Positions 1 through 64,000 of a stretch of DNA of 64,000 nucleotides are shown here, piece by piece. The translations under genes and the position numbers were made by a program. Location of the stretch: assembly GCA_964511965.1 (NCBI GenBank), contig CAZEGF010000006.1, positions 18,015 through 82,014 on the forward strand, written 5' to 3'. Origin of the DNA: an uncultured Gammaproteobacteria bacterium. Its GTDB lineage: Bacteria > Patescibacteriota > Microgenomatia > Levybacterales > GWA1-39-11. The stretch's first letter is position 1. The number at the start of each line of letters is the position of its first letter. Under the pieces are notes generated by a model, which worked only from the letters and a program-made list of their open reading frames with translations, did not search any database and was not told the DNA's origin.

Positions 1-931
1 AGCCCTTGATGAAAATACCCCAGGGCTTGATACTTTCAACGTGGTAATCACATTCATCCATACACAGTTTAATAAAGAACTTTTGGACAAAATGCCAAAT
101 CTTAAATTTATTTCAACAATGTCAACGGGATTTGATCATATCGACACTGATGAATGTAAAAATAGAAATATAATCGTTTCAAACGTTCCAACATATGGAG
201 AAACTATCGTTGCTGAGCATACATTTGCATTACTTTTAGCAATATCAAGAAGGATTCCCGAATCCTTAGAAAGAGTTAAGGAAGGCAATTTTATGCCGTC
301 TGGTTTAACCGGATTTGAGCTTCGTGGAAAAACAATCGGAGTTATTGGGGTAGGAAGCATTGGAAGCAACGTAATAAGAATTGCAAGAGGATTTGGAATG
401 AATGCAATCGTATATAAAAGAACCCCTGATTATGCTTTGGAAAAAGAATTGGGTTGTAAATTCGTTGAGCTAACTGTTTTATATCAACAGTCAGATATTG
501 TTTCGCTTCATATACCTTATTCAAAGGAAACACATCATTATGTTGGGGAAGAACAATTCAACCAAATGAAGGATGGGGTTATAATCATAAATACAGCAAG
601 AGGAGCTTTAATTGATAGTATGGCTTTACTTAAAGCATTGGAATCAGGAAAAGTAAAAGCAGCAGGGCTCGATGTTTTAGAAGAAGAACCTCTTCTTGAG
701 GAAGAGAAAGATCTTCTATCCCAGTCGTTTGATAAAGATAAGTTGATGACAATACTTGAAGGTCATATGCTCGTAAATCATCCAAATGTTCTTGTTACCC
801 CACACAATGCATTTAATAGTACTGAGGCGTTGCATAAAATTGTTGAGACAACTCATCAGAATCTGACCGGCTTTATGAATAATATGCCTTTAAATGTAGT
901 TCCTGCTCCTAGGGAAGAACACCACACTTAA
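1..931 (+). CDS. D-isomer-specific 2-hydroxyacid dehydrogenase (NAD-binding), 5'-truncated at the window edge
   Basis: Translation carries the Rossmann motif GVIGVGSIGSNV and a catalytic-domain region (TGFDHID..VPTYGETIVAEHT) typical of D-lactate/phosphoglycerate dehydrogenase-family enzymes. The frame is open back to base 2, so the N-terminus lies outside the window. Confidence 0.8.
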   Translation, partial: ALDENTPGLDTFNVVITFIHTQFNKELLDKMPNLKFISTMSTGFDHIDTDECKNRNIIVSNVPTYGETIVAEHTFALLLAISRRIPESLERVKEGNFMPSGLTGFELRGKTIGVIGVGSIGSNVIRIARGFGMNAIVYKRTPDYALEKELGCKFVELTVLYQQSDIVSLHIPYSKETHHYVGEEQFNQMKDGVIIINTARGALIDSMALLKALESGKVKAAGLDVLEEEPLLEEEKDLLSQSFDKDKLMTILEGHMLVNHPNVLVTPHNAFNSTEALHKIVETTHQNLTGFMNNMPLNVVPAPREEHHT

Positions 932-981
932 ATTTCTTAAATTAATTTACTTCAGGTATAATATGATTCTAAGTATTTACT

Positions 982-2037
982 ATGATATTTCAAGAATATG
1001 CATTAGAAAGTCGAAAATTAATTGAGAATCATTTAAAGCAAATTCTCCATGCACAAAGAGAGTTATTACCTCAGTCTTTACAAAAACAAAAAATAATTGA
1101 ATCTCTGGAAGAATTCGTTTTCAAAGGCAAGCTGATACGAGGGACATTGTATTTACTAACGATAGAAATGTTTGGGGGATCTATAACAAAAAAACACTTA
1201 GATATAGCTTGTGCAATAGAGCTTGTTCATTCTTCATTATTAATCCAAGACGATATTATCGACAACGATTATTTTCGACGTGGTGGTAAGACTATTTTTG
1301 CTGTTTACGAAGAGAAAGGACACGAAGTAGAAGCAATTGATGCTAGGCATTTTGGGTTATCAATTGCATTGCTGGTTGCTGATGTTTCGTTTTACTTAGC
1401 AATGGAGTTAATTTCCAATTTTGACTCGGATGTCGTTGGTAAAATGATGAAATATTTTTCACAAGAAATTACAAAAGTTGCTCTTGCTGAGGGAATTGAT
1501 TCGGAATTTGGTCAGACAAAAGAAGAAGCAACAAAAGATGAAATTATCGATATTTATACATTTAAAACTGCGAGATATACTTTTTCACTCCCATTAGTAC
1601 TTGCTTGTTTGGCATTGAAAAAAGACGAAAAAACCCTAAAAGAAATTGATACTCTCGGAGAGTATGTGGGTACAATTTTTCAAATAAAAGACGACGTTAT
1701 TGGTCTTATAGGTGATGAAAAAGAAATTGGTAAACCGGTTGGATCTGATGTTCGGGAAAACAAAAAAACGCTTATTAGATTTTTATTATTTGAAAAAGTA
1801 GATGATGATGAAAAAAATACAATCAAAAGGTTATTTGGAAATGAAAATTTCACTAGAGAAGATTTGGAATATATAAAAGATTTAGTTTCAAAATATAAGA
1901 TAATTGACATATTAAATTCCGATATTAAAAAAATAATGGATAAAGCCTGGGATTTATTTAATAGTTTAGACATAAATAATGAAAAAAAAGAGGTTCTTAA
2001 AAATCTTTTCGAATTCAATCTAAATAGAACAGCTTAA
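982..2037 (+). CDS. trans-polyprenyl diphosphate synthase (GGPP/FPP synthase family)
   Basis: Both aspartate-rich motifs are present: LIQDDIIDND (first DDxxD) and FQIKDDVIG (second DDxxD). Confidence 0.85.
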   Translation: MIFQEYALESRKLIENHLKQILHAQRELLPQSLQKQKIIESLEEFVFKGKLIRGTLYLLTIEMFGGSITKKHLDIACAIELVHSSLLIQDDIIDNDYFRRGGKTIFAVYEEKGHEVEAIDARHFGLSIALLVADVSFYLAMELISNFDSDVVGKMMKYFSQEITKVALAEGIDSEFGQTKEEATKDEIIDIYTFKTARYTFSLPLVLACLALKKDEKTLKEIDTLGEYVGTIFQIKDDVIGLIGDEKEIGKPVGSDVRENKKTLIRFLLFEKVDDDEKNTIKRLFGNENFTREDLEYIKDLVSKYKIIDILNSDIKKIMDKAWDLFNSLDINNEKKEVLKNLFEFNLNRTA

Positions 2038-2054
2038 TTTGAATAATAAAATCA

Positions 2055-2405
2055 TTGGAATATAATAAGGATATGAATTTAATACTTCGCCTAATCATTC
2101 TTATCATTTCTGTTTTTGTTGCCGCATTTATTATTCCAGGAGTTGCAATTGATTCGACAACAACCCTTATTGTTGTATCAATTGTTTTGGGTCTTGTTAA
2201 TACGTTTCTAAAACCAGTTCTTATTATCCTTACTATTCCTTTAACAATCCTTACTCTTGGTATATTTCTCTTAATACTTAATGGACTACTAGTTTTGTTG
2301 GTGGGATCAATTGTCCCGGGGTTTCATGTAAGTGGAATTTTGACAGCTATACTATTTAGTATCGTAGTATCTTTGGTGTCCTCATTACTTTCAAGTTTGT
2401 CTTAA
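2055..2405 (+). CDS. small multi-TM membrane protein (DUF360 / phage-holin-family-4-like)
   Basis: 116 aa, almost entirely hydrophobic helices. Resembles YvlD/DUF360-type membrane proteins. Confidence 0.5.
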   Translation: MEYNKDMNLILRLIILIISVFVAAFIIPGVAIDSTTTLIVVSIVLGLVNTFLKPVLIILTIPLTILTLGIFLLILNGLLVLLVGSIVPGFHVSGILTAILFSIVVSLVSSLLSSLS

Positions 2406-2423
2406 GGTTAGTGCGAATACACC

Positions 2424-2864
2424 TTATAGTCCCTGAATGTCCGTATTCAATTGAGTGCTGTCACTATCCGGATTTGGAACAGGAGTAAGTAATATTTCCT
2501 CATCTGTTGGAGTTACTGTGGGAGTTACCGGTGGTGTTGTTGGTTGAATTACTTGTTGTTGAACCGGTGGTGTTGTTTTTGCCGGTTGGCCGGTTGACTG
2601 CTTCATAATAATGTAATACAAAGCACCCAAAACAATAATTAACGTTACTAAAATAAAGGCAACAATCAAAAGTCCATTGTTTTTCTTACCTGGTGAAGGA
2701 GGGGCGACAACCGGAGCCGTTGCTATCGGTGGTGGAGGTGTTGGTGGAACAGCAGCAGTCGGAACAGTTGCATCGGTTGGGGGTGCAACAGGAGTTACCT
2801 GAGGTGGAGGTGTAGTTGCTCCTTCTGGTGGTGTTGTTGGTTGTGTTTGATCTTTATTTTCCAT
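2424..2864 (-). CDS. hypothetical Pro/Thr-rich single-pass membrane protein
   Basis: Low-complexity PT-rich flanks around one hydrophobic helix (LLIVAFILVTLIIVLGALYYII). Confidence 0.4.
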   Translation of the reverse strand: MENKDQTQPTTPPEGATTPPPQVTPVAPPTDATVPTAAVPPTPPPPIATAPVVAPPSPGKKNNGLLIVAFILVTLIIVLGALYYIIMKQSTGQPAKTTPPVQQQVIQPTTPPVTPTVTPTDEEILLTPVPNPDSDSTQLNTDIQGL

Positions 2865-2872
2865 AGGTCTCC

Positions 2873-3619
2873 TTACGGTTTTGGTGTAACTGACGTTGTT
2901 ACTACAGGTGTCGTAGTTACAGTTGTGGTTGGGGTTGGTGAAACTCCTGTAAGTTTGGCAAGATCAGTATGAGCTTTAAGGACTGCAGCCTGGGCTGCAA
3001 CAACTTTAGTAAATACCGCTTTTATGTCTGTCATAAATTGCTTAATTGTACTTGAAACATTTGTTTTAAGAGCAGTATCGGTAGTTAGCGTTACTACATA
3101 ATCCTTTGCTGCTTGATCACTTACAGCTGTTATAGCAAGATTAATCGCTGCTGTTGCATTAGTGATATCATTTTTTAGTGTAGCCGTATTTTTACCGGCA
3201 GCAGCTAGCTCTCCTTCTTTAGTTGAGATTTTTGTAAGAATTGTAGTTAATCTCTCTAATCTTTTTGACATTTCATCTGTTCTATTTTTGTTAATGTTGT
3301 TAATTCTTGCGTCAATGTTTGTAACTATTGATTGTTTTTTAGCGTCTTTAATTTCAAGGACTTTTGTCTTAAATTCTGTTCTTGCAGCCTCCATTTTGTC
3401 ATGCAACTCGGTTTTCGCGTCCTTCATAGCTTCATGAATTGTGGGGCGGACTTTAAGCATTTCGCGCTTGGTTGTTGCTGTGGGAGTAACCGATGTAGCT
3501 GCAAGAGAAGTTTCGGTAGTAGATGTAGTAGAAACCGTATTTGATTCTTGCGCAAATGCAAAAGCTGGGGAGATGCCGAAAATTAAGACAGAAAATATAA
3601 CGAGCAGTTTATTTCGCAT
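2873..3619 (-). CDS. hypothetical secreted coiled-coil protein
   Basis: An internal Met (MRNKLLVIFSVLIFGISPAFAFAQ) gives a signal peptide. The rest is Ala/Lys/Thr-rich helical sequence. Start chosen at the signal-peptide Met. Confidence 0.45.
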   Translation of the reverse strand: MRNKLLVIFSVLIFGISPAFAFAQESNTVSTTSTTETSLAATSVTPTATTKREMLKVRPTIHEAMKDAKTELHDKMEAARTEFKTKVLEIKDAKKQSIVTNIDARINNINKNRTDEMSKRLERLTTILTKISTKEGELAAAGKNTATLKNDITNATAAINLAITAVSDQAAKDYVVTLTTDTALKTNVSSTIKQFMTDIKAVFTKVVAAQAAVLKAHTDLAKLTGVSPTPTTTVTTTPVVTTSVTPKP

Positions 3620-3625
3620 ATACCC

Positions 3626-3655
3626 ATGATAGTAAAAAAGAGGTTGTTGTGTCAA
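3626..3655 (-). promoter_or_regulatory. sigma70-like promoter (TTGACA-N18-TATCAT) ending 6 nt before the ATG; possible leaderless transcript
   Basis: On the minus strand: TTGACA (plus 3650-3655), 18-nt spacer, TATCAT (plus 3626-3631), then gggtatATG. Confidence 0.3.
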
Positions 3656-3793
3656 GTTTTGAGGTTTGGTTTTACGGGTCCTTACTCTCCTCACCCCCAT
3701 TTGCGATTCTTAACACCGGCTCTAATTGTATAGAAAAATATTTGTTCGCTTGTGTTAGATTCTCAATGGGGGTCCCCCAGTCGAGCCACCCGT

Positions 3794-4939
<1,146 letters not shown>

Positions 4940-4998
4940 TTACACGAAGTGAAGCTTGCTTACCAGATAATTGTTTATAATTATGATATAACTCGTTT

Positions 4999-5565
4999 AT
5001 GGCAAAAGCATATGAACATGAAGTGGAAATCAAAGTAAAGGTCCAAAGTCTTGACGATTTACATAGCAAACTTGTCAAATTAGGATTCGTGTTTGATGAA
5101 CCAGTGGTCCAGAAAGATGTGATATTTATCAACATACTAGATGGATGGCCTGAATTTAATCCAAATAGAATAGCACTTAGAATACGGGAGGAAAATAACA
5201 AAATACTTTTTACTTTTAAAAGACCAGTCGCAAACGAACTGGATAAAATAGAGCGAGAAACAGAAATAGGCGATGCATCTAAAATGCGCGATATTATTTT
5301 ATTTTTGGGTTTTACAGAGATTTCAAAGGTTAATAAAAAAAGAATAACTGCTGAGAAAAACGATATAAGTATCTGTCTTGACGAAGTTGAGAATCTTGGA
5401 AGTTTTATAGAAATAGAAAAACTAACGGACGGAAAAGCTAGTGAAAAAGTTCAACAAGAGCTGATGGATTTCTTGAACAGTTTAGGAATAGAAAGCTCGG
5501 AAAGAATAACTCAGGGTTATGATACTATGATGGCTTCGCTTATCTCTTCTCAAAATACAAAGTGA
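4999..5565 (+). CDS. CYTH-domain protein (CyaB/thiamine-triphosphatase-like)
   Basis: Starts EVEIKVKV and carries LRIRE and other CYTH beta-barrel signature positions. About 188 aa. Confidence 0.55.
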   Translation: MAKAYEHEVEIKVKVQSLDDLHSKLVKLGFVFDEPVVQKDVIFINILDGWPEFNPNRIALRIREENNKILFTFKRPVANELDKIERETEIGDASKMRDIILFLGFTEISKVNKKRITAEKNDISICLDEVENLGSFIEIEKLTDGKASEKVQQELMDFLNSLGIESSERITQGYDTMMASLISSQNTK

Positions 5566-6316
5566 CTGAGGAGGAGATGGTTTGAGTTCCGGGTTGCAAG
5601 TCTGCTGATGGTGCATTTCCACCACCAAGGCTTACAGCTTCAGTCTTATACATCATAGGAAATGGACCATTATCATTTGTTGACTCAACAATATTTGTTA
5701 CTTTTCCAAGTCTTATCCCCAACTCATTTGCCAATTTTTGTGCTTGCTCTTTTGCATTAGCAATCGCTTTGTTTCGGGCTTGTTCTCTGTATTTTTCAGG
5801 TGATTCTACCGAATAATTTGTTCCCATAACTTGATTTGCGCCGCCTTTTGTTGCAGCGGCAATAACATCTGGAAGCTTTGACGTGTCTTTGACTTTAACG
5901 GTTACCGTTGTATTACCATTGTAGCCGGTGATTGTTCCAGCTCCACCTTTTGTATAGTCGTAGTTAGGCATGATCGAGTAATTTGAAGTCTTGATATCTT
6001 TTTTATCAATTCCAAGTTGGGTTAGATTTTCAACTATTGCATTATTGACTTTATTGATTTGATTTTGTGCATCATCAACGGACTTTGCGTCATTTGTAAC
6101 AATTCCAAGATCAACAGAGGCATTATTTGGAGTTATATCAATTTTTCCTTCTCCAACGACAGCAAGTTCTCCAGAAGCTTGACTGGAGGAAATTTTTAAG
6201 GGGTAGGAAATATTGAAATAGTTAACAATCCACAAAAATAAGACGGTTAATATCAATATCCAGGCGTAATTAGCAATTAATTTGTTTTCCTTGAAGTAAT
6301 TTTTATAATCTGTCAT
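5540..6316 (-). CDS. SIMPL-domain (DUF541) secreted protein
   Basis: N-terminal TM/signal sequence. The pattern of alternating NA...K..A..LANELGI and the two-lobed SIMPL layout are present. Confidence 0.6.
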   Translation of the reverse strand: MTDYKNYFKENKLIANYAWILILTVLFLWIVNYFNISYPLKISSSQASGELAVVGEGKIDITPNNASVDLGIVTNDAKSVDDAQNQINKVNNAIVENLTQLGIDKKDIKTSNYSIMPNYDYTKGGAGTITGYNGNTTVTVKVKDTSKLPDVIAAATKGGANQVMGTNYSVESPEKYREQARNKAIANAKEQAQKLANELGIRLGKVTNIVESTNDNGPFPMMYKTEAVSLGGGNAPSADLQPGTQTISSSVTLYFEKR

Positions 6317-6348
6317 ATATATATCTTATAAAAAAAATGATCTTAAAA

Positions 6349-7167
6349 TCAAGACTTGAGAGAGATACTGTTGCCTATTTTTTCAACAAATCCTTCCTTT
6401 ATTAATTGTTTGATTGCTTGGTTGTAGAACTCTTTGTTTTCAAACTGTTTCGAAAGTGCGGTTTCAGACATTACCTTTTCCAGCAGGAGTTTTAATATCG
6501 CTCCTCTTACTTGCCGTATCGACCCTTCAAATTTTGACTGCTTTGAATACGTCTCACTTTTCCTATTAGGGTTAGTTGTCGTTTTTCCTATATAGGCGCC
6601 GTAATCCATCAACGCATAATACCAGTCTCGTGGATTTTTGGTGTCTAAAGAGTTTTCAATGAATGGGTAAATTTGCTGATCACTGACTTTTTCTTTTTCA
6701 CGGAAAAATTCGTGGATAAAAACCCTTCGGATATTTGTTTCAATAAAGACAACAGGCAGGTTATAGGCAAATGCCATTACCGCACCTGCAGTATTCGGTC
6801 CCACCCCGGGAAGCTTTACTAGTTCCTCTTTGAGGCTGGGAAACGCATTATTATACGTTTCACAAATTATTTCAGCTGTGCGTTTCAGATACAGAGCGCG
6901 TCTATTGTAACCTAAGCCTTGCCATAGTCTTAATACATCTGATGTGGAAGCTTTTGACAAATGTGAAACGCTAGGTAAGGCATGAATAAAGTCTGCATAT
7001 TTTTCAATTACACGACCAGTTTGGGTCTGCTGCAGCATCATTTCAGAAACGATTATCTTGTAGGGATCGGTAGTGTTTCGCCAATCAAATTCTCGTTTGT
7101 TTTCTTTATAAAAAGTATAAATTTTCTTTTTAAATCCGGGGATTTTTTGAAGTACCCTTTTTTTCAT
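6349..7167 (-). CDS. HhH-GPD base-excision DNA glycosylase (MutY/EndoIII family), apparently lacking the 4Cys Fe-S cluster
   Basis: MLQQTQTGRV...LPGVGPNTAGAVMAFAY HhH-GPD motif. No C-terminal Cys cluster is visible. Start placed at MKKRVLQ. Confidence 0.7.
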   Translation of the reverse strand: MKKRVLQKIPGFKKKIYTFYKENKREFDWRNTTDPYKIIVSEMMLQQTQTGRVIEKYADFIHALPSVSHLSKASTSDVLRLWQGLGYNRRALYLKRTAEIICETYNNAFPSLKEELVKLPGVGPNTAGAVMAFAYNLPVVFIETNIRRVFIHEFFREKEKVSDQQIYPFIENSLDTKNPRDWYYALMDYGAYIGKTTTNPNRKSETYSKQSKFEGSIRQVRGAILKLLLEKVMSETALSKQFENKEFYNQAIKQLIKEGFVEKIGNSISLKS

Positions 7168-10100
7168 AGTCGTGTCTGTACACAATGAAGTACATTACCG
7201 GTATGAAGAATAACATGATAATTCCTGAAAAAGAAAGCCCGGCAATAATTGCCCCACCCAGTCCCCGCCAGAGAGGATTGGATAGAGATATTGGGATAAG
7301 CCCCACAATGGTGGTAAATGAGCCTATAAAGACGGGTTCTAACCTACTTGCCGCTCCATCCGCAATTGCCTCTTTAAATGGCATTCCGAAAGACAAATTT
7401 CTATTGAATTTATCAACCAAAAACATGGCGTGTGTTACCACGATTCCAAATAGAGAAAGAACTCCAATAAGAGCAGGGAACGACAATGGAGTTCCGGTTA
7501 TTGCAAAGACAATAAATACTCCGGAAACTGCAAGCGGGATAACAAGCATAACAATAAGTGCCTTTCTATAGCTTCGGAATTGGATAACCATGGTTGCCAA
7601 AATAAGAATTCCGGCAAGGATCATCGACTGCAGAATTGAGGTAACTGATTTTTGATTTTCTTCATTTACTCCACCAGTTCTATACTCATATCCGTCGGAT
7701 AACTTAAGTCCGTCAACGTATTTGAGAAGATTTTCATTAGCTTTAGAAACCGAATATCCCTTGCTAACCCCAGCACTTACCGAAATTGTTCTTTTTGTAT
7801 CTAAGTGAGTTATAGCAGTAGGGTTAGTATCAAGCTTTAAGGTACCTAAAGAAAGTAGTGGAACATAGCCCCTATCGCTGTCAGGAATTGATAGACGGGA
7901 AAGATCCTCAGGGCTTTGAGTGTCAGCATTCATCCGAAATACAATGTCTTTTGAATCTTTTTCGCCAAATTTAACGCTTTTAAAAGTAAGTCCGGTTGTA
8001 AAAGTTCTGAGCCAAATACCTAGTGAATCTTGTGTTATGCCTGATGAAGCAAGTTTTGATGGATCGGGAACAAAAGTAAGTTTTGAAGTTCCCGGATTTA
8101 CACTTTTTGTAACATTAATTGTACCCGGCTGTTTTTGGAGATAAAGCATAATCTTGTCAGCATAACCGTCTAATGTTGCAAGGTCATCTCCCAGTAATTG
8201 TACTTGTACTTCAGCACCTGCAGGTGGGCCACCTGAAAGCTCAACAACCGACACTTTACCCTCGCTTTTAATATGTTTTAATTCTTCCCGGATATTATTT
8301 GCAATAGTTAGTGAGTCCATTTTCCGTTCGTTTTTTGAAGGCAACGAAAGCGTAAATAGAGTTACGTTACTGCCTGATCTAAAATCCTGTGCTCCGGCAT
8401 CAATACCTTTTCCAATTTCAGCACTCACATATTCAATACCTTTTGTTTTTCTTAATTTGTCAAGAAGTGATTGAGTAGCACGGGTTACCTCAGGAGTATT
8501 TGTTCCACTAGGTAATTCTAAATTTACATAAATATAGTCATTTCCACTTTTAGGAAAAAACTCATTTGTAACAAAGCCAAAAGGTACTAACAGATAAGAA
8601 AAAATCGAAAATACAACTACTGCAGTAAGAACTTTTTTTCGAGCATTTTTTGAAGAAAGAATTCGGATGATAATTCTTTTGTAATATTCTGCAAAATGCT
8701 CGATATCAATAATTCTGTCGTTAAAACGGGAAGCAAAAACTTTTGTTTTTTTGATCCGATGTCCTCCAACAAAACTTTCAAATTTATTATATAAAACGGT
8801 TCTTGTTCGAATTGAGATGTAGGCAAAAAGAGCTGAAAGTAAAAGAATAAAAACCACAAAAGGATTGCCTTTGAAAAGTGACAGTATTAAAAATGCGACA
8901 AGAAAAACGCTCACAATTTTAAGAAGCACAACGACCCTTCTTGGCATGCTAAATTTAAGAACTAATATCATTAGAGGAATTGTGATAAGAACTGCAATTG
9001 CAGTTGAAGAGTAGAGAGTTGTAGCAACAACAATTGGTATAGTTTTAATAAATTCACCAATAATCCCTTTCGACAAAAGCAATGGCAAAAATGCCCATGA
9101 AGTTGTAATTGTCGTGCTCCAAATTGGCACAATAAGATCACGCCATACTAAAAGTCCCGTCTCTTGAGGAGTGAATTTTTTCGTTCTGTAGTAAGAAGTC
9201 ATGCCGGTTACAACAACTATCGTGTCATCAACTAAAAGTCCAAGAGCAAGAAGCAAAGAAAATAAAGTCAAAAAGTTGAGAGAAAGTCCCACGCTGTGAA
9301 TAACGGTAAATGTAACAAGAAATGTGAGAGGGATTGTGAGCACTGCAATGAGTGCTTGTCTTATACCGAGAAAAACAAGAAAAGTTATAAATACCAAAAT
9401 AAGAGTATCACGAAAGCTACCGGTTAAATTGCCAAATTCGTCTTCGATAAGATGTGAAGAGTCGGTAATACTTATTACTTTAAAATCATTTTTGTAGGGT
9501 TTTATTGCATCTTCAACAATTTTTTTGGTTCTCTTAGAGCCCTCATCAATTGTTGCAGTACTGTTTTTATAAACAGAAAATGTTGCAACAGTAGATCCCT
9601 TCGAGTTGTTGTCTGCAATAAATGCTTTTTGAAGACCCGGTTTTGTTTTTTCTGAAATAGTGGCAATTTCTGAAAGTTTTACTTGCTCACCTTCGACTTT
9701 TAAAGTAACATTGCGAAGATCTTCTGTTGAGGCAACGGATGGATTTATACCAACAGGAAACGATAAATTTTGAGAATTAACAGACCCCGATGGGTAGGAG
9801 GCAAGAAGAGTTCTTATTGTACCTGAAAGTGCTAAGGGGTTCAGACCATTATTAGTTATCTTTTCCGGATCGGCTAAAATTTGAATTTCTTGATCTTCAA
9901 TTCCCGAAACTGTTACTCTGTCAATTATCGTGTCATTTTCAAGCTTGTCTTTTAGCTGTTTTGAAAACCTATATAGCGAAGCCGGATCATCACCTTTTAT
10001 AGCAAAAATCCAGATGGGTTGATCTTCAAAATCAAATTTTCTGACAATTGGACTTTTGGCATCTTCAGGAAGATCGGTTACCGTATCGACAGATGATTTA

Positions 10101-10477
10101 AGATCTGCTTCTGCCTTCTCAGGACTAATATTTGAACTAAACTCTGCGATAATGGTTGATACGGATTCGTTAGAACTTGAATTAAGAGTTGTAATTCCTT
10201 TCGTTCCTTTAATCGCATCTTCAATTGGATTTGTGACAAGTTCTTCAACATCCTTTGGACTTGCACCTGGAAGAACGGTTGTTACTGCAACAATTGGAAT
10301 TTTAACTTCAGGATTAAGCCTTCTGGGAAGCGTTAGAAAACTTGTAACCCCTGTTGCAATTATCAAAAATAACAACAGAAGAACAATTCTGACGTTAGAT
10401 AAATATTTTGCCTTAAAGGATGTTAAAAGAGCCGGATCAAACTTAAGGCGTGACAGGTATGAATTTTTTTTCTCCAT
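7130..10477 (-). CDS. RND family efflux transporter permease (AcrB/HAE1-like)
   Basis: 1115 aa with two blocks of about 6 TM helices alternating with large periplasmic loops. Typical RND architecture. Confidence 0.85.
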   Translation of the reverse strand: MEKKNSYLSRLKFDPALLTSFKAKYLSNVRIVLLLLFLIIATGVTSFLTLPRRLNPEVKIPIVAVTTVLPGASPKDVEELVTNPIEDAIKGTKGITTLNSSSNESVSTIIAEFSSNISPEKAEADLKSSVDTVTDLPEDAKSPIVRKFDFEDQPIWIFAIKGDDPASLYRFSKQLKDKLENDTIIDRVTVSGIEDQEIQILADPEKITNNGLNPLALSGTIRTLLASYPSGSVNSQNLSFPVGINPSVASTEDLRNVTLKVEGEQVKLSEIATISEKTKPGLQKAFIADNNSKGSTVATFSVYKNSTATIDEGSKRTKKIVEDAIKPYKNDFKVISITDSSHLIEDEFGNLTGSFRDTLILVFITFLVFLGIRQALIAVLTIPLTFLVTFTVIHSVGLSLNFLTLFSLLLALGLLVDDTIVVVTGMTSYYRTKKFTPQETGLLVWRDLIVPIWSTTITTSWAFLPLLLSKGIIGEFIKTIPIVVATTLYSSTAIAVLITIPLMILVLKFSMPRRVVVLLKIVSVFLVAFLILSLFKGNPFVVFILLLSALFAYISIRTRTVLYNKFESFVGGHRIKKTKVFASRFNDRIIDIEHFAEYYKRIIIRILSSKNARKKVLTAVVVFSIFSYLLVPFGFVTNEFFPKSGNDYIYVNLELPSGTNTPEVTRATQSLLDKLRKTKGIEYVSAEIGKGIDAGAQDFRSGSNVTLFTLSLPSKNERKMDSLTIANNIREELKHIKSEGKVSVVELSGGPPAGAEVQVQLLGDDLATLDGYADKIMLYLQKQPGTINVTKSVNPGTSKLTFVPDPSKLASSGITQDSLGIWLRTFTTGLTFKSVKFGEKDSKDIVFRMNADTQSPEDLSRLSIPDSDRGYVPLLSLGTLKLDTNPTAITHLDTKRTISVSAGVSKGYSVSKANENLLKYVDGLKLSDGYEYRTGGVNEENQKSVTSILQSMILAGILILATMVIQFRSYRKALIVMLVIPLAVSGVFIVFAITGTPLSFPALIGVLSLFGIVVTHAMFLVDKFNRNLSFGMPFKEAIADGAASRLEPVFIGSFTTIVGLIPISLSNPLWRGLGGAIIAGLSFSGIIMLFFIPVMYFIVYRHDYEKKGTSKNPRI

Positions 10478-10483
10478 GAGAAG

Positions 10484-11980
10484 TTATTTGACGCGGGCAA
10501 CTCGGTCGCCAGCCACTACAGTTCTTGTAAGGATGATTTCGTCCCCTTGAGAAAGTCCGGATGCAACTTGAGCATATTGACCAATAATCGAGCCAAGCTT
10601 AATCTTTTTGGTTGTAGCTTTACCATCCTTAATAACAAAAACATACGATGCATCAGCGCTTTGATAGATTGCATCTAGAGGAACAAATGGAACAGCAGTT
10701 GATGTGTCTGCATATCCAACAGGAAGTTCAACGGTAATAAATTCATTATTAGTCAAATTATTTTGAAAATCGGTTGGCACGTCAAAAATTACAGAATACA
10801 AAGACCCATCAGTTGCTTCAGTTGAGATATAAGCCGGTGCTGTTTTATAAGACTTTCCGTCAATAGAAAGAGTTGCCTCATCAACTTGCGATAGTTTTTG
10901 TGCAATTTCTCTTGGCACACGGGCAACTGCTTTAAGCTTTTGCGCACCATGAATAAGAGCAATTGGAGTTCCAGGATTTACCGCTTCACCTTCCGTAACA
11001 TAAATCCGGTCAACCACTCCAGCAAATGGAGAAGCCGGATACATTGTTGCTTCCTGGATTTGGGCAAGTTTTAATTGAAGTCCGGATATTTCAACTGATA
11101 GATTTAATGCTTTTTCCTGAAGATCAAGTTGTCTTTGTGTAAGGTCTTTGGTCATATTTGAAAGATCTGCAGGTGGTTTGTCTCCTGCTCCTTGATATTC
11201 GGATGCTCTAACTCCTGCTTGAAGTTGATTTACAGCGGACTGATATTGGGAAATAATTTGCTTGGTTTGCAAGATTTGTGCATCATTTGCACCACCAACA
11301 TTAGTTGATTCCAGAGTTGAAAGCGTTGAGTTAAGACTTGAAACAATATCCTGATTAAGTGATAACAATGATTTTGTTTCATCAATCGATTTTGAAGTTA
11401 TATCTCTCAATTGGTCCGAATTATCATCTGATTTATTAGCTATATCTCTTTGTTTTTTAATAACATCTTTTTGGATGTCTAAAGTGTCTTTTGCATTTTT
11501 ATTTGTTGCATATGCAATTTCTCTTTGAATACCGGCAGCATTTCCCCCCTGATAATTTGAAGAAAGAGAGACTAAAGTTGTTCCTTTCCCAACTTGTTGC
11601 CCTTCGCTAACATTTATGGATGAAACAATTCCTGGGGTTTGTGCCACAACTTTTATAACTCCGCTTTTCTCAATTTGAGCCTGGACCTTAACAGTTGGTG
11701 CAGAGCCTATAGAGTATGCAGCAACTTCTTTTTCCGGTGTAGTAACGGTAGCTTCCTGCTTAGGTTTTCTTAAAAATGAACCAACTACGATAAGAATAAA
11801 AATTACAAGAAGTACTACAAAGAATGAGGTCAAGGGCTTTTTATCAATGGTTTTACCTGCTCTTTTTAAGAGGTTTTTTACCTTTAATTTGAATGTTGAG
11901 AAATTACCAAACTTTTTAAAGCGAGTGAAGATCGGGGCAGACCTTTTTGAGCTTGGCAACCGCTTGATACGGTTTGCCAT
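10484..11980 (-). CDS. efflux periplasmic adaptor (HlyD/MFP family) with a long coiled coil
   Basis: N-terminal TM, a long heptad-rich segment, and a C-terminal beta-barrel region (GAQKLKAVARVP..., IKLGSIIGQYAQV). Lies immediately upstream of the RND pump. Confidence 0.75.
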   Translation of the reverse strand: MANRIKRLPSSKRSAPIFTRFKKFGNFSTFKLKVKNLLKRAGKTIDKKPLTSFFVVLLVIFILIVVGSFLRKPKQEATVTTPEKEVAAYSIGSAPTVKVQAQIEKSGVIKVVAQTPGIVSSINVSEGQQVGKGTTLVSLSSNYQGGNAAGIQREIAYATNKNAKDTLDIQKDVIKKQRDIANKSDDNSDQLRDITSKSIDETKSLLSLNQDIVSSLNSTLSTLESTNVGGANDAQILQTKQIISQYQSAVNQLQAGVRASEYQGAGDKPPADLSNMTKDLTQRQLDLQEKALNLSVEISGLQLKLAQIQEATMYPASPFAGVVDRIYVTEGEAVNPGTPIALIHGAQKLKAVARVPREIAQKLSQVDEATLSIDGKSYKTAPAYISTEATDGSLYSVIFDVPTDFQNNLTNNEFITVELPVGYADTSTAVPFVPLDAIYQSADASYVFVIKDGKATTKKIKLGSIIGQYAQVASGLSQGDEIILTRTVVAGDRVARVK

Positions 11981-11992
11981 AATTAAGGACAG

Positions 11993-12021
11993 ATTGTATC
12001 AGTTTTTAGCTTCAAAAACAA
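11993..12021 (-). promoter_or_regulatory. sigma70-like promoter with extended -10 (TTGTTT-N17-TGaTACAAT) for the HlyD-RND operon
   Basis: Minus-strand reading aCTTGTTTttgaagctaaaaacTGATACAATctgtcc, about 12 nt upstream of the ATG. The same TGATACAAT extended -10 recurs upstream of alaS. Confidence 0.4.
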
Positions 12022-12033
12022 GTGTGTTTTTCT

Positions 12034-12060
12034 GTCATTGCGAGCACAGCGAAGCAATCT
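12034..12060 (+). repeat. solo copy of the ~27-bp GIY-YIG-associated repeat (TGTCATTGCGAGCacAGCGAAGCAATC)
   Basis: Near-identical to 22695-22721 (reverse-complemented) and to the interrupted copy at 22345-22387. Confidence 0.7.
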
Positions 12061-12071
12061 CGTTCCTGTCA

Positions 12072-12300
12072 TCCGGGGCTTGACCCGGGATCCATTACAA
12101 CTTAAATATATTTTTCTCTTCTCTTGTGCCGACAAGAGAAGCAGAAGCTCTTTGCATGTCAAGGGTCGCTAATTTTCTTCCTTTGTGAAGGGTGTGAAGC
12201 CTACCCCCTCCTCGACAAGTTCGCGAGGAGTCCCCCCCGCCTGCACTGCAGTCAGAAAATTCGGGCGCGCATTCCTTGAAATGCAAAAAAAGACCAACAA
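12072..12300. other. GC-rich structured intergenic element (candidate ncRNA or element remnant)
   Basis: Local GC clearly exceeds the flanks. Stem-loops at 12072-12092 (ATCCGGGG-cttga-CCCGGGAT), 12119-12142 (CTTCTCTTG-tgccga-CAAGAGAAG) and about 12210-12232 (CTCCTCG-acaagttcg-CGAGGAG). Not matched to tmRNA, RNase P, SRP or tRNA motifs. Confidence 0.35.
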
Positions 12301-12322
12301 TCGATGATCTAAGGTGATTATT

Positions 12323-12344
12323 AAAAAAAGCGACGCTTTTTTGG
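12323..12344 (-). terminator. A/T-rich hairpin (AAAAAAGC-gac-GCTTTTTT) directly after the stop of the 12350..13084 gene; possibly bidirectional
   Basis: Perfect 8-bp inverted repeat with a 3-nt loop, flanked by A/T runs on both sides. Confidence 0.45.
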
Positions 12345-12349
12345 ATGGG

Positions 12350-13084
12350 TTACTCCGTGAATTTGAAAGTGGAGAGGATTTGATCAAAAATATTTTTTGG
12401 TAATTCTGGAAGATTATTTTTAGGAAAAAACTTTGGGTTAGGAAAGCCATAAAATAGGTAGTAATCTGTCTTGTTTACCTGAAAGGGAATATTTGTAATT
12501 GAGACCCAGGGTGAAGCAATGCCTATGGGTTGGTTGGGGATAAATGTACTAATATATTTTTTAGCTTTTAATCCTGAGAGTTCTGTGTCAACTATGGTGA
12601 TTTTTGTGTAATCATTGGATATTGGTGGACTAAATTTGCCCTTAATTATTTCAAAGAATTGTACTGGTCTTTCGTTACATAAAGCTTGTGGATTGTTCTT
12701 AATTGATTCTTGGTAACTTACCAATACAAGGTCTTGAGCACTAACTGTACATTCCTCATTCGACAAAAGAATACCACTTGGATATTTGAAACTAAAGCCA
12801 TCACCTTGATAGGTTTTCCAATCTGCTGTCGGATCTGGAGTTGGAGTGGGAGATGTTTGGGTAGCTATTGGAGTAGGGGTGGGTTTGGAAACAATTTTTA
12901 AAATTGGTTCGCGGTAAACATAGCCAGCGGCTGTACCTCCTGCAAGAAGAAGAAAAATTAGAATACCAATAATTGCTTTGATAGAAAATTTACTGGCAGG
13001 TTTTATTGGACTTGGAGTTTCTGAAACAACTGGGGGCGTTGGGTTTGGGATTTCGGAAACTGGTGGGTTTTGATCTTCTTCCAT
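12350..13084 (-). CDS. hypothetical membrane-anchored secreted protein
   Basis: N-terminal Pro-rich segment, then a TM (IIGILIFLLLAGGTAAGYVY), a PT-rich linker and a globular C-terminal domain. Confidence 0.4.
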   Translation of the reverse strand: MEEDQNPPVSEIPNPTPPVVSETPSPIKPASKFSIKAIIGILIFLLLAGGTAAGYVYREPILKIVSKPTPTPIATQTSPTPTPDPTADWKTYQGDGFSFKYPSGILLSNEECTVSAQDLVLVSYQESIKNNPQALCNERPVQFFEIIKGKFSPPISNDYTKITIVDTELSGLKAKKYISTFIPNQPIGIASPWVSITNIPFQVNKTDYYLFYGFPNPKFFPKNNLPELPKNIFDQILSTFKFTE

Positions 13085-13119
13085 AAGTTTAGTTTTTCAT
13101 ACTTGCAGGGGAGTTTCAA

Positions 13120-14313
13120 TCATTCGTATCTTAAGGCTTCTATAGGAGATAATTTTGATGCACGAAGAGCTGGTGCCATTCCAAATATAACACCAATAAG
13201 AATTGAGAATGTGAAGGCAAGAACGATAGACCATGGTGTTACGGATGACACCAGTAGCTTTGCCAGTATAAATGATCCAGTCATCCCAATAACTATTCCG
13301 ATTATTCCTCCAGTTAGAGATAACATAACTGCTTCGAGCAAAAACTGTTTTAAAATATCAGACCTTTTTGCACCTAAAGCTTTTCGAAGACCGATCTCAC
13401 GAGTCCTTTCAGTAACACTAACAAGCATGATGTTGGCAACTCCAATTCCTCCGACAAGAAGAGATATAGCCGCTATTCCTCCAAGAGCGATTGTTAGGAC
13501 ATTTGTAATGTTGCCTACTATCTCAAGTGAAGACTCTGCAGACTGGACAGTAAAGTCATCTTCAGTAAGACGTTTTAATAGAACTTTTTTTATTTGGTTC
13601 TCAACAAATCTGATTTGTGAATCTTTATTAGCAGCAACATAGATAGCGTTTATTTGCGTCACACCAAATTGTTTTTTGGCTGCATTTATTGGAATAACAA
13701 TAACCTTGTCCTGATCTATCCCAAAAATTGCTCCCCGTTTTTTTAAAATTCCTGTGATTGTGTATATATTATTTCCAATAAAAATTCTTTTGCCTATTGG
13801 ATTTGAGTCAGGAAAAAGATCATTTTTTACAGTGCTTCCTATAATTGCCAAAGGGGCACCGGATTTTGCCTGTGTTTCATTAAATGAAACACCACGTTCT
13901 ACAACTGCATTTTTAACAGTTTCAGAATAATTAGCTGTTGTGCCTAGAATTGATGTGGATTTTTCACTTTTACTTTTATATTTGACAGTGCTAACCTGTT
14001 GAACAACAGGTGCAACCTGCGCATAATTTCTCAATTTTGTCTCTATATTTTGTGCGTCTTGTAATTGCAATTTATTAACAACAACTCCCCCAGGAGTTCT
14101 TGATCCTGTACCACTCCCTGGAATTACAAAAATTAGATTAGATCCAAATCCCTGGATTTGATTGGTGATGTATGTTTGCAAACCGGTACCAACCGAGACA
14201 AGCATAATGATTGCAAATACTCCAATGATAATTCCAAGTGTAGTTAAAAAACTTCTTAGCTTATTTGCAATAAGTGACCTGTATGCTAATTTAAATAATT
14301 CTTGTGCTTCCAT
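13120..14313 (-). CDS. ABC transporter permease, MacB/FtsX family
   Basis: N-terminal TM, MacB-like periplasmic core domain, and a C-terminal FtsX 3-TM bundle (LRKALGAKRSDIL motif). Confidence 0.85.
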   Translation of the reverse strand: MEAQELFKLAYRSLIANKLRSFLTTLGIIIGVFAIIMLVSVGTGLQTYITNQIQGFGSNLIFVIPGSGTGSRTPGGVVVNKLQLQDAQNIETKLRNYAQVAPVVQQVSTVKYKSKSEKSTSILGTTANYSETVKNAVVERGVSFNETQAKSGAPLAIIGSTVKNDLFPDSNPIGKRIFIGNNIYTITGILKKRGAIFGIDQDKVIVIPINAAKKQFGVTQINAIYVAANKDSQIRFVENQIKKVLLKRLTEDDFTVQSAESSLEIVGNITNVLTIALGGIAAISLLVGGIGVANIMLVSVTERTREIGLRKALGAKRSDILKQFLLEAVMLSLTGGIIGIVIGMTGSFILAKLLVSSVTPWSIVLAFTFSILIGVIFGMAPALRASKLSPIEALRYE

Positions 14314-14385
14314 CTTAAGTAAAAGTAAAAAGCAAAAAGAAAATTTTAAAATTATTTTTCATTTTTAATTTTTTATTTTTAATTT

Positions 14386-15057
14386 TCAAACTATGGTGCC
14401 GTCGGCGATTTTTATTATTTTTTTTGCTTGGTGTGCAATATCTAATTCATGAGTGATCAATACTATCGTTTTTCCTTGATGATTTAATTCTTTTAAAATA
14501 TTCATGACATCATTTCCAGATGATGTATCCAAATTTCCTGTTGGTTCATCAGCAAGAATAACTTCTGGATCATTCATAAGAGCTCTGGCTATGGCAACCC
14601 TTTGTTGTTGCCCTCCTGACAATTGGTTTGGTCTATTATGAATGCGTTCCGCAAGGCCAACTTTAGTCAAAATTTGGATAGCTCTTTCCTCACGTTCCTT
14701 TTTCTTAACACCGGCATATATAGAAGGAAGTACAACATTTTCTAAAGTTGTTGAGCGGGGTAGAAGATTAAAAGACTGAAAAACAAATCCAATTTGACGG
14801 CTTCGAATACTTGATAGTTCATCTTCACTAAGTGATTCTACTGCAGTACCGTTGAGAATATATTTTCCGGAAGTAGGGGTATCCAAAAGTCCGATAATAT
14901 TCATAAGCGTTGATTTTCCACTTCCGGAACGTCCTGTTATAGCAATAAAATCTCCTTTTTGAACCGTTAGCGTTACTCCTTTAAGAACTTGAGTTTTTAC
15001 ATCCCCAGTCACATATTCTTTCTTAACATTCGTAAGTTTGATGACTGGTTGCTTCAT
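14386..15057 (-). CDS. ABC transporter ATP-binding protein (MacB/LolD-like)
   Basis: Walker [10 protein letters not shown], signature [15 protein letters not shown], Walker B ILADEPT. Confidence 0.9.
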
Positions 15058-15066
15058 GAGAAGTGC

Positions 15067-16131
15067 CTATTTTTTGACGGGAACGCTATTGGGATCTACT
15101 ACCAAAAGTTCTCCTTCCGATAATCCACTCGTGATTTCAGTTTCCGTGTCACTTTGCAATCCTAGAGTTACATTTCTTTTTACATATTTATTCCCCTCTT
15201 TTATATAGACCTTATTATCATCTGTAAGACTTGATAGAGGAACTGTTAGTACATTTGTTTTTCTATTCGTAATAATAGAAGCATTTCCATTCATCCCAAC
15301 CCTGTACATATAGTTATCGTTAGAAGAAATGACCGCTTTTACATCAAATGCGTTTCCACCGGTCGAAGTGGTATGTGTAGTAAAGTCTATGGAACTAACT
15401 TTTAAATGCAGTGTTTTGCCCGGATAGGAATCTAATTCAACATCAACAGTTTGGCCAATTGCAACACGGCTAATATCTGCTTCATCAACCTCCATTCGGA
15501 AAGAAAGAGAGGATGGATCAGTAACGGTAAAAGTTGTTGCCGGCGTTATATTGACACCGGCCGTTTTTACATCGGCACGTGTAACTATACCTTCGATTGG
15601 AGTTGTAAGAATAGATTCTTGACGGGCAAGATCTTGAAGTTCGACTGAATTTATTGTCAAATCAAGATTGTACTGGTTGTTCTCAAGTAGTCTTCTCATA
15701 TTTATATTAACTGCATCAGATGGTTTTGCCGCTTGCTGACTTTGATTTGTCTGCTCGAAATTATTTCTTTGTATCGAATAGTTAAGAAGTGCTGTTTTCA
15801 TATTTTTCAGAGCAGTTGCCTGATCAAGTGTTGCGATTGTCTGTCCGGCCACGACCAAGCTTCCTTTTTCAACATTCAGCGTTACAAGTTTTCCTCCAAT
15901 TTGAAATGCGAGATCAACTGATTTTTCGGAAGTTATAGTTCCAGTAATGGCAATTGATTGGACAAGATTTTCTCTGGTGACTTTTTCTGTTTCAATAGGT
16001 TTTGGCGGTTTTGGTTTTAGGAGAAACCCTAGAGCAAGAATTATTACAAGAATAACAGCAGAAATTATTTTATGCCTTTTTGCAAAAAGGATGATTTTTG
16101 CAAATTGAAACCTGACTTTATTAAGCCACAT
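15067..16131 (-). CDS. periplasmic adaptor subunit (MacA/HlyD-like) of the ABC efflux system
   Basis: N-terminal TM plus a coiled-coil and beta-barrel adaptor layout. First gene of the three-gene operon with the ABC ATPase and FtsX permease. Confidence 0.7.
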   Translation of the reverse strand: MWLNKVRFQFAKIILFAKRHKIISAVILVIILALGFLLKPKPPKPIETEKVTRENLVQSIAITGTITSEKSVDLAFQIGGKLVTLNVEKGSLVVAGQTIATLDQATALKNMKTALLNYSIQRNNFEQTNQSQQAAKPSDAVNINMRRLLENNQYNLDLTINSVELQDLARQESILTTPIEGIVTRADVKTAGVNITPATTFTVTDPSSLSFRMEVDEADISRVAIGQTVDVELDSYPGKTLHLKVSSIDFTTHTTSTGGNAFDVKAVISSNDNYMYRVGMNGNASIITNRKTNVLTVPLSSLTDDNKVYIKEGNKYVKRNVTLGLQSDTETEITSGLSEGELLVVDPNSVPVKK

Positions 16132-16185
16132 AACAATATTATTGCATTATTTTGTTATAAAAATAAACCGGTATCAAAATTCCCC

Positions 16186-16214
16186 TTGACACAGTTTGTA
16201 CCGTTTGTTAATAT
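16186..16214 (+). promoter_or_regulatory. sigma70-like promoter TTGACA-N17-TAATAT
   Basis: ccccTTGACAcagtttgtaccgtttgtTAATATcccc, upstream of the 16240 ORF. Confidence 0.45.
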
Positions 16215-16239
16215 CCCCAATACGACTGCCCGCGTTCAT

Positions 16240-17034
16240 ATGTCACAACATACAACTCTGGCAACAACAAAAAAAGTAGCAGTCACCATAACTCTTCCTA
16301 GTGTTAACTTTGAAGCACTTCTTAAAAAAATAAAAGAATTTTCCGTCCAGCTTTTCTCAAGTATTTATAACCCAATGAGCAGTGGTATTGGTAAAGCTTC
16401 CGAAGAAGCAACATCACGCGCACAAAGATTAAAGTTTCCAAAAATGGAAAAAAATAAATTCAAATTTGATAAAAAATATCTTAAAGTTATTATTCCAGTT
16501 ATTCTAGTTCTTATTGTTATGTCAGCAATAGTAAGCTTAGTTAGATCACTACCTGATGCACAAAGCAAACCAACCTCAACAAATCAAGTATCGGCCCCAG
16601 ACGTACTATCAACTATTAATTTAGACAAAAAATTCACTTTTCCATTAAAAGATGATAAAGGTGCAGTTGTAGGAAATTTTGAATATATGATCCAATCTGC
16701 AACTCTTCAAAAACAAATAATTGTCCAGGGACAACGAGCAACAGCAGTTGCCGGCAGACAGTTTCTTATTGTTAATCTAAAAATTACAAATAGTCTAAAA
16801 AAGACTATCCAACTTAATACAAGAGATTATATTCGTATAATTACAGCAACCGATCCTAACGAACAACTCGCTGCAGACATTCATAATGACCCAGTCGAAG
16901 TACAAGCAATCTCAACCAAATTTACCAGAGTTGGAATAGCAATTAACGAATCGGACACTAAGAAAACAATTCACATGAAAGTTGGAGAGATTGATGGAAC
17001 CAAGCAAAACATTGATCTTAACTTTAAATTCTAA
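16240..17034 (+). CDS. hypothetical membrane-anchored extracytoplasmic protein (possible DUF4352-like beta-sandwich)
   Basis: Internal TM (YLKVIIPVILVLIVMSAIVSLV) followed by a beta-rich domain. The start codon is uncertain; alternatives are 16375 and 16444. Confidence 0.4.
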   Translation: MSQHTTLATTKKVAVTITLPSVNFEALLKKIKEFSVQLFSSIYNPMSSGIGKASEEATSRAQRLKFPKMEKNKFKFDKKYLKVIIPVILVLIVMSAIVSLVRSLPDAQSKPTSTNQVSAPDVLSTINLDKKFTFPLKDDKGAVVGNFEYMIQSATLQKQIIVQGQRATAVAGRQFLIVNLKITNSLKKTIQLNTRDYIRIITATDPNEQLAADIHNDPVEVQAISTKFTRVGIAINESDTKKTIHMKVGEIDGTKQNIDLNFKF

Positions 17035-17078
17035 ACCTTAATAGGAAAGATTAGTAGTTATTCCTGCCTAGACTTCGT

Positions 17079-17318
17079 ATGACCAATTCAAACAATACTA
17101 TCCCTAACCATCTACTTGCCGAGATAAAATCGGCTCTTGAAAGCGTTAAATACGGAAGCATTGAAATATTTGTCCAAAACAAAGTAATAACTCAAATAGT
17201 AGTTCGTAATATTCATAAAACAAGTATGGATATTGAAAGGCAAGAGTCTCACAGTAGTGTTACCAGTCACATTGCAACCCACTCTCATATACAAAAAAGT
17301 TCTGTTAAGATTAGATAG
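17079..17318 (+). CDS. small DUF2292 (YezD-like) protein
   Basis: LLAEIKSALESVKYGSIEIFVQNKVITQIVVRN matches the YezD-family core. Confidence 0.5.
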   Translation: MTNSNNTIPNHLLAEIKSALESVKYGSIEIFVQNKVITQIVVRNIHKTSMDIERQESHSSVTSHIATHSHIQKSSVKIR

Positions 17319-17397
17319 CTATATTTGGCTAAATAGGTCTTGACACTACTATTTATATAGTATATAAGTTAGGGTAATCGATAGAGCTGACCGCAAA

Positions 17398-17450
17398 CGG
17401 AGGCTTCTTCACACAATCATTTTTTGTGTGCGGAAGTCTCCGTTTTTTTG
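17398..17450 (+). terminator. intrinsic terminator or attenuator hairpin followed by T7
   Basis: CGGAGGCTTC..cacac..gtgtg..GAAGTCTCCG then TTTTTTTG. A TTGACA-N17-TATAAG motif (17340-17368) sits just upstream. Confidence 0.55.
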
Positions 17451-17536
17451 TTTCTTGGGGCTACCGGAAATAAAACTAGGCGGGAGAAACGAAGTGCTCT
17501 TGAAAAAGAAATCTTAAACCAAAGGAGGTGAAATAT

Positions 17537-18808
17537 ATGACAAATTTCAAAAAACAAATTTTCTCAGTAGTCGCAGCTGGATCTCTACTCGTAAGCGTAG
17601 CAACTCCAGTTCTTGCGGATACTACAATACAAATTTCTGGAAACGGAGCTGGTTCAGACAACTATACAAAAGTTGAACAAACCAACACAAACACCGTTAG
17701 CCAGAATAACACAGCAAATGTCACCAACAATGTTACCTCAAATGCAGACACAGGAAACAACAAAGCTGGTTTTAACACAGGAGGCGATGTCAACATCGGC
17801 ACTGGAAAAGCTACAACCGTTGCAAACGTAACCAACACTTTGAACAGCAATGCTGCTCAAATTGCAGGATGCAATTGTGAAGGAGACACTAATGTTAAGA
17901 TTTCCGGAAACGGAGCTAAATCTGACAATACCGTTACTTTGAAAGATACGAATGTAAATTCAATCGGACAAAATAACGTTGCTAACGTTACCAACAATGT
18001 TGATAACAATGCAAATTCTGGTGGCAACACTGCAAATAGCAACACAGGTGGAGATGTAATGATCAACACCCAAGGAGCTACAGCTGTTTCAAACGTTACG
18101 ACCGTTGCAAATGCAAATTCTGCAATGATCGGAGGCGGAGCTGGAGCTGGACACAATTCTGCTTCTTTTGTAATTTCTGGTAATGGTGCAGGAAGCGACA
18201 ACTGGATTGACGCTAAACTCAACAATACCAATTCTGTTTCACAAGGAAATACAGCAAATGTTACAAACAATGTTGATTCTGATGCTAAAACAGGATACAA
18301 CGATGCAGGATTTAATACCGGAGGCGATGTAATGATCGGCACCGGAGCTGCTTGGTCAGAAGCAAACGTAGACAATATGGTTAACTTTAATTCAGCTAAC
18401 CTCGACTGCGGATGTGTAACTGATGTACTTGCTAAAATCGACGGAAATGGCGCTACACCTGAAGGCCACGGATACTGGGACTTCTGGAACAAGAATGATA
18501 ATACTATCCTTCTTGATTTAGTTAACGCTAATAACGTTGGACAAGGTAACAATTCTTACCTCAATAACAAAGTCAATGCTGACGCAAAGACCGGAGGTAA
18601 CGATGCTGACCTTAATACCGGTGACACTTATGGATCTGATCCATCAATCGGAACCGGACCAGCAACTAACGTAACCGATGTAAATAACAGCGGAAACGTT
18701 AACACTGTTGGAGGAACACCATTTGTAATCCCAATGCCTGGTGATTCAAGTGTTTCTATTTCTTTCAACTTTCAAGCTTTAATGGCATTCTTCGGAATGC
18801 ACGTTTAG
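17537..18808 (+). CDS. secreted Asn/Thr/Gly-rich repeat protein (4 x ~90-aa repeats, each ending in CxC)
   Basis: Signal peptide MTNFKKQIFSVVAAGSLLVSVATPVLA. Repeat units begin ISGNGAGSDN and contain NTGGDV.IGTG and NCxC/DCGC. Strong SD AGGAGGTG 8 nt upstream of the ATG at 17537. Confidence 0.7.
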   Translation: MTNFKKQIFSVVAAGSLLVSVATPVLADTTIQISGNGAGSDNYTKVEQTNTNTVSQNNTANVTNNVTSNADTGNNKAGFNTGGDVNIGTGKATTVANVTNTLNSNAAQIAGCNCEGDTNVKISGNGAKSDNTVTLKDTNVNSIGQNNVANVTNNVDNNANSGGNTANSNTGGDVMINTQGATAVSNVTTVANANSAMIGGGAGAGHNSASFVISGNGAGSDNWIDAKLNNTNSVSQGNTANVTNNVDSDAKTGYNDAGFNTGGDVMIGTGAAWSEANVDNMVNFNSANLDCGCVTDVLAKIDGNGATPEGHGYWDFWNKNDNTILLDLVNANNVGQGNNSYLNNKVNADAKTGGNDADLNTGDTYGSDPSIGTGPATNVTDVNNSGNVNTVGGTPFVIPMPGDSSVSISFNFQALMAFFGMHV

Positions 18809-18923
18809 TTTGATACAGAAACAAGTAGGGTGCTTTTGTTAGCACTTCGACAAGACCACCCTACAAGTTTCGAAACGACAAATAAACTTAAAACGAAAAA
18901 CTTAAAACTTAAAAACAAGAAAA

Positions 18924-21182
18924 ATGAATATTAAAAGAATACAACAATTACTGTCACTTACATTAATACTTGTTATATTTGTAGGAAAACTTGCAGTACC
19001 AATGGCTGTTCTTGCAGAAGATGCACCAACACCTCCTGCCGCACCATCTGCTCCTAGCGCACCGTCAGCACCATCTGCACCTACACCACCGGAACACAAC
19101 GACACTCCACCACCACCGCCTGCACCAAAACCACCCGTTAAAAATGACACTCCACCATCTGCACCAACACCACCACCAGCACCATCCGGTTCCACTGACG
19201 GACCAAGTGGTAACACACCAACTCAAAATCAAGAAGTAAATCCAACTACGACATCCGGAACCGGCGGAACAAATGGGAGTGGAAATGTAGGAGATACTAC
19301 TATTGGAACCGGGGAATCAAATGCTAACGGAAGCATTACAACAACGGGAAACAATAACACCGCTGTTAATGGAGGATGCAACACGTGTGCGGGTGGGAAC
19401 GGAACATCGGTTGGAAATTCGGGTAACGGGGTAGGTTCAAACAACAGCGCAACATCAAATGATAATAATTCAGCAACGACCGGCCAACACAACAGTGCAA
19501 ATGTTGCAAACAATCTTACACTTGGTAGTAATTCGGGCAACAATAACGCTTCATTTAATGTAGGTGATTCCTCAATAACAACTCAAGATGCTAACACAAC
19601 AGGAACCGTTATAACTTCTCTTAATACAAATGTAGATGGGGTTGCGGTTGCAACATTTGATGTAGCAGATAATCACACCGGAGACATTATACTTGCTCCT
19701 GGAAATGCAACAAGCAGCTGTACAAATGGATGTGGAGCAACTAACAATACTTCAAACACGGCAAACGGGGCTAATTCAACAAATAATGCATCAAACAATT
19801 CAACGAATAACAGTATTACAGACCAATCAAATAATGCTGTAATTGGAAGTACTCTTGATCTTACTGCAAACTCAGGTGATAACCAATCAAGCTTTAACAC
19901 CGGAGGAGATTCTTCAATAACAACAGGAGACGCAAATGTATCAGCAAATGTACTCACAATGGCTAACAATAATATCGCCGGAAATGTCCTTTACAACGTT
20001 GTTAATATATATGGTAACTTGGTCGGAGATATTATCCTTCCTCAATCAACAATTGACTCGCTTCTTTGCAACACTTGCGGAGGTTCATCGACTTCAAATA
20101 ATAAAAATGGTGACAATTCAACAAATACGGCTTCAAATAACACTACAAACAATTCAACTACAAATCAAAGCAATAATGCACAAATTGACAACAACATAAA
20201 TATAAATGGAACAACGGGAAATAATGACTCAAGCTACAACACGGGAGGAAATTCTGATATTCAAACAGGAGCTTCAAATGTTGTTGCAAATGTACTTAAC
20301 GTCGCAAATACTAATATTGATGGAGGAACATGGTGGTTGGTTATTGTTAACCAAGCTGGAAAATGGATTGGAAAGATTGTCGGATCACCTGACGGAGCTA
20401 ACATGGCTGGAAGTGCCGGAACAGAATTTGAAGTAGATCCAATAACAGGTGAAGTAACAGCAGTTGGTGCAAACACTTCAAATAGTGGAAATGGCGACAA
20501 TACAACAAATACAGCTTCAAACAACACTACAAATAACTCAACAACAACTCAAAGTAATGACGCTAAAATACAAAACAACTTAAATCTAACGGCAAACACA
20601 GGTGGTAATGCAACAAACTTTAATACTGGTGGAAATTCAAATATCAAAACAGGAGATGTTAATGTCATTGCAAATCTAGTCAACTTCGTCAACAACAACA
20701 TAACCGGAGGCGGTAAATTAGTTGTCACGGTTGTTAATGTATTTGGTAGCTGGATTGGAGACTTCGTAGCACCCGGACAACAAAAACAGGCACATAATAC
20801 TACTTCAGGAAGTTCAAACGGTGGAGGGTCAAATAACAACAATAATAATGGAAACTCAAATTCTGGAGGATCATCTATAGTATCCGGAGCTAAAGGAAAT
20901 GCTTTGATAACTGCAAATGTTGATAATTCCGGTAACACAAACACTTATGGCGCAGGAAGCGTTGAAGGTGCAAATACAACCGGCGGATCTACCCACAATG
21001 AGGCTACTGTTGCAAAAAGCGTAGGGCAAGACGGTTCTGCGACAGTAGCTAAAAAAACAATCGCAATAAATCTCGCATGGTTACTCCTTGCGCTTCCATT
21101 GTTTGGGATCGCAATGATTGCTAAAAAATCTTTTGTTCCTGTCCGAACACTCGCGATACGGGGAATACATCTCTTCTTGTGA
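18924..21182 (+). CDS. large secreted Asn/Thr/Gly-rich repeat protein with a Pro-rich stalk and C-terminal TM anchor
   Basis: Signal peptide, an (APS)n/PPPP linker, then about 130-aa repeats (..CNTCGG...NTGGNS.I.TGDANV.ANV..VGDIILP). C-terminal hydrophobic helix followed by KK. Confidence 0.7.
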   Translation: MNIKRIQQLLSLTLILVIFVGKLAVPMAVLAEDAPTPPAAPSAPSAPSAPSAPTPPEHNDTPPPPPAPKPPVKNDTPPSAPTPPPAPSGSTDGPSGNTPTQNQEVNPTTTSGTGGTNGSGNVGDTTIGTGESNANGSITTTGNNNTAVNGGCNTCAGGNGTSVGNSGNGVGSNNSATSNDNNSATTGQHNSANVANNLTLGSNSGNNNASFNVGDSSITTQDANTTGTVITSLNTNVDGVAVATFDVADNHTGDIILAPGNATSSCTNGCGATNNTSNTANGANSTNNASNNSTNNSITDQSNNAVIGSTLDLTANSGDNQSSFNTGGDSSITTGDANVSANVLTMANNNIAGNVLYNVVNIYGNLVGDIILPQSTIDSLLCNTCGGSSTSNNKNGDNSTNTASNNTTNNSTTNQSNNAQIDNNININGTTGNNDSSYNTGGNSDIQTGASNVVANVLNVANTNIDGGTWWLVIVNQAGKWIGKIVGSPDGANMAGSAGTEFEVDPITGEVTAVGANTSNSGNGDNTTNTASNNTTNNSTTTQSNDAKIQNNLNLTANTGGNATNFNTGGNSNIKTGDVNVIANLVNFVNNNITGGGKLVVTVVNVFGSWIGDFVAPGQQKQAHNTTSGSSNGGGSNNNNNNGNSNSGGSSIVSGAKGNALITANVDNSGNTNTYGAGSVEGANTTGGSTHNEATVAKSVGQDGSATVAKKTIAINLAWLLLALPLFGIAMIAKKSFVPVRTLAIRGIHLFL

Positions 21183-22288
21183 TACGAAAGGCGGTTATTT
21201 TCATAATCTGCCTCATTGCAAACCTCACATTAACCAATCATGTAAAAGCCGATGAGATTGTCGTTAATGTCAACGGAAACGGATCCGGATCAACTAATCA
21301 AGTACAAGTCACTTCTCAAAATACTACCCAAGTTAGTCAAAATAATGATGCAAGTGTAACAAATAATACGACTTCAAATGCAAATACCGGCAACAATAAC
21401 GCCTCAAATAATACCAATGGGAGTGCGACAATTTCAACAGGAGATGCCACTTCATCAACTGCCGTTAACAATCAAAATATTAATTCAAATGCTGCAGATA
21501 CTAATTGTGGATGCCAAAGTAGCTCTTCAGTTACAGTTTCAGGTAACGGAGCAGGTTCTAATAATTATGTAAATGGCTCAAATTCAAATTCTGCCTCCGT
21601 TAACCAAACAAATAATGCATCAATTCAAAATAACGCAACTACAAACGCCAATACCGGCTACAATGAAGCTTCTTACAATGGTAACGGTTCTACATTTATT
21701 ATGACTGGAAGCATTTACTCAACGACAAAAATAAACAACAAAAATATTAATAACAGCGCATACTTTGGTGCAACAGGTCTTGAGAGTAGCTTTTTATCTA
21801 TTTCCGGAAATGGGGACGGATCAGACAACTTAGTAGCATTTACCAACAACGTTAGCGTAGTTGTAACTAATACAAATGTAGCAACAATTAATAATAATGT
21901 AGAAAATAATTTAAATACTGGAGGAAATAAAACTCTTGGAAATTTGGGTGATGTAGCTATAGTAACCGGGGGGATCATAAATGATGTAACGGTTAATAAC
22001 GAAAATATAAATAGCAGTTTTGTAGAAGTTGTATGTGGTTGTAAAACTCCGGAATCACCGGAGCACCCAAATCCTCCATCCACTTCAACACCGGGAAGTT
22101 CAATTGTTCAGGGGTCAAGCGGTAGCTCAAGTTCAGGATCATCAAATGGAACCCCAGGAAATGTTCTTCCAGTTACCGGAAGTTCTATTCCATGGTCACT
22201 TTTTGCAACACTTGTGTTATTCTTCATGTTCCTTTCAGGGCTGTATCTGCGTTTCCATGGGGCTAATGCACCTCCATCAAGAGTTTAG
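21179..22288 (+). CDS. LPXTG-anchored Asn/Thr-rich repeat surface protein
   Basis: Signal peptide and three family repeats ending in NCGC/VCGC. The C-terminus is LPVTG, then a hydrophobic helix, then a basic tail (LYLRFHG): a sortase sorting signal. Confidence 0.75.
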   Translation: MIRKAVIFIICLIANLTLTNHVKADEIVVNVNGNGSGSTNQVQVTSQNTTQVSQNNDASVTNNTTSNANTGNNNASNNTNGSATISTGDATSSTAVNNQNINSNAADTNCGCQSSSSVTVSGNGAGSNNYVNGSNSNSASVNQTNNASIQNNATTNANTGYNEASYNGNGSTFIMTGSIYSTTKINNKNINNSAYFGATGLESSFLSISGNGDGSDNLVAFTNNVSVVVTNTNVATINNNVENNLNTGGNKTLGNLGDVAIVTGGIINDVTVNNENINSSFVEVVCGCKTPESPEHPNPPSTSTPGSSIVQGSSGSSSSGSSNGTPGNVLPVTGSSIPWSLFATLVLFFMFLSGLYLRFHGANAPPSRV

Positions 22289-22303
22289 AGTAGCCTTAAC
22301 CCT

Positions 22304-22325
22304 AAAACCCCGGAAGGGGTTTTTT
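22304..22325 (+). terminator. rho-independent terminator AAAACCCC-ggaa-GGGGTTTTTT
   Basis: Perfect 8-bp stem, GGAA tetraloop, T6 tail. Lies 16 nt after the stop of the LPXTG gene. Confidence 0.75.
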
Positions 22326-22344
22326 GATGGTAAACTTCTCTCTC

Positions 22345-22387
22345 TGTCATTGTGAGGAGTCCTGCGAAGTAGGACGACGAAGCAATC
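22345..22387 (+). repeat. GIY-YIG-associated repeat copy with a 16-bp internal insertion; inverted partner of 22695-22721
   Basis: TGTCATTGtGAGgagtcctgcgaagtaggacgaCGAAGCAATC. Abuts the GIY-YIG stop codon. Confidence 0.65.
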
Positions 22388-22722
22388 TAAAGTAATTCAT
22401 CATACAAATCTTTCCAATCTTTATTTTTTGTTTCAATCAAATCAATTTTTTTCTTTCTTGACCCTCCCATTATCTGTTTTTCCCGACTAATAGCTTCGTA
22501 TGGGGTCTGGAAAATTTCAAAATATACCAGCTTATGCACATTGTATTTAGAAGTAAAACTTTCAACAGCGCTATTTTTATGTTGCCAAACACGTCTTATC
22601 AAATCTTCAGTTACTCCCGTATATAAAACTTTATTGTTAAAGTTTGTAAGAATGTAAACATAATACTGTTTGTTTCTCACCAATATAGTATAAAGATTGC
22701 TTCGCTTCGCTCGCAATGACAT
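22387..22722 (-). CDS. GIY-YIG nuclease family protein
   Basis: YYVYILTNFNNKVLYTGVTEDLIRRVWQHKN is the GIY-YIG core, about 110 aa. The N-terminus (MSLRAKRSNL) is encoded by the repeat. An alternative start lies at 22743. Confidence 0.8.
   Translation of the reverse strand: MSLRAKRSNLYTILVRNKQYYVYILTNFNNKVLYTGVTEDLIRRVWQHKNSAVESFTSKYNVHKLVYFEIFQTPYEAISREKQIMGGSRKKKIDLIETKNKDWKDLYDELL
22695..22721 (-). repeat. GIY-YIG-associated repeat (reverse orientation; its reverse complement is TGTCATTGCGAGCGAAGCGAAGCAATC)
   Basis: Forms the 5' end of the GIY-YIG ORF and the upstream region of the sortase gene. Inverted relative to 22345-22387. Confidence 0.7.
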
Positions 22723-22744
22723 ATTGCGTGCTACAATACACAAA

Positions 22745-23302
22745 ATGAAACGAAATCTTCAAAAATGGGTTGGAAACATTTTGATCGCAATTTCCTTGCT
22801 GGGGCTTCTTTTCATTTATTACCCGGTTCTTAAGGAGTTTTTCTTTCCGCCTCATTTTACCGAAGCACAGAAAAAAAGCATTGGGTTTTCTATTGAAATC
22901 CCATCAATTAAAGTGTTCTCCCCGGTTATTGCCAATGTTGATCCATTCAACCAGCAAGAATATATTGAAAAGCTTAAAAATGGGGTAGCCCAGGCCAAAG
23001 GAACCAGTCTTCCCGGTCAAAAAGGTACTATATATATGTTCGCTCACTCATCAGATGTGCCATGGAGGATAACACGTTATAACACAGCATTTTTTAAATT
23101 AGATTTTGTTAAAAAGGGGGATAGGATCGTTTTGAGATATGAGGGTAAAGAGTATCGATATATGATTTATGATAAGAAGACTGTCTGGCCATCAGACACA
23201 AAATATTTGAAAGAAAATCAGGGGAATATATTGATTTTGCAAACGTGCACTCCGGTTGGAACTGCACTACAAAGACTATTAGTTTTTGCAAAGCCTAGTT
23301 AA
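22745..23302 (+). CDS. sortase family transpeptidase
   Basis: N-terminal TM, a His in MFAHSSD, and the catalytic LILQTCTPVG (TLxTC) motif. Adjacent to the LPVTG protein. The ORF-track start at 22697 reads through the repeat, so the ATG at 22745 is preferred. Confidence 0.8.
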   Translation: MKRNLQKWVGNILIAISLLGLLFIYYPVLKEFFFPPHFTEAQKKSIGFSIEIPSIKVFSPVIANVDPFNQQEYIEKLKNGVAQAKGTSLPGQKGTIYMFAHSSDVPWRITRYNTAFFKLDFVKKGDRIVLRYEGKEYRYMIYDKKTVWPSDTKYLKENQGNILILQTCTPVGTALQRLLVFAKPS

Positions 23303-23365
23303 TGATTAATGGTTGATGCTTGATGGTTAATTAACTATTAGTCATTTATCATTAGCGATAAATGT
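23300..23365. repeat. AT-rich imperfect palindromic TGATG-rich element directly after a stop codon (family member 1)
   Basis: TAATGATTAATGGTTGATGCTTGATGGTTAAT ... TTAACTATTAGTCATTTATCATTA. The arms are approximate reverse complements. Confidence 0.5.
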
Positions 23366-23439
23366 AGTGTATGGGGGAAGAACGGAAAACAAACTTTTCG
23401 GTTTGCTCAATTCTCCCCCCGGGTACACCTTGTCGGCGG

Positions 23440-23739
23440 TTAAGCTGTCACATTCTGTTCTTGCCGTATCAGGTCCTTGAGGGCTTCGGAGAACTCCGGT
23501 AAGTCTTGAATTGGCATTTCCCGAACGTATTCGATGGCGTTGTTAATGTCATCGATGGCCGCGTTAATGCAAGACAAAACCCATTTCCGCCTCTCTTCAG
23601 CCGAAGTTCCAGTTGGCAGAGGAGTGCCGTGGGGGGTGGCGAGGACGCGTTGGCTGTGAAGGACGTTGCTTGCCCCTTTGATTCGCGCCGCCGCGTGATC
23701 GAGTCTTTCCCACGCGTTGATGGTTTTGATCGAAGTCAC
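23440..23739 (-). CDS. hypothetical small protein (MTSIK family, GC-rich island)
   Basis: GTG start with a GAGGAGG SD 6 nt upstream. Paralogous to the 23791..24192 gene (shared MTSIKxxNA N-terminus and a W.L..NA.DD...A.E C-half). High-GC codon usage. Confidence 0.5.
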   Translation of the reverse strand: MTSIKTINAWERLDHAAARIKGASNVLHSQRVLATPHGTPLPTGTSAEERRKWVLSCINAAIDDINNAIEYVREMPIQDLPEFSEALKDLIRQEQNVTA

Positions 23740-23790
23740 TTTTTGCCTCCTCAGGCTTGCCCCTTCTACGGGGCGGAATTGGGACGAAAC

Positions 23791-24192
23791 CTAGTTCCCG
23801 TCAGATGGCGGGTTCGTGATTTCGTAGGTCTGCAGCTTGCTAGCTGGTTTCACTTGCGCAAGGCGAAAGGCTTCCGCGACTGTGCTGACACCGACGATTT
23901 GGAGTGGTCTGCGATTCCGTTGGCTGATCATGCTTTTCACCTCTTCAGAGAGAGGCGGGACTTCGCCGTCCGGGATGGACTTTATGTGTTCCATAGCGAC
24001 CCGAAGGTCGTCCATGGCGTTCATCAGGCCCAACATGAGCCATGTCCGGCTTCCGTCGGGCGTGTCGCTACCTGGGAGATCCCCAAGCTGCGATGCGATC
24101 AGGTTGGATTCCAGGGCATCGTAGATTTCACTGGCCCTGGCATTGCCTTGCCTGATCCTGTCCATTGCGTTGGTTGCTTTGATAGATGTCAC
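23791..24192 (-). CDS. hypothetical small protein (MTSIK family paralog, GC-rich island)
   Basis: GTG start with a GAGGAGG SD. Paralog of the 23440..23739 gene. Confidence 0.5.
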   Translation of the reverse strand: MTSIKATNAMDRIRQGNARASEIYDALESNLIASQLGDLPGSDTPDGSRTWLMLGLMNAMDDLRVAMEHIKSIPDGEVPPLSEEVKSMISQRNRRPLQIVGVSTVAEAFRLAQVKPASKLQTYEITNPPSDGN

Positions 24193-24447
24193 TTGTTGCC
24201 TCCTCAGGCTTGCCCCACTTAAATGGGAATGGTCGTAATTGTCACCGGTTACAGCCGGGTGAGAAATATGGTCGTAAGGATCAAGCCCAGGATCAGAAAC
24301 GCTAAACGCGCACCACCTCCTAGTTCCTTGATCATAGAGTTGAGAATTAGGAACACTCCCAACAAGCCAATGAACCAGGTATAAATGGTTGCCTCCTCAG
24401 GCCGATTTGGCCGCGTTGTACGCGGTATAGATCGTGAATTCAGATGT

Positions 24448-24789
24448 TTAGGGCTGTTGAGAAGACTCTCCCTCAGAAGGTACTTTTCCGAGTGATTGGG
24501 CTATGATGTAGATTTGCAACTTGCTCCTGCCTTCAGCATTACGCTTCAGGACTTCCGGCATGAGGACAATGTCCTCTTCGTTGGGGTCAATCAACTCAAT
24601 TTCGGCAAGCCGCCCGTGCAATTGCGCGTACAGCTTGGCTTTGAAGTTGTAAAGCCCCATCAGATCCGCTTTTGACATTGAGAGTACTGCTTCAGCAGTC
24701 TTGACGCCGTTTCGCATCAGGTTGTTGTAGACGCGATTTGTGAAACCGATCACACTTAAAGGAGTTTCCCCCTCAAGATGGATTGCCAT
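24448..24789 (-). CDS. hypothetical helix-hairpin-helix DNA-binding protein (RNAP alpha-CTD-like)
   Basis: LSVIGFTNRVYNNLMRNGVKTAEAVLSMSKADLMGLYNFKAKLYAQL resembles an HhH/alpha-CTD fold. ATG start with a GAGGAGG SD. High GC. Confidence 0.4.
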   Translation of the reverse strand: MAIHLEGETPLSVIGFTNRVYNNLMRNGVKTAEAVLSMSKADLMGLYNFKAKLYAQLHGRLAEIELIDPNEEDIVLMPEVLKRNAEGRSKLQIYIIAQSLGKVPSEGESSQQP

Positions 24790-24820
24790 GAACTTGTCCT
24801 CCTCAGGCGTTTTTGATTAA

Positions 24821-24867
24821 GTTTTCGCTCGCACAACCTCGTCAGACGGGGCTCTGCGAGCGAAAAC
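24821..24867. promoter_or_regulatory. 13-bp perfect inverted repeat with a 21-bp spacer (GTTTTCGCTCGCA-N21-TGCGAGCGAAAAC); candidate operator or recombination site
   Basis: Lies upstream of the first island gene on the minus strand. No U-tract on either strand, so it is unlikely to be a terminator. Confidence 0.4.
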
Positions 24868-24999
24868 TTGTTACAAGAATGTGATTTCAAGGTGCTCATT
24901 TTTTCCCAAACCCGCGAGTTTTGAGCTTATCAAAACATTAAGGAGAAGAATAAAAAATGTGGGAATATTATAAGACTGTACAGAGTTGAAGTCAAAAAC

Positions 25000-25025
25000 A
25001 AACCCCCTTGTGTCCAAGGGGGTTT
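25000..25025 (-). terminator. rho-independent terminator (AAACCCCCTTG-tgtc-CAAGGGGGTTT); the T-tract is on the minus strand
   Basis: Perfect 11-bp stem. Minus-strand tail TTTGTTTTTG. About 30 nt downstream of the stop of the 25051 gene. Confidence 0.7.
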
Positions 25026-25050
25026 GAATTGGAATCCGCCAGTTGGCGAA

Positions 25051-25650
25051 CTAGTTAGTGTTTGTAGATCCACCAACTTCTACTCCAACTGAGTTTGATG
25101 CTGGATTAGTGGTAACTGTGTTACCTCCTCCAACATTAAAACTTTGGCTGTTTCCACCTGTATTGGCACTAGACCATACATTTGTATTTACCGCAGTTGT
25201 ATTTGTTTGACTAACAACCGTAGAATTGCTGTTAATCACTACAGCTTTTGACGAGCTAAATGCTCCTCCACCTGTGACGGTTACTGTATTTGAGTTACTA
25301 TCACAACCACAATTTGATGTGTTTGTGTTAGTTCCTCCTGTGACTGATACACCAACGATGTTGGTAGCAGCGCCTGTGGTGATGCTGTTTGAACCACCAT
25401 TTCCTACATTAAAGCTTTGTTTGTTTTTACCGGTATTAGCGGACAAACCAGCCCATGTATTTACAGCGGTTGTATTATCTTGAACAGTAGTTGATGATGA
25501 AATGTTTTTAACTATAGCTTTTGTGTAGCTAAAAGAACCATTTCCGGTAACAGTAACAGTATTTGTTGCTGCAAATGATGCTGGGGCTACTACGCTCACC
25601 ATCATTGTACCGATTGCAACTGCTGATGCGATTTTTTGTTTGATATTCAT
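25051..25650 (-). CDS. secreted Asn/Thr-rich repeat protein (2 repeats, each ending in NCGCDSNSN)
   Basis: Signal peptide MNIKQKIASAVAIGTMMVSVVAPASFA. Same family as 17537-22288. Its 5' UTR AAGGAGGTGAAATATATG is identical to that of the 17537 gene. Confidence 0.65.
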   Translation of the reverse strand: MNIKQKIASAVAIGTMMVSVVAPASFAATNTVTVTGNGSFSYTKAIVKNISSSTTVQDNTTAVNTWAGLSANTGKNKQSFNVGNGGSNSITTGAATNIVGVSVTGGTNTNTSNCGCDSNSNTVTVTGGGAFSSSKAVVINSNSTVVSQTNTTAVNTNVWSSANTGGNSQSFNVGGGNTVTTNPASNSVGVEVGGSTNTN

Positions 25651-25926
25651 ATATTTCACCTCCTTTTTATTGGGATACTCCTGCCGAACCGAATGATGAA
25701 AAAAACCACAAAAAAATCCCTCGATAAACTCAGGATTTTAATTTTTGGCAGTTTATATTCATATCAGGCAGGTCAAAAGGAAATGAATTCAGGGTTCTAA
25801 GGGGCAACGTAGAACGTTAATGTTAGTTATTATATGCTAGTGTCCAGCAGGTCTGTCAAGACTAACAATCTATATATTTATATTATCAAAGATATCATCT
25901 TATATTTATTTTTTGAGGTCGCTTCC

Positions 25927-25956
25927 TTGACTTTGTAGCTTATCATCTGTTAAAAT
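25927..25956 (+). promoter_or_regulatory. sigma70-like promoter TTGACT-N18-TAAAAT upstream of nusA
   Basis: ccTTGACTttgtagcttatcatctgtTAAAATcaacc. Confidence 0.4.
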
Positions 25957-25977
25957 CAACCTAACAAACAACAGAAG

Positions 25978-26004
25978 TGGTGGGAGTTCCCCACCATTTT
26001 TTTT
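25978..26004 (+). terminator. hairpin followed by T8 inside the nusA leader; its T-tract ends 6 nt before the ATG (possible attenuator)
   Basis: TGGTGGG-agttc-CCCACCA then TTTTTTTT cgcaat ATG. Confidence 0.5.
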
Positions 26005-26010
26005 CGCAAT

Positions 26011-27021
26011 ATGCCGGCAATACAAAGAAGCGAGTTCTCACTCGCACTCAACCAAATAGCACAAGAACGAGGTGTTGATCCTGAAATAATTTTAGAGAGT
26101 ATCAAGACCGCAATTTTGGCAGCTTACAAAAAGGACCATGTCCAAGAGACAGTTGATGAAGATGAAGCAGTTGAGGCTGATAAGTATTCTGCAGAGATCA
26201 ATTCAAATACCGGTGAAACTAAAATAATGTACGAAGGGAAAGACGTAACTCCACCGGGATTTGGTCGAATTGCAACCCAAACAGCAAAGCAAGTTCTTCT
26301 ACAAAAAATCCGAGAACGTGAGAAAGATGCCATTATGGCTGAGTACACAAAAAGAATTGGAACAGTAGTAACAGGAAACATTTTAAGATTTGCAGGTAGT
26401 GCGATTATAGTTGATATCGGTAAGGCTGAAGCTTTGATTCCTCCAAATCACAGAATTCAAAACGAAAATTATTATCTCAATAAGAAAATGGCTGTTTATA
26501 TAGTCGAAATCGCTGAGGATGAAAAGCGCGGTCGCGAAATTATCGTTTCAAGAACTCATAACGGACTTTTAGAAGGACTTTTACGCCGGGAAGTTCCTGA
26601 AGTAGCATCAGGAAGTGTAACCATCAAAGAAATTGTCCGAGAACCAGGATCAAGAGCAAAAATTGCAGTTCATTCAGACCAATCTGGTATTGATCCTGTT
26701 GGATCTTGTGTCGGCCAAAAGGGAGTAAGAATACAGGCTGTTATTGATGCAATTGACGGACTTGAAAAAATTGATGTTATCCAATGGAATAGTGATACAT
26801 CAAGATTTATAGCAAATGCTCTTTCTCCGGCAAAAAATCTAACAATTGAACTGAATGAAAAAGAAAAATTAGCAACGGTAAAAGCACCAAAAGAAGAATT
26901 ACCTCTTATTATTGGTAAAGAAGGACAAAATGTAAGACTCGCTTCAAAATTAACAGGTTATAACATCGAAGTTGAAGGAATTGAAGCACCTTTAGAGCCA
27001 GAGCCTGAGGAAAAAGCCTAA
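26011..27021 (+). CDS. nusA: transcription termination/antitermination factor NusA
   Basis: N-terminal NusA domain, an S1 domain and two KH domains (GSCVGQKGVRIQAV). Lies upstream of infB. Confidence 0.9.
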   Translation: MPAIQRSEFSLALNQIAQERGVDPEIILESIKTAILAAYKKDHVQETVDEDEAVEADKYSAEINSNTGETKIMYEGKDVTPPGFGRIATQTAKQVLLQKIREREKDAIMAEYTKRIGTVVTGNILRFAGSAIIVDIGKAEALIPPNHRIQNENYYLNKKMAVYIVEIAEDEKRGREIIVSRTHNGLLEGLLRREVPEVASGSVTIKEIVREPGSRAKIAVHSDQSGIDPVGSCVGQKGVRIQAVIDAIDGLEKIDVIQWNSDTSRFIANALSPAKNLTIELNEKEKLATVKAPKEELPLIIGKEGQNVRLASKLTGYNIEVEGIEAPLEPEPEEKA

Positions 27022-27046
27022 TCATGAGAGTTCTAACGTTAAATAT

Positions 27047-28504
27047 ATGGAAAAACAAGCAGAATCTACAAAAATCTATCCTCCTGTCGTATCAGTTCTA
27101 GGCCACGTTGACCACGGAAAAACTACTTTACTTGACGCTATCCGAAAAAGTAATATCGTGGGTGGAGAAGCCGGTGGCATAACCCAAGCAATTGGAGCTT
27201 CAAAAATAGAGGTTGAACACGAAGGAAAAAAGAGGTTTATAACCTTTATCGATACTCCCGGTCATGAAGCATTTGCCAATATGCGCTCCCATGGTGTCAG
27301 TGCATCTGACATTGTGCTTCTTATTATTGCTTCAGATGATGGCATAAAACCCCAAACAAAGGAATCAATCGAAAAGATTTTAGCTTCAAAATTACCTTTT
27401 ATCGTTGTTTTTACCAAAATTGATGCTGAAGGATCTCAAATTGAAAAAATAAAACAGCAGTTGGCAAACGAAGGAGTACTGCTTGAAGGACTTGGAGGAG
27501 ACGTTCCATTTATTGGAGTTAGTGCAAAAACCGGTGAGAAAATTTCTGATCTTTTGGAGCTTATTGTTATCGTGTATGATTTTTCTGAAATTTCAAAAAC
27601 CGAATCCTCAGACTTTCAAGGGGTTATCATCGAGGCAAAATTAGATAAAAGACGAGGGATATTAGCGTCACTTGTGGTGAAAAATGGACAAGTTGCAGTT
27701 GGCGACAAGGTGTATACGGAGAAAAAAGAAGCCGGGAAGATCCGTGCATTAGTAGACACGACCGGTCAACAAGTAAAAGTAGCGATGCCTGGGGATGCTG
27801 TAGAAGTTCTTGGGTTTACCGAAGTTTTGCCTGCCGGAAGCATAGTTAACACAAAAGCTATCTCATCGGAGCAAAAAGAAAATGTTGATACCACTCACAA
27901 AACTGCTGATTTTTTGGCAATCCTTCAGAATAAGCAAAATGAAAAACTTCCGGTCATTATAAAAACCCAAACAAGCGGTGAATTTGAAGCTATTTTACAA
28001 ACGTTACCAGACGATGTCGAGGTTGTATTTGAGGGTCGTGGTGAGATTTCGGCTTCAGATGTACTTATGGCAAAAGATTTTAAAGCAATTATTGTTGGTT
28101 TTAATGTAACAATTGAGAAGCAAGCAAAAGTTCTTGCCGATTCAAACAAAATATTCTATAGGACATATAACATCATCTATAATCTTCTTGACGAATTGGT
28201 AGATGCAATCGCACTTATTCGTGAACGCCAACAAAGAAAAGTTCTTGGAAAAGCTCAAATTTTGGCTACTTTTGAAGGAAATGAAGGACAGATATTAGGA
28301 GTTAGAATTACCGAAGGAAGGCTCTCAGTTGGTGATAAAATCATTATTTCCCACGCTGAGGAGGAAACTGCCGACAGTAAAATTATTTCATTAAAACAAG
28401 GTAAAAAAGATATAAAAGAGTTAGGGAAAGGCAACGAATGCGGTATTATGATAGATCCTCAAGTTGACTTTACTATAGGTGATATGGTAATATCCTGTTT
28501 GTAA
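27047..28504 (+). CDS. infB: translation initiation factor IF-2 (short form)
   Basis: G1 motif VLGHVDHGKTTLLD, DTPGHEAF and TKID. 485 aa, lacking the long N-terminal extension. Confidence 0.9.
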   Translation: MEKQAESTKIYPPVVSVLGHVDHGKTTLLDAIRKSNIVGGEAGGITQAIGASKIEVEHEGKKRFITFIDTPGHEAFANMRSHGVSASDIVLLIIASDDGIKPQTKESIEKILASKLPFIVVFTKIDAEGSQIEKIKQQLANEGVLLEGLGGDVPFIGVSAKTGEKISDLLELIVIVYDFSEISKTESSDFQGVIIEAKLDKRRGILASLVVKNGQVAVGDKVYTEKKEAGKIRALVDTTGQQVKVAMPGDAVEVLGFTEVLPAGSIVNTKAISSEQKENVDTTHKTADFLAILQNKQNEKLPVIIKTQTSGEFEAILQTLPDDVEVVFEGRGEISASDVLMAKDFKAIIVGFNVTIEKQAKVLADSNKIFYRTYNIIYNLLDELVDAIALIRERQQRKVLGKAQILATFEGNEGQILGVRITEGRLSVGDKIIISHAEEETADSKIISLKQGKKDIKELGKGNECGIMIDPQVDFTIGDMVISCL

Positions 28505-28508
28505 ATAT

Positions 28509-29888
28509 ATGAATCCGACAATTGCGCAGGAAATCAGTCTTTTCAAAGGTTTTTTGGATCAGGCATCTGACCTTGGTATTTTTATTGGTAGTCATCAAAA
28601 TCTTGATACGGTTGCCGCTTCTCTTTCTCTGTATCTTTCACTAACTCAAGCTGGAAAAAAAGTCCAGATAATCTCGAAAAAAGCACCAACTGTTGAAGTT
28701 TCAAATCTAGTAGGTGTAAATAAAATTACTGAAAATTTTACATCAAGTAATTCAAGTAAACTAGTAGTATCACTACCTTATATTAGAGGAGAGGTTGAAA
28801 AAGTTCTTTTTACCGAGTATCCAAATTCAGAAAATCCAACAAATATTAATTTCCATTTGACAGCAGCTCCCGGAAAAAGTATTACACCATTCACAAATTC
28901 TGACGTAAGACTAATCTGGGAAGGTGGAGCTCCAGGCGCTATTATTACTGTTGGCGCAGGATCAATGGATGAGCTTATGGGTGTTGTAGATGCTGCTTCT
29001 GTCAAGATTGTTAATATCGATAATTTTTCAGGCAACTCACGATTTGGTGATGTTGTTCTTGTTGATGAATCATTTTCATCACTTTCTGAGATAGTTGGTA
29101 AAGTTCTTAAAGATCTTTCTCTCCCAATGGATATAGATGTAGCCCAGAATATTTTAGACGGAGTTCTATTTGCAACACGAAATTTTACAAAACCAAATAC
29201 TTCACCACTTGCTTTCGAAGCTGCTTCAAATGCAATGTATCAAGGTGCAAAAAGAAAAGCAGATGACGCTCAACCCCCCTTCGACAGAGCTCAGGGCAAG
29301 CAGGATCAACCAAGACGAGATCAAGGTTTCCAAAACACTCCAAGACCCTTCGACAATGCTCAGGGCAAGCGAGATCAAAACCGTGACCAACGAGGGCAGT
29401 CCTTCGACAGAGCTCAGGATAAACAAAATAGACAACAACCAAGAGTGAACGATGCTGATTTTCCTGCGATGCATATGCAAGGACCAAGAGGATCACAAAA
29501 CCCAACTGATAACAGAAGATTTAATAATCCACAAAGAGGTGGACAATCTGCTCCACAACGTCCACAACAGTCCTTCGACAGAACTTCCTCCAATTCGGCG
29601 GACAGGCAGGGTGGGCAATTTGGACAAGGCCAATCAGCTGTTGATGATATAAGAAACCGGATCAGACAACAACAAGAAGAAAAGTCAGCTGTTTCAAATC
29701 AAATGCCAGTTGATGATGATTTAAATCAACCAATTATGGACGCACAGTTAGTAAATGAACCAACAGTTGCTCCAATTGAAGATGTAACAATGCCAGAAGA
29801 GCAAAATTACAATGAGGCTCCAACAGATGAGATTCCAGATGATTGGTTGATGCCAAAAGTCTTCAAAAGCTCCAAGAACAACAACTAA
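28509..29888 (+). CDS. DHH-like (degenerate) domain protein with a disordered Q/R/D-rich tandem-repeat C-terminal region
   Basis: The N-terminal 250 aa resemble NrnA/DHH-DHHA1 but the DHH residues are replaced (SHQNLDTV). The C-terminal half has (P)FDRAQGKxDQ repeats, encoded by about 60-bp tandem DNA repeats at roughly 29270-29430. Confidence 0.5.
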   Translation: MNPTIAQEISLFKGFLDQASDLGIFIGSHQNLDTVAASLSLYLSLTQAGKKVQIISKKAPTVEVSNLVGVNKITENFTSSNSSKLVVSLPYIRGEVEKVLFTEYPNSENPTNINFHLTAAPGKSITPFTNSDVRLIWEGGAPGAIITVGAGSMDELMGVVDAASVKIVNIDNFSGNSRFGDVVLVDESFSSLSEIVGKVLKDLSLPMDIDVAQNILDGVLFATRNFTKPNTSPLAFEAASNAMYQGAKRKADDAQPPFDRAQGKQDQPRRDQGFQNTPRPFDNAQGKRDQNRDQRGQSFDRAQDKQNRQQPRVNDADFPAMHMQGPRGSQNPTDNRRFNNPQRGGQSAPQRPQQSFDRTSSNSADRQGGQFGQGQSAVDDIRNRIRQQQEEKSAVSNQMPVDDDLNQPIMDAQLVNEPTVAPIEDVTMPEEQNYNEAPTDEIPDDWLMPKVFKSSKNNN

Positions 29889-29947
29889 CCCAGTGTTTAA
29901 GAGTGACTTATTGATTATATAGCCTCAATCTGGTAGAATACATTTCT

Positions 29948-30217
29948 ATGCCATTAACAACAGACGAAAAAACAGTCATTATTAAAGACAACGCCGTCAT
30001 CGACGGAGACACAGGATCACCGGAAGTGCAGATAGCACTTCTTACACATAAGATCACAAAATTGACGGATCATCTAAAAATCCATCAAAAAGATTTCCAC
30101 AGTAGACGTGGACTTCTAAATATGTTATCAAAGAGAAGAAGGCTTTTTAATTTCTTAACAAAAGTTGACAAAGTCCGTGCTGAAGGCATCGGCAAAAAAG
30201 TCGGCCTCGTAAAATAA
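29948..30217 (+). CDS. rpsO: 30S ribosomal protein S15
   Basis: DTGSPEVQIALLT...HSRRGLLNMLSKRRRLFNFL matches S15. Confidence 0.9.
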   Translation: MPLTTDEKTVIIKDNAVIDGDTGSPEVQIALLTHKITKLTDHLKIHQKDFHSRRGLLNMLSKRRRLFNFLTKVDKVRAEGIGKKVGLVK

Positions 30218-30235
30218 GCAAAGCTTGCTTTGCTT
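30216..30235 (+). terminator. perfect 20-bp palindrome AAGCAAAGCTTGCTTTGCTT after rpsO (rpsO terminator or pnp leader hairpin)
   Basis: 8-bp stem with a CTTG loop, overlapping the rpsO stop codon. Position is analogous to the rpsO-pnp intergenic hairpin. Confidence 0.5.
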
Positions 30236-30293
30236 CGCAAAGTAGCACTCACAATTACTTGTTTGTTGTTGGGGGAAGGATAAAAAAATTTAA

Positions 30294-32675
30294 ATGAAAA
30301 AATCTACAAATAAAGTTTCCAAATCTTTTGATTTAAATGGAAAAACAATAACATTTGAAATGGGCGAGCTTGCTCAGCTTGCTACATCTAGTGTTTTGGC
30401 TCGAATGGGTGACACTGTCGTTTTGGCAACAGTTACCATGGGTCGCAATGACACAACTCTTAATTATTTCCCACTTTCGGTGGATTATGTTGAAAGACTA
30501 TATGCCGGAGGAAAGATCAAAGGATCAAGATGGGTTAAAAGAGAAGGAAGACCAACAGATGACGCAGTTTTGACCGGTCGACTTATTGATCGTTCTATCC
30601 GTCCACTATTCCCTAAAGAACTTAAAAAAGACGTTCAAGTAATCGTAAATGTTCTATCAGTTGATGGAGTAAATGACCCAGACATTTTGGCTATCAATGC
30701 AGTTAGCATGGCACTTTCTATCTCAAAGATTCCATGGAATGGACCAGTTGGTGCGATGCGAGCTGGTGTTTTGACTGAAGACAGCACAAATACTCCAGTT
30801 ACAAACCCAGACACTACAAGTCCTCTTTCGCTTGATTTGGTTTTGACAGCAAGTCCTACAGGTCATACTCTTATGGTTGAAGCTGGTGCATCTCAAATTC
30901 CAGAAGATGTTGCATTAAAAGCTGTAACACTCGCCCGTGAATGGGGATCAAAATTAGTTGAATTTATTAAAGAAGTTACAAAAGAAATTGGTGAAGCAAA
31001 AATTGAATTAACAATTGATGAGACAAAGGCTGATTATGTAACGCTAGTCGAAAAATCCTACAAGAAAAATGTAATCGATGTTTTGGAAGGAGAATTAGGT
31101 GAAAATGTGAGTGGAGAGTTGGGTAAAATAGTTGACCTTATAGCAGAGGAAGAAGCCAAAAAGCTTAAAGAAGGGGAGAGTGTAGACAAAAGTAAATTAT
31201 TTGATGCAGTTGACTACGTTTTCAAAAAGATAATCCGGGAAAATATCGTTGAAAAAGACAAAAGATTTGACGGTCGAAAATTGGACGAAGTAAGACCAAT
31301 TACATCCTCTGTCGGATATTTACCACGAGTTCATGGATCGGCTTTATTCTCACGGGGAGAAACCCAAGTTCTTTCAGTAGCAACTCTTGCCTCATCTTCA
31401 TTCAGCCAATTGGTTGAAACTCTTGATGGTGAAGAAACCCAACGATACATGCATCATTATTCATTCCCTCCGTATTCAGTTGGTGAGACTGGAAGAATTG
31501 GAAGCCCAAATAGACGTGAGATCGGTCACGGAGCACTTGCACAACGTGCTTTAGAAGCTGTTTTGCCGCCTCTTGAGACATTCCCATATGCAATTCGAGT
31601 TGTGTCTGAGGTTATGTCTTCGAATGGATCAACTTCTATGGCATCTGCTTGTGGATCTACGCTTGCTCTTATGGATGCAGGTGTACCAATAGTAGCTCCG
31701 GTTGCCGGAATTGCAATTGGACTTATGACTTTGGGTGACAAATATAAAATTCTGACCGACATTATTGGTCTTGAAGATTTTGCTGGGGATATGGACTTTA
31801 AAGTTGCCGGAACGAAAAATGGTATTACTGCAATTCAACTTGACGTTAAGAAAGATGCGTTGACTGACGAAATGGTTTCTGAAGTATTTGAGCGGGCAAA
31901 GAAAGCTCGACTTGAGATATTAACAGTTATGATGAAAGCACTTTCCGAATCAAGAAAAGAAGTCAGTGAATTTGCTCCAAAGATCAAGATGATTAAGATC
32001 GATCCTGAAAAGATCGGTGGACTTATCGGACCCGGAGGCAAGATGATCAAAAGTATTATCGCTTCAACTGGTGCTCAGGTTGATGTAGAAGATGATGGCT
32101 CTGTATCTATTTCAGCAGTTGATGAGGAAGCAGTCCAAAAAGCAGTTGAATGGATTGAGGGACTTACACATGAAGTAAAACCGGGAGAAGAATATGAAGG
32201 AACGGTAAAGCGTATGATGAATTTTGGAGCATTTGTTGAAATTTTACCCGGAAAAGAGGGACTCGTTCATGTATCTGAGATGTCAACAGATTACGTACAA
32301 GACCCAGCAGACGTTGTCCAACTTGATCAAAAAGTAAAGGTAAGAGTAAAAGAGATTGATGAAATGGGAAGAATTAATCTTTCAATGAAATTTGGAGAGG
32401 ACGCTGACAAACCATCAAAAAGACCTGAAGGAGAAGGAAGTGGTGGAGACCGCGGCGGTGATAGAGGACCAAGAGGTGGTGGATCACGTGGTGGATTTGG
32501 CGGAGGACGCGGAGGTTCAGGAGGCGGAGGTTTTCGTAGTGGTGGACCACGACGTGACTTTGGCGGAGGTAGTAGAAGTGGTGGGTCTTCAAGAGGTTTT
32601 GGTGGACGAAGATCAAGTGGAGCAGATAAAAAACCTAGTTATCAAGGCGGACGCCGGGATGATTGGAGAGGTTAG
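30294..32675 (+). CDS. pnp: polyribonucleotide nucleotidyltransferase with a C-terminal RGG/Gly-Arg-rich tail
   Basis: Two RNase PH domains plus KH and S1 (GTVKRMMNFGAFVEILPGKEGLVHVSE). The last 90 aa are GGDRGGDRGPRGGGSRGGFGGGRGG... Confidence 0.95.
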   Translation: MKKSTNKVSKSFDLNGKTITFEMGELAQLATSSVLARMGDTVVLATVTMGRNDTTLNYFPLSVDYVERLYAGGKIKGSRWVKREGRPTDDAVLTGRLIDRSIRPLFPKELKKDVQVIVNVLSVDGVNDPDILAINAVSMALSISKIPWNGPVGAMRAGVLTEDSTNTPVTNPDTTSPLSLDLVLTASPTGHTLMVEAGASQIPEDVALKAVTLAREWGSKLVEFIKEVTKEIGEAKIELTIDETKADYVTLVEKSYKKNVIDVLEGELGENVSGELGKIVDLIAEEEAKKLKEGESVDKSKLFDAVDYVFKKIIRENIVEKDKRFDGRKLDEVRPITSSVGYLPRVHGSALFSRGETQVLSVATLASSSFSQLVETLDGEETQRYMHHYSFPPYSVGETGRIGSPNRREIGHGALAQRALEAVLPPLETFPYAIRVVSEVMSSNGSTSMASACGSTLALMDAGVPIVAPVAGIAIGLMTLGDKYKILTDIIGLEDFAGDMDFKVAGTKNGITAIQLDVKKDALTDEMVSEVFERAKKARLEILTVMMKALSESRKEVSEFAPKIKMIKIDPEKIGGLIGPGGKMIKSIIASTGAQVDVEDDGSVSISAVDEEAVQKAVEWIEGLTHEVKPGEEYEGTVKRMMNFGAFVEILPGKEGLVHVSEMSTDYVQDPADVVQLDQKVKVRVKEIDEMGRINLSMKFGEDADKPSKRPEGEGSGGDRGGDRGPRGGGSRGGFGGGRGGSGGGGFRSGGPRRDFGGGSRSGGSSRGFGGRRSSGADKKPSYQGGRRDDWRG

Positions 32676-32715
32676 TATCAGGAAATAGTGAATAGTAATT
32701 AGTGATTAGTTAATT
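32676..32715. repeat. post-stop AGTGA/TAGT-rich AT-rich element (possible relative of the TGATG family)
   Basis: AGTGAATAGTAATTAGTGATTAGTTAATT immediately after the pnp stop. Confidence 0.3.
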
Positions 32716-32721
32716 CAATTC

Positions 32722-33543
32722 TCAACTCTCAAATATCAAATCTACAGCTTTTTCCATAACCCTGTTAAATTTCTTGTTAAAGTCTTTGATTGTATCCCAG
32801 TATGGTTCGCGTGTTGCCTGATCCATAATAAAACCCCTATTATATTCGATTTGAATCCCAACTACCTTATTTCCAAAATCATTTTTTGGATTTCCAAAAT
32901 TCTGCATGATATACCCTCCTTTATATGAAGTATTTATCTCAACCTCAGTCTTTTTTACTCCAAATTCCTCTACTATAAATGTTTGAATACTTTGTATGAC
33001 TTTAGGTGGGCTTGTGGTAAACCCATTTGCAGGATCCACTTCTCCAGTATGAGGTAATCCAAAGTTGGAGAGTATAAAGCTTGGCATAGTTCTATTTTCA
33101 CCCGGTAATTTTCTATCCCGTTTGCCGGTACGCTGATCAAAATCCCCAGTGTCGTGGTGATCCCACAAAATTACTTTGTCAAAACCTAACTGTTTTGACT
33201 CTTTAATAAGCCTTGATATCTCTTCATAATACGGATCATAATGATTTTCAAAATAAAAAGTCTTTTCTTCATCTGTAAGATGCAGTCCTTCTTTCCAGAT
33301 AGTATTTCCATGAAAGTCTTGATGTTTGAATAGTGAGTGATCTCGTGGTTGGTTGAGACTTCCAAGGCCCCTTGTATATTTTGACTTTAGATTTCCTAAA
33401 GCATGTGGGTGATAAGCAGTATTTCCAGTATATTTGTCGCTAAATTCTCCGATTTGCCACCAGTCCAAAGCAACTCTATGCTCAAGTTCCTCAAAACTTT
33501 CCGAATCATGCGGGGCTGAGGTAATAAGTGGCAATATCATTTC
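32722..33543 (-). CDS. N-formylglutamate amidohydrolase (FGase) family protein
   Basis: LITSAPHDSE, ILWDHHDTGD and HDxxxH-type metal ligands. Start placed at MILPLIT; the upstream part of the ORF-track frame is unlikely to be coding. Confidence 0.5.
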   Translation of the reverse strand, partial: EMILPLITSAPHDSESFEELEHRVALDWWQIGEFSDKYTGNTAYHPHALGNLKSKYTRGLGSLNQPRDHSLFKHQDFHGNTIWKEGLHLTDEEKTFYFENHYDPYYEEISRLIKESKQLGFDKVILWDHHDTGDFDQRTGKRDRKLPGENRTMPSFILSNFGLPHTGEVDPANGFTTSPPKVIQSIQTFIVEEFGVKKTEVEINTSYKGGYIMQNFGNPKNDFGNKVVGIQIEYNRGFIMDQATREPYWDTIKDFNKKFNRVMEKAVDLIFES

Positions 33544-33606
33544 TGTCTTATTATATATCCCCTTAATGCTTAATTCTTGCCCCTTAATTCTTGTTATAAT
33601 GATCTT

Positions 33607-34773
33607 ATGGATTCTGCCCAGGGTGATAGCCCTTCTGATCAAAATGTAGCAAGTAGCACGCAGCAAGTAGCAAGTAGTCAACCCGAACCATCAGTCGAAC
33701 CGGTCGCTGATAATGGAACCCAAATTGCGAAGCTTGAAGGTTTGATAAATAACGCGCGTCTCCCAGAAGATCTCAATCAAGCGGCCCGTGCAATGGTTGC
33801 ACGTCTTAAAATAGTCAAAGATCAACCCTCTTTTTACACGGAATATGACACAATGTCTCGATATATCACATGGATAACAGCCCTTCCTTGGAACAAAATG
33901 TCCCAAGATATTCTCGACCTTGCCCACGCCAAGCAGGTTTTGGACAAAAACCATTTTGGGCTAGAGGTGGTAAAGGAACAAATTTTAGAGTTTTTATCCA
34001 TCATGATTTTGACAAAGCAAAGAGCTGGGCAAGAGGGGTCAGATATCATAGCTCGTGCTCCAATATTGTCTTTAGTTGGTCTTGCCGGTGTTGGAAAAAC
34101 AACAATTGCGTACTCAATTGCTGAGGCCTTGGGGCGAAAAATAGAGCGCATTCCATTTGGAGGAATGGGATCTGCTTCTCAACTTCGTGGCAAGTCGCGA
34201 CTTTATTCAGATAGTGAGCCGGGGTTTGTGATAAAAGCACTACGCCGTGCAGGTACTTCAAATCCGGTTATTTTACTTGACGAAATTGATAGGGTGAGCG
34301 AGGAGGCCCGAAGTGACATCATGGGAGTACTTGTCGAGCTTTTGGATCCACTTCAAAACAAAGCATTTACGGATCATTTTATAGACTATCCGGTAGATCT
34401 TTCCCAAGTCCTTTTTATAGCTACAAGCAACAACACAAAAGACATCTCAACGGCTGTAATTGACCGTCTTGAAATCATTCAAATGCCTTCATATACTGAT
34501 GAGGAAAAAATTGTGATTGGAAAAACTTTTGTTTTGCCACATGTCCTTCACGAATCAGGACTTACGCCAAATGATTTTGCGATAAATGATGATGTATGGC
34601 CGGAGGCAATTGTCAGACCTTTGGGATATGATCCTGGAATTCGTGGTCTTCAACGCGTGATTCAGGGAATCGTGAGAAAAACGGTTTATTACATGATGCT
34701 TGGGAAAATTCCTCGTGGGCAGAAATTTATTGTAACAATGGAGAACATTAAAAGCTTCGTTAGTGCTTGGTGA
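33607..34773 (+). CDS. Lon-like AAA+ ATPase lacking a protease domain
   Basis: Near-colinear with the Lon ATPase module: LPWNKMSQD...HFGLEVVKEQILEFL, Walker A LVGLAGVGKTT, Walker B VILLDEIDR, sensor-1 IATSNN. The ORF ends where the Lon protease domain would begin, and no protease domain lies nearby. An alternative start is at 33577. Confidence 0.75.
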   Translation: MDSAQGDSPSDQNVASSTQQVASSQPEPSVEPVADNGTQIAKLEGLINNARLPEDLNQAARAMVARLKIVKDQPSFYTEYDTMSRYITWITALPWNKMSQDILDLAHAKQVLDKNHFGLEVVKEQILEFLSIMILTKQRAGQEGSDIIARAPILSLVGLAGVGKTTIAYSIAEALGRKIERIPFGGMGSASQLRGKSRLYSDSEPGFVIKALRRAGTSNPVILLDEIDRVSEEARSDIMGVLVELLDPLQNKAFTDHFIDYPVDLSQVLFIATSNNTKDISTAVIDRLEIIQMPSYTDEEKIVIGKTFVLPHVLHESGLTPNDFAINDDVWPEAIVRPLGYDPGIRGLQRVIQGIVRKTVYYMMLGKIPRGQKFIVTMENIKSFVSAW

Positions 34774-34860
34774 TTAATTATTAATGATTGATGACTGATG
34801 GCTAAAAAAAGACTATAATATCAACATATTTTAACCATTAATAATTAGTCATTAACCATT
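34771..34860. repeat. AT-rich imperfect palindromic TGATG-rich element (family member 2), containing a TATAAT
   Basis: TGATTAATTATTAATGATTGATGACTGATGG...gacTATAAT...AACCATTAATAATTAGTCATTAACCATT. The arms share an inverted TAATTATTAATG core. Confidence 0.5.
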
Positions 34861-34861
34861 T

Positions 34862-36535
34862 ATGGATACTCAAAATACAAATAACTCTCTCACTCTCATT
34901 CCCCTTGGTGGAATTGGAAGCGTTACCAAAAACATGTATTTATACATATACGGTAATGACATCTTGATTGTTGACTGTGGGATGGGATTTCCGGATGCAT
35001 CAACCCCTGGAGTAGATTTTTTGATCCCTGATATTACCCATCTTAAAAAATTGGTAGCAGGTGGCAAAAGAATTGTAGGACTACTTCTTACCCATGGACA
35101 CGAGGATCACATTGGAGGAGTACCATTTGTTCTTGATCAACTTCCATCATTTCCTATCTATGCAACACCACTTACGGCTGCATTTACCAATGAAAAGCTG
35201 AAAGATTTTGGACTAAATCAACGCGTTGTTGAGGTCAAATTTAAAAAAGACTTTAACCTTGGTGCTTTTACCGTTCGCTTTTTACACATTACCCATTCGG
35301 TTATGGATACATCAAATATTTTTATCAAAAGCCCTATTGGGAATTTCTATCATGGGTCAGACTACAAGTTCGACTTAACTCCTCCGGATGACAAACCATC
35401 TGACATGCATGGGATTGCAGCAACTGCAAGTGAAGGAGTTCTTTGCATGTTGTCAGATTGTCTTGGTGCAGAGCGGGAGGGGCATAGTAAATCTGAGCGC
35501 AAAATCAGTGATAGTTTTGAATCAGAATTCAGACGCACGAAAGGAAGGGTATTTGTAAGTACTTATTCATCAAATATATCTCGTATGAATCAAGCGATTG
35601 AGGCGGCTATGAAATTTAACCGCAAAGTCTGCTTTATTGGCCGTTCATTTATCAAAGCACGGGATATTGGAAGACAATTAGGATACATGAAATTGCCTCA
35701 AAATATGGAGATAAAACCACAACAAGTAATGAGTATGGATCCATCAAAAGTTATGATTTTGATCCCCGGATCTCAAGCTCAAGAAGAATCGGCACTGGTC
35801 AGGGTTGCAAATGACAATGACAAAGCGCTTCGGATAGATAAAAACGACACGGTTATTTTTTCTGCAGATCCAATTCCTGGAAATGAAGTTAATATTTATA
35901 AGCTAATTGACACTATTGTTAAAAGAGGAGCCAGAGTAATTCACAGTGACATGACTGATGAATTCCATGTGTCAGGACACGGGTCGCAAAATGATATTAA
36001 ACTTTTGGCAACTCTGACACAGCCTCGGTTTGCTTTCCCGATAGGTGGGAATTTCAGACACATGAGTGCATTTAAGAGAATTATGGGAGATCTTGGTATG
36101 CGCGAACAAGATATTATACTTCCGGAGTATGGACAGGAAGTAATCTTTAATAAAATAAGCTACCGGTATGGAGCAAAGGTGCCTTTGGCAACTGTGTATG
36201 TAGACCAGATTACGGGTGAGGAAATGGAGAAATTTATTTTGATGGACCGTCAGAAAATTAGTGAGGAGGGGATCATGATTGTTATCGTTGAAATAGAGGG
36301 GGAGACTGGAAAAGTAGTCTCTACACCTGACATAATTGCCCGTGGGTTTGTTTTCCCTGAAAAAGAAGGTTTTGCTAAAAAGCTCAATGAAGAATTACTC
36401 GTTGAATTGGGACAAAAAACTCCAAAGAGCAACAATATGGGAACTTACAGAAAGATCATTCAAAGAACGAGTGAAAACCTTCTGTATAGAATGAAGCGTG
36501 AACCTCTCGTCATCCCCGTCGTGATTGAAGTTTAA
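34862..36535 (+). CDS. rnj: ribonuclease J
   Basis: Metallo-beta-lactamase HGHEDHIGG motif, followed by beta-CASP and a C-terminal domain. 557 aa. Confidence 0.9.
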   Translation: MDTQNTNNSLTLIPLGGIGSVTKNMYLYIYGNDILIVDCGMGFPDASTPGVDFLIPDITHLKKLVAGGKRIVGLLLTHGHEDHIGGVPFVLDQLPSFPIYATPLTAAFTNEKLKDFGLNQRVVEVKFKKDFNLGAFTVRFLHITHSVMDTSNIFIKSPIGNFYHGSDYKFDLTPPDDKPSDMHGIAATASEGVLCMLSDCLGAEREGHSKSERKISDSFESEFRRTKGRVFVSTYSSNISRMNQAIEAAMKFNRKVCFIGRSFIKARDIGRQLGYMKLPQNMEIKPQQVMSMDPSKVMILIPGSQAQEESALVRVANDNDKALRIDKNDTVIFSADPIPGNEVNIYKLIDTIVKRGARVIHSDMTDEFHVSGHGSQNDIKLLATLTQPRFAFPIGGNFRHMSAFKRIMGDLGMREQDIILPEYGQEVIFNKISYRYGAKVPLATVYVDQITGEEMEKFILMDRQKISEEGIMIVIVEIEGETGKVVSTPDIIARGFVFPEKEGFAKKLNEELLVELGQKTPKSNNMGTYRKIIQRTSENLLYRMKREPLVIPVVIEV

Positions 36536-36556
36536 ATTTTTAGGTTTACAATTAAG

Positions 36557-38269
36557 TTGATAAATTCTAATCTTATGGCGGGTGCAGAAAATAGCGGCAA
36601 TTTAGAAAACGAGAGAAAATTTTTGCTCAGTGGTATGCCTCAACAAGCAGAAGGAGCTCCTTCTGTAGAAATTACCCAAGGTTATCTAGTTATAGAACCA
36701 GACCGAGAAGTTAGAGTCAGACAAGAGGGAGATAGATTTACTTTATGTAGAAAAACAGGTGAAGGTCGTATCAGAGGTGAGGATGAGTATGAAATCTCAC
36801 TGGAAGTTTTTAATATTTTATGGGGAGAAATAATTGGAAAACCAATCGAAAAAACAAGATTTACAGTACTTGAAGCCGGTACTGAAATGACGGTAGACAA
36901 ATATCGAGGAGAGCTTGAGGGTCTCATCGTTGCAGAGGCAGAATTCCCTGACGAAGAAAGTGCAAATAAGTTTGAAAAACCATCCTGGGTGGATGAAGAA
37001 GTCACTGGCGTCAAACGGTATAGCAATAAAAACTTAGCTCTTCATGGTTTGGATAAGTCAGAATCACAAAATACCGAAAATTCCCCCGAAAAAATTGAGA
37101 TTTCAGATGAAATGCTTGAAAGGTTTGTTAGCAAAGTAAAATCCCTTGTTGATGAAACCCACGACCGGTCGGTTAGAGTAGGGGTGGGAGGAAGAACAAG
37201 CGCCGGTAAAACAACTGCAGCAATTGGCAGATTGTTGTCTGAATTTCCAGATATGGTAACGGTTATATCTACTGACGATTTTGCAAAAGGATCTGAATAT
37301 TTGAAAGAGCAACTAGAAAAAGGGCGGAAATTAAATTATGACCACCCTGATTACTACGACACCCCCTATGCAAGACGGGTGATTGATACACTATCTGAGG
37401 GTGAGCCAGCTCTAAAGCCGGTATTTAATTTTAAAAAAGGTGAAGGCGAACCGGATGGTGAAGAAATGGTTGATTCTAAAAAAATAATTGTTGTTGAGGG
37501 GTTATATGCATTAAGTCCGGATCTTTTGGATATTTATGACACAACCGCCTTTGTTGATATCAGTATGCATGGAAGCATCATAAGACGTCTTATGCGTGAT
37601 GTGAAGAGAACCAATATGACTCCGGCACAAATTCTTCGCTACTATGTTGATTATGTTGAGCCAATGTATCAGGAATTTATTCTTCCAACAAAAGAAAAGA
37701 CTGAATTTGTTATTCAAAATGAATACGATCCGGCAGTTGAATCTGGGAGAAGTAATGCACGTGATGCTCAGGTGAAATTTATAGGTGATGTAGTTGATTC
37801 AGAACTTATTAAAAGTGGGAGTCAATATTTGGGAGAATTCGACCAGACGGACGAATATTTTTTCTTTGATAAAAATACAATAGACAGTCAAGAATATCTT
37901 AGGATCCGAAAAGATGGGATTAGACGGGTTCTTACTTACAAAGGACCACCTAACAGAGATGATCCTTACAATAACCGCGCAAGGATGGAGTTTGAGATCT
38001 CAGAAGAAGATGAGAAGTCTCTAAAATCAGGCGTTACACCAGATGTTGCTATCTATAAGAGAAGGAAAATGTATTTATTGGATGGTGCAGTTGTTATGAG
38101 AGATACTGTTAAAAGTGAACGGGATGGAGTGGCAAGAGATCTGGGAAATTTTGTCGAGATCCATCTGTCAGGAGACACATCATCAGACCCTGATACTCTT
38201 GAAAAAGTTTGTAATAAATTGAAATTGGATCCAGAAAATATCTCCAACACCTCATACAGTAGAATGTAG
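36557..38269 (+). CDS. CYTH - uridine-kinase/PRK-like P-loop - CYTH fusion protein
   Basis: N-terminal CYTH (ERKFLL...EYEI), central Walker A GVGGRTSAGKTT with PRK-family features, and a second CYTH-like C-terminal domain. Confidence 0.6.
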   Translation: MINSNLMAGAENSGNLENERKFLLSGMPQQAEGAPSVEITQGYLVIEPDREVRVRQEGDRFTLCRKTGEGRIRGEDEYEISLEVFNILWGEIIGKPIEKTRFTVLEAGTEMTVDKYRGELEGLIVAEAEFPDEESANKFEKPSWVDEEVTGVKRYSNKNLALHGLDKSESQNTENSPEKIEISDEMLERFVSKVKSLVDETHDRSVRVGVGGRTSAGKTTAAIGRLLSEFPDMVTVISTDDFAKGSEYLKEQLEKGRKLNYDHPDYYDTPYARRVIDTLSEGEPALKPVFNFKKGEGEPDGEEMVDSKKIIVVEGLYALSPDLLDIYDTTAFVDISMHGSIIRRLMRDVKRTNMTPAQILRYYVDYVEPMYQEFILPTKEKTEFVIQNEYDPAVESGRSNARDAQVKFIGDVVDSELIKSGSQYLGEFDQTDEYFFFDKNTIDSQEYLRIRKDGIRRVLTYKGPPNRDDPYNNRARMEFEISEEDEKSLKSGVTPDVAIYKRRKMYLLDGAVVMRDTVKSERDGVARDLGNFVEIHLSGDTSSDPDTLEKVCNKLKLDPENISNTSYSRM

Positions 38270-38282
38270 TTGGAACTCCAAT

Positions 38283-38678
38283 TTATACGAGGTTACATAT
38301 TTTCTCTTTGATTTCATTTCTAATTTCTCTGAAGGTTTCAAGAGAACTATCAAAAGGATCTTTTATTGGTAATAATTTTATTTTTGGACTGTTTTTTAAG
38401 AAATCCGGTATGGATTCTTCAGGAGCCAATATATAGATTTCATCTGCTTCATCAACCATTTCTTTAGTTACGTATTTAACTTTATGATTTGAAACATCAA
38501 TCCCATCCTCTTTCATAACGTCAATTACTGCTTGAATAGGTTTTTTGTATTTCTCTGGGGTGTGATTTTGCAGTCCCGCACTCGTTGCATTGGAAGATTT
38601 AGTAAAGAAATTATAATAAGCTTCTGCCATTTGGCTTCTTGCAACATTTCCTGCACACACAAATAATACTTTTTTCAT
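38283..38678 (-). CDS. low-molecular-weight protein-tyrosine phosphatase / ArsC-family arsenate reductase
   Basis: P-loop VLFVCAGNVARSQMAEA (CX5R). Start placed at MKKVLF. Confidence 0.8.
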   Translation of the reverse strand: MKKVLFVCAGNVARSQMAEAYYNFFTKSSNATSAGLQNHTPEKYKKPIQAVIDVMKEDGIDVSNHKVKYVTKEMVDEADEIYILAPEESIPDFLKNSPKIKLLPIKDPFDSSLETFREIRNEIKEKICNLV

Positions 38679-38743
38679 CTTCAAAATTATAACAAACCTT
38701 CTTGTTTCAAAACTCCCTAATACGGTACAATAAAGTACTGCCC

Positions 38744-40447
38744 ATGAATAACGATCGTCCCCCAATTAATTGTGCTTACTTCTCCATGGAATTCATGTTG
38801 GAATCGGATATTCCTACATATGCAGGGGGACTTGGAGTTCTTGCCGGGGATCTGATGCGTTCTTGCGCTGACATGGGTGAGCCGGTTGTTGGGATGTCCC
38901 TCGTTTATAACGATAGTACTTATAAGCAAGTTATAAATCCTTCCGGTACTCAAAATTACGAACAGCTCGTCTGGCATAAAAATGATCAACTGACAAAATT
39001 ATCAAATAGAGTTGAAGTAACAATTCAAGGCCAGAAAGTCATTGTTGGCGTGTGGCGGTATGACATTGTTGGTATCGATGGTTATGTAGTGCCAGTCTTT
39101 CTTCTTGATACTGATTTTATCGACAATTCTGAGTATGCACGAAGCCTTACACAGAACCTTTATGAAGGGGGAGTTAGGCTTGATCAAGAAGTTTTGTTAG
39201 GCATGGCAGGCGTAAAAATGCTTCGGTCTCTTGGATATAACGACATCAAGACTTTCCATATGAATGAAGGACACGCTTCATTTGTTCCACTTGGGTTACT
39301 TGCTGAGAAAGGATTTAAGGATGAGGAAGTCAAAAAGCTCTGTGTATTTACAACACATACTCCAATTCCTGAAGGGCATGATAAATTTGATTACGATTAT
39401 GCCCATAAAGTTGCAGGAGATAATTTGCCATGGCATATACAAAAACTAGCCAGTGAAAAAGAGCTTCATATGACGATTCTTGGGATGAGTATGAGCAAAT
39501 ATATTTTTGGAGTTAGTCAAAAGCATGGACGAGTAAGTCAGAATATGTTCCCTCAATTTCATATCGGGGCTATAACAAATGGTGTGCATCACAGGACGTG
39601 GATAGGTACAGAACTTGCAAATCTTTATGATAAATTTTTACCTGAATGGGTACGATACCCTCGAGTATTTAAGAATGCTATTGAAAAAATTCCGGATGAA
39701 GAGTTGTGGAGAGCACACCAGGAAGAAAAAAGAAGACTTTTAGATCATGTTAATAACCATCTGACCTCTGTTTCAAATGAGCAAGAGCGTATAAATCCAC
39801 CAGAACCAGAGCAATTTGATATCGATACATTAACTATTTCACTTGCCAGAAGACTCGTACCATATAAAAGACCACTGCTTTTATATTCTGATTTTAATAG
39901 ACTTCTTGAGATAGGTGATGGTAAATTGCAAATCATCCAATGTGGTAAAGCAGCACCTGGGGACGAGGGAGCAAAGAGTTTTGTAAGGCAGATAATTGAT
40001 ATCTCAAAGCAATTAAAAGGACGCATAAAAGTTGTTTATTTGGAAAATTATTCACCACTTTTGGCCCGCCAACTCGTCCGTGGGTCAGATGTTTGGCTCA
40101 ATACTCCACGCCGTCCACTGGAGGCATCCGGAACATCAGGTATGAAAGCTGCCATGAATGGGGTGCTTAATTTTTCTGTTCTTGATGGATGGTGGATAGA
40201 GGGATATCAGATAGATAGTGAGTCAGGATTTTCGATAGGTCCAAATGATGAAAGTCTGACACCGGAAAACAATGACCAGCAGGATATTGATGATATGTAT
40301 AATAAGCTCCAAAACGAGATTATCCCTCTTTATTACAATAATAGGAAAGATTGGATCAATCGCATGAAACATGCAATAACTTTGGGTGGATACTTTAACA
40401 CCCACCGCTGCATCTCCGAATACAAAGAAAAAGCCTGGCAAGTATAG
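38744..40447 (+). CDS. alpha-glucan (glycogen/maltodextrin) phosphorylase, GT35 family
   Basis: PLP-site signature EASGTSGMKAAMNG. Start at MNNDRPP is preferred over 38702, which overlaps the convergent upstream gene. Confidence 0.85.
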   Translation: MNNDRPPINCAYFSMEFMLESDIPTYAGGLGVLAGDLMRSCADMGEPVVGMSLVYNDSTYKQVINPSGTQNYEQLVWHKNDQLTKLSNRVEVTIQGQKVIVGVWRYDIVGIDGYVVPVFLLDTDFIDNSEYARSLTQNLYEGGVRLDQEVLLGMAGVKMLRSLGYNDIKTFHMNEGHASFVPLGLLAEKGFKDEEVKKLCVFTTHTPIPEGHDKFDYDYAHKVAGDNLPWHIQKLASEKELHMTILGMSMSKYIFGVSQKHGRVSQNMFPQFHIGAITNGVHHRTWIGTELANLYDKFLPEWVRYPRVFKNAIEKIPDEELWRAHQEEKRRLLDHVNNHLTSVSNEQERINPPEPEQFDIDTLTISLARRLVPYKRPLLLYSDFNRLLEIGDGKLQIIQCGKAAPGDEGAKSFVRQIIDISKQLKGRIKVVYLENYSPLLARQLVRGSDVWLNTPRRPLEASGTSGMKAAMNGVLNFSVLDGWWIEGYQIDSESGFSIGPNDESLTPENNDQQDIDDMYNKLQNEIIPLYYNNRKDWINRMKHAITLGGYFNTHRCISEYKEKAWQV

Positions 40448-40448
40448 T

Positions 40449-41144
40449 TTAGGTGTAGTAATAATCAACAATTCCTTTTGCTAGGATTTCATCAGAATTA
40501 AGAGTTCTATCTCCCAAAGCCTCATAATTTACAGCAAGTGGCAGCTCTGTGCAGCCCAATATGATTGCCTCAGCACCTTTTGAAAACATATCATTCAAAA
40601 CTCCAATATACTCATTTTTAGTTTGGCTGCTTTGAGTCCCTGCAATAACATTTCTTATCAATGTTTCTACCACTTTCAATTGTTCCTCCGTTGGCAAAAC
40701 GGTTTCAATAGATTTTTCTTTTAAAACCTTTTGATAGATCCCAGACCCAACAAGGACAGGAGTTCCAAGAAGTCCAACTTTTTTAAATCCGCGATTTACA
40801 CATTCATCAGCTACTAATTCGATCATAGAAATAAAAGGCACATCTGTTTGTGATCTTAGTTTTTCAAGCAAGATATGAACTGTGTTGCTTCCAATACATA
40901 ACCTTGTTGCCCCAGCAGATGACAGAGTTCTTGCTGACTCGATAAGCATTTGTTCTGCTGATTCAATATTATCTTTGTTGGAAATAAAATCTGGAACCGG
41001 TACAGAGTCAATTAAAATCCGGGGAAAATCAGAATTATTTTTAGCACTATATTTGCTCTGTGCAAACTCAATTATTTTTTCATAGATAAAGTCAGTTGAT
41101 TGCGGACCAACTCCGCCAATAATACCTATTTTCTTTGTATTCAT
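40449..41144 (-). CDS. aspartate/glutamate racemase family protein
   Basis: KKIGIIGGVGPQST N-terminal motif and a second-half Cys motif (GCTELP). Confidence 0.8.
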   Translation of the reverse strand: MNTKKIGIIGGVGPQSTDFIYEKIIEFAQSKYSAKNNSDFPRILIDSVPVPDFISNKDNIESAEQMLIESARTLSSAGATRLCIGSNTVHILLEKLRSQTDVPFISMIELVADECVNRGFKKVGLLGTPVLVGSGIYQKVLKEKSIETVLPTEEQLKVVETLIRNVIAGTQSSQTKNEYIGVLNDMFSKGAEAIILGCTELPLAVNYEALGDRTLNSDEILAKGIVDYYYT

Positions 41145-41240
41145 ATGTGAAGTATAGCAAAATGTTTTATAACTGGTGAGCTTGATAAATATGCCCATTT
41201 TCTCTATTATGTTAATACTCTGAAAAGGAGTGTCACGCCC

Positions 41241-43415
41241 ATGCCAAAAAGAAAAAAGAGAAAACCCTACAAAAGAAGAAGTAAAGGACTCCAGCTCAAA
41301 AAAGGAACAGTATACACACTATCTGCAGTAGGGCTTGTCTTTGCGGCACTAGCATCAGCCGCTTCATACACGAGAAATGGTTCTGCTTTGATTCAGATCA
41401 ATGATTACTTGATAAATTTCTTCGGATTTTTTTCATTTTTAATTCCTATTATTTGTGTTCTTGTAGCCTTATTTATATTGCAAATGAAAAATAGTCTCTC
41501 CCGTCCAAATATTTCAATTGGTTTTATTGTATTTACTATTTCAATTCTCGGTTTATTCCAAAGTGGAATGGTAGGACACGATCTCTATTTCTACACAAAC
41601 AATATTATTGGTCCTATTCTTACCATGACCCTTTTTGCACTCGGTGCATTTATTGGATTTGTGGTTTGTATGAATTTGTCATTTACAGAGATTGGAATGT
41701 TTCTTTTCTCCTCTGTTAAAAATGCAGGGGTTGGTGTTGGAAAAGGAGTAACTCCATTACTAAAAACTAAAGATAAATTTGCGACCGATATGGCTCCCAT
41801 GACAATTAAAGGTCTTGGTGATGATGATCTTAAAATATCTGAGGCAAAGGTTGAAAAAGTTGCAGCTCCCGCCAAATCAGCAGCTCCAATCCCGATGCCT
41901 ACAAAGAAAGGTGTCCTACCAGAAGAAATGATATTAAATAAACCACTCGAGATGGGTATGTGGGAATACCCTCCGTTCTCGCTTCTTGCAGAGAATAAGG
42001 ATAAGAAACGTGATACCGGAGATGTTAAAAGAATTGCGGGAACAATTGAGCGCACTCTTCAAAGCTTTGGTGTTAAGGCTCAGGTTGCAGAAATTAATGT
42101 AGGTCCATCAGTTACCCAGTATGCAATTAGAATTCCTGAAGGAACCAAACTTACAAAAATAACAACACTTGCAAATGATTTGGCCCTTGCAACCGAGGCT
42201 CCGGGTGGGCAAATCAGAATTGAAGCACCAATTCCCGGTAGAAGTCTTGTTGGAATTGAAATACCAAATAAATCTTTGGAATTTGTATCGCTTCGCACAA
42301 TGCTTGAGAGCAAGAAAATGCAGGAATCCAAGTCAAAATTGGCTGTTCCATTGGGACTTAATGTTTCGGGTGAGGTAGTAGTTGCCGATATTGCAAAGAT
42401 GCCACATACCTTGATAGCCGGTACCACCGGTTCCGGAAAATCTGTCATGGTAAATGCATTTATTGCTTCAATACTATTTCGAGCATCTCCTTCTGAAGTT
42501 AAATTTATTATGATTGACCCTAAAAGGGTTGAGTTGACCGGATACAACGACATCCCACACTTACTGTCCCCAGTTATTGTGGAAGCAGACCAGTCGGTTA
42601 GTGCTTTGAAATGGGCTTTAAAAGAAATGGATAAGCGTTACACGAAATTTGCTGAAGCCGGAGTAAAAAATATTGATAGCTACAATGAACTTGCTGGATT
42701 TCAGGCAATTCCTTATATCGTTATTGTCATGGACGAGTTAGCTGACCTTATGGCGCTTGCTCCGGTTGAGGTTGAGGATAGTATTGCTCGTCTTGCTCAA
42801 ATGGCCCGTGCTACCGGAATTCATTTAGTTCTTGCTACACAAAGACCTTCGGTTGATGTCATAACCGGACTTATCAAAGCAAATATTCCTTGTCGTATCG
42901 CCTTTAACGTTTCATCAGGAATTGACTCAAAAGTTGTTATTGATTCTCCTGGCGCCGAAAAGTTATTAGGAAAAGGAGACATGCTTTTTGTCCCTCCAGA
43001 CCAGGCGCGGCCAACACGCATTCAGGGAACATTTGTATCAGATCAAGATGTAAAGCGTCTTGTTAACTTTATAAAGTCTAAAGGAATTCCTGTAGAATAC
43101 ACCTCAGAAGTTATTGAGCAAGCCGTTAACATAAAGGGCCGTGGGGGTAGTCTTTCAACCGTTAATGCAGGTGGGGACGGGCGAGATGAATTATTTGAAC
43201 AAACAGTCAGAATGATTAGTCAGCACGATAGAGCGTCAGCTTCACTTATTCAAAGACGATTACAAGTTGGTTTTAATCGTGCAGCCCGTCTTTTGGAACA
43301 ATTAGAAGAAGCAGGCGTTGTGGGTCCTGCTGATGGGTCAAAGCCCCGCGATGTATTAGTACGAAATGCTGATGAGTTCCTCAACGGCCCACAACAGGAA
43401 GAGTTTAGTAGTTAG
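41241..43415 (+). CDS. ftsK: DNA translocase FtsK/SpoIIIE
   Basis: N-terminal 4 TM helices, a linker, Walker A GTTGSGKS, and a gamma wHTH domain (LIQRRLQVGFNRAARLLEQLE). Confidence 0.9.
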   Translation: MPKRKKRKPYKRRSKGLQLKKGTVYTLSAVGLVFAALASAASYTRNGSALIQINDYLINFFGFFSFLIPIICVLVALFILQMKNSLSRPNISIGFIVFTISILGLFQSGMVGHDLYFYTNNIIGPILTMTLFALGAFIGFVVCMNLSFTEIGMFLFSSVKNAGVGVGKGVTPLLKTKDKFATDMAPMTIKGLGDDDLKISEAKVEKVAAPAKSAAPIPMPTKKGVLPEEMILNKPLEMGMWEYPPFSLLAENKDKKRDTGDVKRIAGTIERTLQSFGVKAQVAEINVGPSVTQYAIRIPEGTKLTKITTLANDLALATEAPGGQIRIEAPIPGRSLVGIEIPNKSLEFVSLRTMLESKKMQESKSKLAVPLGLNVSGEVVVADIAKMPHTLIAGTTGSGKSVMVNAFIASILFRASPSEVKFIMIDPKRVELTGYNDIPHLLSPVIVEADQSVSALKWALKEMDKRYTKFAEAGVKNIDSYNELAGFQAIPYIVIVMDELADLMALAPVEVEDSIARLAQMARATGIHLVLATQRPSVDVITGLIKANIPCRIAFNVSSGIDSKVVIDSPGAEKLLGKGDMLFVPPDQARPTRIQGTFVSDQDVKRLVNFIKSKGIPVEYTSEVIEQAVNIKGRGGSLSTVNAGGDGRDELFEQTVRMISQHDRASASLIQRRLQVGFNRAARLLEQLEEAGVVGPADGSKPRDVLVRNADEFLNGPQQEEFSS

Positions 43416-43445
43416 AAGCTATTAGCCAGAAGCAAACTAATAATT

Positions 43446-44072
43446 ATGAGAAAGATTTCTGAGATTCTTTCCGATGCCCGAATTGAAAAAGGTTATTCCT
43501 TGGAGCATGTAGTAAAAGCTACAAAAATCCGCAAAGAATTTCTTATAGCAATTGAAGAAGGGAGATATTTTGATCTTCCATCTGAGAGTTATGCATTGGG
43601 TTTTATAAAAAACTATGCTGTTTTTGTTGGGGTTGATAAAAATAAAGCCGCGGCACTTTTTAGGAGAGAGTATGAAGGTGGGCATAGCAAGGTTTTACCT
43701 ACTTTCAAAAGTAAAGACAGAAAATTAACGAGAAAAATATTTTTAACTCCAAGAAATCTTATTATTTCTCTTGTTGTAATAGTCATATTTGGATACATTG
43801 CTTTTCAGTACGGGTCATTTTTCCTGGGACCTCGTCTGGAAGTACTAACCCCAAAAGACCACTCTTTGGTTCGGAACAATATTGTTGAGGTGAGTGGCAA
43901 AACAGACCCTTATGCCACAGTTTTGATCAACAATGAGGAGTCATATGTTCAACTTGACGGTACTTTCAAAAAAACCCTCTACCTTTTTGAAGGTCAACGC
44001 CAAATAACTATCGATTCAAAAAACAGGAACGGTAAAAATACCAGAAAAGTCCTTCAAGTTATTGTACGCTAG
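43446..44072 (+). CDS. RodZ-like HTH membrane protein
   Basis: N-terminal Xre-type HTH, a TM (ISLVVIVIFGYIAF) and a C-terminal DUF4115-like beta domain. Confidence 0.6.
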   Translation: MRKISEILSDARIEKGYSLEHVVKATKIRKEFLIAIEEGRYFDLPSESYALGFIKNYAVFVGVDKNKAAALFRREYEGGHSKVLPTFKSKDRKLTRKIFLTPRNLIISLVVIVIFGYIAFQYGSFFLGPRLEVLTPKDHSLVRNNIVEVSGKTDPYATVLINNEESYVQLDGTFKKTLYLFEGQRQITIDSKNRNGKNTRKVLQVIVR

Positions 44073-44172
44073 TACGGAATCTATATAGTTTGTACCTACT
44101 TTGAGATATTGATTTAAAAATTTTCACATGATAGGCTGAAGACCACCGATGTAAAGTATACGTCGGCAAGCT

Positions 44173-44454
44173 TTGCTTATGATAGATACTGTCCAGGCTG
44201 TTCTACTATTTGTTATCGTGCTTTTGACTATTCTTTTTGTAGTTTTGGGCATTCAAGTTTTTTATATATTAAAAGACCTTCGAGTTACTCTTAAAAGAAC
44301 AAATAACATCCTTGAGAATGCTGAAAAAGTCTCCGATGGAGTAAGCAATTCAATTGAATCGGTTCAAAATATGTTTGGTGGTGCTTCAACCATTGGATCT
44401 ATAGCCGGACTTTTATCAATGTTCCGGCGTAAATCAAAGGAGAAAGAATCGTAA
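44173..44454 (+). CDS. DUF948-family small membrane protein
   Basis: N-terminal TM followed by a helical LKDLRVTLKRTNNILE segment. Paired with the YtxH-like gene, as in ytxG/ytxH arrangements. Confidence 0.45.
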   Translation: MLMIDTVQAVLLFVIVLLTILFVVLGIQVFYILKDLRVTLKRTNNILENAEKVSDGVSNSIESVQNMFGGASTIGSIAGLLSMFRRKSKEKES

Positions 44455-44455
44455 T

Positions 44456-44749
44456 ATGCAAGAGAAACATGGACCTAGCGGACTTCTGGTTGGGCTTATA
44501 ATAGGCGCTGCAGTCGGTGCTTTGGTTAGTACAAAAAAAGGCCGAAAAATTCTCAAAGATGTAATTGACTACGGTATCGAATACGTTGGAAACACCGTTG
44601 ACATGGAGGATATTGAAACAATCCTTAACGATGATGAAGAAGAAATGATGGGTGGAGAAGTAGAAGCTGAAGGAAAAGTGGAAAAAGAGACAGAACCAGA
44701 AGAACCCTCCCGCCGCAAGAGACTATTTAGAGGAATTAAGAGGAAATAG
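44456..44749 (+). CDS. YtxH-like small protein
   Basis: GLLVGLIIGAAVGALVSTKKGRK motif, then an acidic tail. Confidence 0.45.
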   Translation: MQEKHGPSGLLVGLIIGAAVGALVSTKKGRKILKDVIDYGIEYVGNTVDMEDIETILNDDEEEMMGGEVEAEGKVEKETEPEEPSRRKRLFRGIKRK

Positions 44750-46112
44750 CAGGATACCATCTTGTTATATTATTGGGTTCCTTTTCTCTGATAATTTTTC
44801 CAGTTTCTATAAGTTTATTTATATACATATTTATTGCCTTGTGGGGTAGACCTGATTCCTTAAGGGTTTTCATGATATCAGTAGTTCTTATTCCTGGATT
44901 TTGTAATATGATTTCATTGATTTTAATTAAGCTTGTGGAGTTGTTTATCGAATTCCCTTTATTCGACGATTCTTTATGAATAGCAAGCGCTTTAGGAGCA
45001 TATTCTTCCCAGGGAATATTTCTCCATTTATCTCTGAGGGCTTTCCCTTCTGGAGTATCAGTAAGAGCGATCCTTAAAGGTTCTAAAACCTCGGTTACTA
45101 ATTTTTCTCCTTCTTGAAGAATAGTCACAACAGATAAATTTCTCCCACCCTTAAATTCACCTCTATTTAAATATCCACCACGTGCTAGGTCTAAAACAAG
45201 ATTGCTAGCAACATTTCTTGTGCTGTTTGGGTTCTTTTTTTGCATCTCTGAATGTACTGCATCGATATTGAATTCACTTACCCCTTTTTGTGTAAGTGAT
45301 GAAATTGCTTCAAGGGCTGGTTTAAGGTTATATTTGTGTGTAGTGTGTGGGATATCGTGAAAATCTGGATTTATACTATAATTGATTTTCATTTTTGAAT
45401 TATCAGGACTTACGGAATCAAATAAAACAAGACCTTCATCCTGAAGTGCTGAGAGGGCATATGGAGCAACATTTGCTGGGCTTTCCAAAAAATCTATTAT
45501 ATCAACGATCCTGATATCCGAATCATTTTTTCTCTTTGCTAAATATTCTAATATTCTTGCTCTGTTGTAGGGTGCACGTGAATCTGTTTTTGAAATCGTA
45601 GATCCTAAAATTTTCTCAAATGCAATATTATTTTCGGCGGCATATTTTAGTAAAAATTTTGATATAGGATCTCCATACTCCCTCCCTGCTTGCGTTTGTG
45701 TAAATCCTACTGATTTTTCTTGAAAACCGGTATGGTATCCGACATCTTCAGCAACCATCCCAATAGGTATTAGAGATCTTTTTGCATGACCTCTTTGTAC
45801 AGCCCTTGCCGTTTTCCACGCTCCGTCAGAATTATGTACAAATGTCCTATGGAGGTCACCGCTTGAAATTATTGTTCCAGGAATGTTTGGAATGGAAAGG
45901 AACGTAATTTGTTTTCCAGCATGATTGGCAATAGACGAAAGAATAGCCGCATACCGTTCTTCCGGATCTGCTGGAAATTCCGATAGTCTGGTGATTTCAT
46001 CTTGTTCTACGTGTGGATCTTTTAACTCTGACACGATTCTTAATGCTTGTCTGGAGTCTGGATCTTGATGGGTTAAAATAAAGCTTCCATAAGAAGTTCC
46101 TTCATTTTCCAT
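44736..46112 (-). CDS. hypothetical protein with C-terminal winged-helix domains
   Basis: 458 aa. The C-terminus (ILQNPGIRTTDIMKTLKESGLPHKAINMYINKLIETGKIIRE) is wHTH-like. No catalytic motif recognised. Confidence 0.35.
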   Translation of the reverse strand: MENEGTSYGSFILTHQDPDSRQALRIVSELKDPHVEQDEITRLSEFPADPEERYAAILSSIANHAGKQITFLSIPNIPGTIISSGDLHRTFVHNSDGAWKTARAVQRGHAKRSLIPIGMVAEDVGYHTGFQEKSVGFTQTQAGREYGDPISKFLLKYAAENNIAFEKILGSTISKTDSRAPYNRARILEYLAKRKNDSDIRIVDIIDFLESPANVAPYALSALQDEGLVLFDSVSPDNSKMKINYSINPDFHDIPHTTHKYNLKPALEAISSLTQKGVSEFNIDAVHSEMQKKNPNSTRNVASNLVLDLARGGYLNRGEFKGGRNLSVVTILQEGEKLVTEVLEPLRIALTDTPEGKALRDKWRNIPWEEYAPKALAIHKESSNKGNSINNSTSLIKINEIILQNPGIRTTDIMKTLKESGLPHKAINMYINKLIETGKIIREKEPNNITRWYPAISS

Positions 46113-46137
46113 ACATAAATCGTATCATAATAGGTTT

Positions 46138-46803
46138 TTAAGTGCTAAATTTATCTGCCCACGCAACCGGATCTTTGTGCCAATCTTTCACAAAGTCAAC
46201 TTGTTCATTTGGCCAGTATCCATGTTGATCAGCAACTTCCAAAACGTCAGGAAGAGTGGTTAGAGTAACCAAATGAATCCCTGCATTTTCTAACCGTTTT
46301 CTAGAATCAAAAAGCTCATAAGAAAAAATCGCATAAGCAGTATCTACAATTGCGCCCTTAGCTCTTATTGCCTCTGCAGATTTAAGTATTCCATCTCCTG
46401 TACTTACAGTGTCTTCCATGATTACGACCGTATCTCCTTCGTTTACAATCCCTTCAACTTGATCACCAGCACCATGATCTTTCGGATTTGGTCGGACGGG
46501 CACTTGAGGGATCCTAAGTCGATCGCCAACTCCTTTTGTCCATGGAGGACCAGCTGAAACAACACCGGCTAGAAGATCGGGACGTTTTGCAAATTGCATT
46601 TTAGAAACAAAATGGTCAACAACTTTTGTACTTCCATCAAGATCTCCGTGTAATATCCTTAGGTTAGAGTAAAAAGGGGTTAAAAGACCACCGCTCCATA
46701 TGTATTTTGGATAGTCAGCAATACTAAACACCTTGTCGCCGAGAAGAATCTGAGCAACTTCTACTTCTGAAGAAAATTCTGGAGGGCTTACTCTTTCTGC
46801 CAT
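46138..46803 (-). CDS. orotate phosphoribosyltransferase-like type I PRTase
   Basis: PRPP-binding motif VVIMEDTVSTGDG and an OPRT-like N-terminal region (LLTPFYSNLRIL). Confidence 0.65.
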   Translation of the reverse strand: MAERVSPPEFSSEVEVAQILLGDKVFSIADYPKYIWSGGLLTPFYSNLRILHGDLDGSTKVVDHFVSKMQFAKRPDLLAGVVSAGPPWTKGVGDRLRIPQVPVRPNPKDHGAGDQVEGIVNEGDTVVIMEDTVSTGDGILKSAEAIRAKGAIVDTAYAIFSYELFDSRKRLENAGIHLVTLTTLPDVLEVADQHGYWPNEQVDFVKDWHKDPVAWADKFST

Positions 46804-46934
46804 GGCTTAATAGTAGCAGTTTGATTTGATATTTCAAGAAGGGTTTGTACATAGTCTTGGTGCAATTTTTGTTTAAAAGATATAAAATTCACTTAGAATT
46901 TGTTATACCCGTAGGGTGCAATTCCTATACTTAT

Positions 46935-47882
46935 ATGAGAAAAAAGGTTGTATTTGTTGGTGGAGGAACCGGTGGATTTACAGTCCTTACAGGACTTCGG
47001 GCGTATGACTATGATCTTTCAGCGATCGTTAATATGGCAGATGATGGTGGATCAACAGGAGTACTTCGGGAAGAATTTGGAACACTACCGGCAGGGGACA
47101 TAAGACGCGCTCTCATTGCTCTTTCTGACAGCAACAAGAAAGTTTTGTCAGAATTGTTTAATTTCCGGTTTGAAGAAAGTTCTTCTCTTCACGGACACAG
47201 CATGGGGAATTTACTTCTAACCGCTCTTGAGAAAATTACCGGTGATTTTGGAAGTGCAGTAAAAGAAGCTGGCGAGGTTCTAAATATTGATGGAAAAGTA
47301 ATCCCGGTAACTTTAACCCCTACAACTCTTCATGCAACACTTACTGACGGGAAAGAAATAATTGGTGAGACAAATATAGATATTCCAAAGCATGATGGAA
47401 CTATAACTATTAAAAATGTATTTTTGGAGCCTGAAGTTAGCGTCAATCCAGAGGCTTTAAAGGCTTTAGGAGAAGCAGATTTTATCATTCTTGGTCCCGG
47501 AGACGTATATACGTCAATTATCCCAAATTTAATAATTCATGGAGTGTCTGATGCAATAAAAAATTCAAAGGCAAAGCTTATATATAACGTAAATATCATG
47601 ACGAAATTTGGAGAGACAAATGGATTTGCAGCATCAAGTTTTGTTTCGAAAATGGAAGAATTTGTCGGACCGGAAAGAATAGATGTTATTACAGTCAACA
47701 CTCAAAAACCAACAGGTGAAATTGTTGAAAGATATAAAGATGAGAAAGTAGAATTTGTTGAAAATGATTTGGGTGATGACCCAAGAGTAGTAACCGGGGA
47801 TTTTTTGAGAGATGGAAAGTTCCTACGTCACGATAGCGAGAAGTTAGCAAATGCACTGAGTGAGATAATAAGAAGCGTTTAG
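46935..47882 (+). CDS. YvcK/CofD-family gluconeogenesis factor (UPF0052)
   Basis: KVVFVGGGTGGFTVLTGL...NMADDGGSTG signature. Start placed at MRKKVV. Confidence 0.8.
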   Translation: MRKKVVFVGGGTGGFTVLTGLRAYDYDLSAIVNMADDGGSTGVLREEFGTLPAGDIRRALIALSDSNKKVLSELFNFRFEESSSLHGHSMGNLLLTALEKITGDFGSAVKEAGEVLNIDGKVIPVTLTPTTLHATLTDGKEIIGETNIDIPKHDGTITIKNVFLEPEVSVNPEALKALGEADFIILGPGDVYTSIIPNLIIHGVSDAIKNSKAKLIYNVNIMTKFGETNGFAASSFVSKMEEFVGPERIDVITVNTQKPTGEIVERYKDEKVEFVENDLGDDPRVVTGDFLRDGKFLRHDSEKLANALSEIIRSV

Positions 47883-47899
47883 GGTTTAGTTAAATCAAT

Positions 47900-48520
47900 A
47901 TGGACAAAAAGGAGAAAGCGGAAAAAATTGTTAAAAAATTGAAGGAGTTGTTTCCTGATCCGAAAACTCCTTTAAAGCATAGCAACCCTTGGGAGTTGTA
48001 TGTTGCAGTTGCTCTTTCAGCACAACAAACAGATGTTGGAGTAAACAAAGTAACAGAATCGTTATTTAAAAAATATAAAAAATTAGATGATTATAGGAAG
48101 GCAACTTTAGAAGAATTCGAACAAGACATACGGTCCATTAACTTTTACAAAGGAAAAGCAAAGGCAATAAAAAAGGCCGCCGATATTGTTTCAGAACAAT
48201 ATAAAGGACAGATGCCTCAAAAAATGGAAGAATTGATTGCGCTTCCATTTATTGGAAGAAAAACCGCAAATGTAATTTTACAAGAAGCTTTTGGAATATC
48301 AGATGGTGTAGTTGTTGATACTCATGTTAAAAGATTGTCAAACTTGTTTGGTTTGTCTACTCAAAAAGACCCGGTAAAAATTGAGAAGGATCTGATGGAG
48401 TTATTGCCACAAAAAGATTGGCGCGGATTTGGTCTGGGTATGATTTATTATGGCCGGACTTATTGTAAGGCCAGTTGCAAACACACCGATTGCCCACTAA
48501 GAGAGTATATTAATATATGA
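47900..48520 (+). CDS. nth: endonuclease III
   Basis: HhH-GPD motif plus a C-terminal 4Cys cluster, CKASCKHTDCPL. Confidence 0.9.
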   Translation: MDKKEKAEKIVKKLKELFPDPKTPLKHSNPWELYVAVALSAQQTDVGVNKVTESLFKKYKKLDDYRKATLEEFEQDIRSINFYKGKAKAIKKAADIVSEQYKGQMPQKMEELIALPFIGRKTANVILQEAFGISDGVVVDTHVKRLSNLFGLSTQKDPVKIEKDLMELLPQKDWRGFGLGMIYYGRTYCKASCKHTDCPLREYINI

Positions 48521-49176
48521 CTGATCAAATAAATGAGCAAGACCAAAACCTCAAAGATTTACTAGGATTTGATCCAAAAGATAATGGAGAAGGAGCTGTT
48601 TTGCCAGGTAAAACTTCAATTCCAAAGGATGTTCAGATTAAATTTTCAGAGACGGTACATTATAGTTTTAATGACGAGCGAATAGACCCTTCAAGACTTT
48701 TATTTGTAGCAAAAGATGGAGATATGGTAATAAGAGAATACTGGGCTTGGTCAAGAAATTCAGAAACAAGAGAGGTTGATTTAGTCCCAAACATTGCCCT
48801 TAGAATTACGGATGATGGAATAGCAATTGATTGGCCTACGGATGACTCTCATGGTTATACAATGCATAGAAATAATACGATGGTATTCTTTGGAGCCAAT
48901 GGGGTTGAAATTAATCTTCGTAATGAAGAGGGTGCTGACCCAATAAATATTGAATGGGATAGTGAAGGTAAATTAAAAAATGCGGGTAAATGGGATTATG
49001 GTCTTAAATTTGGTGATAGACAATATGATATTCCTAAACATTTAGATATCCAGGCAGTGAAAGATTTGAGGTTACCTGGGCCATTAGTAAAAGATCCTTT
49101 TAATGCACCGAGTGAATTTGATATTGCTTGGAAAACATCAAGCCCTTTGGAATTTATGGGTATTAAACCGGCTTAG
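48517..49176 (+). CDS. hypothetical protein
   Basis: 219 aa with no recognised motif. Start codon overlaps the nth stop, suggesting translational coupling. Confidence 0.4.
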   Translation: MTDQINEQDQNLKDLLGFDPKDNGEGAVLPGKTSIPKDVQIKFSETVHYSFNDERIDPSRLLFVAKDGDMVIREYWAWSRNSETREVDLVPNIALRITDDGIAIDWPTDDSHGYTMHRNNTMVFFGANGVEINLRNEEGADPINIEWDSEGKLKNAGKWDYGLKFGDRQYDIPKHLDIQAVKDLRLPGPLVKDPFNAPSEFDIAWKTSSPLEFMGIKPA

Positions 49177-49180
49177 TAAA

Positions 49181-49525
49181 TTATTCTCTCCCTCGGTCTA
49201 AAGCATGAAGACCAATTAAAAATGCACCTGCACCTACAGAAATAAGAAGACCAATATCCTGCGGATTAAGATCTAATTCATTTTTTGGACCCATATCAGA
49301 ATCTATACCTGAATGTAGTACTTCAGCATTCTCAGTTTGTAATCGTGTATGGTGATCCGGAATTGAGTTTATTTCATCAATTGTGTAACAAACACTACTC
49401 GTAAGTACCGCAAATCCAGCAACGTACCCAGCGGCAGTAAGAACATCTCTTTTTGAACTTTTAAATCTTTCAAGCATAGGCGAATTGTACCAAAAATTGT
49501 TAAGTTCTTGTGAGGTTATTATCAA
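49181..49525 (-). CDS. hypothetical small membrane protein
   Basis: Two predicted TM helices. Sits in a convergent arrangement. Confidence 0.3.
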   Translation of the reverse strand: MIITSQELNNFWYNSPMLERFKSSKRDVLTAAGYVAGFAVLTSSVCYTIDEINSIPDHHTRLQTENAEVLHSGIDSDMGPKNELDLNPQDIGLLISVGAGAFLIGLHALDRGRE

Positions 49526-49558
49526 GCCTCAAATGAAGCTTAGCCCTATACTGCAACT

Positions 49559-51067
49559 ATGGAAAACATGAATGGGGGATCAGCTCCAACAATGAGTTCG
49601 GGACCAGCGCCTAGCCAAGGGTCAAGTCCTACAACAGGAATTGAAATAAATTCAAATTTCAAAGGCGACGGATTTTCTTCTAAAGGACTTTCAATGTTCA
49701 AAGACATCGGAAAATTTGACGCACCAAAACCCATGATTGATATATCAAATACCTCATTTGAAAGTCACACAAAACCTCATGCTGAAATTCCAAAACAAGA
49801 AACTGCGAAAAAGGATTCAATTATAGACATCAACCATGGAAGAGAAGAGCCAAAATCTATGTTCAAAGATATTGGACATTTCGATACATCAAATCCAATG
49901 ATTGATATCTCAAGACCATACGATCATATGCCGGAAGTATCGCATCAAAATACAACCGAACCAATTCCCCAAAAAGAAGAATTCAAAACACCTATAATGC
50001 ACGAGTTAAAACCTAACAAAGCTGAAGAAGTTCAAAAAGAAACGCGTACTGAATTTGAAACACCCACTCACACAGAGGTTGATTCAAAACCTGAAGTTCA
50101 ACCAGAAGTCAGAACAGAGTTTGACCATGCTACAAAAGAAGAGCCGCAGACTGAGGCATTACCACAAGTAAAAACAGAAACCAAAACCGAGGATCAACCG
50201 GAAGTTCAGTCATATCCAGAACCAGAAGTAAGAATAAGTCCTCAGACCAAAACAGAAGTTTTGCCAAAAACCGAAACCCAGCCAGAGGTTTCGACTAAAA
50301 CAGAGACTAAAACAGAAACTAAAACAGAAACCGCAGCAGAGACTTTGCTGGCTCCAACACTTGCCAAAGAACAAAAAATTTCTTTAAAAAAAGCAAAAGT
50401 TGCTGTCAAAAAAGCAGTAAGAAAAGTACTTAAAAAAGAAGAAAAAACAGAAACAAAAAGTGAAAGTAAAACTGAAAAAAAGAAAAAACAAACTTTGGAA
50501 GAAAAAGCTCAGGAACTTTTTGAAAAAAGAAGACAAGAAGTTGAAGAAAAAGAAAAAGAAGAAAAGGAAAAAGGGCAACAAGATGAAATTCTCTATTTTG
50601 AAAAAGATAAGAAAGTTAATACATACCGCACAATGGTGGCCACGTTAGCGGCTCAAAGAATACATGAAAATGGAGAAGAAATAACCGGTAAAAATTTAGC
50701 CGATGCGATCTCATCAAATATTTTGCAGGGAGACAGTAGTGAAGTTGTGCAAGGAGTACAGGATGATATGTCAGCAGACAAAGTAATAGACGAAATTTCA
50801 AAAATAGGGACAATCAAAGATAACCATACGTTACACCGGGTAATCCGAGAAATTACAGACAGATATACTGCGATCAAACTTTCATTTAAGAAAAATACTG
50901 ATGCAAAAAAAGAAGATGCAGAGCGGGTTTATGGGAAAACTTTAGACCAAGTGGGGGCAAATTTTAGAGAAGACAAATCAAGGGGTGAGATAGTTGAGGA
51001 AAAAAATGGAACTTTAGTTTATTACACAAATAAAGCTTACCAAGAGTACGACGTCCAATCCGCTTAA
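49559..51067 (+). CDS. hypothetical low-complexity Lys/Glu/Thr-rich protein (KTETKTE repeats) with a globular C-terminal ~150 aa
   Basis: Long KTE/PEV repeats encoded by short DNA tandem repeats near 50290-50330. A poly-K/E charged stretch follows. Confidence 0.5.
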   Translation: MENMNGGSAPTMSSGPAPSQGSSPTTGIEINSNFKGDGFSSKGLSMFKDIGKFDAPKPMIDISNTSFESHTKPHAEIPKQETAKKDSIIDINHGREEPKSMFKDIGHFDTSNPMIDISRPYDHMPEVSHQNTTEPIPQKEEFKTPIMHELKPNKAEEVQKETRTEFETPTHTEVDSKPEVQPEVRTEFDHATKEEPQTEALPQVKTETKTEDQPEVQSYPEPEVRISPQTKTEVLPKTETQPEVSTKTETKTETKTETAAETLLAPTLAKEQKISLKKAKVAVKKAVRKVLKKEEKTETKSESKTEKKKKQTLEEKAQELFEKRRQEVEEKEKEEKEKGQQDEILYFEKDKKVNTYRTMVATLAAQRIHENGEEITGKNLADAISSNILQGDSSEVVQGVQDDMSADKVIDEISKIGTIKDNHTLHRVIREITDRYTAIKLSFKKNTDAKKEDAERVYGKTLDQVGANFREDKSRGEIVEEKNGTLVYYTNKAYQEYDVQSA

Positions 51068-51122
51068 GATTTTTTACCCAACCTCGAGTTTTTTACCTCA
51101 ATCTGATACAATACTTTCTACT

Positions 51123-52955
51123 ATGACAGCTTCTGATATTTTAAATAAGTATATTTCATTTTTTGAAAAAAGAGGGCATACTCGGATTGAAAATAGTTCT
51201 CTTGTTCCGCTCAATGATCCTTCCACTTTGTTCACCTCTTCTGGCATGCAACCACTAGTTCCGTTTCTTTTGGGTGAAACACACCCATCTGGTATAAGAT
51301 TGGTAAACGCACAGAATTGTTTTCGCGCACAAGATATAGATGAAATTGGAGACAACAGACATACCACATTTTTTCGAATGCTTGGTAATTGGTCATTAGG
51401 AGATTATTTTAAAAAAGAACAGATTCCATTCTTTTTCGAATTCTTAACATCAGAACTAGGACTTGATCCACAAAAATTATTCGTTACGGTTTTTGAGGGA
51501 AACAGTATTATTCCAAAAGACTCAGAGAGCATTGAGATTTGGCAAAGTTTATTTAAGGAAAAAGGTATAGACGCAAAAGTTGGTGAAAGGATTTTTGAAT
51601 ATGGGGACACAAAAAACTGGTGGTCAAGATCTGGCACTCCGGACAAGATGCCTATTGGTGAGCCGGGAGGTCCTGATAGTGAAGTGTTTTACGACTTTGG
51701 TGAAGAGTTAAAAATTCACGAGAACAGTGAATTTAAAACAGAAAAATGTCACGTCAATTGTGATTGTGGAAGATATATGGAAATTGGAAATTCTGTTTTT
51801 ATGCAATACATAAAGACAGAGAACGGATTTGAAAAATTACCAAAACAAAATGTAGATTTTGGTGGAGGGCTTGAACGCCTTGTTGCTGCAACTGAAAACA
51901 AGAATGATGTTTTTGAGACCAGTCTGTTCTTCCCGATTATTTCAACAATTAGTTCGGAAACGAATAAAAAATACGAAGATCACGCAAAGGAGATGAGAAT
52001 AGTTCTAGACCACTTTTTAGCCGCTACTTTTATATCATCAAACGGGGTCACGCCATCCAATAAAGAACAGGGGTACATTCTCCGCCGTTTGATAAGACGC
52101 GGACTTGATAATTTTTATCTTTTAGATGGTAAAGATGTCTCAAAAGTTTTAGAAAAGATAGTTGATCAATACAAAGAAACTGACCAATATTTAGTTGAAA
52201 AGTTCCAACATATCAAAAACACAATACTGGAAGAAGAGGAGTCGTATCAAAGAGCACTTGCCGGGGGAAAGAAGTTGATCGAAAAAGAAATCGCAAAAAT
52301 TAATGAAGAAGTTACAGTTGGAGATGAATTAATGGGTGTGACATTAATTTCTGCAGATGTAGCATTTAAAGCTATTACATCATTTGGATTAGGTCCTACT
52401 CAGCTTGAAAGTCTTGGTTACTCTTTCGACAAGCAAGCTTTAGCGGAACTTATAAAACAACATCAAGATTTATCCCGTGCCGGAGCACAGCAAAAATTTG
52501 CAGGAGGACTGGCAGATCACGAAGAATTAACTGTTAAAGGGCATACGGCAACACATTTATTACATCAAGCATTACGGGATGTATTGGGTGAAAGTGCCTA
52601 TCAGACAGGTAGCAATATAACGACAGAACGCGTACGCTTCGACTTTACTTTCGACCGGAAGTTAACTGAAAAAGAAATCGCAAGAGTTACTGAAATTGTA
52701 AGAAAAAAAATAAAAGAAGATCTTCCAGTGCATTTTGAAATCATGCCTCTTAAGAAAGCAAAAGATTTAGGGGCAATTGGGCTTTTTGATGAAAAATACG
52801 GAAATGACGTAAAAATATATTTTATTGGGGACTACTCTATCGAGTTTTGTGGGGGACCACACGTAGAACACACTGCACAGATAGCGAGTTTTGATATACT
52901 AAAAGAAGAAGGCGTTGCGCGCGGTGTCCGTCGTATCTACGCCAAAGTAAGTTGA
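51123..52955 (+). CDS. alaS: alanine--tRNA ligase, short form (catalytic and editing domains, no C-Ala domain)
   Basis: N-terminal class II core (FTSSGMQ, FRMLGNWSLGDYFK). Editing-domain HTATHLLH...C motif near the C-terminus. 610 aa. Confidence 0.85.
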   Translation: MTASDILNKYISFFEKRGHTRIENSSLVPLNDPSTLFTSSGMQPLVPFLLGETHPSGIRLVNAQNCFRAQDIDEIGDNRHTTFFRMLGNWSLGDYFKKEQIPFFFEFLTSELGLDPQKLFVTVFEGNSIIPKDSESIEIWQSLFKEKGIDAKVGERIFEYGDTKNWWSRSGTPDKMPIGEPGGPDSEVFYDFGEELKIHENSEFKTEKCHVNCDCGRYMEIGNSVFMQYIKTENGFEKLPKQNVDFGGGLERLVAATENKNDVFETSLFFPIISTISSETNKKYEDHAKEMRIVLDHFLAATFISSNGVTPSNKEQGYILRRLIRRGLDNFYLLDGKDVSKVLEKIVDQYKETDQYLVEKFQHIKNTILEEEESYQRALAGGKKLIEKEIAKINEEVTVGDELMGVTLISADVAFKAITSFGLGPTQLESLGYSFDKQALAELIKQHQDLSRAGAQQKFAGGLADHEELTVKGHTATHLLHQALRDVLGESAYQTGSNITTERVRFDFTFDRKLTEKEIARVTEIVRKKIKEDLPVHFEIMPLKKAKDLGAIGLFDEKYGNDVKIYFIGDYSIEFCGGPHVEHTAQIASFDILKEEGVARGVRRIYAKVS

Positions 52956-53035
52956 TGGCTGATGTCTAATGTCTGATGGTTAATAAAAATAATCTGATTC
53001 ATTAATCATTGACCATAAATCATTAATCATTTACT
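52951..53035. repeat. AT-rich imperfect palindromic TGATG-rich element (family member 3) between the alaS stop and the next ATG
   Basis: TTGATGGCTGATGTCTAATGTCTGATGGTTAAT ... ATTAATCATTGACCATAAATCATTAATCAT. Confidence 0.5.
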
Positions 53036-53036
53036 C

Positions 53037-55298
53037 ATGAAGCTGCCTGCTATACCATTTTTAACAAAGAGTGTAAATACCGAGTTTTTTCTTGCGTTAA
53101 TTTTTGAAACAGACAAGGTAAGCTCTATACTTTTTAAAGAACAAGAAAAAACCCTTGTTATTTTAGGGTCTTCAGAAGCCCCCCTTGATCTTGAAGCATC
53201 TTCAACTGAAGATCTTGTAGTTTCTTGTGACAATGTAATCTCACGAATTGAAATGAGTCTTCCTGATGGTGCAAATCTTGAAAAAACGATATTTGCAGTA
53301 CCACATTCTTGGGTAGAGGATGGAAAAATAAAAGCAGAACGTCTAGCCCAACTTAAAAAAATCAGTACTGAGCTGGCTCTAACTCCAATGGGTTTTATTA
53401 TTTCAATCGAAGCAATTGTTGCCTTTTTGCAGAAAAAGGAAGGCGCACCGGTAAGCGGAATTTTTGTTGAAATATCTGAAAAATATTTAACAGCATTTAT
53501 TGTCAGAAGTGGAAACATAATTGATATTAAGAATGGAATGATTGACGGTACTGTAGAGGAAACGGTTGAGAAACTTTTGGGACAAGTGACAAAGTTAGAT
53601 GTTCTGCCTTCAAAAATAGTTCTTCTTCACAATAAAGAAGCAGAAGCAGTATCTCAAAAATTCCTCTCACATCATTGGACAAAAGAACTTCCTTTTATGC
53701 ACTTGCCGCAGGTTGCAATATTGGAGAAAGGCTTTGAGAACGAAGCAATCATTAATGGTGTAGCGACACAGTTAAATGTCACTATAAAGGGGGACATTGA
53801 TATTAGGACTTCCGAAGTTGTTGATGACAATAACCCATCAATAGAAATCACTTCAGATGACACATTTGGGTTTATTCAAGATGAGGACGTTGCTAAAAAA
53901 CCTCAAAAAGAAGAGAAAGAGATAAGTCCAAGAAAAGATATTCCGGTTTTTGCAGAAGACACAGATGGAAAAATTGAACCGATAATTAAACATCATGATG
54001 TAGAGCGCGTTGAACGAAGTGGCGAGGAAGTTTTTGAAGAAGATATGCCCGTTGAAGAAGACACAATGGAGCAGAAAAAAGGATTACCGCGTTTTGGAAT
54101 TATAAGTTCAGTTTCAGCTCTATTTACGCCAGAAGCATTTGCAAAAGTTCCAAAAATAATTGGTGGCGGCCGTAAATTAATTATCCCTCTTATTGCTCTT
54201 ATTGCTGTAATTTTAATTCTTATTGCCTATTATTCATTTATTTTGAAGGCTAGTGTTATCGTTTTTACCGATAAGAAAGCATTTGCACAAGATTCAATGG
54301 ATATATCGTTAACATCAAAAGGAGAGTCATCTTTTTCTGACAAAACATTGAAAATCTCAACGCTAGATGAAGAAGTGAGTGGGGAGGAAACTCAGGAAAC
54401 AACCGGCCAGAAAGATACGGGACAAAAAGCAACAGGAACAATAACGATTTTTAATAAAACTGAAGGGCCAAAACAATTGGATAAAGGTACAACTGTTATT
54501 TCTTCAAATAATTTGGAATTTACTCTCAACGATAATGTAAATATCGCCTCAACGAGCTCTTTTGCAACATCATTTTCAAATGCGAGTGCAAAAGTTACTG
54601 CTTCAAGTTTTGGAAAAGAATACAATATTCCTTCTCAGACAAATTTCACAATTAAGGGAATATCCACCTCTGATGTTTTTGGGAGGAATGAAGCTGCATT
54701 TTCGGGTGGTACAAAAGAAGAGATCCAGGTAGTTTCTGCTAAGGACTTAAAGGGGTTGCAGGATACCGTTACAAAAAGACTTTTTGAAAAAGCAAAAAGT
54801 GAGGCTGCTTCAAAGCTTTCAGCTGATGAAGCATTAGTACCAGTCTATTTATCAGCAGATTTCAAGGATAAAACATTTGATAAAAAGGAAAATGATCAAG
54901 CTAAAAATGTGAAACTAACTGCTACTGTCGATTACACATTAGGAATTTACAAAAAAGAAGAGCTTACTAAATTTATTTCATCATCAAAAGACTTTAATGT
55001 TCCAAAAGATTTCAAACTTTCGGTTGATGAAAGTACAATAAATATTTCAGATATTAAACAAAACAAAGATGATATAAGTGCAAAACTATCATATAACGCT
55101 GTGTTTAAACCAGAATTTGATGAAAAAACTATTCCATCTGAAATTTCCGGGAAAAGTGAGAGTAGTGCTATTAATAAATTAAAGACAACTCCGGGAGTAT
55201 CTGATGCGACAATTGTATTTAGTAATAAAATTCCCTTCTTGCCAGTATTTGTTCCGTTTAACAAGGGAAATATTACTGTTAGTATCAAGTCACAATAA
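53037..55298 (+). CDS. large bitopic membrane protein: degenerate FtsA/PilM-like actin-fold N-domain, TM, and an extracytoplasmic domain
   Basis: N-terminal FLALIFETDKV and VEISEKYLTAFIVRSG resemble the actin-fold phosphate-1 and phosphate-2 motifs, but key Asp/Gly residues are substituted. TM LIIPLIALIAVILILIAYY is followed by about 350 aa outside the cell. Confidence 0.45.
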   Translation: MKLPAIPFLTKSVNTEFFLALIFETDKVSSILFKEQEKTLVILGSSEAPLDLEASSTEDLVVSCDNVISRIEMSLPDGANLEKTIFAVPHSWVEDGKIKAERLAQLKKISTELALTPMGFIISIEAIVAFLQKKEGAPVSGIFVEISEKYLTAFIVRSGNIIDIKNGMIDGTVEETVEKLLGQVTKLDVLPSKIVLLHNKEAEAVSQKFLSHHWTKELPFMHLPQVAILEKGFENEAIINGVATQLNVTIKGDIDIRTSEVVDDNNPSIEITSDDTFGFIQDEDVAKKPQKEEKEISPRKDIPVFAEDTDGKIEPIIKHHDVERVERSGEEVFEEDMPVEEDTMEQKKGLPRFGIISSVSALFTPEAFAKVPKIIGGGRKLIIPLIALIAVILILIAYYSFILKASVIVFTDKKAFAQDSMDISLTSKGESSFSDKTLKISTLDEEVSGEETQETTGQKDTGQKATGTITIFNKTEGPKQLDKGTTVISSNNLEFTLNDNVNIASTSSFATSFSNASAKVTASSFGKEYNIPSQTNFTIKGISTSDVFGRNEAAFSGGTKEEIQVVSAKDLKGLQDTVTKRLFEKAKSEAASKLSADEALVPVYLSADFKDKTFDKKENDQAKNVKLTATVDYTLGIYKKEELTKFISSSKDFNVPKDFKLSVDESTINISDIKQNKDDISAKLSYNAVFKPEFDEKTIPSEISGKSESSAINKLKTTPGVSDATIVFSNKIPFLPVFVPFNKGNITVSIKSQ

Positions 55299-55307
55299 AA
55301 ATAGATA

Positions 55308-56039
55308 ATGCATAGATACTCATACGGAACAAATAACCTCTTCTCTCGCAAGAATACAAAAAAAATTCTTGGAATTTTTAGTATTAGTCTTGGTGTTATT
55401 ACACTTCTATATTTTTTCTTTCCTCTTCTTTCTTACCAACTGTATTTGTCATCAGCATTTGCTCAAAGTGACATAACAGCCCCTTTGCCTCAACGTTTTG
55501 TTCTCGGTACTGGAGGGTCGATTGGTGGACTTTTTACATCAGGAATTTCTAATGTAACTTCTGACTATAAAGATGCGAGAAATTGGTTTCCTCAAATTAA
55601 AAAACAAAGTACGAGCAGTCAAAAAGTTACAGAATATGAATTTTCGATTCCTTCACAGAGGATTTCGCACATGAAAGTGTCAACCGTAGACTTTGATCTT
55701 TCAAAACATTTAGTTCAGTACTTCTCAACTTCTAAAAGCCCCATTGATCATGGAACATCTGTTATTTTTGGCCATTCAACTCTACCTCAATGGTTTGATC
55801 CCACAAACTACATGACCATTTTTGCCCATATGCATCTGATTAAAAATGATGATGATGTGGTTCTGACTTTAAATGGTAAAGACTATCATTACAAAGTATT
55901 TTCTATTTCTGTAGTAGATTCAAAAGATCCAAATATTTTCGCTCAAAGTTATGATAATAGTTACATTACAATTATTACTTGTACACCACCCGGCACTACT
56001 TGGAAAAGGTTGGTAGTTAGAGCAGCGCTACAGAATTAG
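55308..56039 (+). CDS. sortase family transpeptidase
   Basis: TM anchor, His in VIFGHSTLP, and catalytic ITIITCTPPG. Confidence 0.75.
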   Translation: MHRYSYGTNNLFSRKNTKKILGIFSISLGVITLLYFFFPLLSYQLYLSSAFAQSDITAPLPQRFVLGTGGSIGGLFTSGISNVTSDYKDARNWFPQIKKQSTSSQKVTEYEFSIPSQRISHMKVSTVDFDLSKHLVQYFSTSKSPIDHGTSVIFGHSTLPQWFDPTNYMTIFAHMHLIKNDDDVVLTLNGKDYHYKVFSISVVDSKDPNIFAQSYDNSYITIITCTPPGTTWKRLVVRAALQN

Positions 56040-56075
56040 GGTTTGGCATTTAGTTGATAGCGTTTAGTAAAAAAT

Positions 56076-56291
56076 ATGGATGGACAAGAAACTATTCAAC
56101 AACAAACTCAGGAGGAAGTACAGTTAGCGCGGTCGTATAGACTTCAAGTTTGGAAAGATGCGATATACCGGTTTTTTTACAATATCTGGCCGTCAGTGTA
56201 TCAGTTTTTAACAGGATTTTTTTATCTTATGTTTAGAATTATCCGTGGGTTTTTTAGATCCGCAATGGAATCTTTGAAAGGAGGAGGGTAA
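56076..56291 (+). CDS. hypothetical small hydrophobic protein
   Basis: 71 aa with an aromatic-rich helix. Its stop lies 2 nt before the next gene, which has a strong SD. Confidence 0.25.
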   Translation: MDGQETIQQQTQEEVQLARSYRLQVWKDAIYRFFYNIWPSVYQFLTGFFYLMFRIIRGFFRSAMESLKGGG

Positions 56292-56293
56292 GT

Positions 56294-57565
56294 ATGGTTG
56301 CAAATGACGAAGCTTTAAAAGCGATACAAAAGAAATTGGTTGGTAAAACTCTTAACTATAAAGAGATTTATTCCATCATGGATGAAATTTCGCATGATAG
56401 ACTTGGAGATGTTTTAACTACTTATTTTGCCGCTTCCGGATATTCAAAAGGATTTACGTATGATGAGATTTATTTCTTAACAAAGGCTATGGTTGAAACC
56501 GGGGAGAAACTTCATTTCGAAGGGATTGTTGCAGACAAACATTCAATTGGGGGTCTTCCGGGAACAAGAGCCACTATGATTATCGTTCCAATTATTGCCT
56601 CAGCCGGCTTTAAAATTCCAAAAAGTTCGTCCCGTGCAATTACAACTCCTGCTGGGACCGCTGATTCAATGGAGTGTTTAGCAAATGTCACATTTGATGA
56701 AAAACAAATATATGAAATTGTAAAAAAGACAAATGCCTGTATTGTGTGGGGAGGAAGTTTTAAGATTGCCCCGGCTGATGACGAGATCATTCATGTTGAA
56801 GAACCTTTAGCACTTGAAAGTTTTGACAAAATTTTAGTGTCTGTAATGGCTAAAAAAATTGCTTTTGGTTCAAATCATGTTGTAATAGATATACCTTATG
56901 GTCCGACTATGAAAGTGCATCACAAAGAAGATGCAGAACTACTCGCTAAAAAATTCAAATATATAGCCAAAAGATTTGATATTAAACTTGAAACACTTAT
57001 CGCACATTCTCACCAGCCTGCAGGAAATGGTATTGGTCCACTTCTAGAAGCAAAAGATGCCTTGAAAGTTTTGGAGCAAACCGATGATAGACCATTGGCT
57101 CTTGAGAATAAGTCGGTTGAGCTTGCCGCCAAGCTACTTGAGTTATGTCTTGAGGATGCCGATAGTGATATAAAAAATGTTGCTGCGAAATACGAAACAA
57201 CACATGCCTGGGCGCACGACATTTTAGTAAGCGGAAAAGCTCACTCAAAAATGATCGAGATAATAGATGCTCAAAATGGTGACCCAAGTGTACTATCAAC
57301 CAAACTTCATGCAGGTCCTAAAACTAAAGAAGTAAAGACAGATAAGTCAGGTGTTATTAGAAGCATTAATAACAATAACGTTTCAATCGTAGCAAAAGTG
57401 CTTGGAGCCCCTCAAGATCATAGAGCTGGTCTATTTTTGAGAAAGAGGGTTGATGATAAAATTACTAACGGTGAAGTTATATTTGATATGTATTCAGAAA
57501 CAGATCACAGATTAGCCGAAGCCCACGATTCTCTACAGATGTTCCCACTTTATAAAATAGAGTAA
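56294..57565 (+). CDS. thymidine/pyrimidine-nucleoside phosphorylase family (AMP-phosphorylase-like)
   Basis: Glycosyltransferase family 3 signature DKHSIGGLPGTR and a TTPAGTADS motif. SD AAAGGAGGAGGG. Confidence 0.85.
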   Translation: MVANDEALKAIQKKLVGKTLNYKEIYSIMDEISHDRLGDVLTTYFAASGYSKGFTYDEIYFLTKAMVETGEKLHFEGIVADKHSIGGLPGTRATMIIVPIIASAGFKIPKSSSRAITTPAGTADSMECLANVTFDEKQIYEIVKKTNACIVWGGSFKIAPADDEIIHVEEPLALESFDKILVSVMAKKIAFGSNHVVIDIPYGPTMKVHHKEDAELLAKKFKYIAKRFDIKLETLIAHSHQPAGNGIGPLLEAKDALKVLEQTDDRPLALENKSVELAAKLLELCLEDADSDIKNVAAKYETTHAWAHDILVSGKAHSKMIEIIDAQNGDPSVLSTKLHAGPKTKEVKTDKSGVIRSINNNNVSIVAKVLGAPQDHRAGLFLRKRVDDKITNGEVIFDMYSETDHRLAEAHDSLQMFPLYKIE

Positions 57566-57587
57566 GCAAATATATAAGCCTGTAGTA

Positions 57588-57616
57588 TTGACTTTCCCCT
57601 CAAATTAGTGTATAAT
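57588..57616 (+). promoter_or_regulatory. near-consensus sigma70 promoter TTGACT-N17-TATAAT
   Basis: gtaTTGACTttcccctcaaattagtgTATAATgcaaccc, about 60 nt upstream of the GC-rich DUF262-like gene. Confidence 0.55.
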
Positions 57617-57677
57617 GCAACCCGCATCTCGTCAGAAATGATGAGGTAGCTCATTGACATGGCTAGGCTTACTTTGA

Positions 57678-58787
57678 GTGCCAGCCAAGGAGATCCCGGT
57701 GTCCGTTCGTCTTACCCACTTCGCCCTGGACGAGTTCGAATGCGCAACTGTGTTGCGTGGCGTACTCGATCCTGACACTCTGGAGGACATCCTAGTGGAT
57801 GTTTACCAGAGGGAAGTCCTCCACCAGGAGGGAAAGAAGCACAGCCTCATCGAGGCTTTGCGCAACGGCGCCCGCGTTCCCGATGTTGAAATCGGCATGC
57901 GCGGAGACAACTTCTCCATCGAGGGAGAAGGAGAGGGCTTCATCGTCCTCAACGACCCGGCCTACATCGTCGACGGCCTGCAGCGCATCAGCTCCGGTAT
58001 CGCTGTGATGAGAGAGGGCATTCGCCCTCACATCGGAGCGACTATCCACTTCAACACAGATAAGGTGTGGGAGAAGGATCGGTTCAAGACGCTGAATCAG
58101 GACCGCGTTCGTGTCAGCACGAACATCTTGCTCCGCAACTTGGGAGAGGAGAACGCCGCAATAGCGGTTTTGCTCCAACTCACCAGGTCGGATAAGGCGT
58201 TCGCCATGAACGGTCGTGTTTGCTGGAATCAGCAGATGGCTCGCAGCGAGCTCATCACCGCCCTCACCTTTGCGAAGGTGATTGGGAGGCTTCACATGCA
58301 CGTGGGTCCGACCGGCAACAGCCAGGTCGACCTGCTCGCTGATGGTCTCCAGACGGTAATGAATGCCGTTGGCAAGCAGGTTTTCAAGGACAACATCAAG
58401 ACGTTCTTCGACGTCATCGACAGGATGTACGGTGTCAAGCGCGTAACCTTTACGCGTGGGGCGGTGTACATGAGGGGGTCCTTCCTCCTTGCCTTGGCGA
58501 AGTTGTTCTCGAACCACTTGGAGTTCTGGAAGGACGAGAAGCGCTTCTTCGTTGAGGCGCCACTCGTACGGAAGTTGTCCACCTTCCCCATCGGAGATCC
58601 TCATGTCATCTCCCTTGCCTCCTCCGGAGGCAAGGCGATCGACCTGTTGTACCTCCTGATGGTGGAACACGTGAACAGCGGCAAGCGCACGAAGCGTCTG
58701 ACAGCACGTAACTACGTGCCGTTGTCCTCGGAAGTGGACGATGATGCTGATGACGGCGACAACAATCCAGAAGAGCCGGCTGCCTAG
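57678..58787 (+). CDS. DUF262 / ParB-like nuclease-fold protein with a DGxQR motif (GmrSD N-domain / DndB-like relative); GC-rich, likely acquired
   Basis: DVYQREV...HSLIEALRNGARVPDVEI...AYIVDGLQRISSG matches the DUF262 pattern (QR..W...LidSi..g.piP.i...iDGQQR). Clearly higher GC than the flanks. GTG start. Confidence 0.55.
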   Translation: MPAKEIPVSVRLTHFALDEFECATVLRGVLDPDTLEDILVDVYQREVLHQEGKKHSLIEALRNGARVPDVEIGMRGDNFSIEGEGEGFIVLNDPAYIVDGLQRISSGIAVMREGIRPHIGATIHFNTDKVWEKDRFKTLNQDRVRVSTNILLRNLGEENAAIAVLLQLTRSDKAFAMNGRVCWNQQMARSELITALTFAKVIGRLHMHVGPTGNSQVDLLADGLQTVMNAVGKQVFKDNIKTFFDVIDRMYGVKRVTFTRGAVYMRGSFLLALAKLFSNHLEFWKDEKRFFVEAPLVRKLSTFPIGDPHVISLASSGGKAIDLLYLLMVEHVNSGKRTKRLTARNYVPLSSEVDDDADDGDNNPEEPAA

Positions 58788-58871
58788 TCACTTAGTAGGT
58801 TTGTGAGTATAACCTGATGAACCAGTGTATCTGAATAAGACGCGCTGGGGGGTCGTAAACTCTCACCAATG

Positions 58872-58913
58872 GCCCCGCCTGCGCGAAAGCAAAGGCGGGG
58901 CTTTCTCGTTTTG
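58872..58913 (+). terminator. rho-independent terminator GCCCCGCCT-(12 nt)-AGGCGGGGC then TTTCTCGTTTT
   Basis: 9-bp GC-rich stem and a T-rich tail, 85 nt after the stop of the DUF262-like gene. Confidence 0.7.
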
Positions 58914-58948
58914 AACCCAAAATACCTTGTGGTAAAATAGGAAACGTA

Positions 58949-59902
58949 ATGCGAAAGTTCTCCATATTAATCATCCTTGCCGCTGTCATTTTCGTCTTTG
59001 TCTCACTTTGGTGGAATAACGGTTTATCTGCAGTAGATAGCCACGATAAATCTCAAAAATTCTTTGTTATTCCAAAAGGAACGGCTATAAGAACGGTCGG
59101 AAACGAGCTAAAATCCCAAAAGTTAATAAAAGATCCAGTTGTCTTCTTTATATATATTAAGCTTAATAATTTAGATCACGATATACAGGCTGGGTCATAC
59201 CGTTTGTCTTCATCGATGAGCCTGCCTCAAATTATGGAAACACTTGGGCATGGTACTGTTGACATATGGGTTACAATTCCAGAGGGGCTTCGCTCTGAAG
59301 AAATTGCGGCAATTCTTAAAGAAAGCATTCCAACTTATAAGCCTGAATGGATTGAACGTTTGTCTTCTGAGGAGGGATATCTTTTCCCTGACACATATCT
59401 GATACCACGTGATGCAACAATTGACTCAATAATTACCCTTCTTGAGAACAATTTCTACAAGAAAGTCATGACAGTTGGATTGACAAAGGATTCTCCACAT
59501 CTTAATAAAATTGTGACTGAAGCATCACTTATCGAGCGTGAGGCTAAATTTGAAGAAGATAGGCCGTATGTTGCTTCAGTTCTTGAAAATAGACTTGCTA
59601 TCGGCATGGCTCTGCAAATAGATGCGACTGTGCAGTATGTTACCGGTTACAATCAAACGACCAAGAAGTGGTGGAATCAGCCTGCTCCTTATCAGTTAAA
59701 GGTTTCATCTCCATACAATACATATATAAATACCGGTTTACCGCCTGCTCCAATATGTAATCCAGGTCTTTCTGCAATACAAGCAGCAGTGAATCCAAAG
59801 GATACTAACTATATATATTATGTAAATGATTCAAAAGGCAAGCTTCATTTTGCAGAAAATTTATCCGATCACAATAAAAATATACAAAAGTATTTGAACT
59901 AA
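58949..59902 (+). CDS. mltG: endolytic murein transglycosylase MltG (YceG-like)
   Basis: N-terminal TM plus YceG domain motifs (IPEGL..EI, GLPPAPICNPG). Confidence 0.85.
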   Translation: MRKFSILIILAAVIFVFVSLWWNNGLSAVDSHDKSQKFFVIPKGTAIRTVGNELKSQKLIKDPVVFFIYIKLNNLDHDIQAGSYRLSSSMSLPQIMETLGHGTVDIWVTIPEGLRSEEIAAILKESIPTYKPEWIERLSSEEGYLFPDTYLIPRDATIDSIITLLENNFYKKVMTVGLTKDSPHLNKIVTEASLIEREAKFEEDRPYVASVLENRLAIGMALQIDATVQYVTGYNQTTKKWWNQPAPYQLKVSSPYNTYINTGLPPAPICNPGLSAIQAAVNPKDTNYIYYVNDSKGKLHFAENLSDHNKNIQKYLN

Positions 59903-60143
59903 CCTCACCCTTTCAAATTGAGGTTCAGATAAGCATTGTTTAAAATCGTTTTTAAATAACAAAATTGTTGAGATTGTACGAAGAAAGAGTGAGGTAATTT
60001 TGAGCTCAATTTTTGTCAATTATAAAATAGGGTATTGACAATAATTATCAAATGCTGTATATGTAAACAACATGTAAAAAAAGATGGGTACATGTGTGCT
60101 CATCGTTTTTTTTCGTGATTGGAACAACTTCTTTATATTTCCG

Positions 60144-63100
60144 ATGCTAAAACAAAACAAATTGCGACAATATTGGGGAAAGCAAGTGGAAAAGCTCCCC
60201 GAAATGGATCTTTTGGGAATCCAGAAAGAATCTTATAAATGGTTTCTTGCTGAAGGAATTGCTGAGGTAATAGAAGAAATATCCCCTATAGAAGATTTTA
60301 CCGGTAAAAACTGGGAACTATCCCTTGGTGAATACCGTCTTGGAGAACCAAAAATTACAGAAGAGTTGGCAATGAAAAAAGGGCTAACTTATTTCTGTCC
60401 TTTGACTGTTGAAGCAACACTTCTCAATAAAAAAACCGGGAAAAAGGTAACTCAAGAAGTTTTCTTGGGTGAAGTTCCAAAAATGACTGAACGGGCAACT
60501 TTTATCGTTAACGGAATTGAAAGAGTAATTGTTAATCAAATCGTTAGATCTCCAGGAGTCTTTTTTACAGGAGCAGAAGACCCAATTACCGGAAAAACTC
60601 TCTATACTGCGGAACTACGACCGGTTCACGGATCTTGGCTTGAGATTTCAACAACAAGAACAGATATGATCGTAGTGAGAATAGACAGAAGAAAGAAATT
60701 CCTCGGAACTGTTTTTCTTAAAGCATTGGGAATTGAGACAAATGAAGAAATTTATGAAAAATTCAAAGATACTGAAGGTGCAGAAGATGTTATCAAGTTA
60801 ACGCTCTCAAAAGATGAAGCAAAAGGTTCAACAGATGCTCTTATTGAGATCTTCAAGAAATTAAATCCTGGCGAACCAGTCGTTATTGATACCATCAGAC
60901 AAAATTTCAGAGATACATTTTTTGACAGACGTCGCTATGACTTATCAAGAGTCGGCCGCTACAAAATAAATAAAAAACTTAATGGACTAAACGCAGGTGT
61001 TGATGGAGATGTAGCAACTTTGGCTGTCGAAGATATTATAGGAATTATTAAATATCTTATTGGTCTTACTCAGGGTAAGGGTAAAGTTGATGATATTGAC
61101 CACTTAGCCAACAGACGCGTGAGAAGTGTTGGAGAACTTGTACAAACAACCGCATTTAGAGTTGGTGCATTACGACTCGAGCGCATCATCAAAGAAAAAA
61201 TGTCTTTAACTTCAACTGAGGAGGTTTACTCTCCATCTCATTTCATAAACGCCCATCCAATTATTGCTGCAATCAATGAATTTTTCAGAACTTCTCAATT
61301 ATCTGCAATTCTGGACCAAACTAATCCATTAGCTGAAATTGACAATCTTCGCCGTTTGACTGTTATGGGAACAGGTGGTATTTCAAGAGAAAGAGCTTCA
61401 TTCTCGATCCGTGATATTAATGCGTCACAATATTCAAAAATTTGTCCTGTTAGAAGTCCTGAAGGTCCAAATATCGGTCTTGTGACTTATCTTGCGTTAT
61501 ACGCCAGAGTAAATGAGTTCGGATTTTTAGAAGCTCCTTATAGAAAAGTAGAACACGTTAAGAAAGGAAGTAAAACTGTTGCTAGGGTTACAAGCGAACT
61601 TGTGTACCTTGATGCAGATGTTGAATCCGATCAATACATAACTCATGCAGATATAAAAGTTGATGACTCAGGATTTATTGTTGACGAATTGGTTCCTGCT
61701 AGATATCGAGGAGAATATCTTGAAGTAGAGCAAAGTAAAATCAAATATATTGATGTTATTCCACGACAAGTGGTTGGAACCAGCGCATCTCTTATCCCAT
61801 TTGTTGATCACGATGAAGCGAACCGTGCTCTGATGGGTACACACATGCAGTGTCAAGCAGTACCTCTTATTAAGACTGAGTCTCCTGTTGTTGGTACCGG
61901 TATGGAAGCAACCGTTGCTGAAGCTATGGGTAGAGTTGTCAAGGCACCATTTGACGGTGAAGTAACATTTGTTGACGCAAATAAAGTTGTTATTTCAGGT
62001 AAGGGTGGAAAAATGGAATACGACATCGAGAAATTTAAGAGAACTGCACAAAATACGTATTTTTCAGAAAAACCGGTTGTATTTATGGGACAGAAAGTTA
62101 AAAAGGGAGACGTTCTTATCGATGGTCCAGCTACTGACAATGGTGAATTAGCACTAGGAAAGAATCTTCTTATTGCATACGCATCATATGACGGACTTGG
62201 ATATGAAGACGCTATTGTTATATCTGACAGACTTGTTAAAGATGATGAACTATCTTCAGTTCATATTGAAAAATATGAAGCGACAGTTGTTGATACAAAA
62301 TTAGGACCTGAAGAAACAACCAGAGACATTCCAAATGTTGCAGAAGAGGATTTGGCAAATCTTGATGAAGAAGGAATTGTTGTTGTTGGATCTGAGGTTA
62401 ATCCTGGAGATATTTTGGTAGGAAAGATTGCTCCAAAAGGTGAAACAGAACTTACAGCCGAAGAAAGATTACTAAGAGCAATTTTTGGTGAAAAGGCACG
62501 TGAAGTAAGAGATACTTCTTTGAGAATGCCTCACGGAGAACACGGCATTGTCACATCGGTTCAAGTTTTGGATCGGGATAAAGGAGACGAATTAGAGCCT
62601 GGAACGATTAGAAAACTTCTTATTGAAGTAGCACAATTAAGACATGTTGTCGTTGGAGATAAACTCGCTGGACGTCACGGTAATAAAGGTGTTATTTCAA
62701 AAATCGTACCACAATCTGACATGCCGTATCTTGAGGATGGAACACCGGTTGATATTATGATATCCCCAATCTCAGTACTTGGACGTATGAATTTGGGTCA
62801 GCTCCTTGAAGCACATGCAGGCTGGGCAGCGAAGCGATTAGGTGATAAAATAGCAGTTCCTGTTTTTGAAAAGACAGAAGAAGATAGACTTTTTGATCTA
62901 TTAAAGCAAGCAGGTATTCCTGCTGATGCTAAGGTAAAATTATATGACGCAAGAACTGGGGATGCATACGAAAATAATGTAGTTGTTGGTATCGGATACA
63001 TCATGAAGCTTATCCACATGGTTGAGGATAAGACTCATGCAAGATCAACCGGACCATACTCTCTTGTTACACAACAACCATTGGGAGGAAAAGCTCAAAT

Positions 63101-63551
63101 GGGAGGACAAAGGTTAGGGGAGATGGAAGTTTGGGCTCTTGAATCACATCGAGCAGCCTACACATTACAGGAAATGTTGACAATAAAATCAGATGACGTT
63201 GCAGGTCGTGCAAAGGCATTTGAGGCTATTATTAAAGGGGTTGATATCCCAACTCCAAAAGTTCCTGAATCATTTAAGGTTTTGATCCGGGAGCTTCAAT
63301 CATTAGGTATGAATATTCAACCAACAGCTGCTGTTATTGCAACTGATGATGAAGAAGAAGAGACAGCTGAAGTTAGTGAGGAAATAAAGAAAGAATCAGA
63401 AGAATTACAGGAAGCATTAGAAGTTGAAGATGTCGAAACAACAATTGATGATCAAGTTTTGACACCTGAAGCGGAATTGATTGCAGATTCAGTAGAAGGA
63501 ACTGAACCAACTGCCGAAGACATTCCGGTAGAAGAAGGAGGAGATAACTAA
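60144..63551 (+). CDS. rpoB: DNA-directed RNA polymerase subunit beta
   Basis: Conserved rpoB blocks throughout (GEPVVIDTIRQNF, NMQRQAVPL-type HMQCQAVPL, GQRLGEMEVWALE) and an acidic C-terminal tail. The ORF-track start at 60084 is probably upstream read-through; MLKQNKLRQYW is preferred. Confidence 0.93.
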   Translation: MLKQNKLRQYWGKQVEKLPEMDLLGIQKESYKWFLAEGIAEVIEEISPIEDFTGKNWELSLGEYRLGEPKITEELAMKKGLTYFCPLTVEATLLNKKTGKKVTQEVFLGEVPKMTERATFIVNGIERVIVNQIVRSPGVFFTGAEDPITGKTLYTAELRPVHGSWLEISTTRTDMIVVRIDRRKKFLGTVFLKALGIETNEEIYEKFKDTEGAEDVIKLTLSKDEAKGSTDALIEIFKKLNPGEPVVIDTIRQNFRDTFFDRRRYDLSRVGRYKINKKLNGLNAGVDGDVATLAVEDIIGIIKYLIGLTQGKGKVDDIDHLANRRVRSVGELVQTTAFRVGALRLERIIKEKMSLTSTEEVYSPSHFINAHPIIAAINEFFRTSQLSAILDQTNPLAEIDNLRRLTVMGTGGISRERASFSIRDINASQYSKICPVRSPEGPNIGLVTYLALYARVNEFGFLEAPYRKVEHVKKGSKTVARVTSELVYLDADVESDQYITHADIKVDDSGFIVDELVPARYRGEYLEVEQSKIKYIDVIPRQVVGTSASLIPFVDHDEANRALMGTHMQCQAVPLIKTESPVVGTGMEATVAEAMGRVVKAPFDGEVTFVDANKVVISGKGGKMEYDIEKFKRTAQNTYFSEKPVVFMGQKVKKGDVLIDGPATDNGELALGKNLLIAYASYDGLGYEDAIVISDRLVKDDELSSVHIEKYEATVVDTKLGPEETTRDIPNVAEEDLANLDEEGIVVVGSEVNPGDILVGKIAPKGETELTAEERLLRAIFGEKAREVRDTSLRMPHGEHGIVTSVQVLDRDKGDELEPGTIRKLLIEVAQLRHVVVGDKLAGRHGNKGVISKIVPQSDMPYLEDGTPVDIMISPISVLGRMNLGQLLEAHAGWAAKRLGDKIAVPVFEKTEEDRLFDLLKQAGIPADAKVKLYDARTGDAYENNVVVGIGYIMKLIHMVEDKTHARSTGPYSLVTQQPLGGKAQMGGQRLGEMEVWALESHRAAYTLQEMLTIKSDDVAGRAKAFEAIIKGVDIPTPKVPESFKVLIRELQSLGMNIQPTAAVIATDDEEEETAEVSEEIKKESEELQEALEVEDVETTIDDQVLTPEAELIADSVEGTEPTAEDIPVEEGGDN

Positions 63552-63554
63552 ATT

Positions 63555-64000
63555 ATGGAACCACAAGACGGTAATCAACAATATAGAGACGGTGCATTTG
63601 CGCCAAAAGCAGTACAACGCAGAAATGACGTTATTAATATTTCTGATTTTGAAGGATTGAGAATCACTGTTGCATCCCCTGATGATATTAAAAATTGGTC
63701 ATACGGTGAAGTAACAAAGCCTGAAACTATCAACTACAGAACTTTCAGAGCTGAAAAAGACGGTCTTTTTGACGAAAGAATCTTTGGACCTACGCGAGAC
63801 TTTGAATGTTATTGCGGAAAATACAAAAGAATCAGATATAAGGGTATAGTTTGTGACAGATGCGGTGTTGAGGTTACATACTCAAGAGTTCGACGTGAGA
63901 GAATGGGTCATATTACGCTTGCTGCACCAGTTATTCACGTTTGGTTCTCAAAAGGATCTCCTTCAAAACTTTCAACTCTTCTTGGAACATCACAAAAAGA
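63555..64000 (+). CDS. rpoC: DNA-directed RNA polymerase subunit beta' (3'-truncated at the window edge)
   Basis: ATG at 63555 begins ...[20 protein letters not shown]...[23 protein letters not shown], the Zn-finger N-terminus of beta'. Runs off the window end. Confidence 0.9.

Follow-up and report, generated by a model that had tools for sequence, protein, structure and literature searches.

We describe a conserved gene module in a Candidatus Levybacteria (CPR) genome, which combines four secreted paralogs (genes A to D) with a sortase and the most likely product of which would be an abundant surface coat or fibre of stacked beta-sheets. We favour, with a probability of roughly 45%, a chaplin-like arrangement: stacked subunits of A and D would be tethered by the anchored proteins C and B. 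The four proteins (A, 423 aa; B, 752 aa; C, 369 aa; D, 199 aa) carry 4, 4.5, 3 and 2 copies, respectively, of one Asn/Thr/Gly-rich repeat of about 89 residues.

The gene module and its host

The four open reading frames are present where an earlier note on this DNA had placed them (Table 1). No rRNA or tRNA genes were found within the window, that is, the whole 64-kb stretch of DNA that was analysed. The closest named matches of its NusA (85, 74, 72 and 70% identity) are Candidatus Levybacteria/Levyibacteriota, which bears out the supposed CPR host (Microgenomates, Patescibacteria/CPR), and a named Levyibacteriota entry also occurs among the D-type homologs.

Table 1. Coordinates of the module genes and associated signals in the window
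Feature	Position	Strand	Evidence
264-aa membrane protein, extracellular DUF4352-like domain	16240..17034	+	conserved first module gene
79-aa DUF2292 small protein	17079..17318	+	PF10055, E 3e-8
Perfect Shine-Dalgarno region of A, AAGGAGGTGAAATAT	17522..17536	+	18-mer before A and D only
Gene A, secreted, 423 aa, signal peptide, 4 units, no anchor	17537..18808	+	BLASTP, profile
Stable RNA hairpin, A-B intergenic	18818..18871	+	MFE -30.4 kcal/mol, z -4.0 versus shuffles
Gene B, 752 aa, secreted repeat protein with C-terminal TM	18924..21182	+	profile; orthologs
Gene C, 369 aa, 3 units, LPVTG sorting signal	21179..22288	+	profile; orthologs
Sortase, 185 aa, N-terminal TM	22745..23302	+	PF04203, E 2e-23
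Intrinsic terminator of D	24999..25026	-	12-bp stem, 7 GC pairs, T-run
Gene D, 199 aa, signal peptide and exactly 2 units	25051..25650	-	BLASTP, profile
Perfect Shine-Dalgarno region of D, identical to that of A	25651..25665	-	18-mer and SD scan

Nine related loci share the gene order membrane protein-(small ORF)-A-B-C-sortase. In a tenth related genome, L017, the module is inverted yet kept together, and in L016 it is missing as a block from the corresponding site; the module thus behaves as one unit. In all related loci, the inverted one included, A is directly preceded by an ortholog of the first module gene, which encodes the membrane protein and weakly matches DUF4352 in Pfam (E 0.011). 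The DUF2292 small protein is syntenic in L001 to L015 and shows no detectable conservation in L017; it is a conserved neighbour in most relatives, and it is uncertain whether it belongs to the system. A GIY-YIG gene, which sits on the opposite strand between C and the sortase, is absent from the relatives. The orthologs have kept their length and unit number and diverge at about the rate of IF-2. At least 677 full-length homologs of A measure about 415-425 aa, orthologs of B (729-775 aa) occur in all loci, and orthologs of D with about 200 aa are widespread.

The repeat unit and its predicted fold

That the four ORFs share a repeat, as had been read from the sequence before, is agreed upon by BLASTP between the paralogs (composition-corrected E values of 2e-21 for A-C, 7e-17 for A-D and 8e-13 for A-B), by an alignment of thirteen units with one consensus, xxxSGNGAxSxN...VxQxNxAxVxNN...ANTGxNxASFNTGGDxxIxTGxA...VxNxxNxN, and by a profile search of the six-frame translation of the window, which matched A to D only. 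By this profile, A has four units, B four plus an N-terminal half, C three and D two. Searches in Pfam, NCBIfam, PHROGs and PDB sequences gave no match to the repeat, in accordance with the earlier failure to recognise the family, and in metagenomes it defines at least 3,048 protein clusters. The Cys pair that was thought to end every unit is present as CxC in units 1 and 3 of A, units 1 and 3 of C and unit 1 of D but not in the other units, and the units of B carry CxxC, CxxxC and CxxC rather than CxC.

AlphaFold2 (AF2), run on A with a 61-sequence MSA, predicts an all-beta protein (pLDDT 75.4, pTM 0.67) with the identical strand set of 6+33+3+4+18 residues in each of the four units, and the model of D has the same strand pattern at lower confidence (pLDDT 62.6, pTM 0.38). 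A unit-level DCA of 1,307 unique units (Neff 1,072), which is independent of AF2 and unable to show stacking between units or subunits, yields an antiparallel diagonal of unit positions 25-43 against 65-82, whose register is continued by strand S0. As many as 20 of the 23 couplings fall on alternate, conserved V/Q/N/A positions, and this alternation argues for face-to-face layers instead of an in-plane hairpin. AF2 and DCA indicate that the unit consists of two beta layers, which pack against each other via alternate small or polar residues. We infer that such units stack in parallel and that the repeat stack is a giant-rung beta-solenoid. To our knowledge, a rung of 89 residues lies well outside the known solenoids, and we know of none whose rungs exceed a third or so of this width.

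Foldseek searches against the PDB placed FapC and curli on top for both models, followed by other parallel beta-helices, all of them non-significant (E 7e-3 to 1, TM at most 0.11; for FapC, E 7e-3 and 0.74 for the two models and TM 0.05-0.11). By sequence, FapC gave no match to the repeat proteins, the curlin repeat no Pfam match at E <= 0.1, and hhalign against E. coli CsgA a probability of 1%. The beta-solenoid that had been guessed from composition agrees with the AF2 strand pattern, the DCA and these non-significant structural neighbours.

For repeat proteins, AF2 is known to predict beta-solenoids with confidence more often than is warranted (PMC11795689). Together with the composition of A to D (42-57% N+T+G+S) and the low confidence of the D model, this bias might suggest that the solenoid is an artefact of repetitiveness and that the proteins are low-complexity, largely disordered and hydrophilic components of the envelope. 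We regard this as very unlikely, given the strong position-specific conservation (at least 70 invariant columns in 61 orthologs of A), a covariation signal that is clear, alternating, antiparallel and obtained independently of AF2, and units that are imperfect (35-60% identity) and not near-perfect repeats.

Surface anchoring and the sortase

All four proteins have, as claimed previously, a signal peptide; judged by eye, each comprises K/R, a hydrophobic core and VLA, VLA, VKA or SFA ahead of the first unit, and in A the -1 Ala is invariant in 61 orthologs. The sorting signal of C is likewise present and consists of LPVTG at residues 330-334, about 23 hydrophobic residues (segment 334-359) and the tail RFHGANAPPSRV. 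C, whose first 4 nt also form the end of gene B, combines a signal peptide, a P/S/G linker that is predicted to span the wall, LPxTG, a hydrophobic stretch and a charged tail, and thereby matches the LPXTG substrates of Gram-positive housekeeping sortases; it differs from them in that its tail is long, conserved (YLRF..ANAPP..) and poor in basic residues. The motif is found in the C ortholog of all ten related loci, as LP[VAMRI]TG, and C is the sole LPXTG candidate in the window.

For B, the earlier note had proposed a Pro-rich stalk and a C-terminal TM. The membrane anchor is there (TM ~711-735, followed by the conserved tail KKSFVPV..LAIRGI..FL), but the Pro-rich part (~32-93) directly follows the signal peptide and precedes a half unit and four extended units of 113-130 aa, while the linker beside the TM is G/N/S-rich. 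The sequences speak for a secreted cell-surface system with one putative sortase substrate (C) and one predicted membrane-anchored member (B).

The sortase starts with an ATG 456 nt after the stop of C, close to the LPVTG gene as previously noticed, and follows C in every locus. It scores above the family cut-offs (PF04203, 82.9 bits versus 26.6; TIGR01076, 57.4 versus 39.35), and its catalytic His (FAHS), Cys (LQTCTP) and Arg (QRLLV) are conserved in the L005 and L017 orthologs and align to the class C sortase 8t28. A membrane-anchored sortase with a His/Cys/Arg triad beside its substrate gene is also typical of the Gram-positive paradigm, from which this enzyme departs by scoring below every NCBIfam class cut-off, those of classes D, E and F included.

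Polymerisation by the sortase had been suggested as well, and the locus does share with SpaA-type pili a gene cluster with a dedicated sortase, whose sequence is closest, among solved structures, to those of class C pilus sortases (E 7e-9) and whose best NCBIfam class match, NF033745, is also class C. This match reaches, however, only 64.4 bits against a cut-off of 160, a regex scan found neither a YPKN pilin motif nor an E-box in A to D, and one sortase stands beside one substrate gene, with LPXTG in just one of the four paralogs and in a single ORF of the 64 kb. Because a pilin motif is lacking, a pilus with subunits joined covalently by LPXTG-to-lysine isopeptide bonds is highly improbable, and the earlier suggestion is not supported.

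Translation signals and the proposed assembly

Two of the genes had been noted to share an identical 5' stretch, and indeed the window contains exactly two copies of the 18-mer AAGGAGGTGAAATATATG, one before A and one before D, compared to 0.01 copies expected by chance. The full 10-nt Shine-Dalgarno sequence AAGGAGGTGA is restricted to these two among the 48 window genes, 37 of which have no SD match whatsoever, and the strong SD on A and D is conserved in relatives. This exclusive distribution suggests that both encode abundant structural subunits, with SD strength as a proxy for abundance only; A is presumed to be the major subunit and D an abundant minimal one.

In the chaplin-like assembly that we propose, Sec would export all four paralogs, and each unit of about 89 residues would fold into a single, very wide rung, whose two long strands would lie face to face and pack via alternate residues that are small or polar (V, A, N, Q). 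Consecutive units would stack in parallel to form a short, flat beta-solenoid slab of four rungs in A and B, three in C and two in D. The adjacent sortase would cut C between Thr and Gly of LPVTG and link it covalently to the cell wall, while the C-terminal helix of B would keep this protein in the membrane. A and D, which may be the bulk subunits because they have no anchor and carry the strongest ribosome-binding sites of the region, would attach, by beta-edge stacking, to the edges left exposed in B and C and to one another. The product would be a ribbon, fibre or coat of cross-beta structure that is tied to the envelope, in which the conserved Cys pairs probably serve to staple loops or to cross-link subunits. 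We infer polymerisation, the division into major and anchoring paralogs and this role of the cysteines from the features described above. Host attachment had been suggested as a possible role; the IF-2-like divergence and kept length of the orthologs, and signals on the unanchored paralogs that typify highly expressed genes, agree more with a structural coat than with an adhesin that is host-specific and evolves fast.

Each paralog could also be a stable, monomeric beta-solenoid that is displayed individually as an adhesin or binder of wall or ligand, with C and B on the envelope and A and D released or non-covalently wall-bound. The conserved aromatic C-terminal tail of A, which includes a short helix, could act as a cap that leaves the stack monomeric, which would speak against a polymer; the same non-significant Foldseek list contains many adhesins of the beta-helix type and ice- or carbohydrate-binding proteins that are monomeric, and the outward faces of the predicted rungs are Thr/Asn arrays. 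We nevertheless consider monomers rather unlikely. D comprises two uncapped rungs only, has no additional N- or C-terminal segment and models poorly alone, the strongest translation signals belong to the two unanchored paralogs, and four co-conserved paralogs with one stackable unit fit co-assembly better. The bare rungs of D, and a first unit that begins right after the signal peptide in A and C, are counted in favour of assembly by stacking.

A two-dimensional lattice is a further, unlikely alternative to fibres, in which A and/or D would tile the cell as a paracrystalline layer of the S-layer type, held by the anchors B and C. The inferred high expression and the strongly conserved size would suit such a layer, and S-layers have been reported in Patescibacteria (bioRxiv 10.1101/2024.05.28.596244). 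DCA also couples the GNG loop (9-13) to the NTGG apex (46-58), at odds with a straight slab. These couplings connect rung ends and could represent lateral subunit contacts; they could also be artefacts of subfamilies, since both loops carry insertions in unit 4 of A. Furthermore, Pfam and NCBIfam searches found no SLH or other known S-layer domain.

The favoured reading, a tethered stack, has its closest organisational counterpart in the Streptomyces chaplins (ChpA-H) with sortase E, likewise a set of secreted paralogs sharing one domain, which in chaplins self-assembles. Their longer members are sortase-signalled and wall-anchored, the short unanchored ones co-assemble on these into a surface amyloid layer, and conserved Cys pairs are important (PMC5618241). 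The resemblance is one of organisation only: A to D have no Pfam match to the chaplin domain PF03777, chaplin domains are hydrophobic and about 55 aa long whereas the units described here are Asn/Thr-rich, hydrophilic and about 89 aa long, and the present system has an extra membrane-anchored paralog (B) and resides in an ultra-small CPR bacterium. Curli (CsgA/CsgB) and Pseudomonas Fap (FapC/FapB) likewise consist of imperfect N/Q/G/A/S/T-rich repeats. Each repeat makes one strand-turn-strand rung, and the rungs form a two-layer beta-solenoid that has Asn/Gln ladders, as is predicted here; curli and Fap also pair a major subunit with a surface-tethered nucleator paralog. Their rungs, however, comprise about 20-40 aa instead of about 89, and they use the outer-membrane secretion channels CsgG/FapF, in contrast to the sortase and TM helix of a monoderm-type envelope.

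It is possible, though on balance doubtful, that the unit represents a new class of structure, namely a two-layer beta-solenoid with giant rungs, and the module a hitherto undescribed, functional-amyloid-like CPR surface polymer, nucleated on C and B and built from the abundant subunits A and D. If this were true, the module could account for the fibres or layer observed at the envelope of ultra-small groundwater cells, on which S-layers were reportedly observed by cryo-TEM (Luef et al. 2015).

D has its own strong terminator. The A-B hairpin lacks a T-tract and is therefore no canonical terminator; it possibly acts as an attenuator or mRNA stabiliser.

Four secreted paralogs and their repeat family

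The four repeat-protein genes proposed in the earlier note (A, B, C and D) were all found where it had placed them. Asparagine makes up 15-19% of the four proteins, and threonine, glycine and serine are also abundant. Pairwise BLASTP with composition correction links them as paralogs (A-C 2e-21, A-D 7e-17, A-B 8e-13), and 13 aligned units share a consensus that includes invariant Gly, Asn and Thr columns; the resulting profile finds four units in A, a half unit and four in B, three in C and two in D. Profile matches in a six-frame translation of the whole window are confined to A-D; the 423-, 369- and 753-aa ORFs at 53-59 kb, whose sizes resembled a second cluster, proved unrelated and contain no repeat matches. 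The unit measures 113-130 aa in B, where every unit carries an extra hairpin-like extension, and ~89 aa in the other three proteins. By eye, each N-terminus reads as a signal peptide, with a hydrophobic core behind a basic n-region and an AxA-type site directly ahead of unit 1, and the alanine at -1 is invariant across 61 A orthologs. A Cys pair had been thought to close every unit: the pairs are indeed conserved, but they are restricted to units 1 and 3 of A and C and unit 1 of D, those in B being of the CxxC/CxxxC type.

Coordinates of features in the window
Feature	Position (nt)	Strand	Length (aa)
Promoter-like TTGACA/TATATA pair	17335-17365		
Terminator-like hairpin and T-run	17430-17450		
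Gene A	17537-18808	+	423
Gene B	18924-21182	+	752
Gene C	21179-22288	+	369
GIY-YIG nuclease ORF	22387-22743	-	
Sortase	ATG at 22745		
Insert	~23303-24900		
Insert ORF, MTSIK start	23440-23739		
Insert ORF, MTSIK start	23791-24192		
Insert ORF, RNA polymerase alpha-CTD-like	24448-24789		113
Gene D	25051-25650	-	199
NusA	26011-27021		
Protein with central TM segment	53037-55298	+	753
Second sortase	55308-56039	+	243
ORF with acidic C-terminus	57678-58787	+	369

An exhaustive HMMER search of 1.84 billion representative proteins with the 13-unit profile gave 3,048 matches at E <= 1e-3, 2,021 at <= 1e-10 and 729 at <= 1e-30, and, clustered at 50% identity, the family numbers no fewer than 3,048 groups. 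Its members fall into discrete size classes of ~410-440 aa (four units), ~500 aa (five units) and ~690-850 aa (the B type), with a maximum of 1,183 aa and 9-10 units. Scans of A-D and eight diverse family members against Pfam, NCBIfam and PHROGs gave no meaningful match, the unit profile matched no PDB sequence even at E <= 10, a PDB sequence search with A returned nothing except chance chlorophyll-binding matches at E 0.3, and literature searches pairing sortase or LPXTG with Levybacteria or Microgenomates yielded no paper. Because annotation, PDB and literature searches were all empty, the repeat appears, by these measures, to be an undescribed large domain family; the earlier failure to recognize it was thus borne out in Pfam, NCBIfam, PHROGs and PDB sequences. 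A alone has at least 677 homologs, of which the best 120 are full length (~410-450 aa), 49-100% identical and in every case devoid of a Pfam domain or name.

Conservation and expression of the module

The named relatives of NusA (85, 74, 72 and 70% identity) all belong to Candidatus Levybacteria/Levyibacteriota, a lineage of the Microgenomates group of Patescibacteria, and one D-type homolog also bears the Levyibacteriota label; Rfam and tRNA scans of the window gave no match, and it contains no rRNA or tRNA gene. Species-representative MAGs with the module (loci L007-L013) are titled 'uncultured Gammaproteobacteria bacterium', a name that clashes with the NusA result and seems to be either a placeholder or a taxonomic error. 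Short housekeeping proteins (IF-2 485 aa, AlaRS 610 aa) and very sparse Shine-Dalgarno (SD) use both fit a reduced CPR genome.

Nine distinct related loci share one gene order: an MFP-ABC-FtsX operon (minus strand), a 254-266-aa TM protein, DUF2292, A, B, C, sortase, D (minus strand), nusA and infB, with LPxTG in C at every one of them. At locus L017 (NusA 71% identical) the block of TM protein, small ORF, A, B, C (LPVTG) and sortase is intact and inverted, and at L016 (NusA 72%) the entire block is absent between the efflux operon and nusA. Since these genes remain together when inverted and are absent as a block, they move as one module. All four paralogs change faster than NusA and about as fast as IF-2 (at L014, A is 53%, IF-2 58% and NusA 75% identical), and their length and unit number are preserved across related loci.

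The identical 5' leader that had been noticed on two genes is the 18-mer AAGGAGGTGAAATATATG, which occurs exactly twice in the window, before A and before D. In 37 of the 48 window genes, the 21 nt before the start contain no SD-like match of at least 4 nt; the complete AAGGAGGTGA is found only at A and D, the next best match being 7 nt. Five relatives keep this strong SD at A and D; none precedes B, C or the sortase. D is monocistronic with a terminator (12-bp stem), a stable hairpin (z -4) lies 3' of A, and B and C overlap by 4 nt (stop of B, start of C), an arrangement suggestive of translational coupling. We infer bulk production of the unanchored A and D and a low output of the anchored B and C. 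The ~170-nt leader of A also contains a promoter-like pair followed by a terminator-like hairpin and T-run; this element, which has no Rfam match, may be a leader/attenuator or may terminate the DUF2292 gene that lies upstream.

Unit architecture and proposed surface assembly

AF2 modelled A (61-ortholog alignment) as an all-beta protein with pLDDT 75.4 and pTM 0.67, in which all four units have the same strand set of 6, 33, 3, 4 and 18 residues; D (100-sequence alignment) shows this pattern at low confidence (pLDDT 62.6). Foldseek found no PDB match to either model at E <= 1e-3, and its ranked, non-significant neighbours, namely the FapC amyloid, curli CsgA, tapirin, SufBD, TPS domains, pectate lyases and ice-binding proteins, all have parallel beta-helix or solenoid folds. 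Alignment of the unit profile with the CsgA sequence by hhalign gave a probability of 1%.

AF2 over-predicts solenoids for repeats (PMC11795689), and an independent covariation test was therefore run by mean-field DCA on the 89 profile columns, using 1,307 unique units from retrieved family members (Neff 1,072). Unit positions 25-43 and 65-82 couple most strongly, along an antiparallel diagonal (i+j ~107-110) on which 20 of 23 couplings involve odd positions of the first strand, occupied by the conserved V27, Q29, N31, A33, V35, N37, V39, A41 and A43, with A80, N78, N76, A75, N73, V69, V67 and A65 as partners. Such alternate-residue coupling is predicted by face-to-face sheets (a beta-arch), not by an in-plane hairpin. 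Because of this pattern, the rung is modelled as a ~33-residue top strand above a ~31-residue bottom strand; small and polar side chains would zip the two together, and the turns would be the GNGAGS and NTGG segments. Positions 4 and 6, in strand S0, couple to 17 and 19, in continuation of the same register if S0 is taken as the tail of the bottom strand before it. Repeated arches would stack rung on rung into a parallel beta-solenoid slab. That A-D are disordered low-complexity proteins and the AF2 solenoid an artefact is improbable, as both the conservation of positions and the covariation pattern speak against it. The strong couplings of the GNG loop (9-13) to the NTGG apex (46-58), for example residues 36-40 and 73-85 of A, join segments expected at opposite ends of a straight rung; they and the coupling of N9 to Q29 misfit a straight slab. 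Lateral contacts between subunits, a bend and subfamily artefacts are possible sources. In unit 4 of A, insertions are present in this loop as well as at the apex (TPEGHGYWDFWN and GDTY).

The first rung of A and of C begins at the signal-peptide cleavage site, and D consists of two bare rungs with no sequence on either side. At the C-terminal end of C, a P/S/G linker leads into LPVTG, ~23 hydrophobic residues and RFHGANAPPSRV, and B has an N-terminal Pro-rich segment and a predicted C-terminal TM helix followed by a conserved cytoplasmic tail. The sortase matches PF04203 (E 2e-23) and scores above the TIGR01076 cut-off and under all class-specific NCBIfam cut-offs; its closest solved relatives are class C sortases (E 7e-9). 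A pilus polymerized by this enzyme is nevertheless highly improbable and was dropped, because A-D contain neither a YPKN pilin motif nor an E-box and only one gene encodes LPXTG.

Bare rungs, a single sortase substrate, a membrane-anchored B and probably abundant A and D together make a tethered cross-beta ribbon, fibre or coat the best-supported model, to which we assign a probability of about 0.45. End-to-end stacking is normally driven by exposed beta edges, as in curli; here, those of D, A and C would drive it, the probably abundant unanchored A and D would make up the polymer, and C and B would tether it. Chaplins are organized equivalently: long, sortase-anchored members hold co-assembled short ones, and Cys pairs are important (PMC5618241). 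Display of the solenoids as monomers is unlikely, and a two-dimensional S-layer-type lattice slightly more so. For host adhesion, which the earlier note had proposed, the results speak neither for nor against. Secreted self-associating paralogs with a sortase anchor are an already known principle, and we therefore rate the module as a variant on a known theme; there is nonetheless a considerable chance, though below even, that this surface polymer is functional-amyloid-like, of a new class, and has an unprecedented rung size.

CPR/Patescibacteria account for a large share of bacterial diversity and are mostly uncultured, and their envelope proteins are, to our knowledge, almost wholly unassigned. 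Our results define a Pfam-absent domain family and, in Levybacteria, a conserved surface module of five to seven genes that is probably highly expressed. Should A and D polymerize on the sortase- and membrane-anchored paralogs, they would constitute a new bacterial functional amyloid lineage with unusual rung geometry and offer a molecular handle on the CPR surface for antibodies, cryo-ET assignment and metaproteomic markers. D, with 172 mature residues and two units, lends itself readily to expression and structure determination.

Neighbouring inserts and a second sortase

The GIY-YIG ORF (PF01541, E 1.5e-15) between C and the sortase overlaps the region upstream of the latter and has weak PHROG homing-endonuclease matches. 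It is missing at L005, L014 and L015, where the C-sortase gap is 69-170 nt, and is likely a mobile homing-endonuclease-type insertion. The insert between the sortase and D is richer in GC (0.43-0.44), missing at L005 and L014, and without PHROG matches. Two of its ORFs are paralogous, a third matches PF03118 (E 1e-5), and its small minus-strand ORFs share the leader GCCTGAGGAGGCAA (~23731, 24184, 24377 and 24798). A diversity-generating retroelement or repeat at 23.3-24.9 kb was rejected, the similarity being just SD-containing leaders common to four minus-strand genes.

The second sortase (GHS...ITCTP...KRLVV motifs) is 28% identical to the first and lies directly downstream of the protein with a central TM segment; the window holds no LPXTG substrate for it. 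The ORF with an acidic C-terminus (GC 0.456) is unlike its surroundings in composition and may be foreign DNA.

Follow-up and report, generated by a model that had tools for sequence, protein, structure and literature searches.

A small nuclease gene bracketed by repeats in the window (the whole 64-kb stretch of DNA analysed here) very probably belongs to the Ssn/SRM system: its 97-aa product is an SsnA-family protein, whose cognate Ssn-related motifs (SRMs) are the repeats on its flanks and the solo ones. SsnA is a 94-aa, single-domain GIY-YIG protein (cd10448; Chenal et al., Nat Commun 2025, PMC11893778), and copies of its target, NTS, flank its gene (NTS-ssnA-NTS) and are dispersed through the genome (PMC11893778). 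The assignment is carried by the observed anatomy of the locus, by homology, by the association of repeat and gene, and by covariation within the repeat hairpin.

Table 1. Repeats, gene and promoter-like site at the two repeat loci of the window
Feature	Position	Strand	Basis
Solo ATTGC-type repeat, inner hairpin GCACAGC	12034..12059	+	Pattern match
Second repeat, different subtype (TGTCATCCGGGGCTTGACCCGGGATCCAT)	12067..12095	+	Regular expression from published degenerate sequence
Downstream repeat, inverted relative to the upstream copy	22346..22387	+	Pattern match, longer inner hairpin
ssn-like gene, single-domain GIY-YIG nuclease, 97 aa from GTG 22680	22387..22680	-	Pfam, homology
Promoter-like site TTGCGA-N18-TATACT	22687..22716	-	Consensus scan, 9/12 positions
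Upstream repeat (ATTGC-type SRM)	22695..22720	-	Exact pattern match

The repeat is a directional hairpin

The pattern GTCATTGYGAG-N(2-30)-CGAAGCAATC matches the 64-kb window exactly three times, and none of 100 dinucleotide-preserving shuffles contained any match; a search with the 27-mer, allowing up to three mismatches, gave two matches against zero expected. The three-copy repeat of the original prediction, GTCATTG(C/T)GAG-hairpin-CGAAGCAATC, is therefore borne out, with coordinates correct to within 1 nt, and a further repeat of another subtype brings the number of copies in the window to four.

The ATTGC-type repeat is a directional DNA hairpin with a 5' GTC, an outer 5-bp stem (ATTGC/GCAAT) and a 3' C; its interior is a small GA/GAA internal loop followed by an inner hairpin, closed by G-C, that varies freely between 5 and 46 nt. 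The upstream copy has the minimal 24-26-nt form, GTC-ATTGC-GA-[GCGAAGC]-GAA-GCAAT-C, its forward strand being the sense strand of the nuclease gene, and is 100% conserved in related contigs (L201-L205). The downstream copy has an extended inner hairpin (GTCCT-GCGAAGT-AGGAC). On the gene strand one of its Gs has been replaced by A, a derived change that leaves a pair of the outer stem as G.T when the forward strand is read; in relatives the canonical CTCGCAATGAC is found here.

Conservation and covariation are consistent with this architecture. Within the 5' GTC, G and T are conserved at 94% and 95% (positions -2 and -1, outside the search pattern), and the C of GTC and the 3' C are kept in nearly all copies; in NTS, cleavage and binding are controlled by the GTC together with the 3' C (PMC11893778). 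Among 54 distinct 30-nt copies, 40 cells had changed on both sides of a pair, against 10.7 in shuffles (0/500 reached 40), and 81% of cells were paired, against 14-50% when partners were slid by 1-3 columns. Folding energies of individual copies were no better than those of shuffles (z -0.4 to +0.6), and it is covariation, rather than thermodynamic z-scores, that points to the hairpin. Forward-strand mismatches comprised 56 G.T and 22 A.C, an excess that would be expected if recognition is of one strand. A kink-turn or hammerhead-like core, prompted by the GA/GAA loop, was rejected on sequence grounds.

The gene encodes a single-domain GIY-YIG nuclease

The ORF at 22387-22743 (-) matches Pfam GIY-YIG (PF01541, E 1.5e-15) over residues 26-99 of its 118 aa, with no second domain. 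An NCBIfam search with the window protein gave no match, nor did PADLOC, and among solved structures the closest in sequence is 1zg2, the UPF0213 protein BH0048 (E 5e-5). By BLASTP the protein aligns with a 94-aa protein of N. gonorrhoeae (L209, 1498-1782) at 44% identity over 93 residues (E 4e-28). We used this neisserial protein as a stand-in for N. meningitidis SsnA, and take it to be the SsnA orthologue because it has the same length, has Y6, Y17 and E64 at the published positions, and is flanked by NTS. Mutation of these three residues abolished cleavage by SsnA (PMC11893778); their equivalents are conserved in the window protein (second Y of YYVYIL, Y of LYTGVT, E of SREKQI) and form the invariant columns Y8, Y19 and E66 of our alignment (A1). 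A tblastn search of a 7.3-Gb plasmid collection reached 3e-18. Both E values are below the published homology cut-off for Ssn membership of E < 1e-10 (PMC11893778).

The link to Ssn was reached through the dRS3 repeat recognised beside the Neisseria homologue; a literature search on the repeat sequence and its encoded peptide LRFARND found nothing relevant. Neisseria dRS3 repeats and neisserial intergenic mosaic elements share some features with the window unit and differ in others: NTS has dRS3 (ATTCCC-N8-GGGAAT) as its palindromic core, and dRS3/NTS copies flank the homologue found in N. gonorrhoeae, but the ATTCCC/GGGAAT stem is contiguous, whereas the window repeat pairs ATTGC with GCAAT and has an internal loop. 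In other respects the correspondence with Ssn/SRM is close: a single-domain GIY-YIG protein of ~95 aa with the same catalytic Tyr/Tyr/Glu; a gene between inverted 20-50-nt hairpin repeats that are also dispersed and clustered; a directional repeat with GTC 5' and C 3' of the palindrome; and protein clades each paired with their own repeat variant. The window repeat differs in that the GA/GAA loop breaks its stem, which in NTS is uninterrupted, and because of this interruption the details of recognition in the ATTGC-type clade could differ from those of NTS. The hosts differ too, including candidate-phyla-radiation lineages, Cyanobacteria and Chloroflexota rather than being mainly Pseudomonadati.

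Gene starts and the promoter-like site

The nuclease probably starts at GTG 22680-22678, with TTG 22683 as an alternative. We place the start outside the repeat because an orthologue (P0003) is called as VRNKQYY..., at 97 aa, and homologues of the window nuclease are mostly 94-97 aa; the 111- and 118-aa readings, whose starts fall within the repeat or past it, probably extend too far. The adjoining sortase probably starts at ATG 22745, giving 185 aa, since the same length is called for the nuclease-adjoining sortase in relatives. The suggestion that the repeat supplies the N-termini of both proteins thus holds only for the longest ORFs, which do read MSLRAKRSNL and LRFARNDIL; homologues and orthologues put both real starts outside the repeat, and the repeat-encoded N-termini are a product of longest-ORF reading. 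The stop codon of the nuclease ORF (TAG, minus strand, 22389-22387) overlaps the last C of the downstream copy, and the ATG of the 111-aa reading (22722-22720) overlaps the TGTC that begins the upstream copy.

The promoter-like site is a consensus match with no enrichment over shuffles. Its first hexamer lies within the upstream repeat and its second ends 6 nt ahead of the GTG, a spacing which suggests that the nuclease transcript is leaderless or near-leaderless; the motif TANNNT at 5-8 nt from the start occurs in 16 of 83 family members and 4 of 83 shuffled controls.

It is very improbable that the repeat acts at the level of RNA or transcription, as a 5'-UTR element, a terminator or stabiliser, or an operator or promoter, and that its link with the nuclease is incidental. 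The upstream copy overlaps the -35-like hexamer, but the -10-like box is in the spacer, downstream of this repeat, and that copy is therefore probably not in the nuclease mRNA. Copies are mostly intergenic, yet their orientation relative to neighbouring genes is unbiased (65 in the same direction, 60 opposite); and although the downstream copy would fall in the 3' end of the transcript, the tight association of repeat and gene across phyla is unlike that of a generic terminator. At gathering threshold Rfam had no matching family for the window or for six repeat-rich loci, only chance-level matches came from a permissive scan of 22250-22800, and purified SsnA bound neither RNA nor dsDNA (PMC11893778). 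With no Rfam match and no orientation bias relative to genes, we dropped the reading as an RNA motif. A search of the window for a tRNA or tmRNA target found none.

Repeat and nuclease are associated across phyla

We sampled 83 close homologous genes from more than 12 phyla and collected 604 ATTGC-type copies. An ATTGC-type repeat lies within 150 nt of 71 of the 83 homologues, and on both sides of 52; within 60 nt, 53 genes have a repeat upstream and 53 have one downstream. The usual layout is a repeat, ~17 nt, the ORF, its stop, and an inverted repeat after 0-3 nt, and the unit of inverted repeat, GIY-YIG gene and inverted repeat that had been proposed from the window is real and recurrent among these homologues from many phyla. 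Within 500 nt of nuclease genes there are 283 copies, against 84, or one per 12.8 kb, in the remaining 1.07 Mb of the same loci. We conclude that the repeat is specifically tied to the nuclease gene.

Within the ATTGC-type clade, protein identity is 55-68% across very distant phyla, and homologues at a greater distance (41-57% identity; Planktothrix, Spirosoma, Sinorhizobium, Novosphingobium and Neisseria) have other versions of this repeat architecture on their flanks. One Novosphingobium replicon has the repeat in at least 40 places. GIY-YIG genes occupy 52 of 102 filled intervals between repeat pairs, the remainder holding ordinary genes of no related kind, many of which encode phage structural proteins. 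Phage-like contigs commonly carry the repeat, and a nuclease homologue is found in a defence island. A search of 5,426 E. coli genomes for the repeat gave no match. Among plasmid records, 24 contain the repeat, 32 a nuclease homologue and one both; where a plasmid has the repeat alone, the nuclease gene may be on the chromosome.

The published SRM search sequence, HGTCWYN(0-2)YYVSBRHN(0-5)WNVSBRGN(0-2)RNCYNB (PMC11893778), is a search heuristic from 29 genomes and not a family definition; it fits none of the 604 ATTGC-type copies, none of the window's three, and a repeat at one of the 83 genes. We read this misfit as the sign of a repeat variant and not as grounds for excluding the clade from the Ssn family.

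In the window the only site fitting the published pattern is the second repeat of the 12-kb locus (1 match, against 0.07 in shuffles), which lies in tandem 7 nt past the solo copy and was missing from the original list. The solo copy itself is 54 nt upstream of a divergently oriented HlyD-like gene (10484-11980, -). In the relative L212, the orthologue of this copy has a different inner hairpin, and an SRM unit of ~35 nt is present that is absent from the window at this locus. The 12-kb copy had been suggested as a possible lone footprint; it is instead a member of an intergenic tandem pair, where repeats turn over between relatives, and the presence/absence comparison with related genomes revealed copies gained and lost here.

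Mobility of the unit

A mobile element that is autonomous or was recently active, whether insertion-sequence- or MITE-like or a homing cassette, is in our view quite an unlikely identity for the unit; on this reading the GIY-YIG protein would mobilise the unit and its gene-less derivatives (solo copies and inverted doublets). The inverted-repeat/gene/inverted-repeat architecture is recurrent, repeats are ~35-fold denser near the gene, and gene-less inverted doublets are arranged in the same way (101 convergent pairs, no gap exceeding 60 nt), but singlets are the majority (333 of 604 copies). The level of protein identity across very distant phyla suggests horizontal transfer, and the 12-kb locus, with a ~35-nt unit present in L212 but not in the window and with its altered inner hairpin, also speaks for movement; however, every related contig found, from two related metagenome contig sets (nuclease 89% and 97% identical), has the nuclease unit in the same syntenic place, complete with both repeats, and the original suggestion of a homing or mobile element is not borne out. 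Insertion sequences and MITEs have near-identical ends and a target-site duplication, whereas the two flanking copies of this unit differ in their inner hairpins, its outer flanks, CTCTCTC on one side and ATATTGCG on the other, share no visible duplication, and conservation ends with the ~28-nt hairpin unit, with nothing beyond (T)GTC...C(TC). The authors who described Ssn themselves remarked on an insertion-sequence-like layout and a REP/RAYT-like domestication scenario, but the activity demonstrated for the family is ssDNA cleavage only, not strand transfer (PMC11893778).

GIY-YIG homing endonucleases such as I-TevI and I-BmoI share the catalytic domain and the small, self-contained-looking cassette. 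They differ in carrying a separate DNA-binding domain, where the window protein is a bare 97-aa domain; in cutting double-stranded intron-less or gene-less alleles; in having no flanking dispersed hairpin repeats; and in showing insertion polymorphism at a specific target, where the window locus keeps its position in every relative found. The small dispersed repeats described in cyanobacteria by Elhai in 2008 were also considered; they are reportedly confined to one cyanobacterial subgroup.

REP/REPIN sequences with their RAYT genes, and BIME clusters, are a closer parallel (Bertels & Rainey 2011, PMC3116915): these too are short extragenic hairpins occurring as singlets, inverted doublets and alternating clusters, with a single nuclease-type gene between copies of its own repeat family and recognition of a single-stranded hairpin. 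The enzyme there is an IS200/IS605-type tyrosine (HUH) transposase, however, in place of the GIY-YIG nuclease of the window; REPs are mostly doublets, whereas ATTGC-type copies are mostly singlets; and REPs are lineage-specific, whereas the ATTGC-type core is nearly invariant across phyla (PMC3116915).

Proposed activity

As a probable member of the Ssn/SRM system, the locus can be read against its characterised relatives. SsnA binds NTS (CGTCATTCCCGCGMAVGCGGGAATCYRG) solely as ssDNA of the forward strand and cuts a few bases upstream; in Neisseria the family restricts incoming transforming DNA (PMC11893778). By analogy with the characterised enzymes of Neisseria, N. elongata, N. wadsworthii and Wolbachia, the 97-aa protein would bind the repeat's forward strand, and only in single-stranded DNA, and would cut a few nucleotides 5' of the GTC, sparing dsDNA, RNA and the reverse strand. 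Predicted cuts fall immediately 5' of 22720 (minus strand) and of 22346, 12034 and 12068 (plus strand). The likely effect would be to fragment repeat-bearing ssDNA, for example DNA from transformation, and so to limit recombination around the marked loci; for this organism, ssDNA cleavage and any role in DNA uptake are drawn from the literature.

Implications

The kind of element is not new, the Ssn/SRM system having been published in 2025 (PMC11893778), and this recently described enzyme family accounts for what was a puzzling repeat-bracketed mini-gene. What is new is modest: an Ssn clade, spread over more than 12 phyla, with an ATTGC-type repeat that the published pattern misses. Surveys by that pattern would under-count Ssn/SRM pairs, as it detects one of 83 genes against 71 by the ATTGC-type pattern. 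In gene calls from many phyla the repeat is also routinely mistranslated into spurious N-termini (MSLRAKRSNL, VIASEAKQS, LRFARND). Ssn enzymes have been proposed as site-specific ssDNA-cutting tools (PMC11893778), and this clade offers a candidate new cutting specificity, its stem accommodating inner hairpins of any kind.

We offer a broader picture as speculation, with the odds against it: the ATTGC-type repeat and its Ssn clade might form a distinct, under-counted pair that is perhaps still spreading horizontally as a self-contained, possibly leaderless cassette, with the nuclease driving hairpin variability and copy turnover. Because of the phage-like contigs on which the repeat is common and the homologue in a defence island, such a pair might also restrict single-stranded invaders.

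A GIY-YIG nuclease gene between inverted repeats

The pattern GTCATTGYGAG-N(2-30)-CGAAGCAATC matches the window at three places (Table) and is matched in 0/100 dinucleotide-preserving shuffles. Near 22 kb, two copies in opposite orientation lie one on each side of an ORF with a Pfam match to GIY-YIG (E 1.5e-15), which the Pfam search shows to be a bare domain; the predicted arrangement, inverted repeats with a GIY-YIG gene between them, is thus real. The repeat also abuts the nuclease stop codon as predicted, the stop sharing the last base of the downstream copy, whose inner hairpin is longer (GTCCT-GCGAAGT-AGGAC).

Features of the window discussed in the text
Feature	Position	Strand	Basis or content
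ATTGC-type repeat, solo	12034-12059	+	pattern match
Fourth, different repeat	12067-12095		hairpin, 7 nt past the solo copy
GC-richer segment adjoining the solo repeats	12100-12330		imperfect hairpin CTCTTCTCTTGTGCCGACAAGAGAAGCAGAAG (+)
369-aa protein gene	21179-22288		asparagine/serine/threonine-rich; C-terminal LPVTG, hydrophobic tail, basic residues
Hairpin	22304-22325		AAAACCCCGGAAGGGGTTTT, in the interval from the stop of the 369-aa gene to the downstream repeat
ATTGC-type repeat, downstream of nuclease gene	22346-22387	+	pattern match
Promoter-like TTGCGA-N18-TATACT	22716-22687	-	first hexamer within upstream repeat
ATTGC-type repeat, upstream of nuclease gene	22695-22720	-	pattern match
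TACAAT, 7-nt gap, ATG	22732-22747		ahead of sortase start ATG 22745
Sortase gene	22745-23302
Two paralogous ORFs, 99 and 133 aa	23303-24447	-	both start MTSIK..; GC 0.47-0.49 vs ~0.37 background
Second GC-rich patch	57000-59000		GC 0.46-0.54; holds a 369-aa ORF

The longest ORFs render the repeat as MSLRAKRSNL and LRFARNDIL, and the original prediction had the repeat supplying the N-termini of two divergent ORFs. Homologues contradict this: the best 120 nuclease homologues are mostly 94-97 aa with the N-terminus M-x-KQYYVYI, the called start of the orthologue P0003 is a GTG equivalent to 22680 (VRNKQYY..., 97 aa), and the sortase of relatives is called as 185 aa, consistent with ATG 22745. The repeat-encoded N-termini are therefore a product of longest-ORF reading. 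Over-called homologues from cyanobacteria, candidate-phyla-radiation bacteria and others begin with the same repeat-derived peptides (SLRAKRSNL, VIASTAKQS, HCEEAEGRRSNL), so the conserved upstream feature is a DNA motif, not a peptide.

In nuclease homologues the spacer from upstream repeat to start frequently contains a TATAAT-like box 6-7 nt ahead of the start, and TANNNT-N5-8-start occurs in 16 of 83 family genes versus 4/83 shuffled controls, which hints weakly that a minority of family members have leaderless expression. Given TACAAT ahead of its ATG, the sortase may be expressed without a leader too, and the predicted divergent promoters of nuclease and sortase would share the upstream-repeat region. 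The hairpin AAAACCCCGGAAGGGGTTTT looks like a two-way terminator candidate for the convergent genes; a consensus scan made no call there, and the related contigs L201-L203 have at the equivalent position a similar hairpin whose sequence differs (AAAACCTCCTGTTAAGGAGGTTTT). The LPVTG end of the 369-aa protein is a sortase sorting signal. Its gene lies close to that of the sortase, the nuclease unit alone intervening, and the 369-aa protein is probably the substrate of this sortase.

Repeat anatomy and association with the nuclease

Scanning viral contigs with CATTGCGAG-N(3-33)-GAAGCAATC returned at least 120 loci and at least 181 instances; the listed viral loci, 80 genome loci found via the protein, and the window yielded 604 copies with 414 distinct sequences. 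The conserved unit comprises a 5'-side (T)GTC, an outer ATTGC/GCAAT stem, a GA/GAA internal loop, an inner hairpin with a G-C closing pair that varies freely in sequence and length (5-46 nt), and on the 3' side a C, usually followed by TC; no conservation was found outside this unit in the collected copies. The outer stem and the closing pair show compensatory changes; GC, for example, is replaced by AT in 29 copies and by CG in 10. Across 54 distinct 30-nt copies the proposed hairpin pairs at 81%, against 14-50% with partners slid 1-3 columns, and has 40 two-sided-change cells versus 10.7 in shuffles, none of 500 reaching 40. Forward-strand mismatches are G.T (56) versus A.C (22). Folding energies of single copies are no better than those of shuffles, so the evidence for structure is comparative only, and on this evidence the ATTGC-type repeats appear to form a covarying hairpin.

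Seen from the gene side, the link between repeat and nuclease is very strong. Among 83 homologous genes (55-68% identical, more than 12 phyla), 53 carry a copy no more than 60 nt upstream (41 oriented like the gene; modal gap ~17 nt) and 53 a copy no more than 60 nt downstream (36 inverted; modal gap 0-3 nt past the stop); within 150 nt, 71 have a repeat on any side and 52 on both. Copies number 283 within 500 nt of the nuclease genes and 84 in the remaining 1.07 Mb of these loci. The genes often sit within repeat arrays of alternating orientation, and the nuclease occupies 52 of 102 ORF-filled intervals between adjacent repeats, the others holding unrelated genes; gene-less inverted doublets are also common (101 convergent and 50 divergent pairs, gap at most 60 nt). 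Only one of the 120 motif-selected viral loci, among the matches listed, encodes the nuclease, so most repeat copies lie far from any nuclease gene. A role at the RNA level is argued against by the orientation of repeats relative to neighbouring genes, which shows no preference (65 same, 60 opposite); an Rfam search found no family for the repeat.

None of 5,426 E. coli genomes contains the repeat; replicons of Novosphingobium, Methylobacterium, Methylosinus and Nostocales carry it. A 30-nt repeat query matches at least 40 places on the 1.76-Mb replicon NZ_CP017076.1 of Novosphingobium resinovorum, which suggests a large expansion in an alphaproteobacterium. On the IMG/VR viral contigs L015, L038, L082 and L049, none with a nuclease gene, ATTGC-type repeats lie scattered between the genes of phage-like clusters: six on one strand in L015, five in L082 and, in L049, four perfect tandem copies of 33-nt period.

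Around homologues of 41-57% identity lie inverted copies of other variants with the same architecture: GTCATTCTGAG..CGAAGAATC in Planktothrix, GTCATCCCGAGGAACGAGGGATC in Spirosoma, CTCATTCCTGTG..CACAGGAATCC in Sinorhizobium, GTCGCCCCGTGCTTGACACGGGGC in Novosphingobium aromaticivorans and CGTCATTCCCGCGCAGGCGGGAATC, which we take to be the dRS3 repeat, in Neisseria gonorrhoeae. The repeat variants track those of the protein. The 57%-identical homologue on Planktothrix agardhii plasmid p1 (L207, 1-3264) has its own repeat variant and a short tandem array, and lies between MmeI, a type IIL restriction-modification gene, and drmA, which encodes the DISARM helicase; this is a defence-island context.

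Probable membership of the Ssn/SRM system

Literature on dRS3 and GIY-YIG led us to the work of Chenal et al. (2025; PMC11893778). The SsnA protein of N. meningitidis, 94 aa long and with GIY-YIG as its single domain (family cd10448), binds only ssDNA, and only the forward strand, of the NTS, a 28-nt hairpin repeat that includes dRS3; it cuts a few nt upstream of the NTS and does not act on dsDNA or RNA (PMC11893778). Cleavage is controlled by the three bases on the 5' side of the NTS palindrome, GTC, and binding by the C directly 3' of the palindrome; without SsnA, transformation with NTS-bearing DNA is about five-fold higher (PMC11893778). Across bacteria, at least one Ssn-related motif (SRM) lies near 71% of SsnA homologues, and 42% are flanked on both sides (PMC11893778).

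The window nuclease shares 44% identity (E 4e-28) with the 94-aa N. gonorrhoeae protein, and keeps all three of the residues Y6, Y17 and E64 that stand there at the published positions. Like Ssn/SRM loci, the window locus has a bare GIY-YIG domain, a repeat on both sides of the gene, and directional repeats (GTC 5', C 3') with a covarying hairpin. Unlike published SRMs, neither the three window ATTGC-type copies nor any of the 604 collected copies match the degenerate search sequence; their stem starts with ATTGC where the pattern demands pyrimidines. The repeat at 12067-12095 does fit (0.07 expected). A published-pattern SRM lies near 1/83 clade genes, an ATTGC-type repeat near 71/83. We therefore file the locus as a probable member of the Ssn/SRM system whose repeat class the published heuristic missed, although the variant may appear in that paper's supplementary tables. 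The system itself is already known, and what the window probably adds is one more member, with a variant repeat class.

By analogy, the nuclease would bind the forward strand of each repeat once the DNA is single-stranded and nick it a few bases 5' of GTC. The cuts predicted for the window fall immediately 5' of 22720 (minus strand) and of 22346, 12034 and 12068 (plus strand). With the flanking copies in opposite orientation, either strand, once single-stranded, would be cut at one side of the gene. Any effect on DNA uptake or recombination in this organism is extrapolated solely from Neisseria.

A stable gene unit among dynamic repeats

The original prediction likened the unit to a miniature homing or mobile element. 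Related contigs, with nucleases 89% and 97% identical to that of the window, keep the order sortase, nuclease, 367/369-aa gene and both flanking repeats; no base of the upstream copy has changed, and the downstream copy is distinguished by a loop base and the window's derived G-to-A. No target-site duplication is visible at the nuclease unit. The observation is confirmed and its interpretation was partly right: the architecture is real, and coded N-termini and homing are unsupported.

The proposed search for presence/absence polymorphism in relatives found none for the gene unit and turnover of single repeats at the 12-kb locus, where we compared related contig L212 (1150-1720) with the window (11950-12480, minus strand); the adjacent HlyD-like protein is 84% identical. 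The L212 ATTGC-type copy occupies the same place with a completely different inner hairpin (TCCCGATTAAATCGGGA vs GCACAGC), its neighbouring repeat differs in form, and an extra ~35-nt unit of another subtype (GTCATCCTGAGTGAAATGAAGGATC) is present, a clean difference from the window, which lacks it. In all, L212 has a cluster of at least 4-5 copies, of several subtypes, in the intergenic stretch upstream of the HlyD-like gene, and the window two. The hairpin in the GC-richer segment at 12100-12330 is partly conserved in L212, and the segment has no match to the nuclease profile.

Relatives have one gene, of 163 or 199 aa, between the sortase and an RNA-polymerase-alpha-CTD-like gene where the window has two ORFs (no Pfam match for either), so this region is variable. 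The patch at 57000-59000 may be foreign DNA; its 369-aa ORF has a weak GmrSD_N match, below cutoff (E 0.0027).

Chenal et al. noted that NTS-ssnA-NTS resembles an insertion sequence, drew the REP/RAYT/BIME analogy and suggested domestication (PMC11893778). Here, single repeats turn over between close relatives and the gene unit is stable; this is compatible with past mobility of the unit, and a domesticated nuclease with dynamic repeats fits better than an actively transposing gene cassette.

Follow-up and report, generated by a model that had tools for sequence, protein, structure and literature searches.

The locus described here raises the question of how a compact group of GC-rich genes came to lie in an AT-rich genome. 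A sequence-only reading of the window (the whole stretch of DNA analysed, 64,000 nt long) had taken these genes for a single, recently acquired module, possibly toxin-antitoxin-like, a phage regulator or a host-derived cassette, and had suggested transfer from an actinobacterial host in case the organism is an epibiont. Our answer is different. Judging from the comparison of related sequences, the island is probably one allele of a lineage-specific hypervariable cassette array, which occupies a fixed slot and would act as an integron- or PeSL-like platform of expression and exchange without an integrase. The features of the array are listed in Table 1.

Table 1. Features of the cassette array in the window (positions of the 64-kb stretch)
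Feature	Position	Strand	Remarks
Sigma-70-type promoter, TTGACT-17-TATAAT	24967..24995	-	11/12 consensus matches; reads into the array
Conserved untranslated leader, ~160 nt, promoter to first ribosome-binding motif	24808..24966	-	leaders of six arrays align throughout
Leader hairpin	24819..24869	-	invariant 13-bp base AGTTTTCGCTCGC / GCGAGCGAAAACT plus distal stem, lineage-variable but paired
Junction motif, copy 1	24798..24807	-	CCTGAGGAGG; end of leader, ahead of alpha-CTD gene
Cassette 1, 113 aa	24448..24789	-	ATG start; alpha-CTD paralogue (residues 9-66) plus two-helix C-terminal extension (ELIDPNEEDIVLMPEVLKRNAEG)
Junction motif, copy 2	24392..24401	-	preceded by TTCACGA box and small hairpin CCGCG-tacaa-CGCGG
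Cassette 2, 45-aa two-helix hydrophobic peptide	24249..24386	-	frame open from the SD; predicted ATT start
Junction motif, copy 3	24199..24208	-	GGGGCAAGCCTGAGGAGGCAAC
Cassette 3, MTSIK protein, 133 aa	23791..24192	-	GTG start; mostly helical
Junction motif, copy 4	23746..23755	-	
Cassette 4, MTSIK paralogue, 99 aa	23440..23739	-	GTG start; last codons NVTA-stop inside the conserved 3' block
Conserved 3' end block	23365..23456	-	AAGAATGTGACAGCTTAA ... GGTGTACCCGGGGGGAG ... CTTCCCCCATACACTA; long hairpin at 23366-23429

The unusual composition that had drawn attention to the locus was borne out. When computed in 300-nt windows, the GC content jumps from about 0.37-0.38 (positions 23,000-23,450) to 0.54-0.58 (23,450-24,200), is 0.46-0.52 up to about 24,950 and then returns to about 0.39; the background over the 64 kb is 0.31-0.44 per kb, except for a second island at 57.6-58.9 kb. 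The GC3 of the island genes is 0.57-0.67 as compared to 0.21-0.37 in 41 of the 43 window ORFs of at least 150 aa, the two GC-rich exceptions being an antisense ORF across the island and the gene of the second island. This second islet carries a GmrSD_N/DUF262-like gene. The antisense ORF (238 aa, 23506..24222) was rejected as a gene and regarded as a by-product of the GC richness; part of it is annotated by one pipeline as a 197-aa gene in another assembly (L002). As had been noticed, all four genes are on the minus strand, two of them start with GTG, and each is preceded by the same strong Shine-Dalgarno (SD) sequence, found at four of four starts, whereas 31 of the 43 ORFs are devoid of any SD-like motif. 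The statement that no other gene has these signals holds for the exact 10-mer, which is unique to the island genes, and fails for GGAGG-type SDs, which are present ahead of at least three native genes (17528, 25051, 56294). Taken together, the GC, GC3 and SD comparisons support the view that composition, codon usage and start signals of the island are foreign.

A mis-join can be excluded because the same island sequence (99.9-100% identity) was assembled independently in at least eight assemblies from ENA, Logan and JGI samples (L002-L009, L020). Rfam had no match in the window at gathering thresholds, and in E-value mode its single match (E=0.74) fell on the upstream terminator, thus the GC-rich block is no known structured RNA. 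The 64-kb window is free of tRNA genes and hence offers no tRNA-linked integration site. The best direct repeat across the island borders (21 nt, 71% identity), considered as an att site, was taken as chance.

The slot is flanked by an NTN-repeat surface-protein gene beside nusA on one side and by a sortase/GIY-YIG gene pair on the other; the gene 5' of the array encodes a 200-aa NTN-repeat secreted protein. The genome (~37% GC) encodes sortase/LPXTG proteins, a 485-aa IF-2, a 336-aa NusA and a 1155-aa RpoB. The array promoter, the one promoter-like site in the island region, directly follows the hairpin (24999-25026) that terminates the NTN-repeat gene upstream. By eye, the same -35/17/-10 layout was found in the leaders of five of the six other arrays that were aligned (L001, L010, L013, L016, L018), and was not located in the sixth (L019). 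The flank-plus-leader block is 76-98% identical between arrays up to the first CCTGAGG, and the leader is not GC-rich outside its hairpin. The inverted repeat reported earlier at 24821-24867 is real and has the 13-bp perfect core, but its arms are longer than claimed, 25 nt each (24819-24843 and 24845-24869, 88% complementary). The predicted RNA fold of this hairpin has -34.3 kcal/mol (z = -7.8), its length is 22-24 bp across the arrays that it frames, and eight pairs show compensatory changes, which are drawn from essentially two sequence types. At the other end, the 3' block is 74-93% conserved in the window and in six relatives (L001, L013, L018, L019, L026, L028), regardless of the preceding cassette. 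Its hairpin (-32.6 kcal/mol, z -5.65), the inner stem of which covaries, probably serves as terminator for both the array and the convergent sortase gene.

Between these ends the cassettes are joined by a repeated motif. In the 64-kb window CCTGAGGAGG occurs four times, each time ahead of an island ORF; 0.07 copies were expected, and none of 100 shuffled sequences reached four. A fuller form of the motif, (CAAAAC-N-G)CCTGAGGAGG(S)CA, stands ahead of 20 of the 24 cassette starts in all arrays, and is degenerate or absent at the other four junctions. The longer form (CAAAACNGCCTGAGGAGGCAAC) is longer than pairing with rRNA accounts for, and strong SDs of native genes have the sequence AAAGGAGGTGA. 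Within the junction, CCTNAGG forms an interrupted palindrome. The intergenic spacers (37-58 nt) have hairpins of only 4-7 bp, barely above those of shuffled sequences (z -0.6 to -2.2), and the hairpin preceding copy 2 is altered on both strands in L001 (TCGCG...CGCGA).

The product of cassette 1 is a true homologue of the RNA polymerase alpha-CTD, in agreement with the earlier suggestion of a possible HhH/RNAP-alpha-CTD-like protein. It scores 25.3 bits with Pfam RNA_pol_A_CTD (PF03118; cut-off 23.8), its profile matches the alpha-CTD of 7l7b/1z3e in the PDB (E=1e-9), and in Foldseek its AF2 model (pLDDT 86.7) matches 7vpd_S with a TM score of 0.83 (normalised to the target) and an rmsd of 1.3 Å. 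The protein has the helix-hairpin-helix fold and the sequence of the alpha-CTD but, in contrast to the alpha subunit, no alpha N-terminal domain and no linker, thus it cannot be an RNAP subunit; unlike known alpha-CTDs, it bears a unique, highly conserved 45-residue extension. The dN/dS values between alleles are 0.18-0.33. Judged by eye, equivalents of R265, N268 and K298 (E. coli numbering) are present in all alleles, and G296 and S299 are kept in L001, L010 and L019; the window allele has G296K and S299L, hence it appears to have lost two DNA-contact positions. Mycobacterium phage Mithril and uncultured Caudovirales have annotated proteins of 105-150 aa with this domain alone, which supports the notion of small free-standing alpha-CTD proteins as a class of genes recurring in phages; a tblastn search of phages with the cassette 1 protein found no homologue.

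Cassette 2 had been described as a hydrophobic ORF of about 45 aa with a strong SD and no visible canonical start codon, which agrees with our analysis. The only plausible start for 45 aa is an ATT located 5 nt past GGAGG; the first canonical start (TTG, 24365), some 27 nt away from the SD, would yield 38 aa. Homologues were found only as identical or 99%-identical copies, and both the start codon and the coding status of this cassette are inferred. Cassettes 3 and 4 are paralogues, as proposed (BLASTP E=5e-15, 32% identity over 93 aa). Alleles of the 133-aa protein are present in L016 (92% DNA identity) and, as a chimera, in L027, with dN/dS of 0.21-0.40. A direct Pfam search with the MTSIK proteins yielded nothing, and the low-confidence AF2 model, a helical hairpin (pLDDT 61.6), found no fold match. 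The MTSIK profile matched poly-HAMP chemoreceptors through summed repeats only, 5-13 bits each. The resemblance comes down to a short motif, N-x-x-L-D-x-[VL] ... E-[YH]-[IV]-x-x-[IM]-x-x-G-[DE]-[VL]-P, and an assignment to HAMP (HAMP_2, PF18947) was not adopted.

Every relative found has the same syntenic slot with flanks 76-99% identical and with variable gene content, and from the NTN-repeat gene to the sortase gene the slot holds nine different arrays of 2-4 small, co-directional, mostly orphan genes. The arrays have in common the promoter and the junction motif (each at the frequency given above), the leader with its hairpin and the 3' hairpin. The locus is present in two species-representative MAGs. 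It must be noted that the relatives were found through island features (alpha-CTD homologues, leader hairpin), thus empty sites or more distant versions would be missed. Three matches of the hairpin-pattern scan of genomes and metagenomes (L017, L021, L023) were discarded as unrelated high-GC chance matches.

Two pairs of arrays show where the breakpoints lie. L013 and L018 have flanks 98-99% identical; divergence starts exactly after GCCTGAGG and ends at the TCACGACC-hairpin junction, and the swapped segment contains the alpha-CTD gene in one and a 66-aa DUF4177-like gene in the other. L001 and L010 share a 91%-identical block, which starts at CCTGAGGAGGGCAC, stops just before the stop codon, and occupies the position of cassette 1 in one of the two and that of cassette 2 in the other. 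The alpha-CTD cassettes of L001 and L010 differ by a dS of 0.20, but the sortase genes of the same pair by 1.51 and the NTN genes by 0.86. In L027 the MTSIK144 protein bears the tail of the 163-aa protein of L010, and unrelated last cassettes share the NVTA-stop ending, which is encoded by the 3' block. The arrays thus compared show replacement, insertion, reordering and fusion of whole genes at the junctions, and show that cassettes moved between lineages far more recently than the flanking genes diverged. The dN/dS values of the cassettes (0.18-0.46) indicate that they are real genes. Their GC3 ranges from 0.30 to 0.91, while that of the flanks is 0.23-0.35; this heterogeneous composition implies several donors. 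In the sister array L028 the cargo has 65-75% GC and includes a phage-type PAPS reductase, and the nearest homologues of this cargo have 66-69% GC. The L028 contig is 902 nt long and a chimera is conceivable, though its similarity to the window fades gradually, with no stop at a k-mer. With this cargo, the high-GC external gene pool proposed earlier is plausible, and the genes are accessory, in line with the earlier reading. The alpha-CTD alleles, all at this locus, have diverged to dS of 0.8-1.2, and even those about 1.2 apart in dS hold GC3 at 0.55-0.62. Speaking against the model that we favour, this is not accounted for by simple residence in a chromosome of 37% GC but calls for a GC-rich reservoir, and the searches of viral contigs, phages and plasmids brought none to light.

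The alternative that survives best, although we consider it unlikely, is site-specific capture of the integron or rAID type, in which a recombinase encoded outside the window would act on the CCTGAGG(AGG) junction or on the leader hairpin. Such capture is compatible with the skewed GC, the repeated junctions and the co-directional layout close to the promoter, as well as with the breakpoints, which fall inside a 7-10 nt motif, and with the L010 cassette located between two motif copies. It is interesting to compare the locus with chromosomal (sedentary) integrons. As in integrons, a fixed platform with one promoter holds small co-directional cassettes, mostly promoterless and orphan, whose content varies between close relatives and whose composition is unlike that of the host. 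Unlike in integrons, there is no IntI near the array or among the window ORFs tested, no attI, and no attC with R and L boxes; the repeat unit is at the 5' end of the cassette and contains the ribosome-binding site, and the arrays have just 2-4 genes. The genes within +-8 kb in two genomes and 20 mid-size window ORFs had no match to a recombinase Pfam family, tyrosine or serine. A search for attC sites (57-141 bp imperfect palindromes with RYYYAAC / GTTRRRY cores) revealed no core-site pairs at the junctions, where the hairpins are far shorter. The rAID-1 loci of Bacteroidales are interbacterial defence arrays whose genes are small, whose GC is skewed and whose intergenic sequences are repetitive; their defining feature is an XerD-like recombinase at the 5' end (>44% identity to that of Bacteroidales), and many of their genes are homologous to known immunity genes (bioRxiv 10.1101/471110). 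Our array shares with them the co-directional genes, the skewed GC and the repeated intergenic motifs, but its 5' gene encodes the NTN-repeat protein and not an XerD-like recombinase, its GC skew is upward and not downward, and its cassettes had no significant match to immunity genes in the general libraries Pfam and PADLOC. Moreover, the motif is degenerate or absent at four of the 24 junctions, and some exchange tracts end within genes, which is typical of homologous recombination.

The next possibility is improbable, namely that the array is what remains of a prophage or satellite early region ('moron' block) after loss of the integrase and structural genes, with the former element ends as its conserved ends. 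Small orphan genes, the strong promoter and SDs, the standalone alpha-CTDs in phages and the phage-type PAPS reductase in L028 would fit this origin. However, PHROGs gave nothing significant with the four island proteins, BLAST of the island DNA against phages and plasmids was negative, and viral contigs scanned with the alpha-CTD and MTSIK profiles, two L028 proteins, the leader hairpin, the 3' block and the junction motif yielded chance matches or none. The direct repeats at the borders are no better than chance, and the strain-level turnover seen between L013 and L018 is unlike decay.

A single recent acquisition from a high-GC organism (an actinobacterial host or its phage), not yet ameliorated, is slightly less probable still. 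It would account for GC and GC3 far above those of the genome and for the GC-rich L028 cargo with its homologues, but the locus and its conserved ends, promoter and hairpins included, are present in all relatives found, down to 76% flank identity and with varying content, and the alpha-CTD alleles diverged extensively while at this locus. Homologues of the MTSIK and alpha-CTD-like proteins were found among 5.8 billion proteins only at the same locus in the same clade, with none in Actinobacteria, and when 1.84 billion representatives were searched exhaustively with HMMER, the only further matches were weak ones to poly-HAMP repeats. The actinobacterial origin is therefore left without support, and the single module is contradicted.

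We give even less credit to a toxin-antitoxin, abortive-infection or immunity module composed of a small membrane peptide, soluble partners and an alpha-CTD-like regulator. The genes are small and, by inference, co-transcribed, they include 2-TM peptides and vary between strains as defence or immunity genes do, and the second GC-rich islet has its GmrSD_N/DUF262-like gene. On the other hand, the four island proteins matched no toxin, antitoxin or defence family in Pfam, their best E-values with PADLOC were 0.02-0.045, and, with PHROGs also negative, the toxin/antitoxin or phage regulator of the sequence-only reading found no counterpart. No gene pair recurs across the arrays, and the alpha-CTD gene is absent from L016, L018 and L027 and was not seen in the truncated L028 contig, thus there is no fixed toxin/antidote pairing. 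Least likely of all is that local GC-biased gene conversion at a recombination hotspot, and not foreign origin, raised the GC: the locus does recombine often and the alpha-CTD alleles keep high GC3 at deep divergence, but a locus-wide bias should affect all cassettes, whereas their GC3 varies widely, and the leader outside the hairpin is not GC-rich.

A close parallel to the hypervariable cassette array that we favour is the PeSL system. In the hyperplastic regions of T4-type phages, short regulatory motifs including stem-loops flank small ORFans, and insertions, deletions and replacements occur via recombination at the motifs, without a dedicated recombinase (PMC2839356, PMC4122927). Similarly, close relatives here differ from motif to motif around ORFans (L013 vs L018, L001 vs L010). 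In contrast, a PeSL is a promoter-plus-terminator unit in phage genomes, whereas the motif described here is a unit of translation initiation (Shine-Dalgarno), preceded by no more than a small hairpin, and it lies inside a single operon on a bacterial chromosome, between unique conserved leader and end hairpins.

The array would thus work as follows. The strong sigma-70 promoter and the conserved leader with its very stable hairpin would drive a single co-directional operon of 2-4 small, mostly orphan genes, closed by the conserved hairpin, in which each gene would carry the same portable translation-initiation/junction sequence, (CAAAAC-N-G)CCTGAGGAGG(S)CA. Incoming DNA may be exchanged with the resident array by ordinary recombination at the short junction and end sequences that the two have in common, in a manner closer to PeSL-mediated shuffling in T4-type phages than to integrase-catalysed capture. 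The shared motif would at the same time supply a strong Shine-Dalgarno to foreign GC-rich messages, in a genome where native genes mostly have none. It must be added that selection for intact genes, and not a preferred site of recombination, may in part account for the breakpoints located at gene starts. The cargo looks like conflict or accessory genes of a phage-like pool: the free alpha-CTD could bind UP-element-like DNA or the partners of the alpha-CTD and thereby modulate transcription factors or act as a decoy for them, and the other predicted products of the window are a 2-TM peptide and two helical-hairpin paralogues.

A bolder version of this model is possible, though we hold it only tentatively. 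The locus may be a recombinase-independent analogue of integrons in a small low-GC genome, possibly of CPR/Patescibacteria, in which a landing pad (promoter, leader hairpin, terminator) captures foreign genes from the environment, high-GC genes of hosts or phages among them, through recombination at a portable initiation motif of about 22 nt that also equips them for expression in a genome with hardly any use of Shine-Dalgarno sites; one recurrent cargo would be an alpha-CTD decoy acting on transcription.

If the preferred interpretation is true, gene-cassette platforms can do without a dedicated integrase, and a promoter together with a short shared translation-initiation motif may suffice to acquire, express and shuffle foreign genes. 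The PeSL idea of T4 phages would then apply to bacterial chromosomes as well, and a third architecture would stand next to integrons and rAID arrays. For an uncultivated low-GC lineage, the locus offers a compact region (~1-1.5 kb) in which strain-level gene flux can be followed, as two arrays differ at 98-99% flank identity. It also yields tiny orphan proteins whose function is probably tied to conflict with phages or neighbours, among them, as predicted from its sequence, an alpha-CTD paralogue with a conserved novel extension.

The GC-rich island (first table) stands out sharply from its surroundings. In 300-nt windows the GC content rises from 0.37-0.38 to 0.54-0.58 at 23,450-24,200, runs on at 0.46-0.52 to ~24,950 and then returns to ~0.39, whereas the rest of the 64-kb window has 0.31-0.44 per kb, with one exception, a patch at 57.6-58.9 kb. 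The third-position GC content (GC3) of the island genes is 0.57-0.67, compared with 0.21-0.37 in 41 of the 43 ORFs that reach 150 aa; an antisense ORF over the island and the gene in the other GC-rich patch depart from this. The window contains four copies of CCTGAGGAGG, one ahead of each island ORF (0.07 copies expected by chance). The sequence-only reading was thus right about the compositional switch and about four minus-strand ORFs sharing a strong SD, two of them with GTG starts. Its claim that these signals are confined to the island genes holds for the exact 10-mer, but not for strong GGAGG sites (AAAGGAGGTGA), which precede a few native genes; no SD-like motif was seen at 31 of the 43 ORFs (~70%). 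The hydrophobic ORF indeed lacks a canonical start, ATT 5 nt past GGAGG being the only start in range; the MTSIK pair are paralogues (E=5e-15, 32% identity), and the inverted repeat noticed at the upstream end is present as a hairpin with 25-nt arms. The window contains no tRNA genes and no Rfam families at the gathering threshold. A mis-join, which the same reading wished to see checked, is excluded, because the island was assembled with 99.9-100% identity from independent ENA, Logan and JGI samples (L002-L009, L020). The antisense ORF, which runs across both MTSIK genes, exists only through GC richness; in one of these copies (L002, 8568-9161) a public annotation has, in place of the real genes, a 197-aa gene on the wrong strand, the contig being otherwise identical.

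Features of the window (window positions)
Feature	Position	Strand	Remarks
Asn/Thr/Ser-rich repeat proteins	17,528; 21,179-22,288; 25,051-25,659		signal peptides
Mini-element enclosing the GIY-YIG gene	22,345-22,721		inverted-repeat ends TGTCATTGTGAG...CGAAGCAATCT / AGATTGCTTCG...CTCGCAATGACA
3' block	23365-23456		AAGAATGTGACAGCTTAA ... GGTGTACCCGGGGGGAG ... CTTCCCCCATACACTA
MTSIK99 ORF	23440..23739	-	99 aa, GTG start
Antisense ORF	23,506-24,222	+	238 aa
MTSIK133 ORF	23791..24192	-	133 aa, GTG start
Hydrophobic two-helix ORF	24249..24386	-	45 aa; frame open from SD; candidate start ATT
Alpha-CTD-like ORF	24448..24789	-	113 aa, ATG start
Upstream-end hairpin	24819-24869		25-nt arms
Promoter	24967-24995	array strand	TTGACT-17-TATAAT, just past the upstream gene's terminator
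Islet promoter	57588-57616		TTGACT-17-TATAAT, perfect
Second GC-rich islet	57,590-58,900		GC 0.55-0.57, GC3 0.76
Islet ORF	57678..58787		start more likely GTG 57699 after AAGGAG
Islet hairpin	~58,872-58,900		GC-rich, terminator-like, 3' side

The second islet lies upstream of rpoB, between a thymidine-phosphorylase-like and a YceG/MltG gene. Its one ORF has a DGLQR motif and a weak match to GmrSD_N/DUF262 (E=0.0027). CCTGAGGAGG is absent from the islet.

A search of 5.8 billion proteins returned two matches to the MTSIK protein and five to the alpha-CTD-like protein, and all of them had the same neighbours: on one side a 200-aa secreted NTN-repeat protein (NTN gene) adjoining nusA/infB, on the other a sortase gene in convergent orientation and, beyond it, a small GIY-YIG gene. 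With the arrays that a leader-hairpin scan of genome and metagenome collections brought in, and two more reached through partial MTSIK relatives, nine are known (second table). Their flanks are 76% to 86% identical to the window; those of L013 and L018 agree at 98-99%. The proposal of an imported module survives in part: the genes look foreign and accessory, and a high-GC source is possible, but a recent single acquisition is contradicted by relatives carrying differing content in the same slot between the same neighbours.

Cassette order in the nine arrays (WIN, window; L numbers, related loci from other assemblies)
Array	Cassettes
WIN	alpha-CTD, 2-TM 45 aa, MTSIK133, MTSIK99
L001	alpha-CTD, 51-aa zinc ribbon, 2-TM 53 aa
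L010	TM 100 aa, alpha-CTD, 163 aa
L013	alpha-CTD, TM/DUF4177-like 113 aa
L018	DUF4177-like 66 aa, same 113-aa gene as L013
L019	alpha-CTD, 146-aa lipoprotein-like
L016	TM 98 aa, MTSIK122, further hydrophobic ORF (contig ends there)
L027+L026	TM 98 aa, 74 aa, MTSIK144
L028	phage-type PAPS-reductase fragment, 110 aa, truncated 42-aa MTSIK

The metagenome-assembled genomes of L018 and L019, both GTDB species representatives, are labelled Gammaproteobacteria, a label that fits their gene content poorly (37% GC, sortase/LPXTG proteins, 485-aa IF-2, 336-aa NusA, 1155-aa RpoB); it is possible that the organism belongs to the CPR. Among the Asn/Thr/Ser-rich neighbours one has an LPVTG sortase signal and two share an identical start region (AAAGGAGGTGAAATATATG); in a 202-aa neighbour gene a 273-nt stretch is duplicated internally (repeats D3/D5). 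The listed N-termini of the long sortase (TTG start, MLRFARND...) and of the GIY-YIG protein are translated inverted repeats, and a gene-less, MITE-like copy of the GIY-YIG element ends (~73 nt) sits in the leader-hairpin loop of L027 (~40-130).

Four elements appear, from the alignments, to be common to the arrays: a promoter (TTGACT/TTGATT-17-TATAAT/TATACT), a leader hairpin, a junction motif and a 3' block. The scan found one promoter-like site on the array strand, directly upstream, the number of sites being no higher than in shuffled sequence; the promoter is supported because its position is conserved, not because of the site count. The same layout was recognized by eye in L001, L010, L013, L016 and L018, and was not located in L019, where the leader carries extra sequence. 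The leader (~160 nt) ends in a long hairpin (-34.3 kcal/mol, z -7.8), whose 13-bp base is invariant and whose distal stem exists in two sequence versions, both paired, with double changes at eight pairs. The 3' block also contains a long hairpin (-32.6 kcal/mol, z -5.65), with an inner stem that varies between lineages and keeps its pairing, and is 74-93% conserved irrespective of the preceding cassette. In three arrays the last gene is fused in frame into this block, so that unrelated proteins end in NVTA: MTSIK99 (23,440-23,456), the 113-aa DUF4177-like protein of L013 (1560-1583) and the 42-aa fragment of L028 (860-875).

The junction motif, (CAAAAC-N-G)CCTGAGG(AGG)(S)CA, lies within 34 nt of the start codon at 20 of 24 cassette starts; several junctions are preceded by a TTCACGA box and a hairpin of 4-7 bp. 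Its conservation exceeds rRNA complementarity, because native strong sites read AAAGGAGGTGA. Breakpoints between arrays coincide with it. L013 and L018 are identical through GCCTGAGG, then diverge wholly (alpha-CTD gene vs. 66-aa gene) and regain identity at TCACGACC-hairpin-CCTGAGGAGGGCAAGTTCATG. A 91%-identical block shared by L001 and L010, cassette 1 in one array and cassette 2 in the other, there between two motif copies, starts exactly at CCTGAGGAGGGCAC and fades ~20 nt ahead of the stop codon; the inserted first gene of L010 (100-aa membrane protein) stops at the TGA within CCTGAGG (4095-4105). Exchange can also be traced inside genes. The 42-aa MTSIK fragment of L028 passes in mid-gene from diverged homology to near-identity with the window (two mismatches in the last ~95 nt), which is the signature of a recombination tract. 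MTSIK144 (L027 782-1233; P0013) is a mosaic: its N-terminal two-thirds are homologous to MTSIK133, and its C-terminal tail (FNNDREGLDQVQPHPL) to the end of the otherwise unrelated 163-aa protein of L010.

Between L001 and L010 dS is 0.20 for the alpha-CTD cassette compared with 0.86 for the NTN gene and 1.51 for the sortase gene; the cassette was therefore transferred between these lineages long after their split. With dN/dS of 0.18-0.46 in all cassette comparisons (0.06-0.19 in flanking genes), the cassettes compared are real genes under relaxed purifying selection. Locus-wide mutational bias as the source of the high GC is made unlikely by the GC3 of cassettes at this one locus, which ranges from 0.30 (66-aa gene of L018) through 0.43-0.71 to 0.91 (110-aa gene of L028), against 0.23-0.35 in the flanks; this heterogeneity points to several donors. 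A high-GC, phage-like source is plausible for some of the cargo: the first 600 nt of L028 have 64-75% GC, its PAPS-reductase fragment resembles P2/186-type phage genes (49.6% identity to Pseudoalteromonas phage KB12-38), and its top database relatives (57-64% identity) are on contigs of 68-69% GC, adjoining an SNF2 helicase. An actinobacterial source could not be demonstrated; relatives of the window cassettes are confined to this clade and no donor was identified. The alpha-CTD alleles keep a GC3 of 0.55-0.62 even at dS ~1.2, as if the family were diversifying in a reservoir richer in GC; such a reservoir was searched for and not found.

The 113-aa protein, suspected earlier to be HhH- or alpha-CTD-like, is truly homologous to the RNA polymerase alpha-CTD. 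It scores above the cut-off for PF03118, a six-allele profile matches alpha-CTD structures over residues 9-66 (E=1e-9), and its AlphaFold model (pLDDT 86.7) aligns with alpha-CTD chains at an rmsd of 1.1-1.4 A (for 7vpd_S, target-normalised TM 0.83). It lacks the N-terminal domain, which rules it out as a polymerase subunit, and is a free alpha-CTD. By inspection, the equivalents of R265, N268 and K298 are retained; those of G296 and S299 are kept in the L001, L010 and L019 alleles and are K and L in the window allele. Its two-helix extension (residues 67-103) has no structural match and is the best-conserved part of the protein, with ELIDPNEEDIVLMPEVLKRNAEG invariant among the aligned alleles. 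Standalone alpha-CTD proteins of 105-150 aa occur in phages, e.g. Mycobacterium phage Mithril; no phage protein matched at the sequence level. The suggestion of a toxin-antitoxin module was not borne out: for the MTSIK proteins, Pfam, PHROGs and PADLOC yielded no family. The structure model, a helical hairpin of low confidence (pLDDT 61.6), gave no match in a fold search. Exhaustive HMMER searching of 1.84 billion representatives returned members of the same locus and poly-HAMP chemoreceptors only; the chemoreceptor scores accumulate over repeats of one short motif, each worth 5-13 bits, and we treat them as resemblance, not HAMP membership.

A recombinase gene was looked for and not found, in two genomes over +-8 kb and in this window among 20 mid-size ORFs, all housekeeping. 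For this reason, and because some exchange tracts end within genes, we infer that the general recombination of the cell would exchange cassettes between incoming and resident DNA, either at the 10-25 nt junctions or in the longer leader and 3' blocks. The junction motif may serve a second purpose, giving GC-rich foreign messages a translation-initiation region that travels with them. The comparisons show co-directional genes with uniform strong SDs and a closing hairpin, modules replaced, inserted, reordered and fused at junction and end sequences, and recent movement between lineages. Taken jointly, the array anatomy and the exchange mechanism make an explanation that we consider reasonably probable; we are surest of the cassette-array reading, less so of exchange without a dedicated recombinase, and can do no more than guess at a specific function. 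An accessory or conflict-related role of the cassettes is probable. Binding of UP-like DNA by the alpha-CTD protein, or titration of the factors that bind alpha-CTD, is conceivable, and the many 2-TM, TM and lipoprotein-like products suggest roles at the envelope. Overall, the interpretation offered by the sequence-only reading is partly supported.

It is instructive to compare the locus with known systems. It works like an integron platform, but neither IntI nor attC, the two defining features of integrons, was found. With rAID-1 (10.1101/471110) it shares skewed GC and repeated intergenic sequences, but it has neither the XerD-like recombinase of that system nor recognisable immunity genes. 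The nearest mechanistic analogue is PeSL shuffling in T4-type phages (PMC2839356), although PeSL is a promoter-terminator unit in a phage, whereas the motif described here is an SD unit within one chromosomal operon. On these comparisons we therefore class the locus with cassette arrays and hyperplastic regions.
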